Assembly (NCBI GenBank): GCA_034190465.1
Contig: JAXINV010000056.1
Location: 8,744 to 26,633 of the forward strand
Direction of reading: 5' to 3'
DNA from: Candidatus Asbonarchaeum danakilense
GTDB lineage: Archaea; Nanohalarchaeota; Nanosalinia; Nanosalinales; Nanoanaerosalinaceae
DNA: 17,890 bases
The position numbers were made by a program, and so were the translations under genes. The notes beneath the pieces are model-generated. The model searched no databases. It was not told the origin of the DNA and saw only the letters and a program-made list of their open reading frames with translations. Shown here in pieces: positions 1 through 17,890 of this stretch. Positions within the stretch are counted from its first letter, which is position 1, and the number at the start of each line of letters is the position of its first letter.

Positions 1-55
1 CATCTCCGCACCCAAGATCCGGGACCAGGAGATCGAGGACGAAGACGAGGAGTGA
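1..55 (+). CDS. 3' end of a CDS truncated by the window edge (…ISAPKIRDQEIEDEDEE*)
   Basis: Open frame from base 2 with an acidic tail, ending at TGA 53-55; converges on the next gene. Confidence 0.6.
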   Translation, partial: ISAPKIRDQEIEDEDEE

Positions 56-78
56 CACGGACTACAGACATTACGGAG

Positions 79-732
79 TCACCACGGCAGGAGCCAGGAG
101 ATGAAGTGCTGGATCGTCTTGATCAGACTTGAGAGCGGTGAGGGCTCATTCCTTTTTTCGTTGTCCAACTCCGTTGATTTATTCATCTTGTCTTCTGTCC
201 CGAAGCCGATCGATATAGCGTCCTGCACCACGACCGGCATCACTACCGTCACCGACTGCTCCGGGTAGTGGACCGTCGCCCTGACCTCGTCTGGTACCAC
301 GCGGCGGAGTTTCTCCTTCGTGAGTGTCGTGTTGCCGGAGGGAACATGCAGCTCGATCCGGTACTCATGACCTTCGGCACTGTCAACCGTCACAGAGACG
401 TTCCGTGCTGTCTCGTTCCCGAACTGTTCCCGTATCAGCGCGCCAATCCGCTTGACAGCCTTGTCGTTCCCTTCCATCGCCGCCCAACGCTCCATCGAGG
501 TGTTGCCGTACATCACCGGTTCACGTCGATACGCGGTCGAGTTGTTGACCGGGACGTTCTCGTACGCGGAGACGTACGACACCACTCCCGCCTCAGGATG
601 GACAGCGTGGAACGTCCATCCGAACTCGTCCATCCCGACCTCTACGGAGAGCGTGTCCTCCACAGGGCCGTGACTCGCGGCAGCGGTGACCGATACCGTG
701 ACAAGCAACACACCGAGCCACGCCAGTCGCAT
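79..732 (-). CDS. Hypothetical secreted or surface protein
   Basis: Start moved to ATG at 732 (MRLAWLGVLLVTVSVTAAA, signal-peptide-like) because a TTTGAAAA box lies at 759-766. Amphipathic C-terminal tail LSSLIKTIQHFISWLLPW. Confidence 0.7.
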   Translation of the reverse strand: MRLAWLGVLLVTVSVTAAASHGPVEDTLSVEVGMDEFGWTFHAVHPEAGVVSYVSAYENVPVNNSTAYRREPVMYGNTSMERWAAMEGNDKAVKRIGALIREQFGNETARNVSVTVDSAEGHEYRIELHVPSGNTTLTKEKLRRVVPDEVRATVHYPEQSVTVVMPVVVQDAISIGFGTEDKMNKSTELDNEKRNEPSPLSSLIKTIQHFISWLLPW

Positions 733-758
733 CTCCCTTTGATGTTGCCGCCGCCTGG

Positions 759-807
759 TTTTCAAACCACAGCCATGTCAGGAGCCGGTCACCGCCCGGG
801 CTTAAAA
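759..807. promoter_or_regulatory. Divergent TATA boxes (TTTGAAAA on - strand at 759-766; CTTAAAA on + strand at 801-807)
   Basis: AT-rich boxes about 24-27 nt upstream of the ATGs at 732 and 831, the spacing expected for leaderless transcripts. Confidence 0.55.
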
Positions 808-830
808 CGGTTGCCGTCCAGCTTTACCAC

Positions 831-1958
831 ATGATCGAGGAGCGCGGCATCAGGCTCGACATCGACCTGGAGGATGAGCCGGACAAGGACTCGGAGGTCT
901 TCTACAACGACGACCAGCAGCTGAACCGGGACGTCTCCGTCGCCGCGCTGCAGGCGTTCACCGACCGGCACGACCTCGATGTCAACGTTCTCGATGCGTT
1001 CGGCGGCACAGGGATCCGCGGGCTGCGGTACCGCCGGGAAGTCAGCGGCCTGGAAGCGGTCACGGTCAACGACATCAATCCCTCAGCGGCGGACAACGTC
1101 AGGCGCAACATGGAGCTGAACGGGCTGAGCGACATCGAGGTCACGGAGCAGGACGCCAACCTGCTGATGACCGACCGGCGGAAGCGGTACGAATACATCG
1201 ACATCGACCCGTTCGGCTCGCCCGCGGATTATGCGGACTCCGCGGCGCGCTGCATCTCGCACGAAGGGGTGGTCGGCGTCACCGCCACCGACCTCGGTAC
1301 GCTGTGCGGCAGCTACCGGAAGACCTGTAAGCGGCGGTACGCGTCGTGGAGCCTGAACACCAGCTACTGCCACGAGATCGGGCTCCGGGTGCTGCTCAAG
1401 TTCCTGTTCGAGACGTTCGCCCGGTTCGACAAGGTGTTCCGCCCGAAGGTCGTGTTCGCCCAGAAACACTACTACCGGGTGCTCGGCGAGGTTCAGGAGT
1501 CGAAGAAAGGCGTCAACCGGTCACTGGACCAGGTCGGCTACCTGCGGCACTGCGACGACTGCGGCTACCGCAGCCTGGAGGAAGAGCCCGTCCACGGCGA
1601 CTGCCCGGAGTGCGGCAGCCACCTCCACCTGCTCGGCCCGCTGTGGATCGGCAAGCTCGGCAGGCGCGACTTCCTGGCGGATGTCCGGGACGACCTGGAC
1701 GAGCGGGAATACGACGACGCCGCGGAGCTTGTGGAGATGCTGCACGGCGAGTGCCTGCTGAAGACACCGTACTACGACACCCACCAGATCGCCGGCTCCA
1801 TCGGGCTGCCTGTGCCGACCAAGCAGGAGCTGCTGGACGAGCTGCATGACATCGGGTACAATGCGGCCCCGACACACTTCTCACCGATGGGTATCCGTAC
1901 CAACGCCCCGATCGAGGACCTGAAAGACGTGATCCGCGACCTGAAGGGCGGGGAGTGA
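831..1958 (+). CDS. trm1: tRNA (guanine-26 N2)-dimethyltransferase Trm1
   Basis: VFYN…NRD, LDAFGGTGIRGLR SAM-binding motif, DIDPFGSP, TATD, HEIGLR, CxxC…CxxC zinc knuckle, GPLWIG, THF..GIRTNAP. Confidence 0.96.
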   Translation: MIEERGIRLDIDLEDEPDKDSEVFYNDDQQLNRDVSVAALQAFTDRHDLDVNVLDAFGGTGIRGLRYRREVSGLEAVTVNDINPSAADNVRRNMELNGLSDIEVTEQDANLLMTDRRKRYEYIDIDPFGSPADYADSAARCISHEGVVGVTATDLGTLCGSYRKTCKRRYASWSLNTSYCHEIGLRVLLKFLFETFARFDKVFRPKVVFAQKHYYRVLGEVQESKKGVNRSLDQVGYLRHCDDCGYRSLEEEPVHGDCPECGSHLHLLGPLWIGKLGRRDFLADVRDDLDEREYDDAAELVEMLHGECLLKTPYYDTHQIAGSIGLPVPTKQELLDELHDIGYNAAPTHFSPMGIRTNAPIEDLKDVIRDLKGGE

Positions 1959-2110
1959 CGCCCGAACCCCGGTGAACGCACGGTGATGTCCGGCCACGGC
2001 CTGCTTCAGGAACCACAGTTCAGGCCCGTCCGGGCGAACGGATGTTAAGCGTTCCCGGCAGACGCCCCTATTCTTTTTATGCTCGGAGCGGATACACGGG
2101 CAGAATCACG

Positions 2111-3193
2111 ATGCGAGACGAAGTATACAGCGGGAGCGTGGAGTACGTCCAGCTCCTGGACGCGGACGGCGACCTTGACGGCGAACTGCCTGACGGACTC
2201 GAGGAGGACGACCTGAAGGAGATGTACCAGGAGATGGTCACCGCCCGCGAGTTCGACGAACGGGCGGTCAAGCTCCAGCGGAGGGGCGACATGGGAACGT
2301 ATGCACCGCTGAAAGGCCAGGAAGCGGCACAGGTCGGGTCGGCCTACGCGATGGACGACGATGACTGGATGGTGCCGGCCTACCGGGAGGGCGCCAGCTA
2401 CTTCACACGCGGCGTCCCGATGGAGAAACTGCTGCAGTACTGGGGCGGCGACGAACGCGGCGCGGAGATGGACGGCGAGGACGAGAACCTGCCGCCGTCG
2501 GTCCCGGTCGGCAGCCAGGTGATCCACGGCGCCGGTATAGCGATGAGCATGAAGCGCCACGGCGACGACAAGGCGACACTGACCTACCTCGGCGACGGCG
2601 CGACCAGCGAGGGCGCGTTCCACAGCGGGATGAACTGGGCCGGTTCGTTCGACGTGCCGGCTGTCTTCTTCGTCCAGAACAACCAGTACGCGATCTCGGT
2701 GCCGCGCGACGAGCAGACCGGAGCGGACACTATCGCACAGAAGGCGCTGGCCTACGGCATGGACGGCGTCCAGGTCGACGGCAACGACCCGGTAGCGGTC
2801 TGGCAGGTGACGAACGAGGCGCTGGAACGTGCCCGGGAGGACGGCGAGCCGACGCTGATCGAGGCGGTGACGTACCGCCGCGGCGACCACACCACGGCCG
2901 ACGACGCCTCCAAGTACCGGGACGAGGACGAGGTCGAGGAATGGCGGGAGAAGGACCCGATCGACCGGCTGGAAGCCTTCCTCGCGGACCAGGGCGTGCC
3001 GGACGACTGGTTCGAGGAGCAGCAGGAGCTGGCTGAGGAACAGGTCAGCGACGCGATCGATGCGTATCAGTCCATGGAGGATCAGGACCTGGAGGACCTG
3101 TTCGACCACCACTACGCGGAGACCCCGCCCGAGCTGGAGCGGCAGAAACAGGAACTGCTTGCGACGGAAGACGAGACAGGAGGTGATGCCTGA
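2111..3193 (+). CDS. pdhA: Pyruvate/2-oxoacid dehydrogenase E1 alpha subunit
   Basis: GQEAAQVG, TPP-binding GDGATSEG…NN, DGND and HTTADD motifs. Start set at ATG 2111, downstream of TTTTTATG at 2074-2081. Confidence 0.93.
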   Translation: MRDEVYSGSVEYVQLLDADGDLDGELPDGLEEDDLKEMYQEMVTAREFDERAVKLQRRGDMGTYAPLKGQEAAQVGSAYAMDDDDWMVPAYREGASYFTRGVPMEKLLQYWGGDERGAEMDGEDENLPPSVPVGSQVIHGAGIAMSMKRHGDDKATLTYLGDGATSEGAFHSGMNWAGSFDVPAVFFVQNNQYAISVPRDEQTGADTIAQKALAYGMDGVQVDGNDPVAVWQVTNEALERAREDGEPTLIEAVTYRRGDHTTADDASKYRDEDEVEEWREKDPIDRLEAFLADQGVPDDWFEEQQELAEEQVSDAIDAYQSMEDQDLEDLFDHHYAETPPELERQKQELLATEDETGGDA

Positions 3194-4227
3194 TGAGCGG
3201 CAAGACGATGGTCGAGGCGCTGAACCGTGCCCTGGAGGAAGAGATGGAGCGCGACGAGGACGTCGTGCTGATGGGCGAGGACGTCGGTGAGGACGGCGGC
3301 GTGTTCCGCGTCACCGACGGCCTGGACGACCAGTTCAACGAGGACTGGGACGATCCCTCGGAGCGGCTGGAGCATGAACGTGTCATCGACACGCCACTGG
3401 ACGAGGCAGGCATCGTCGGCACCGCGCTGGGCATGTCGCTGTACGGTGACAGGCCTGTCACGGAGATCCAGTTCTCCGGCTTCATGCTGCCGGCGATGAA
3501 CCAGCTGATCGGCCACGTCGCCAGGTACCGGAACCGGACCCGGGGCAAGTACGAGCCCTCGATGGTGGTCCGGGCACCGTACGGCGGCGGGATCGAGGCA
3601 CCGGAGCACCATTCCGAGTCGGATGAGACGTTGTACGCTCACACGCCGGGGCTCAAGGTCGCGGTGCCGTCCACGCCGGAGGACGCGTACGGCATGATGA
3701 AGGAGGCGGTCCGTGACGACGACCCGGTGGTCTTCCTGGAGCCGAAGAAGATCTACCGCAGCGCCCGGGAGGAGCTTCCCGATCCTGACGAGGACTATAC
3801 CGTTGGGCTGGGCGAGGCGGACGTCAAGAAGGAGGGTGACGACGTGACGGTCGTCTCTTGGGGCGCGACCCTGCAGGACACGCTGGAGGCGGTGGATGAG
3901 CTCGAGGACGATGACATCTACGCGGAAGTGGTCGACCTGCGGTCAATCAGCCCGATTGACTTCGAGACGATCGAGGAGAGCTACAAGAAGACCGGGAAGC
4001 TGGTCGTGGCGCACGAGGCCCCGCAGACGTGTGGTGTCGGGGCGGAGATCTCCTCGCGTATCACGGAGGACGACCACGATCTGCTGTACCTGGAGGCGCC
4101 GATCAAGCGGGTCACCGGGTACGATACCACGATGCCGCTGTACGAGAACGAGGACGAGTACCTGCCGGACAGCGACGACATCGCGGAGGCCATCAGAGAG
4201 GTCGACGAGTACGGCTTCGAGGGCTGA
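3193..4227 (+). CDS. pdhB: Pyruvate/2-oxoacid dehydrogenase E1 beta subunit
   Basis: GEDVG..GGVFRVT, DTPLDE, EIQF, EHHSES, FLEPK and VDLRS motifs. TGATG stop/start overlap with pdhA and GGAGGTGA SD upstream. Confidence 0.94.
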   Translation: MSGKTMVEALNRALEEEMERDEDVVLMGEDVGEDGGVFRVTDGLDDQFNEDWDDPSERLEHERVIDTPLDEAGIVGTALGMSLYGDRPVTEIQFSGFMLPAMNQLIGHVARYRNRTRGKYEPSMVVRAPYGGGIEAPEHHSESDETLYAHTPGLKVAVPSTPEDAYGMMKEAVRDDDPVVFLEPKKIYRSAREELPDPDEDYTVGLGEADVKKEGDDVTVVSWGATLQDTLEAVDELEDDDIYAEVVDLRSISPIDFETIEESYKKTGKLVVAHEAPQTCGVGAEISSRITEDDHDLLYLEAPIKRVTGYDTTMPLYENEDEYLPDSDDIAEAIREVDEYGFEG

Positions 4228-4290
4228 ACGCAGCGTTCACTGGCTGAAGGAAAAAGAGAAAGAAGAAAAGGAGAGGAAGGGGAAGCAGGA
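4225..4290. terminator. Terminator region between convergent pdhB and tfb
   Basis: Hairpin TGAACG-CAG-CGTTCA (4225-4239), plus a long purine run that reads as a T/C tract on the tfb strand. Confidence 0.5.
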
Positions 4291-4293
4291 TGC

Positions 4294-5541
4294 TTAGTCC
4301 TGCTTGTTCTCGATCTCTTCCTCGAGGCCGAGGTTCTCGACCAGTTCCTTGTACCGGTTCCTGATCGTGACCTCGGTGACGCCGACGATGTCGGCGACTT
4401 CGCGCTGGGTCCGCTTCTCGCCTTCGAGGACGGCTGCGATGTACAGTGCGGCCGCGGCGATGCCTGTCGGACCCTTGCCTGAGAGCAGGTTCTGTTCACG
4501 TGCCTCCTGGATGATCTTCCGGGCACGTGCCTGCACCTCGCCGGACAGCTCCAGCTTGCCGGCGAACCGCGGGATGTGGTCCTGCGGCTTGGCCGGGAGG
4601 ATCCTCAGATCGAGCTCTCTGGCGACGTAGCGGTAGGTACGTCCGATCTCCCGCTTATCGATGCCAGAGGTCTCGTGGATCTCGTCGAGCGTCCGGGGGG
4701 TGCCCTGCTGTCGGGCGACGATGTACAGAAGCGCTGCGATGACGGATTCCATGGAACGTCCACGGACGAGGCCTTTGTCGACCGCCTTCTCGTACAGGCG
4801 GGCGACCTCCTCGTGCACTGATTCAGGCAGGTTGAGGTGAGAAACCATACGGTTGAGCTCTGATAGCGCAAAGCCCAGGTTGCGGTCCTTGGACTTGGTC
4901 AGCCGGTTGTGCCACTTGCGCATCCGATAGTACTGCGCACGCTTCTTCCCGGAGACCTTGTAGAGCTCGCCTGAGCCCTTGCCGATCTCGGTGGAGACGC
5001 CCATGTCGTGCTTCGTGTAGGTCAGTGGAGCACCAGCTCTCTCCTTTTTCTCCCGCTGTTCGGCGTTGAACGCACGCCATTCAGGGGATTCGTCGATCAT
5101 CTCTTCGTCGATGACCATCCCACAGTTGTTGCAGACGAGTTCGCCCTTGTCGGTGTCCTCGCTGAAGTTGCGTTCCCCACACTCGGGACATTCCGGTCGC
5201 TGGACCGCCTGCTGTCCCTCACCTGCATCGTCGTCAGCAGAGGACTCGTCCTCGTCTTCCGTCTTCCGCGGAGAAAGCTCGTTCTCCTGGATCTTCTGGC
5301 CGCTGGAGTCCGATCCTTCCTCGGGCTCCTCTGCCCCTTCCTGCTGAGGGTCGGGTCCCTCCGGCTGTTCGGGGACGGGGCCAGGCTCCTGCGCCGGGTT
5401 GGGTACCTCGTTCGGTGCTGAACGCGGCACGTCGCCCGGTCCGGCTGGTGCCTCCGTCGGTGCTTCTGAGTCTAGATCGTTTTCGCTGTCTAGTTCATCC
5501 TCGAGTTCTTGAGGTGCCATATCTCGTGCTTCTTCAACCAT
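4294..5541 (-). CDS. tfb: Transcription initiation factor IIB with long acidic N-terminal extension
   Basis: CPECG…CNNCG zinc ribbon, PEWRAF B-reader, two cyclin repeats (GLVRGRS, GKGPTG), and TQREVA..GVTEVTIRNRYKEL helix-turn-helix. Confidence 0.97.
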   Translation of the reverse strand: MVEEARDMAPQELEDELDSENDLDSEAPTEAPAGPGDVPRSAPNEVPNPAQEPGPVPEQPEGPDPQQEGAEEPEEGSDSSGQKIQENELSPRKTEDEDESSADDDAGEGQQAVQRPECPECGERNFSEDTDKGELVCNNCGMVIDEEMIDESPEWRAFNAEQREKKERAGAPLTYTKHDMGVSTEIGKGSGELYKVSGKKRAQYYRMRKWHNRLTKSKDRNLGFALSELNRMVSHLNLPESVHEEVARLYEKAVDKGLVRGRSMESVIAALLYIVARQQGTPRTLDEIHETSGIDKREIGRTYRYVARELDLRILPAKPQDHIPRFAGKLELSGEVQARARKIIQEAREQNLLSGKGPTGIAAAALYIAAVLEGEKRTQREVADIVGVTEVTIRNRYKELVENLGLEEEIENKQD

Positions 5542-5596
5542 GCTTTTTGTCCCCCCACGGTAGTTACGTGAGACACAAGAGTCTTATGCAGACTCC

Positions 5597-5700
5597 TTTA
5601 TAAATGTTTGGGTAAAGGTTACCCTGTACGGGTAACAACACTTCCTGCCCTCCCCCACAGAGGGCACGGACTCCATCATTTGGCTGAAGAGGTATATAAA
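5597..5700 (-). promoter_or_regulatory. Tandem tfb promoters with two hairpins between them
   Basis: TTTATAAA at 5597-5604, and CGAAACC-TTTATATA (box at 5693-5700) on the - strand. Inverted repeats at 5618-5636 and 5646-5666. Confidence 0.6.
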
Positions 5701-5837
5701 GGTTTCGGTAAGCTTAAATATTCGGTCAGGACTGCTCAGACAGCCCCGTGACGCCCTGTCAGCCGCCGTCCCGGGACAGATCAGAGGTACGGGATGGGCT
5801 TATAAACCGGGGCCGCCAATCCTGTATGGTGCCCTCC

Positions 5838-6551
5838 ATGGACTGGGACACGTACGACCGGGACGAGTTTCTGGACGAGCTATCAATCGATGTCGAAACC
5901 CTCGACGACAACCCTGCCGTCGACCACCAGCTCAGCAAACTGCGTGACCGCGAGACGGAGGATTACGCGTTCGAGGACCGGATGCGCGGCCTCTCCCAGA
6001 CCATGGGGTACAGGGTCGCCGAGGACCTGGAAACGCGCGAGACGACGGTCGAGACGCCGCTTGAAGAGGCGGATGCACGGTACATGGACGACGCGGTCGT
6101 CGTGCCCATCCTCCGGGCAGGGCTTGCGATGCGTGACGGGCTGCGTGACTCCTGGCAGGACTTCGACACCGGGTTCATCGATGCCTGGCGGGACGAAGAC
6201 CTGTCCGTCGAGGTCGACTACCTGAAGCTCCCGGACCTGGACGAGAAGACCGTGGTCCTCACCGATCCCATGGTCGCGACCGGCCACACGCTCACCGCAG
6301 TCTACGAGGCAATCGAGGACCGGTTCGACCCGGAGCGGTACGTCGTGATGTCTGCCATCTCCGTCCCGGAGGGTATCAAGCAGGTCGACGACGTGTTCCC
6401 CGACGACACCGCGTTCTACACCGGAACCATCGACGATGAACGGTACGGAGAAGACTTCATGTCGCCCGGCCTCAACGAGCACGGCTACATCGTCCCTGGC
6501 CTCGGCGACGCGGGCGACCGCCTGTACGGGGAGCCCGACGAGGTCGTCTAG
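5838..6551 (+). CDS. upp: Uracil phosphoribosyltransferase
   Basis: VPILRAG, PRPP-binding DPMVATG and GYIVPGLGDAGDRLYG. TTATAAA at 5800-5806 supports a start at 5826 or 5838. Confidence 0.93.
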   Translation: MDWDTYDRDEFLDELSIDVETLDDNPAVDHQLSKLRDRETEDYAFEDRMRGLSQTMGYRVAEDLETRETTVETPLEEADARYMDDAVVVPILRAGLAMRDGLRDSWQDFDTGFIDAWRDEDLSVEVDYLKLPDLDEKTVVLTDPMVATGHTLTAVYEAIEDRFDPERYVVMSAISVPEGIKQVDDVFPDDTAFYTGTIDDERYGEDFMSPGLNEHGYIVPGLGDAGDRLYGEPDEVV

Positions 6552-7231
6552 ATCCCGTGGTGCAAGCGCTCTCCCAGCGTTGACGGGAGGTGCTCCCTGA
6601 CCGCTTCCGCGACCTTCTTGATGTCGTACTCCACCCGGTGGATCGCTGCCTCGCGTTCCTCCGTGTCCAGCACCGCGCATGAGGCACGGGTGTCGCCGTC
6701 ACGTGGCTGGCCGACGCTGCCAGGGTTGAGAAACAGCGTCTCCTCGACCGTCGTCGTGTACGGGTGGTGGGTGTGGCCCATGACGCAGATGTCCGGTGGC
6801 TCGTCGAAACAGCTCTCGATGAACGGCGGGCCGATCGACGACCCGTTGACGTACTCCCGGAGCGGGCTACGCGGCGAGCCATGGACCATGTACAGGTCGG
6901 TGCCGTCGTAGTCGTCGCGGTGCGTGTCAGGCAGTCCCTCCAGGTAGGAACGGTTCGCATCCGTGATCTCCTCCTCCGTCCAGTCCAGGGCCTGGCGGGC
7001 GACCGCGTTGAACGGGAAGTCCCGACCGATCAGGCCGGCATCGTGGTTGCCGAGGACGGCGTCGACGTCGCGTTCACGGACAGCCTCGACGACCTCGTTC
7101 GGCCAGACGTAGTAGCCGACGATATCACCGGCGCAGAGCAGGCCGTCCAGGTCCTCCTCGTCAAGCCGGTCGAGCACCTGCTCCAGTGCGGGCAGGTTGG
7201 CGTGGATGTCGGAGATGATGCCGAGCCGCAT
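6548..7231 (-). CDS. Calcineurin-like metallophosphoesterase (YfcE-like family)
   Basis: SDIHAN, GDIVGY, GNHD, HGSP, GHTH and NPGSVGQPRD motifs. Confidence 0.92.
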   Translation of the reverse strand: MRLGIISDIHANLPALEQVLDRLDEEDLDGLLCAGDIVGYYVWPNEVVEAVRERDVDAVLGNHDAGLIGRDFPFNAVARQALDWTEEEITDANRSYLEGLPDTHRDDYDGTDLYMVHGSPRSPLREYVNGSSIGPPFIESCFDEPPDICVMGHTHHPYTTTVEETLFLNPGSVGQPRDGDTRASCAVLDTEEREAAIHRVEYDIKKVAEAVREHLPSTLGERLHHGI

Positions 7232-7288
7232 GCACCTTTGTTGGTGCTGCCGTCTTTTTTATGCTACGAACCCGAACACTCCGGTGCC

Positions 7289-7693
7289 ATGGACGAGGCA
7301 GTGCTGGTGTACGACGGGACGTGCGGCTACTGTTCGACGGTGGCGAAGATCGCAGCCATCGGCGGGATCAGGACGCTGCCGTACGAGAGCAAGGAAGCGC
7401 AGCAGCTGCTGGACGTGTTCGATGACAAGGGGTTCACACTGTACCTGTTCGACGGGGAGACTGTGCACTGGGGTTCGAAGGCTGCGGAAGCGGTGGCTTC
7501 CCACCTCCACATGCCGGGTATACTGGTCAGATCTGTCGGGAAACTGTATCCGTACCTGCTCGCACTTGTCAGCTTCCTGACCCGGCGGGGGCGCGAGGTG
7601 AGCGGGCCGTCGTGCAGCTGTGCGGTCACCGTCTCCGAGCAGGGGTCAGGTGGCACGCTGCGTCTGGAGGATGCTCCTGGAGCCGGGGAATGA
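7289..7693 (+). CDS. DCC1-like thiol-disulfide oxidoreductase (DUF393)
   Basis: N-terminal LVYDGTCGYC (DxxCxxC). Likely start ATG 7289 lies inside the longer ORF 6764-7693, after TTTTTTAT at 7255-7262. Confidence 0.8.
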   Translation: MDEAVLVYDGTCGYCSTVAKIAAIGGIRTLPYESKEAQQLLDVFDDKGFTLYLFDGETVHWGSKAAEAVASHLHMPGILVRSVGKLYPYLLALVSFLTRRGREVSGPSCSCAVTVSEQGSGGTLRLEDAPGAGE

Positions 7694-7737
7694 GGAAGGA
7701 CCGAAACTTATTAGTAACGGAACCCAATACTGGGGCG

Positions 7738-8247
7738 ATGGAAAGGAAGGCCACCTACCTGGATCCGGCATCGCGGAAGGCTGTGACGGTCGGTGCCCTC
7801 TCAGGGATTGCGTCGTCGTTCATCACGAGCATGCTGGCTGTGGTCCTGGCCGCTTCCGCCGTTATGGCTGGTCAGGGCGGATCGATGATGGGCTATTTCT
7901 TCCCCTCCATCTCCGGCGCAGCTATCGGTCTGCCTGCTGCCCTGTTGCTCGCGGCAGGGATCGTGGTAGCGTTCGGGTTCCTCGGATGTATCGCAGGGTC
8001 TGCTGGCGGTGTGCTGTTCAAGGAGTTCTATAACTCGCTCCCCGGTGAACGCACCACGCGGAAGGCGGCGTTGCTGTTCCTGGCGCTCTGGGTCGTCTTT
8101 GCGCTGATACCCAACATGACCGCGTCGGTCAGGGCGCCGTCCGTGTACTCGGTACTGGGCCCGCTTGTGCTCTGCCTCGGGTACATCCTGGTGTACAGCT
8201 ATCTTCTCGGTGTCCACTGGAACAACATCTTCACGGATCAGGGATAG
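7738..8247 (+). CDS. Hypothetical membrane protein (about 4 TM segments)
   Basis: Hydrophobic segments; start at MERKAT, downstream of the AT-rich box CTTTATTA near 7707-7714. Confidence 0.7.
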   Translation: MERKATYLDPASRKAVTVGALSGIASSFITSMLAVVLAASAVMAGQGGSMMGYFFPSISGAAIGLPAALLLAAGIVVAFGFLGCIAGSAGGVLFKEFYNSLPGERTTRKAALLFLALWVVFALIPNMTASVRAPSVYSVLGPLVLCLGYILVYSYLLGVHWNNIFTDQG

Positions 8248-8618
8248 ATCATCGAGAAGGCAAGGTACGTCACCGCCCCGGCTGAGAGGAACGAATAAAG
8301 ATGGATCTTCAGGGCCTGACGCAGGTCCTGTCTGTGGGCGTCGCTGTCCGGTACCTCATGTCTGTTCCCTCCTTCCTCACTCACGTCGTAGATGCCCTGC
8401 ATCGCGAACCCGGCGCAGAACCGGTACCGGGTCTGGAAGTAGCCCTCGAACCCGAGCGAGAACCCGGCGAACAAGGGGAGCAGTGCGATGACCGACAGAC
8501 CGAGGTAGATGATGCCGGTGAGGACGGCGGAGGCGAAGAGGAAGCCGGCGATCCCAAGGTATGCGCGTTTCCGTAGCTCCGCCCGGCCGATGTTGCAGCT
8601 CCCTGGCTGGTACTCCAT
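8238..8618 (-). CDS. Conserved-looking hypothetical membrane protein (YxPGxCNIG…FC motif)
   Basis: About 3 TM segments; MEYQPGSCNIG start and Q…RFC motif resemble uncharacterised haloarchaeal/bacterial proteins. Confidence 0.75.
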   Translation of the reverse strand: MEYQPGSCNIGRAELRKRAYLGIAGFLFASAVLTGIIYLGLSVIALLPLFAGFSLGFEGYFQTRYRFCAGFAMQGIYDVSEEGGNRHEVPDSDAHRQDLRQALKIHLYSFLSAGAVTYLAFSMIYP

Positions 8619-8701
8619 GATGCCGTGTACGTGACCGCGCCTTATGAATCGGTCGGCTGCCTGAACTTGAAATACCGGGCAGACCCAACCACTGTCAGAC
8701 C

Positions 8702-9148
8702 ATGACAGCAGAGCTGTACGACAATATCCTCATCCCGACCGACGGCAGCAGCGGGACCGAGAAAGCGGTCGAACACGCGCTCGATCTGGCGGAGACGTAC
8801 GATGCAACAATCCACGTCCTCTATGTCATCGACATGCATCCCTCCTACCACGGCGTGCTCTCGGAGAATTACATCGATGAGCTGAAGGACGAAGGCGAGA
8901 AAGCCATCGACGATGTCGTTGAGAAAGCCACCGGCAGGGGCCGCAAGGTGACGACGAAGATCGCCCGCGGTATCCCGCACAAGGTCATCCTCCGGTACGC
9001 GGAGGAGAACGACATCGATCTCATCGCCATGGGGACGCACGGCCGGACCGGGATCCGGCATCTGGCGCTCGGCAGTGTCGCGGAGAAGGTGATCCGTGCC
9101 GCGGACATCCCCGTCCTGACAGCCCGCATGACGCCTGAGGACGGTTGA
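8702..9148 (+). CDS. Universal stress protein (UspA family)
   Basis: ILIPTDGS, DLIAMGTHGRTG..LGSVAEKVIR..PVL; TTGAAATA box at 8667-8674. Confidence 0.95.
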   Translation: MTAELYDNILIPTDGSSGTEKAVEHALDLAETYDATIHVLYVIDMHPSYHGVLSENYIDELKDEGEKAIDDVVEKATGRGRKVTTKIARGIPHKVILRYAEENDIDLIAMGTHGRTGIRHLALGSVAEKVIRAADIPVLTARMTPEDG

Positions 9149-9156
9149 ACGGGACG

Positions 9157-9759
9157 ATGATGATCACCACACATATCTTCGCGGGCTCGTTCCTCGGGCT
9201 CGTTGTCGGGGAACGTCTCGGCCTCGTTTCGCTGCAGCTTGTTCTGGCAGGGATCGTCGGGAGTGTCGTCCCTGACCTCGACATGCTGGCGGGGACACAC
9301 CGCAGGTCGCTGCATTTCCCGGTCCTGGGGACGGTGACGGGCCTGGTGGTCCTTGGCCTGACGGCATCGCTGCCGGGAGCGGTCGTCGGTACTATGCTGT
9401 GCGCCGTCGGGCTGCACGCGATCATGGACTGGCTGGGGAACGGGAAGGAGCTCCGCCCCTGGGAACGGACCGACGACCGGGCGACCTACGACCATGTCCG
9501 GGGACGCTGGTGGGCTGCGAAACGGTACGTGGAGACGGGCTCGACCAGGGATCTCGCGCTCGGCGTCCTCCTCGCGCTCCCGTTGACGGTGTGGGCGGAA
9601 GGGCTGGTCCGTGTCGCCGTGATCGCCGGTGTCGGTGTCTCGGTCCTGTACGGGCTGGGTCTGCCGTACCTTGCTGACAGGATCCCGGACACGCACACGA
9701 CCTGGTCCGGCTACCTGGCCCATCACAGGAACCGTCTCTGGCACCGGCTCACGGGATGA
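9157..9759 (+). CDS. Membrane-bound metal-dependent hydrolase (YdjM-like)
   Basis: TH, PDLD, HRRSLH and HxxxD motifs with TM helices; likely co-transcribed with the usp gene. Confidence 0.85.
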   Translation: MMITTHIFAGSFLGLVVGERLGLVSLQLVLAGIVGSVVPDLDMLAGTHRRSLHFPVLGTVTGLVVLGLTASLPGAVVGTMLCAVGLHAIMDWLGNGKELRPWERTDDRATYDHVRGRWWAAKRYVETGSTRDLALGVLLALPLTVWAEGLVRVAVIAGVGVSVLYGLGLPYLADRIPDTHTTWSGYLAHHRNRLWHRLTG

Positions 9760-9793
9760 TGGCAGAAAAAGAAAAATGTGGAAGGGAGTGTTG

Positions 9794-10111
9794 TCACTCC
9801 CAGTAACGGTCGTGCAGCAGCCTCCAACCGTTCAGGAGCCCGCCCCAGAGCACGACCAGGCCGGCGAACATGTTGCCGAGCGGGACGATCTGCTCACTGA
9901 TCTGCTGTGCGCCTTCCGGTGCATATGCACCGAACGCAGCACTGCCTGTGAACGCAGCCAGCCCGGCGGTAGCCACGAAGACCATGATTCCTGCCGTGAT
10001 GGTCTCCCATTCGATCTCCGGTAACGTGCTGTAGTTCCAGAGAACGCTCAATACCGTGAAGGCGACTGCTGCAGATAGTCCAACGCCCAGTTCAAGTCCG
10101 AATAACGCCAT
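9794..10111 (-). CDS. Small hypothetical membrane protein (about 3 TM segments)
   Basis: Hydrophobic 105-aa ORF followed by a T-rich tract (9766-9776 on - strand). Confidence 0.7.
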   Translation of the reverse strand: MALFGLELGVGLSAAVAFTVLSVLWNYSTLPEIEWETITAGIMVFVATAGLAAFTGSAAFGAYAPEGAQQISEQIVPLGNMFAGLVVLWGGLLNGWRLLHDRYWE

Positions 10112-10239
10112 GTGTCTATCACCGCCACAACGTTACATCGAGGTTCTTGTTAAAATTACCGGTCGGCAGGGCACAGTATCCCGATGCAGCACTCCCCTTC
10201 ACCGACAGCTTTAAAAATTTCTCACCGGAGGGTCACACC

Positions 10240-10737
10240 ATGACCGGGTACGACGCGGAGCAGGTTACGACCGATGAACTCGAACAGCAGCAGGACTACT
10301 TCGAACGCATCTACCTCCTGGACCAGGTCGGCGGCCTGGACCCCGGGCAGATGCTGGATGACGACGTGGTCGCCTCCTACGTCGACCACGAGGACCAGCT
10401 CGAATACGACCTGGAGCGACTCGAGGACAGCATCGACGAGCTGCCGGACGAGTACGGTGAACTGTTCCACGATATCGAAGGATTTGCCGGCCAGCTCGAC
10501 AGTCTCCGTGACCTCCCGACCGATCAGGAGGCCGAGGAGCGGCTGGACGCGGACGAGTTCGTCGAACGGGTTGAGGACTACGTCGAGGACGCGATGGCGG
10601 AGAATGAGGAGCTCGGCTTCGCGACGGACAACCCTGTGCGGCTGTTCAACGCCCGCGCTCACGAGATCTCGCTGCGGCGGAGGTACGACGTCCCGGCTGT
10701 CGATCCGACGTACGTGCTGGACGTCCTGGAAGAGTAA
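10240..10737 (+). CDS. Acidic hypothetical protein
   Basis: Halophile-type D/E-rich ORF; TTTAAAAA box near 10210-10217 and GGAGG before ATG 10240. Confidence 0.75.
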   Translation: MTGYDAEQVTTDELEQQQDYFERIYLLDQVGGLDPGQMLDDDVVASYVDHEDQLEYDLERLEDSIDELPDEYGELFHDIEGFAGQLDSLRDLPTDQEAEERLDADEFVERVEDYVEDAMAENEELGFATDNPVRLFNARAHEISLRRRYDVPAVDPTYVLDVLEE

Positions 10738-10793
10738 GGAAAGAAAAAGGTCCGTGACTGCCGTCTTACGGGCAGACAAGGAAATTAGTTCTA

Positions 10794-10985
10794 TCAAACG
10801 CGCTGAACGTTGACTGCCTTGGGTCCTCTGTCGCCTTCTTCGGTCTCGAATTCGACCTCGTCGCCCTCCTGGGCGGATTCGGCGTCCAGTTCACTGATGT
10901 GGAAGAAGACGTCTTCTCCTCCTTCGTCAGGCTGGATAAACCCGTAGTTCTTCATGTCGTGGAAGAACTTGACTGTGCCTTTCAT
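10794..10985 (-). CDS. csp: Cold-shock protein (CSD)
   Basis: MKGTVKFF, RNP1 NYGFI, RNP2 DVFFH and GPKAVNV. SD GGAGGTG upstream, TTTATAAA at 11026-11033, T-tract terminator near 10740-10748. Confidence 0.96.
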   Translation of the reverse strand: MKGTVKFFHDMKNYGFIQPDEGGEDVFFHISELDAESAQEGDEVEFETEEGDRGPKAVNVQRV

Positions 10986-11055
10986 AATGAAACACCTCCT
11001 GATATCCCTGCATGCGGTGGACACCTTTATAAATCTCGCAGGAAGAGCTTTGTAC

Positions 11056-11223
11056 GAGGGGCGGTTGATTCTGTCTCCTTAAGGTGTCGAGCCGGGGGCC
11101 CCTACCACTGATTCAAGGTGGAAATGTCCCCTGTAAGCGGACAGTAAGACACACGGAAGAACTCCGCTCGTCGCACCGTCTGGACAAGATGCGGGGTCCG
11201 AAACGGCCCCAGACCGCCCCCTC
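11056..11223 (+). ncRNA. Putative structured non-coding RNA (~170 nt), family unknown
   Basis: 5' GGGGCGGTT (11058-11066) pairs with 3' GACCGCCCC (11212-11220), enclosing several internal stems. It begins about 23 nt after palindromic TTTATAAA, and G-U pairs favour the + strand. Confidence 0.6.
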
Positions 11224-11280
11224 ATCCTTCTCCACCTGTCACGACACCATTTTTAAGCCTGGGATGTGTCCCATGTACAT

Positions 11281-12522
11281 ATGCTCGACCGGCTCCGCGA
11301 TCTCCTCAGCCCGGAACCAGAGACGGTGACCCCGGCGGAGGCGCTCGATTTCTTGGATGAACACAAGGAACGGGAGCTCGATGCCGCACGTGAACGCGCC
11401 GACGAGCTCCGCTCCCGTGTCATGGACCGGCTGGACACGCTCGACGAACGGCTGGACGAGCTCGAAGCATACACCGACGACGAGGCCCGTGTCGAGGACG
11501 TGACGACCAATGTCGCGGAGCGCAGGAAACGGCTGATCGACCAGTTCGACCCTGTCGACGATCTCACCGCCTTCGCCGACGACCTCGACGAGCTGGCGGA
11601 ACAGCTCTCAACGGTGAAACAGAAGGAGAAGATGGTGCTCGACCAGGTCGGTGCACCGGCGGAGGACGCGTTCAGCACGATCCGTGAGCTTTCCTCCACG
11701 GTCGACGACCTCCAGGACTTCGTGGACACGGACCACCAGGTCATCCAGCGGCGGGACCGGCTCACCTCACTCCTGGACAGGCTGGAGCGGCTGCATGAGG
11801 AACGGGACGAGCTGGATGACGCACTTGACGCGGTCGACCTCACCACGCCACGGGACGAGCTTGAGGAGGTCACGGAACAGCTGGAAGCGCTGGACGACGA
11901 TCCGGAACAGCACAGGAAGGAAGAGCTCCAGTCCCGGATCGAGGAGCTGGAGGAGCAACGGGACCGGTTGCAGCACAGCATCGAGGAGGCGGCGGCCTCC
12001 ATGGAACGCGGTCTGAAGAAGATCAGGTACCAGATGGAGCACGGTGATATCGATGCAGCGGAGGAGACCCGGGAGGTCCTCAACGCGATCCAGGAACAGG
12101 GCCGCCCGTCCGACATCGCGGCGGACACTGTCGCCGGGGCTGTCGAACGGGCGGAACAGGCGATCGATGAGGTCGACCTGGGGGAACGGCAGGTGGAACG
12201 GTTCCAGGACGCTGCCGACACGATGCACGACCTTGATTCGATCCGTGACGATATCGAGGACGTCGAGGAGGAGATACGGGAGCTTGAACAGGAACTTGAC
12301 GACCTTTCCATCGATGAGCGGCGGCAGGAGCTGGAGGAGCAACGGGAGGATGTCTTCGAGACCATCGAGGAACGGGAACATGAGATCGAACAGCTCCAGC
12401 ACCGGGTCACGGTCAAGGACCAGGCGATCACTGATACACTGGACACGATCGAGGACCTCCTGGACGAGACGGTGCGGGCCCCGGTCACCGTGACCCGGGA
12501 CGACGATGCGGGACAAGATTGA
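11281..12522 (+). CDS. Long acidic coiled-coil protein
   Basis: Heptad-rich helical sequence with no Walker motifs; TTTTTAAG at 11250-11257 supports ATG 11281. Confidence 0.8.
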   Translation: MLDRLRDLLSPEPETVTPAEALDFLDEHKERELDAARERADELRSRVMDRLDTLDERLDELEAYTDDEARVEDVTTNVAERRKRLIDQFDPVDDLTAFADDLDELAEQLSTVKQKEKMVLDQVGAPAEDAFSTIRELSSTVDDLQDFVDTDHQVIQRRDRLTSLLDRLERLHEERDELDDALDAVDLTTPRDELEEVTEQLEALDDDPEQHRKEELQSRIEELEEQRDRLQHSIEEAAASMERGLKKIRYQMEHGDIDAAEETREVLNAIQEQGRPSDIAADTVAGAVERAEQAIDEVDLGERQVERFQDAADTMHDLDSIRDDIEDVEEEIRELEQELDDLSIDERRQELEEQREDVFETIEEREHEIEQLQHRVTVKDQAITDTLDTIEDLLDETVRAPVTVTRDDDAGQD

Positions 12523-12548
12523 AATTAGGGCAGTCCCCGTAGAGGTGT

Positions 12549-13034
12549 ATGGCCAACCTACCGGAGTTTGACAGGGAGGCCCGGCGGTCGCTGGGCATCC
12601 TCGTCATCGGTCTCGTGCTCCTCTTGGTCGCTGGATGGCTCAGGTCGAGCGGTTTCGTGGTGATGCCGGTCACGATAGGCTTTGCCGGCGTTTTCGCCAC
12701 GGCACTCGGCATCCGAGGACTTGACCATCTGACGGAGGGCACCTGGGAAGGTGTTGCAGCTCTCACAGGTATCTGGATCCTGTTCTTCGCCACGGCGAGT
12801 GTTGTCGGCTCCTGGCAGCGTTCACTGTTCACAGCGGTGCTTGGGCTGTTGATGCTGGGTGCGTGGATCGGGCTTCCGCTGCTCCTCTACCTGGACATAG
12901 TACATGTCCGCCGGGACACGGAGTGGCAGCCGATCCGGCTGCTGTATCTCCCGCTTGCGGTCTTCCCGCTGATCAACATGGCGGTCGGGCTGATCTACCT
13001 GTACCGCCGGCATACCCAGGTCGGTGAGCCGTAG
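12549..13034 (+). CDS. Hypothetical membrane protein
   Basis: About 5 TM segments; C-terminal YLD..VR…W.P…YLYRRH pattern; GAGGTG SD. Confidence 0.75.
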   Translation: MANLPEFDREARRSLGILVIGLVLLLVAGWLRSSGFVVMPVTIGFAGVFATALGIRGLDHLTEGTWEGVAALTGIWILFFATASVVGSWQRSLFTAVLGLLMLGAWIGLPLLLYLDIVHVRRDTEWQPIRLLYLPLAVFPLINMAVGLIYLYRRHTQVGEP

Positions 13035-13072
13035 GCCAATCTTCTTAACCCGGCATGTGCAACATTGCAGTG

Positions 13073-14023
13073 ATGATCCGGGAACTGTTCCTCTACCCTG
13101 ATGAACGGCCGATCGGCCTGCGACAGGCTGTACGCACGCTCTACCTGCTTGCGGGGATGATCATCTGGTTGCCAAGTCTTTACGGGGTCGTGGCGGGCTC
13201 GCTGTCGTTCCCTGGGATCGTTGGCGCGTATTTCGTCTACCTCCATCTCCCGGTGATCGCGCTGTTCTGGACGCCACTGGTCCAGCGCCGGTTCCTGCCG
13301 ACGGGCAATGCGGTGGTCACGGTGCTGGTCTACCTGACCACGGTGCTGTTCGGACCGGTCCCGGTCCTGGGCTACTGGCTGGTCTACCGCCACTACCGCA
13401 CCGACCACCCGCTGTCACCCGTGTTCGCCAGCGGTGTCACGAACGTCCTGGCGGTCCTGGTCGCTGTCGGGGCGTTGATCGGTCTGTTCCTGGTGTACGG
13501 CGTTGGCCTTTCCGGCATGCCGTTTTACGCAGTCTCGCTCGGGCTGATCGGTCTGTTCCTGGTCCCGGCGTTCACGGTGAAGGGCACGACGACGCTGAGC
13601 ACGGATGCATCGGCTGCGACGATCCGTGACCGGTGGTCGACGTCTGAGAACCCTCTCATCCAGCAGCTCCGGGTGACGGGGTATGAGGTCCGCCAGGAGG
13701 ACGAGACGACGATCACGGCGATGAAGGAACGGTTCAACGGGCTTCTCAGCCCACGGACGGTGACGTACAACCTGGAGCAGGACGATCCTATCACGTTCGA
13801 CCTGGAGCAGGACGGGGACGACCCCTACAGCACGATCCGGGCGGTGGTCGAGGAGGGGGAGGAGACCCGGGTGCATGTCGTGACGACGTTCCACCGTCGG
13901 CTGCCGGTTGTCATGCTGTTGTTCGCCCTGTTCAACGACCGTTTCACCCGCCGCTACCTCCAGGAGCTTGCATACACTGTAGAGAAGGAGTCCACGACCG
14001 TCCATCTCCTGTCGGGTATGTGA
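13073..14023 (+). CDS. Membrane protein with soluble C-terminal domain (possibly SRPBCC/START-like)
   Basis: Several N-terminal TM helices followed by a beta-rich soluble region; TTCTTAA box near 13040-13048. Confidence 0.7.
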   Translation: MIRELFLYPDERPIGLRQAVRTLYLLAGMIIWLPSLYGVVAGSLSFPGIVGAYFVYLHLPVIALFWTPLVQRRFLPTGNAVVTVLVYLTTVLFGPVPVLGYWLVYRHYRTDHPLSPVFASGVTNVLAVLVAVGALIGLFLVYGVGLSGMPFYAVSLGLIGLFLVPAFTVKGTTTLSTDASAATIRDRWSTSENPLIQQLRVTGYEVRQEDETTITAMKERFNGLLSPRTVTYNLEQDDPITFDLEQDGDDPYSTIRAVVEEGEETRVHVVTTFHRRLPVVMLLFALFNDRFTRRYLQELAYTVEKESTTVHLLSGM

Positions 14024-14026
14024 CGG
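14011..14026 (+). repeat. 16-bp direct repeat, copy 1 (GTCGGGTATGTGACGG)
   Basis: Exact match to 14882-14897; the pair flanks the SDR gene. Confidence 0.8.
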
Positions 14027-14049
14027 GGAACGTTCGCTCTGGGTGCTGC

Positions 14050-14703
14050 CTACCTGACGTCGACCGCCCGACCGGTGTAGTCAGCCTGGCTGACCTGGTA
14101 GATGGTGTCCGCTACTTTTTCGGGTGGATCGCCTTCGAAGTCGGTCATGGCTGTCTGTGTCCGTGACGGGCAGACGGCGTTGACCGGGATGTCAAGCTCC
14201 TTGCTGGCGGCGTCGGTGAACCGGATGACGGCGGCCTTGGAGGCGCAGTACGCTGACAGGCCGGCGCTGCCGTGCTTGCCGGCGACGGAGGCGATGTTGA
14301 CGATGGAGCCGTTGTCCGCCATGTGTGGCAGGGCGGCCTGGGTGCAGTGGAAGACGCCGTAGACGTTGACCTGCATGATGCTGTCGAACGTTGCTTCGTC
14401 CATGTCCGCGATCGTTTCGGTCTCGGCGATGCCGGCGTTGTTGACGAGGACGTCGATGCTGCCGTACTCGTCCACGACCTGCTGGAACGCGTCCCGGACC
14501 TGGCTGCGGTCGGTGACGTCGACCTGGATGAAGGTGGCGTCGCTGCCGTGTTCCTGGACGAGTTCGTGGGTCGGTGTGCCGCCTTCCCGCGGTTCCTGTT
14601 GTTTGTCGAGGACGGCGACGTTGAAGCCTTTGTCTGCGTACCGTTCACACGTTGCCCGTCCGATGCCGGATGCCCCACCGGTGACGACGACTGTCTGTGT
14701 CAT
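14050..14703 (-). CDS. Short-chain dehydrogenase/reductase (classical SDR)
   Basis: TGGASGIG, NNAGI, NIAS and YCASK motifs; start at MTQTVVVTG. Confidence 0.93.
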   Translation of the reverse strand: MTQTVVVTGGASGIGRATCERYADKGFNVAVLDKQQEPREGGTPTHELVQEHGSDATFIQVDVTDRSQVRDAFQQVVDEYGSIDVLVNNAGIAETETIADMDEATFDSIMQVNVYGVFHCTQAALPHMADNGSIVNIASVAGKHGSAGLSAYCASKAAVIRFTDAASKELDIPVNAVCPSRTQTAMTDFEGDPPEKVADTIYQVSQADYTGRAVDVR

Positions 14704-14881
14704 ATGCTGTGGTCGCTGCCCGAGGTTTTTGTAGCTCACGGGCGGAGTTCCGGGGAAACGGTGCGGGTCGACGGCCTGCGGCTTTGCTGCGGCCGGCTAT
14801 CTTCCGGGGCTGGGACGTGTCCCGGTGCTGGCTGGCCGCGGGAGGGAAACGTGTACACGGGAAGTATGACGATGTGAACCG

Positions 14882-14897
14882 GTCGGGTATGTGACGG
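14882..14897 (+). repeat. 16-bp direct repeat, copy 2
   Basis: Exact match to 14011-14026. Confidence 0.8.
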
Positions 14898-14974
14898 AAC
14901 AAGTTTTACTGTGTCCGGGAGCCGTGTATGCTGCCGGCCCCGGTCGATGGAGGTGGACGCGGCAAACAAGTGTC

Positions 14975-15010
14975 GTTGTTGTGTTGTTGTGTTGTTGCGT
15001 GTTGTGTTGC
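14975..15010. repeat. GTTGTTGT tandem repeat
   Basis: GTTGTTGT-GTTGTTGT-GTTGTTGC followed by GTGTTGTGTTGC. Confidence 0.8.
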
Positions 15011-15031
15011 GGAGTTACCACAACCCCTGGC

Positions 15032-15069
15032 AGCATGTTCACGGGGACCGCTGGTCGTGGAACGATGCT
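15032..15069 (+). repeat. Degenerate, inverted copy of the TA-array palindrome upstream of relE
   Basis: GTTCACGGGGACCGCTGGTCGTGGAAC aligns with the - strand consensus GTTCCATCGTCGACCGGTGGTGGAAC; flanked by AGCAT/ATGCT. Confidence 0.45.
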
Positions 15070-15105
15070 CCCCGGTTTTGAACGCTGGCTGGAAATGACA
15101 GTGGT

Positions 15106-15360
15106 ATGGCGTACACGGTCCTCATCCCAGAACCTGTGGAACGCGAGATAGCTGGCTGGGACGATGAACGACGCGACACGTTCTTCACAAAGGTCGAGAA
15201 GCTGGAACGATACCCGAAAAAGTTCGGTAAACCGCTCCGGGGACCGCTGTCAGGGCTCTGGGAGCTGTACTTCGAGAACAGTTTCCGCATCCTGTACAGC
15301 GTCGATGACGAGAACCGGAACGTCTACGTCAAAGAGATACGGCACAAAGACGACTTCTAA
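15106..15360 (+). CDS. RelE/ParE family toxin
   Basis: 84 aa; GKPLRGPLSGLWEL..FRILYSVD…V..IRHKD pattern typical of RelE. Confidence 0.9.
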   Translation: MAYTVLIPEPVEREIAGWDDERRDTFFTKVEKLERYPKKFGKPLRGPLSGLWELYFENSFRILYSVDDENRNVYVKEIRHKDDF

Positions 15361-15521
15361 CCGAGCTCTTTCCTGAGCTGGTCCAGCGTCGTGGTGCGGC
15401 CTTCCTCGATCGCCTGCTCGGACGCCTCTATCATCTGGAGGGCGTCATCGTCTCCGAGGATCGCGATCGTGCGCTTCAACCCGTCGTACTCCTCCCTGGA
15501 AACATGGACCGTGTCGCTCAT
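15357..15521 (-). CDS. Short antitoxin (RelB/YefM C-terminal-like), 54 aa, absent from the ORF track
   Basis: Manual translation MSDTVHVSREEYDGLKRTIAILGDDDALQMIEASEQAIEEGRTTTLDQLRKELG*. TTTTAAA box at 15550-15556; its stop overlaps the relE stop. Confidence 0.85.
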   Translation of the reverse strand: MSDTVHVSREEYDGLKRTIAILGDDDALQMIEASEQAIEEGRTTTLDQLRKELG

Positions 15522-15566
15522 GGCTGTCCAGAGATAGGCACGGCACCGATTTAAAACCCCTGCCCC

Positions 15567-15597
15567 GTTCCACCACCGGTCGACGATGGAACAAGCA
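15567..15597. repeat. TA-array palindrome copy A
   Basis: GTTCCACCACCGGTCGACGATGGAACAAGCA, identical to the cores of copies B and C. Confidence 0.9.
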
Positions 15598-15631
15598 GGA
15601 CCACGGCGGGATACGAAGGACGCGGATGACG

Positions 15632-15997
15632 TTATGATGCAAGCAAGTCGCGGGCTTTTTCGATGAACGTTTCAGCGTCTTCGATCCGTTGTTCCGCCTC
15701 TTCCTCTGAGAACTCGGGAGCGATCTCGTAGTCGGCTTCCTCCCGTTCTTCTTCGGCAAGTGTGAGCGCCTTGCCGAGCGAGTCGGCGATCCTGCCGGAC
15801 GCAACGAATTCCTTCCCGATCATCCTGATGAGCCCTGCATGGGTCTTGGCAGTGATGTCCTCGGATTCCAGTAATGCTTTCGCCGCGTGATACATCCCGT
15901 AGTAGGCACGGGAGATCGCATCCGCGTAGAACCCGGCCTCGCAGAGGGTCCGTGCCGCCTCGATCTTCTCGTCAGCCCAGTCCAGGCGTTCATCCAT
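15632..15997 (-). CDS. HEPN domain protein (COG1895-like), partner of MNT
   Basis: SRAYYGMYHAAKALL, KTHAG and R-EEAD-Y motifs; overlaps the upstream MNT by 8 nt. Confidence 0.9.
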   Translation of the reverse strand: MDERLDWADEKIEAARTLCEAGFYADAISRAYYGMYHAAKALLESEDITAKTHAGLIRMIGKEFVASGRIADSLGKALTLAEEEREEADYEIAPEFSEEEAEQRIEDAETFIEKARDLLAS

Positions 15998-16322
15998 AGA
16001 CCTTCATCTCCTCCTGGATACTGTCAAGCAGGCTGCCGTTCATCCGTTCCATCCGCGCCAGCTGATCAGTGCTGATGACCTTCGGCGAGATGTAGATATC
16101 GGTGGCGAGCATGATGTCGAAGGCGATTCCGACGATGTCCTGTTTCACGCTCTTATCATCCACGACGATGAGGACATCGACATCAGAGTCCTCACCATGA
16201 TCGCCTCGGGCCACGGAACCGAACAGGATGAGTTTCTCAACACGGTCACCGAACCTGTCCATGACCTGCTCCCGGAACCTGTCGAACGCTTCCTCGTGCC
16301 GGTCCCTCTCGTCCAGCGCCAT
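15990..16322 (-). CDS. Minimal nucleotidyltransferase (MNT) antitoxin 1
   Basis: LFGSVARGDHGEDSDVDV (GSx10DxD). Confidence 0.92.
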   Translation of the reverse strand: MALDERDRHEEAFDRFREQVMDRFGDRVEKLILFGSVARGDHGEDSDVDVLIVVDDKSVKQDIVGIAFDIMLATDIYISPKVISTDQLARMERMNGSLLDSIQEEMKVYG

Positions 16323-16390
16323 GCCCTACATTTGGTCGCACCAGTATTTCAAAGACCTTGTTCCACCACCGGTCGACGATGGAACAAGCA
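16297..16390. repeat. 94-bp exact duplication (first MNT codons, promoter and palindrome copy B)
   Basis: Identical to 17110-17203; contains the 32-bp IR at 16357-16388 and the TTTGAAATA box at 16345-16353. Confidence 0.92.
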
Positions 16391-16450
16391 GGGACGCCGG
16401 CGGTGACGGCAGTGGGAACTGGACGGAGGAACGCTGGAAGATGGAACAAG
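16379..16450. repeat. 72-bp repeat bounded by ATGGAACAAG direct repeats
   Basis: 68/72 identical to 17705-17776 by manual comparison. Confidence 0.88.
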
Positions 16451-16521
16451 GGACAGTGTGACGACACGAAGATGTAGGGCCCGGTTTGATGCTTGGAAGG
16501 AGAAAGGGTTTTCCAGCGTGT

Positions 16522-16854
16522 TCACTCGTCTTCCAGGAACTGTCCGATCCGGTTACGCAGTTCAGGCAGGTCCTGCTGGACCGTTGCCCAGACAACATCG
16601 TTGTCGACATCGAAGTAGCCGTGGATGAGCCGATCACGCATCCCGGCGATGTCCTGCCACGGGACACTGGTCAGCCGGTCACGCGTTCTGTCGGACAGCT
16701 GTTTCGCTGCCTCACCCATCACTTCGAACTGGCGGACAACGGCGTCCTGTGTCTTCTGATCGGCTGCAAAGTCCTCTCTGGACATGTCGTCGGTGTAGTC
16801 CAGGATCCTGTCGATCGCGTCACGGATGTGCTCCAGATAGGCCTGGTCCCTCAT
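16522..16854 (-). CDS. HepT-like HEPN RNase toxin (DUF86)
   Basis: DAVVRQFEVMGEA and PW..IAGMRDRLIHGYF (Rx4HxY); ATGA overlap with MNT2. Confidence 0.93.
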   Translation of the reverse strand: MRDQAYLEHIRDAIDRILDYTDDMSREDFAADQKTQDAVVRQFEVMGEAAKQLSDRTRDRLTSVPWQDIAGMRDRLIHGYFDVDNDVVWATVQQDLPELRNRIGQFLEDE

Positions 16855-17135
16855 GCCAGCACCTCTTTCTCCTCATCGACCCGGGACCGGATCTTCGGAC
16901 TGAGTTCGTCCTCGGTGACGAGGTCAACAGGACGACCGAGTTCGTCCTCGAGCTCGCGTTCGATCCGTGCCATGTCCAGCAACGTCTTCGACTCGTCGAA
17001 CGAGACGAGGATATCGATATCGCTGTCAGCCGTCTCCTCATCACGGACATACGAGCCGAACAGCTCGACCGAGGCGGCACCCTCCGCTGTCAGCTTCTCC
17101 ACAATCACCTGCCGGTCCCTCTCGTCCAGCGCCAT
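16851..17135 (-). CDS. MntA-like MNT antitoxin 2
   Basis: LFGSYVRDEETADSDIDILV and LGRPVDLVT motifs. Confidence 0.93.
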   Translation of the reverse strand: MALDERDRQVIVEKLTAEGAASVELFGSYVRDEETADSDIDILVSFDESKTLLDMARIERELEDELGRPVDLVTEDELSPKIRSRVDEEKEVLA

Positions 17136-17203
17136 GCCCTACATTTGGTCGCACCAGTATTTCAAAGACCTTGTTCCACCACCGGTCGACGATGGAACAA
17201 GCA
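17110..17203. repeat. 94-bp exact duplication, second copy (palindrome copy C at 17170-17201)
   Basis: Identical to 16297-16390. Confidence 0.92.
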
Positions 17204-17270
17204 AGGGACGACGATGGTGCGGGAGACGTCCAGGAGCTCGATCTGGACCGGCCGTCGCTTCCATGATACT

Positions 17271-17343
17271 TCAGGGACGTTCCTGGATGGCTGCTACGGC
17301 CTCACGGAGCTCCGGGAGCTCGTTCGTGACGGTGTCCCCTCAT
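17271..17343 (-). pseudogene. Internally deleted DUF86/HepT toxin remnant
   Basis: ATGA overlap with MNT3. ATG AGG is followed, out of frame, by DTVTNELPELREAVAAIQERP*, homologous to the C-terminus ATVQQDLPELRNRIGQF of 16522-16854. Confidence 0.8.
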
Positions 17344-17645
17344 ACCGCCTCGACATACTCGACCTCCTTGAGCACCCTGTCCTGGATGCTTTCCCTGACG
17401 GACTGCTCGGTCACGAGGTCGATATCGCGGTCGAACAGTTCCTCCAGGAACCGTTTCAGCTCCATGAAGTTAGCGAACGTCTTCTCCCCCTCCCTGAACC
17501 GGACAAGGATATCGATGTCACTGTCCTCCGTCGCCTCATCCCTGCTATAGGACCCGAACAGCCCAATCCTGTCGACACCGAGCTCATGGATACGGCCAGC
17601 ATTGCTGGCCAGTTCCTCATGGATGGCATCACGGGACAGTGACAT
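17340..17645 (-). CDS. MntA-like MNT antitoxin 3
   Basis: GLFGSYSRDEATEDSDIDILV and LF.R.IDLVT motifs; TTGAAATA box at 17668-17675. Confidence 0.93.
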   Translation of the reverse strand: MSLSRDAIHEELASNAGRIHELGVDRIGLFGSYSRDEATEDSDIDILVRFREGEKTFANFMELKRFLEELFDRDIDLVTEQSVRESIQDRVLKEVEYVEAV

Positions 17646-17704
17646 GGGCAGCTATTGGTCCAGACAGTATTTCAAGACAACGGTCATTCCGGCACGGGCG
17701 TTCA

Positions 17705-17778
17705 ATGGAACAAGCAGGGACGCCGGCGGTGACACCAGTGGGAACCGGACGGAGGAACGCTGGACGATGGAACAAGCA
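17705..17778. repeat. 72-bp repeat, second copy, with two ATGGAACAAGCA half-sites
   Basis: Matches 16379-16450; half-sites at 17705-17716 and 17767-17778. Confidence 0.88.
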
Positions 17779-17825
17779 GAGAGAGGAACGAACAAGGGGA
17801 GACACGGAGGAAGGATGTGGACAAC

Positions 17826-17860
17826 GGAAGGAAGAGAGAAAAGGAGAGAAGGGAGGAGGG
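17826..17860 (-). terminator. Pyrimidine-rich tract, probable terminator of a - strand gene beyond the window
   Basis: Purine-only run on the + strand; a - strand TAA lies at 17866-17868. Confidence 0.4.
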
Positions 17861-17890
17861 CGGAGTTACCAACCCTCCCCCCGGGAAGGT

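What the first reader, a model, noticed from the sequence alone, without database searches (positions are those of the whole stretch)
11056..11223. Unannotated, highly structured ~170-nt RNA divergent from the cold-shock gene
Seen: a closing helix GGGGCGGUU/GACCGCCCC (11058-66/11212-20) encloses hairpins CCACU/GGUGG (11105-11121), UGUCC/GGACA (11125-11143), CGUCU/AGAUG (11177-11191) and GGGGUC-CGAAAC-GGCCCC (11193-11210). Longer-range pairs GUGUC/GACAC (11084-88/11148-52) and CGAGC/GCUCG (11088-92/11166-70) would cross as a pseudoknot or act as alternatives. G-U pairs favour the + strand. The 5' end lies about 23 nt after the palindromic TTTATAAA that also serves csp, and a pyrimidine tract follows. 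No credible ORF covers it, and I cannot match it to tRNA, 5S, SRP, RNase P or a known riboswitch. Inference: a novel ncRNA or ribozyme-like RNA, or alternatively a structured csp leader transcribed from the box at 11250-11257.
Basis: partly seen in the sequence, partly recalled or inferred. Interest (0 to 1): 0.78.

Follow-up and report, generated by a model that had tools for sequence, protein, structure and literature searches.

The report
Undescribed structured RNA of salt-loving nanoarchaea
This is a real, stand-alone gene for a tightly folded RNA of about 170 letters, kept in single copy by two groups of tiny salt-loving symbiotic archaea and matching no catalogued RNA family, so it may be an unknown RNA machine whose job is still to be found.

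Summary
Confirmed as a conserved non-coding RNA gene at about 11056-11223 (+). It has no Rfam match, and the genome encodes SRP, RNase P and 5S RNA elsewhere. A covariance model finds one copy in 15 of 70 genomes of its phylum (0 of 50 in the largest family) and in 8 of 22 genomes of one Aenigmatarchaeota order. Covariation supports seven helices and two three-way junctions: 23 of 42 pairs change on both sides. Invariant unpaired bases cluster in a sarcin-ricin-like (A)GUA/GAA arm capped by ACACACG; a second hairpin ends in a T-loop-like cap. The csp link is local (2 of 25 loci). A TATA-like box upstream, a pyrimidine tract downstream and nine different downstream neighbours in nine loci point to an independent, trans-acting RNA. 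Best reading (about 0.45): a compact RNA that presents the invariant arm to a universal partner such as the translation machinery, in the manner of raiA or OLE. No expression data, no strictly co-occurring protein, no reverse transcriptase found.

The parts
11056..11223 (+). Structured ncRNA gene; ends inferred from the closing helix, true 5' and 3' ends not mapped
   Evidence: Single-copy homologues in 15 of 70 and 8 of 22 genomes; covariation
11026..11033 (.). Palindromic TATA-like box TTTATAAA; probable promoter of the RNA, possibly shared with csp
   Evidence: Sequence; a TATA-like word 35-52 nt upstream of the P1 core in 20 of 23 homologues, loose pattern, no shuffle control
11058..11066 (+). 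P1 5' strand, pairs with 11212-11220; core GGUY/RACC 11063-66/11212-15, followed by a G11067.A11211 juxtaposition
   Evidence: Core 100% paired in 21 sequences, one pair with a double change
11069..11076 (+). P2 5' strand, pairs with 11182-11190 around the invariant bulged A11186
   Evidence: 11070-11189 U-A 11 / C-G 12; 11073-11185 G-C 16 / A-U 7
11083..11090 (+). P3 5' strand, pairs with 11171-11177, one bulge at 11088
   Evidence: 11085-11175 U-A 15 / C-G 8; 11090-11171 A-U 19 / G-C 2 / C-G 2
11091..11134 (+). P4 (11091-99/11126-34), internal loop and P5 hairpin (11105-09/11117-21) with a variable loop
   Evidence: 7 of 9 and 4 of 4 pairs with double changes
11137..11167 (+). P6 (11137-41/11163-67) and its 21-nt cap
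   Evidence: 11141-11163 A-U 15 / C-G 5 / G-C 1; not recovered by RNAalifold on 7 sequences
11143..11161 (+). Invariant arm: (A/U/G)GUA...GAA sarcin-ricin-like (bulged-G) signature, purine swap 11148/11157, cap ACACACG
   Evidence: 14 positions invariant in 23 of 23; 11148-11157 A.G 19 / G.A 4; motif assignment inferred from sequence, AGUA signature as in PMC13085918
11193..11210 (+). P7 hairpin with T-loop-like cap 11199-11204
   Evidence: 11199-11203 G.G 18 / C.A 5, AA 11201-02 invariant; T-loop geometry inferred from recalled motif rules
11222..11240 (+). Pyrimidine-rich tract, probable archaeal terminator
   Evidence: 72% pyrimidine over 25 nt here, 56-96% in 23 homologues; no control run
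10794..10985 (-). Cold-shock domain gene (63 aa), divergent neighbour only; not part of the element
   Evidence: Pfam CSD 1.5e-22; beside the RNA in 2 of 25 loci
11250..11257 (+). TTTTTAAG box, probable promoter of the downstream 413-aa acidic protein gene (11281-12522); not part of the element
   Evidence: Sequence; position 24 nt before the ATG; function inferred

Best explanation
An independently transcribed, trans-acting RNA of about 170-200 nt that works through its three-dimensional shape rather than by coding or by regulating its neighbour. Shown by comparison: seven helices, two three-way junctions (P1/P2/P7 and P3/P4/P6), a variable P4-P5 arm, and an invariant P6 arm. Inferred: P3 and P4 stack (no linker bases), P6 folds back along P3-P2, and its tip meets the T-loop-like cap of P7, giving a compact rod. 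Inferred: the bulged-G arm with the ACACACG cap is the recognition surface for a partner present in all these archaea, most likely a ribosome-associated or other core RNA-binding protein, and the complex serves in stress or dormancy, as proposed for the bacterial orphan RNAs raiA and OLE.
For: Single copy in every positive genome. Between the two phyla it is 56-61% identical, about as constrained as SRP RNA of the same genome pairs, 58-62%. 23 of 42 pairs change on both sides; slid controls pair 30-41% against 95%; on an alignment made without the structure 91% and 16 pairs. Of 18 invariant unpaired bases, 14 lie in the P6 arm and 2 in the P7 cap; the two non-standard swaps (11148/11157, 11199/11203) are what a fixed 3D fold gives. 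Own promoter-like and terminator-like signals; nine different downstream protein families in nine loci, three on the opposite strand. None of five candidate proteins tracks it strictly, which fits a universal partner.
Against: No transcript, partner or phenotype is shown. The tip-to-T-loop contact has no covariation behind it because the bases are invariant. The covariation structure of this copy is 6.8 kcal/mol above the predicted minimum (-61.6 against -68.4), and RNAalifold on 7 sequences did not recover P6. A partner in core machinery does not explain why the RNA is not found in 50 genomes of the largest family, including complete ones. The invariant loop has no complement in the two rRNA stretches tested. 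The partner screen used two positive and two negative genomes only.
Confidence: 0.45

Rival explanations
1. A catalytic RNA of a new class: the invariant P6 arm and the junctions form an active site that acts on itself or on another RNA.
For: 47 invariant columns among 23 sequences that are 55-99% identical; compact multi-junction fold; stand-alone gene.
Against: No Rfam ribozyme match down to E 10 or in six homologous loci down to E 5. No pseudoknot supported. 5' and 3' flanks vary and show no conserved cleavage or splice boundary; not found in viruses or plasmids.
Confidence: 0.15
2. A ligand- or ion-sensing RNA acting in trans (for K+, Na+, Mg2+ or a nucleotide signal), part of the salt or anoxia adaptation of these symbionts.
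For: All named carriers belong to lineages described as halophilic (titles; PMC13195033 passages); riboswitch-like size and junction architecture.
Against: No expression platform or constant downstream gene. Not found in the largest halophilic family, 0 of 50. The habitat of the 14 negative genomes in the Aenigmatarchaeota order is not shown by the tool.
Confidence: 0.13
3. A base-pairing regulatory or guide RNA: the helices are a scaffold and GUAARACACACGG pairs with an mRNA, rRNA or tRNA target.
For: An invariant single-stranded stretch of 13-19 nt.
Against: The stretch carries the GUA/GAA signature and an internal purine swap, so most of it is probably self-paired; no complement in two rRNA stretches; the 12-nt complement occurs 1, 2, 0 and 0 times in four genomes, location not followed up.
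Confidence: 0.1
4. A template RNA for repeat DNA synthesis, as in DRT3, whose ncRNA uses 5'-ACACAC-3' in a loop.
For: Invariant ACACAC in a loop; DRT3 uses the same word (PMC13174585 passages).
Against: No RVT_1 match in 6 of 6 carrier genomes searched (completeness 69-93% where given); no RT gene beside any locus read; no (AC)5 or (GT)5 tract in two carrier genomes; stable single-copy inheritance, unlike a defence locus.
Confidence: 0.04
5. A cis-acting leader of csp or of the downstream gene, or a DNA-level element.
For: In this window it shares a palindromic TATA box with csp.
Against: csp flanks it in 2 of 25 loci; downstream genes differ and three of nine face it; G-U to A-C bias of 131 to 24 points to one RNA strand; single copy, no repeats.
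Confidence: 0.04

Closest known systems
raiA motif RNA (Rfam RF03072)
   Same: Stand-alone, about 200 nt, many invariant unpaired bases, an E-loop/sarcin-ricin module, function unresolved (PMC10861870, PMC11751092 passages; PMC13085918 section 6).
   Different: raiA has two covarying pseudoknots at its core and is described from Bacillota and Actinomycetota; this RNA shows no supported pseudoknot and RF03072 does not match its locus in 5 carrier genomes.
OLE RNA
   Same: Orphan structured RNA of extremophilic or anaerobic microbes that forms a ribonucleoprotein (PMC9723947, start of abstract in a listing).
   Different: About 600 nt and bacterial; no Rfam match here; no dedicated partner gene found.
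Archaeal SRP RNA (RF01857) and RNase P RNA (RF00373)
   Same: Single-copy archaeal RNA genes with own promoter; similar depth of conservation.
   Different: Both are encoded elsewhere in this genome and in other carriers; different topology; they persist in genomes that lack this RNA.
DRT3 ncRNA
   Same: Conserved 5'-ACACAC-3' in a loop (PMC13174585 passages).
   Different: DRT3 ncRNA lies downstream of two reverse transcriptase genes; none found in 6 carrier genomes.
Sarcin-ricin loop / bulged-G motif
   Same: AGUA on one strand and GAA on the other at the end of a helix.
   Different: A recurrent module found in many unrelated RNAs (22 loops listed in PMC13085918), so it gives no family membership; here the first base is A in 15, U in 6 and G in 2 of 23, and the cap is longer.

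Membership tests
Any Rfam 15 family | Match to a covariance model | tested here: not met
   No match over the element at E up to 10 in the window or at E up to 5 in six homologous loci
raiA motif RNA | RF03072 match | tested here: not met
   No match at the locus in 5 carrier genomes; best scores 11 and 8 bits elsewhere
raiA motif RNA | Two covarying pseudoknots | tested here: not met
   No standard-pair covariation crossing the nested helices among the top 45 column pairs
raiA motif RNA | Abundant independent transcript in stationary phase | not testable with these tools
   No RNA run listed
Archaeal SRP RNA | RF01857 match and being the genome's SRP gene | tested here: not met
   SRP is at G000:C3:18918-19188, 107.5 bits; also separate in 3 of 3 other carriers tested
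Archaeal RNase P RNA | RF00373 match and being the genome's RNase P gene | tested here: not met
   RNase P RNA is at G000:C18:1096-1430; separate copy in 2 of 3 other carriers tested
tRNA / tmRNA / 5S rRNA | Cloverleaf, tag frame or RF00001 match | tested here: not met
   ARAGORN 0 genes in the window; 5S on contigs C5 and C47
Riboswitch or other cis-acting leader | Constant position 5' of functionally related genes on the same strand | tested here: not met
   Nine families in nine loci, three on the opposite strand; csp in 2 of 25 loci
DRT3 system | ACACAC template in an ncRNA loop | tested here: met
   ACACAC invariant in 23 of 23
DRT3 system | Two adjacent reverse transcriptase genes | tested here: not met
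   RVT_1 absent from 6 of 6 carrier genomes searched; none are complete
Self-cleaving ribozyme | Site-specific cleavage in vitro | not testable with these tools
   Needs a bench assay
Bulged-G (sarcin-ricin) motif | AGUA/GAA strands at the end of a helix | tested here: inconclusive
   GUA and GAA invariant, first base A in 15 of 23; geometry not tested

The most novel reading that the evidence does not exclude
An ancient, previously unrecognised core RNA machine of DPANN archaea, either a new ribozyme or a ribosome- or translation-factor-binding RNA that mimics the sarcin-ricin arm, kept for as long and as tightly as SRP RNA in minimal genomes of two separately salt-adapted lineages.
Probability: 0.3. 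Interest if true: 0.9.

Novelty: categorically new. Interest (0 to 1): 0.7.

Why it matters
Genomes of 0.6-1.3 Mb have shed most dispensable genes, yet these keep a single-copy RNA with seven helices and some 47 invariant bases across two phyla. Few stand-alone, intricately folded RNAs of unknown function are described for archaea (own knowledge), and none matched here. Its size suits direct probing, cleavage assays and scaffolded cryo-EM, so its fold and activity can be tested at once. Its presence in two lineages that adapted to salt separately, and its absence from the best-studied nanohaloarchaeal family, makes it a marker for questions of DPANN phylogeny, gene exchange and lifestyle. The rating 'categorically new' refers to the RNA family and fold; its mechanism may still turn out to be of a known kind.

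Tried and rejected
Expression: no RNA holder listed for window 10950-11330; this is no evidence either way, and read laying was not used. Bacterial promoter/terminator scan: 0 sites, not suited to archaea. Viruses: 5 exact-pattern hits, all loop-only matches of at most 15 bits; a second pattern gave 0. Plasmids: 4 weak partial matches at E 0.5; phages none. In the scan of 185,579 representative genomes 37 of 58 pattern hits, including the records titled Woesearchaeota, Saccharibacteria and Moraniibacteriota, did not match beyond the loop. A phylum sample around the Woesearchaeota-titled genome: 0 of 151, with strict filters and no positive control in that call. A weak model hit in G240 (E 0.35-0.79) lies inside a long reading frame. 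Partner search: proteins shared by G000 and G070 but not G020 or G240 gave 55 and 36 rows; five were tested on 65 genomes (23 with the RNA, 42 without): archease 54 of 65; SMUBP-2-type helicase 12 of 23 and 4 of 42; DUF763 13 of 23 and 10 of 42; DUF4010 over cut-off 11 of 23 and 3 of 42; RNase HI-like 13 of 23 and 3 of 42. The enrichments may only reflect kinship and habitat. The reverse list, proteins only in the two negative genomes, gave 12 rows with no RNA-related candidate by my reading. A third positive genome could not be added, so the screen stays coarse. Literature: ten searches listed no paper describing this RNA; subscription papers are mostly not covered. A 266-nt nanohaloarchaeal intergenic RNA is named in PMC7002113 (passage); its sequence was not in the two supplementary files held as text, so identity with this RNA could not be checked.

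Full report
The observation. The stretch 11056-11223 lies between a cold-shock gene on the minus strand (10794-10985, Pfam CSD) and a 413-aa acidic protein on the plus strand (11281-12522). On its own the sequence folds only somewhat better than shuffles, and equally on both strands (z -1.85 and -1.89), so the single sequence proves little. Rfam has no match over it at E up to 10, ARAGORN finds no tRNA or tmRNA, and the genome carries SRP RNA, RNase P RNA and 5S rRNA on other contigs.

Homologues. BLAST over 61 related genomes gave 8 other genomes with one strong match each. A covariance model built from 12 sequences (R1) found one copy in 15 of 70 genomes of the phylum: this genome, 7 of 9 others in its family, 7 of 8 in a second family, and 0 of 50 in the largest family. 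An exact-pattern scan of 185,579 representative genomes gave 58 hits, of which 21 match the model at 86-183 bits and 37 match only the loop. The 21 are titled Nanohalarchaeota, Nanoanaerosalina, Nanohalalkaliarchaeum, Asbonarchaeaceae, uncultured archaeon, or, in 7 cases, Aenigmatarchaeota. In the Aenigmatarchaeota the RNA is confined: 6 of 151 in a phylum sample, 7 of 151 in a class sample, 8 of 22 in one order. One carrier record bears the prefix PWEA01, the lineage named Haloaenigmatarchaeaceae and described as separately salt-adapted (PMC13195033, passages). Scores are bimodal. Two single-contig genomes without it, one from the large family and one from the same Aenigmatarchaeota order, were scanned whole beside a positive control and gave nothing better than E 0.79; five near-complete genomes of the large family gave at best E 0.14. 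Metagenomes added 7 true matches among 10 hits, two of them new sequences. Five negatives among close kin are 61-93% complete, so their absence is not shown.

Structure. On 21 sequences aligned to the model, 95.3% of cells pair and 23 of 42 pairs change on both sides; slid controls pair 30-41%. That alignment leans to the structure, so I repeated the count on the 12-sequence MAFFT alignment: 91.2% and 16 pairs, with one of five measures (further pair types) not beyond shuffles. RNAalifold on a 7-sequence MAFFT alignment recovered P1, P2, P3, P4, P5 and P7 unaided but not P6; P6 rests on its own double changes (11141-11163: A-U 15, C-G 5, G-C 1). The fold is: P1 closes the ends; a three-way junction joins P1, P2 and P7; P2 leads through an internal loop, which tolerates a hairpin insertion in two genomes, to P3; a second three-way junction joins P3, P4 and P6; P4 carries the variable P5 hairpin. 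Among 23 distinct sequences 47 columns are invariant and 18 of these are unpaired, 14 in the P6 cap and 2 in the P7 cap. The P6 cap reads (A/U/G)GUAARACACACGGRWGAA. GUA and GAA are the signature of the sarcin-ricin or bulged-G motif (AGUA as typical sequence: PMC13085918, passages and section 6 part 1), and 11148 and 11157 swap A.G and G.A (19 and 4). In P7, 11199 and 11203 swap G.G and C.A (18 and 5) around GAA, which fits a T-loop by recalled rules. Some of this invariance is circular, because 9 of the 23 sequences (seven Aenigmatarchaeota, two metagenomic) were first found by the loop pattern; the others were found by BLAST or by the model alone, and one of these has U at 11156. The supported structure of this copy is not its energy minimum (-61.6 against -68.4 kcal/mol).

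Gene organisation. G-U cells outnumber A-C cells 131 to 24 on the + strand. A TATA-like word lies 35-52 nt upstream of the P1 core in 20 of 23 sequences, two of the three exceptions being cut by a contig end, and the next 25 nt downstream are 56-96% pyrimidine (loose pattern, no control). A csp gene flanks the element in 2 of 25 loci, both of one genus. Nine downstream genes from nine loci fall in nine Pfam families, three on the opposite strand. No reading frame is conserved. This is the pattern of an independent, trans-acting RNA gene. Expression is not shown; no RNA run was listed.

History. A tree of 23 RNAs separates the Aenigmatarchaeota copies from the nanohaloarchaeal ones at 94/94, short of the tool's star, and does not resolve the two nanohaloarchaeal families. 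Identity across the phyla is 56-61% for the RNA and 58-62% for SRP RNA of the same genome pairs. That argues against recent transfer and fits either old inheritance with many losses or an old exchange between salt-dwelling lineages; both figures are near saturation. The sister lineage Terrarchaeota and the likely hosts could be tested only by the exact pattern.

Mechanism. Shown: fold, invariant surface, independence from neighbours. Inferred: with no linker between P3 and P4 these stack, P6 folds back, and its tip can reach the P7 cap, which would give a compact body that displays the bulged-G arm. Such arms are common protein- and RNA-contact sites (own knowledge). No dedicated protein tracks the RNA among five candidates tested on 65 genomes, so I favour a partner in universal machinery, probably translation, and a role in stress or dormancy like that discussed for raiA (PMC10861870 and PMC11751092, passages) and OLE (listing only). 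I put this at 0.45. A new ribozyme (0.15), a trans-acting sensor (0.13) and a base-pairing RNA (0.10) remain open. The ACACAC word recalls the DRT3 template (PMC13174585, passages), but no reverse transcriptase was found in 6 carrier genomes.

Comparison and novelty. It works like an orphan stand-alone structured RNA of the raiA or OLE kind but is a member of neither. Ten literature searches listed no description; two further papers read in passages (PMC6704655; bioRxiv 10.64898/2026.09.15.751765) and PMC12510878 (passages) do not mention it in what I saw. PMC7002113 names a 266-nt nanohaloarchaeal intergenic RNA whose sequence I could not see. Verdict: a real, undescribed RNA family with strong structural evidence and an unproven function.

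Noticed in passing
window 15100-17890: A row of small toxin-antitoxin-like cassettes: a Gp49/RelE-like gene, HEPN plus nucleotidyltransferase, HepT-like plus nucleotidyltransferase, and a third nucleotidyltransferase. They are separated by a 33-nt repeat at 15567, 16360, 17173, 17686 and 17748, the first three 97-100% identical and about 800 nt apart; the repeat was found only on this contig. It looks like a cassette array with recombination sites.
   Followed up: partly
window 10794-10985; G000:C1:37575-37763; G000:C11:34486-34671: The genome has three cold-shock domain paralogues, 65-66% identical to the one beside the RNA.
   Followed up: no
L058 and L059 (G015, G027), between P2 and P3: One- and two-hairpin insertions (12 and 29 nt) in the P2-P3 internal loop; the second looks like a tandem duplication of the first, and marks a site that tolerates tags.
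   Followed up: no
L042:384-463 (G003): The one full-length homologue with upstream sequence but no TATA-like word at the usual distance; the upstream region may be rearranged.
   Followed up: no
L281 (G020:C1:3405-3813) and L279 (G070:C2:34357-34787): RNase P RNAs are long (about 410-430 nt) and in G020 score far below the Rfam cut-off (36.8 bits against 84).
   Followed up: no
window 2042-4227: E1 alpha and beta subunits of a 2-oxoacid dehydrogenase by my reading of the translations, with no E2 or E3 gene beside them in the window.
   Followed up: no
G236: Shares the SMUBP-2-type helicase and the RNase HI-like gene with the carriers but has no match to the RNA; it may be a carrier with an assembly gap or a real loss.
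   Followed up: no

Follow-up and report, generated by a model that had tools for sequence, protein, structure and literature searches.

A short inverted repeat recurs before toxin-antitoxin (TA) genes of different types in the genome of Candidatus Asbonarchaeum danakilense, raising the question of whether it serves to move these genes or to control them. The window, i.e. the whole stretch of DNA analysed, comprises 17,890 nt (positions 8,744-26,633 of contig JAXINV010000056.1, assembly GCA_034190465.1; 1.2 Mb, 92% complete, here G000), with the TA array at 15032..17778. An earlier note on this DNA had proposed that unrelated TA pairs are captured or shuffled at the repeat by a recombinase acting in trans, or else that they share one operator overlapping the BRE. 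Comparisons were made with a congeneric genome, G001 (964 reciprocal best pairs with G000, mean identity 68%), and with three families within the order, f1 (9 relatives), f4 (8) and f3 (50).

The array contains four tandem TA modules, as the note had described, but they are neither all operons nor all complete pairs. Module 1 consists of a RelE/ParE-like toxin gene (15106..15360, plus strand, 84 aa; Pfam Gp49 1.6e-6, ParE_toxin 1e-3) and a gene for a 54-aa putative antitoxin (15357..15521, minus strand), which is convergent with it and has its own promoter. The 54-aa protein has no Pfam match, and its homologs (43-58 aa) are convergent with RelE-like genes in G001, G021 and G023; we infer that it is the antitoxin of this module. 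Complex prediction scored the two proteins at 0.87 and one control at 0.74, which does not count for or against their pairing. The other genes all lie on the minus strand. Module 2 contains a HEPN gene (15632..15997; PF05168, E 2.2e-19) and the minimal nucleotidyltransferase gene MNT2 (15990..16322), which is identical to MNT3 in its promoter and first 8 codons. Module 3 contains a HepT-like RNase toxin gene (16522..16854; PF01934, R-x4-H-x-Y motif) and the MntA-like antitoxin gene MNT3 (16851..17135, profile match). In module 4, the MntA-like antitoxin gene MNT4 (17340..17645, profile match) is accompanied only by a HepT remnant (17262..17343, from translation), the toxin gene being truncated in this assembly; contigs of runs X3, X4, X6 and X7 carry about 250 extra letters at 17338. 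At the contig end, a hairpin followed by a pyrimidine-rich run was read from the sequence (17780..17890, minus strand); it would likely terminate the gene that comes next upstream, and a similar layout lies before the G001 MNT promoters. No continuation past this end was found in the rest of the assembly, and Rfam searches of the window and of stretches of contigs C44, C13 and C45 returned tRNAs only.

The repeat was recovered as an exact 32-mer at 16357-16388 and 17170-17201, with a third copy at 15564-15595 (2 mismatches) and no further copies with up to 9 mismatches in the 1.2-Mb assembly. The 13+6+13 geometry first assigned to it had to be given up: so read, the arms pair at 10 of 13 positions, and no more than 9 bp (7 bp at 15567) pair without a mismatch, on either side of a 14-nt centre. 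The element is instead a 26-bp palindrome, (G)TTCCAY-N12-RTGGAA(C), with a 7+12+7 core, a spacer range of 11-13 nt and weak predicted folding (-3.3 to -8.2 kcal/mol). Full sites in the array are numbered e1-e4 in coordinate order. Site e1 (15567..15592, 7+12+7) lies 10 nt upstream of a minus-strand TATA box at 15550-15556. The cores of e2 (16360-16385, TATA 16346-16353) and e3 (17173-17198, TATA 17159-17166) lie within the two copies of a 110-nt repeat (16297..16405 and 17110..17219, 96% identical), which extends through the TATA box into the 5' end of the MNT genes, including the first 8 codons of both. Site e4 (17686..17711) is a full site too, though degenerate, and has a spacer of its own; 10 nt separate it from its TATA box (17669-17676), which it precedes. 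A fifth, weaker site (15037..15063, plus strand, 7+13+7) precedes the relE-like gene, with 12 nt between it and a TATA-like box (15076-15083). Five TATA boxes in the array thus have the element 6-12 nt in front of them, and e1-e4 have a 12-nt stretch over the right arm in common, with differing spacers. The word ATGGAACAAG, previously taken as a half-site, is present at 16441, 17705 and 17767; the copies at 16441 and 17767 are indeed lone arms without a partner, whereas 17705 is the right arm of e4. Six of its eight genomic copies lie inside the array (three Markov simulations gave 3-6 copies genome-wide), where two of them bound one copy of a 72-nt repeat (16379..16450, the second word being that at 16441), the other copy (17705..17776) containing the lone arm at 17767; the two are 94% alike. 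Across the 1.2 Mb there are seven exact-core copies, six of them intergenic. On contig C44, two near-identical element copies form direct repeats flanking a ParE/RHH pair, and the copy at 1259 lies between two gene ends with no TATA box nearby. The exact 21-nt core had no match in JGI metagenome contigs, Rfam returned nothing at eight loci around ORF-less sites, and GGAAC was not enriched as a general promoter element in 324 promoters.

Comparison of orthologous promoters in G000 and G001 indicates what the element is likely to be. Both arms are kept, the spacer is changed, and 10-12 nt separate the site from the TATA box, with arms and distance conserved at radC, nac, a winged-helix (wHTH) gene, a 95-aa gene, relE, MNT and ydjM; 24 twelve-nt spacers have a mean identity of 29%. 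The relE-like gene has a 37% identical ortholog in G001, where the 7+12+7 site is strong and stands 11 nt from the TATA box. The e4 promoter (17665-17710) is 89% like a G001 MNT promoter, and two divergent TA promoters of G001 share a single site, 11 nt away from either. A matrix was trained on five non-TA orthologous pairs, which had been picked via the window-element consensus, so that the scan is not fully independent; among 598 TATA-bearing gene calls of 1347, its only further matches scoring at least 13 were the four window promoters. Control scans gave 0-2 matches with 25 column-permuted matrices and none with altered spacers or distances. Weak scores were obtained for the G001 MNT promoters (13.1 and 4.9), the G001 54-aa-family promoter (6.8) and the window relE promoter (9-10), and with a strict threshold (16.5) an unconstrained footprint found only 3 pairs, whereas one permuted core reached 5 and the majority of controls 0-1. 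Because the arms are fixed, the spacers unrelated and the TATA distance the same at orthologous promoters, a dimeric transcription factor, an undescribed global regulator, is likely to bind the element; no earlier description of the motif or regulon was found in titles and abstract openings.

A search for the pattern with a TATA box across the order found 37 distinct sites, 34 of them in f1 and f4 (reversed control, 1), distributed over 6/9 genomes of f1, 6/8 of f4 and 3/50 of f3 (3 sites). Targets of the 34 f1 and f4 sites include 11 TA-type genes, 5 ydjM, 2 radC, 2 MBF1-like genes and 1 wHTH gene, the other 13 being other genes or none. Among 12 close ydjM orthologs (the weak match L244 and 17 loci without a tblastn match were left out of the count), the site is present 42 nt before the ATG in 3 and absent in 9, and MNT loci in G003, G006 and four other genomes (21 loci) have no consistent site. 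Full copies do precede TATA-like boxes, as had been noted, on the minus strand, but the core motif also occurs outside TA genes. The suggested shared operator therefore gained support in a wider form, as a multi-gene regulon conserved in two families rather than an operator specific to MNT-HEPN modules, while the proposed overlap with the BRE applies to only two of the five window copies: e2 and e3 lie 6-7 nt from the TATA box, abutting the BRE, and the remaining three end 10-12 nt upstream. The frequency of A at positions -5 to -3 before the TATA box is 0.20 in 35 motif promoters, versus 0.39 in 324 G000 promoters (p 8e-5). Location upstream of a weak BRE suggests that the factor is probably an activator, sites upstream of BRE/TATA being associated with activation in TrmB-family examples (PMC4158304). 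The inducing signal would be stress, judging from target genes for ribonuclease toxins, RadC, YdjM, NAC and MBF1-like proteins.

The best candidate for this factor, put forward at slightly less than even odds, is G000:C8:28065, a 187-aa winged-helix protein of an unnamed family without a Pfam or NCBIfam match (PF03551 included), whose model (pLDDT 83) has its best Foldseek matches among PadR proteins (E 1.7e-4). The family is present in 9/9 genomes of f1, 5/8 of f4 and 0/50 of f3 (1/50 marginal by profile), counts in which kin are not independent, and in 0/9 genomes whose ydjM is site-less; G017 and G019 (78% and 73% complete) have sites and no family match. A strong site lies upstream of the wHTH gene in 5 of 20 retrieved copies. 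A single-protein search retrieved only the protein itself, and a profile search retrieved 16 homologs plus 157 cluster representatives without names or taxa.

Other readings of the site as a regulatory or neutral element appear improbable. Binding by Orc1/Cdc6 as a damage-response regulator, instead of the PadR-like family, is unlikely, though each arm matches one half of a tightly spaced dyad just upstream of orc1/cdc6 in G001, which we take to be an origin recognition box by the ORB consensus, and a second, strongly conserved G000 paralog (92% to G001) lies 2 kb from a top-scoring site. There is also a precedent, in that Orc1-2 of Sulfolobus activates damage genes via a promoter motif (PMC6061795), and radC is in the regulon here; however, the arms are 14 nt apart compared with 1 in the dyad, the second paralog occurs throughout the order, f3 with its background level of the motif included, the Sulfolobus motif ANTTTC differs, and core recombination and repair genes are not among the top site matches. 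Slightly less probable still is an operator for a repressor, or for TA antitoxins such as MNT-HEPN or AbrB/RHH complexes. In its favour, most members of the PadR family are repressors, the BRE position is overlapped by e2 and e3, and TA genes are the largest target class (11/34), but the majority of sites stop 10-12 nt short of the TATA box, outside the BRE and before weak BREs, and the motif stands before antitoxins of unrelated folds, across differing TA sets and at non-TA genes, so that no single common antitoxin accounts for it. A REP/MITE-like dispersed repeat or hairpin without regulatory meaning, which the note had named as the outcome that would undo its proposal, is highly improbable: one C44 copy is promoterless and 13/34 sites lie at themeless genes or none, but there are only about ten copies per genome, at a constant TATA distance and kept at orthologous promoters with unrelated spacers, and this positional conservation largely refutes it.

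Module order had been expected to vary and to break at the site, and this was borne out. In contigs of one other study (runs X3-X6), the order is 1-4-2, compared with 1-2-3-4 here, in strains that are about 98% alike. Of its joints, 15572>17180 lies inside e1, in identical core where the exact point is unplaceable, and 17723>15604 lies 12-18 nt to the right of e4; the e4 spacer travels with module 4 on relocation. A possible third order in run X7 (a 41-nt piece with 6 mismatches) was left out of the count. The stretches shared at repeats are 14, 32, 72 and 110 nt. In G001, MNT2 begins with a different N-terminus and stands behind a different promoter, a difference that places the end of one exchange within coding sequence; the array there is made up of another repeat, 266 nt long and lacking the 32-mer.

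These rearrangements could also come from an operator doubling as a site-specific recombination site, at which TA modules of any type would be captured and reordered by a trans-acting enzyme at a fixed point in or next to the right arm, each newly placed module coming under stress control, a reading we regard as unlikely, if less so than the alternatives above. It would fit the two module orders, whose joints fall at the element, the direct repeats around the C44 ParE/RHH pair and the common 12-nt right-arm stretch; all joints fit one 12-14-nt crossover zone over this arm. The tyrosine-recombinase geometry of the note does not hold, the site being 7+12+7 with unrelated spacers rather than dif- or loxP-like, and the e4 spacer is kept on moving. 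One joint falls 12-18 nt outside the arm, and both the exchange between MNT2 and MNT3 and the 250-nt difference in HepT4 have ends elsewhere than at the site. Single non-repeated sites stand before radC, ydjM and nac. The attC cores RYYYAAC and GTTRRRY bound a hairpin, and neither core occurs within 150 nt of the four sites on either strand, in line with the note's remark that the element departs from the attC consensus. No XerA above its cut-off and no IntI-like gene was found in G000 (92% complete, searched without an IntI-specific profile); the sole tyrosine recombinase (PF00589), on the small contig C45, scores 36-40 bits against an XerA cut-off of 220. A 155-aa ORF beside tRNA-Glu on C44, picked by eye as an integrase N-terminus, was unsupported by Pfam and by tblastn with the C45 recombinase. 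No circular junction of the kind that the note had suggested looking for was seen in seven runs, whose contigs drop rare forms. TA genes are frequent cargo in archaeal integrons (PMC9668308). The varying shared stretches, the exchange end in coding sequence, the differing spacers and the failure to find attC cores, XerA or a nearby recombinase favour ordinary recombination between duplicated promoters, which is probably how the modules were reordered, rather than a dedicated enzyme.

The whole account, a 7+12(11-13)+7 palindrome bound by a transcription factor, with duplicated promoters whose repeats serve as joints for ordinary recombination, is given a probability of about 0.68 on sequence grounds. 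A dimeric factor would bind the palindrome upstream of the TATA box, probably activating a limited set of targets, namely TA operons, ydjM, radC and several others. Duplication of entire promoters is the likely origin of the identical copies in the array, and the resulting short repeats would then provide joints for homology-driven exchange that reorders the modules. A trans-acting factor would also explain how the convergent toxin and antitoxin genes are coordinated, since they share no operon promoter and each has its own site. This suggests that unrelated TA types, convergent pairs included, are controlled in trans by one factor and not by their own antitoxins.

The element resembles the sites of TrmBL1/Tgr (TGM), Ptr2 and TFB-RF1 (PMC4158304) in being a palindrome with fixed arms and a free spacer, upstream of BRE/TATA at dispersed genes. 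It differs from TGM-type sites in sequence, in its longer 12-nt spacer, in a candidate factor of PadR fold rather than TrmB, and in targeting TA operons, ydjM and radC rather than sugar metabolism. As in the Orc1-2/DDRE system of Sulfolobus (PMC6061795) and LexA/SOS, one motif precedes repair-related and stress genes, and the regulon likewise includes ydjM, a gene with SOS boxes in Salmonella (PMC8072944); by contrast, motif and factor are different, and core recombination and repair genes are not among the matches. Very little of the gene regulation of DPANN symbionts has been mapped, and the analysis adds a motif, a target list conserved in two families and a candidate factor. Modules 2-4 are like type VII/II MNT-HEPN (MntA-HepT) systems in their GS-x10-DxD MNT motif, module 3 having a HepT motif as well (its MntA-HepT scores lie just below the NCBIfam cut-offs), and the module 1 toxin is like those of RelBE/ParDE; unlike in these systems, regulation appears to act in trans via a shared site, with module 1 convergent and the module 4 toxin truncated. 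The two arms around a spacer and the TA cargo recall Xer/dif and pdif, but Xer/dif geometry is 11+6+11, whereas the copies here are 7+12+7, with spacers unrelated between loci, all in one orientation and with no XerA above cut-off in the assembly. Integron arrays, archaeal ones included (PMC9668308), likewise have tandem TA modules, a repeat in one orientation and an order that differs between strains; in contrast to them, no attC cores, long bottom-strand hairpin or IntI were found here, the element is part of a promoter and also stands singly before core genes, and exchanges reach into promoters and coding sequence. The reordered TA array, with duplicated promoters as joints, is an integron-like outcome, probably integrase-free, and if the improbable reading as a dedicated cassette joint were true, a DPANN archaeon would possess an integron-like platform built on neither attC nor dif.

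The TA array extends up to the end of contig C6 in an archaeal assembly of 1.2 Mb (G000; 81 contigs, 92% complete), of which the window covers positions 8744-26633 on C6. Acidic proteins, TFB and small genome size suggest a nanohaloarchaeon. Module 1 consists of a RelE/ParE-like toxin gene (15106-15360, plus strand) convergent with a 54-aa orphan gene (15357-15521, minus strand), and the remaining modules are MNT2+HEPN, MNT3+HepT and MNT4 with a HepT4 remnant. A 32-mer, which the earlier note had placed at 16357 and 17170, is exact at both positions in a genome search, which returned a third copy with two mismatches at 15564 and no further copy with up to nine mismatches in this genome. Its proposed 13+6+13 geometry is an unfair reading, since the arms pair over 9 bp and then mismatch at three of the four following positions. 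Five sites of the palindrome 7+12(11-13)+7, with arms (G)TTCCAY and RTGGAA(C), lie in the window (15037, 15567, 16360, 17173 and 17686, the last four termed e1 to e4). The 32-mer copies are parts of two larger repeats, one of 110 nt with 96% identity, which spans the promoter and first eight codons of MNT2 and MNT3, and one of 72 nt with 94% identity. The array is a mosaic built of promoter pieces. Immediately to its left is a simple GTT/GTGTT repeat (14975-15010), and a 12-nt word following it, at 15010, reappears at 17859 in a hairpin at the contig end.

Sequencing runs X1 and X2 (study P1) agree with the window, and its order is bridged across e1 by one X2 contig, the other junctions being unbridged in these two runs. 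The four runs of study P2 (X3-X6, about 98% alike) contain the joints 15572>17180 and 17723>15604, both of which occur on one contig in X3 and in X4, giving the module order 1, 4, 2. Module order therefore varies between strains with breakpoints at or beside copies of the element, as the cassette-shuffling proposal had anticipated. At joint 17723>15604 the common stretch is only six letters, which makes a chimera of the assembly improbable; the joint maps 12-18 nt to the right of the arm, and e4 retains its own spacer. Joint 15572>17180 falls within an identical core, where its exact place is not definable, and cuts the spacer to 11 in the P2 runs, in which the letters extending the arms to 9 bp (16358-16359, 17171-17172) also differ and HepT4 is about 250 letters longer. 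In the congeneric genome G001, MNT2 has a promoter of the e4 type and a different N-terminus, and in X5 a relative of MNT3 diverges at 17111; these two findings indicate that the exchange between MNT2 and MNT3 had its end inside coding sequence, some 60 nt away from the element.

The best fit to these sequences is recombination by homology among the duplicated promoters. Site-specific recombination could place all joints in a single stretch of 12-14 nt covering the right arm, provided that the e1 tail mutated later, and on contig C44 two sites in direct orientation enclose a TA module. This route is nonetheless improbable: attC cores are absent within 150 nt of four array sites on either strand, in line with the earlier note's remark on the consensus, and as for the recombinase that it supposed to act in trans, the 92% complete assembly offers one tyrosine recombinase (contig C45), which scores far below the XerA cut-off.

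The pattern TTCCAY-N10-14-RTGGAA occurs seven times in the genome, while three Markov simulations gave 0, 1 and 1 occurrences. Of the seven copies, three lie in the array, two on C44 around a ParE/RHH pair, one on C13 between pyrH and ydjM, and one on C8 in a gene start. The C44 copies, near-identical and with a spacer related to that of the window, belong to a second TA cluster (L002:824-1975; MNT, broken HepT, ParE/RHH), and a tRNA-Glu gene lies at 2674-2748 of that locus. Comparison with 1.31 Mb of G001 (964 reciprocal best pairs, from crude gene calls of our own) found both arms conserved upstream of radC, nac, relE, MNT2, a winged-helix gene and an unknown gene of 95 aa, and likewise upstream of ydjM; the spacers are unrelated, and the TATA box is 10-12 nt away. 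If no TATA box is required, the footprint is sparse (three pairs at threshold 16.5; controls 0-1 in 17 of 18, and 5 in one). A matrix trained on five non-TA ortholog pairs, applied with the TATA constraint at a score of at least 13, further hit only the four window promoters among the 598 TATA-bearing gene calls of 1347, while permuted matrices gave 0-2 hits and other spacers and distances none; this is a consistency test rather than a blind one, because the consensus that chose the training genes derived from the window. Two divergent TA promoters of G001 have one and the same site at a distance of 11 nt.

A repair cluster (G000:C24:1603-9464, L143 in part) comprises DNA ligase, PolX-PHP, radC and a DinB-like gene, with a strong site at radC and a weaker site without a clear TATA box at polX. 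The 95-aa gene (L141:3228-3515; G000:C2:46227), of unknown family and 85% identical in G001, has the top-scoring site and is close to the second orc1/cdc6. In three genomes, a site with a TATA-like box aimed at no open frame lies between the end of a NUDIX gene and the methionine adenosyltransferase locus (L140:1882-1907, at G000:C8:27881; L151; L166); it possibly precedes an unannotated RNA, and has no Rfam match.

Across 70 genomes of the order, the pattern with a TATA box gave 37 distinct sites, located in G000, six of nine relatives in family f1, six of eight in f4 and three of 50 in f3; the reversed control gave one hit. Targets of the f1 and f4 sites (n=34) were TA-type (11; RHH, AbrB and proteins of 43-59 aa in convergent arrangement with RelE-like genes, two judged by eye), ydjM (5), radC (2), Zn-ribbon/HTH_3 genes that we take to be MBF1 (2), the winged-helix (wHTH) gene (1) and other or no gene (13, two of them inside cdc6); radC of G002 is also preceded by a site. 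Among 12 close ydjM orthologs, a strong site lies 42 nt before the ATG in G004, G017 and G025, and is absent in G010, G012, G013 and six f3 genomes. The spacers share 29% identity among themselves, and A at -5 to -3 has a frequency of 0.20 in motif promoters (sites pooled from several genomes) versus 0.39 in others (p 8e-5). TrmB-family examples activate from sites upstream of BRE/TATA (PMC4158304), and the motif is a predicted activator site; e2 and e3, only 6-7 nt from TATA, may act differently. A third TGGAA arm upstream of RelE-like genes in L061, L171 and L184, 9-11 nt before TATA and some 20-25 nt past the complete palindrome, suggests tandem sites there. The motif behaves as a site of a global regulon would. 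Literature listings and abstract openings contained no description of motif, regulon or factor.

The candidate factor is the wHTH protein encoded at G000:C8:28065, modelled as a PadR-type winged helix, whose gene is preceded by a site in both G000 and G001. Its family (157 cluster representatives, no Pfam or NCBIfam name) is present in 9/9 f1, 5/8 f4 and 0/50 f3 genomes, a profile search adding one marginal f3 hit, and is missing from all nine genomes in which ydjM has no site. In G015 and G027 the family has grown to 13-14 copies, with several pattern hits 90-150 nt upstream of copies; the two genomes are of one genus, and the copies are often clustered (L138, L197, L214, L217, L227, L228). 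Against this candidate, G017 (78% complete) and G019 (73%) bear sites with no family hit, a strong site precedes only 5 of 20 fetched copies, and common ancestry alone could produce the co-distribution. Binding by Orc1/Cdc6 instead is distinctly improbable. In its favour, the motif arms equal the halves of a dyad before orc1 in G001 that resembles the general ORB consensus, and Orc1-2 is described as a damage regulator in Sulfolobus (PMC6061795); against it, the second Orc1/Cdc6 paralog is found order-wide. The available text of PMC3607249 does not contain the ORB sequence. The dyad (L074:3491-3503), immediately upstream of orc1/cdc6, likely marks a replication origin in G001.

G001 carries a related array (DUF2283 genes, a convergent RelE pair and two MNT-HEPN pairs) in which the 32-mer does not occur; its unit is a 266-nt, 96% repeat into which the 3' end of a gene for a large surface protein, by our reading S-layer, is incorporated. 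Two paralogous genes of large surface proteins border this array (L058:1-5047, start of C1; L060:1-6602, end of C2), and one of the two supplies the 3' end from which the repeats derive; C1 and C2 share an overlap of 55 nt. Convergent pairs of a RelE-like toxin and a 43-59-aa putative antitoxin, each gene with its own promoter, occur in four genomes of two families (window 15106-15521; L060:5979-6418; L184:1762-2179; L171:1024-1474; L186:3039-3334), and the putative antitoxins match no Pfam family. The element belongs to neither the attC nor the dif family; the outcome is integron-like.
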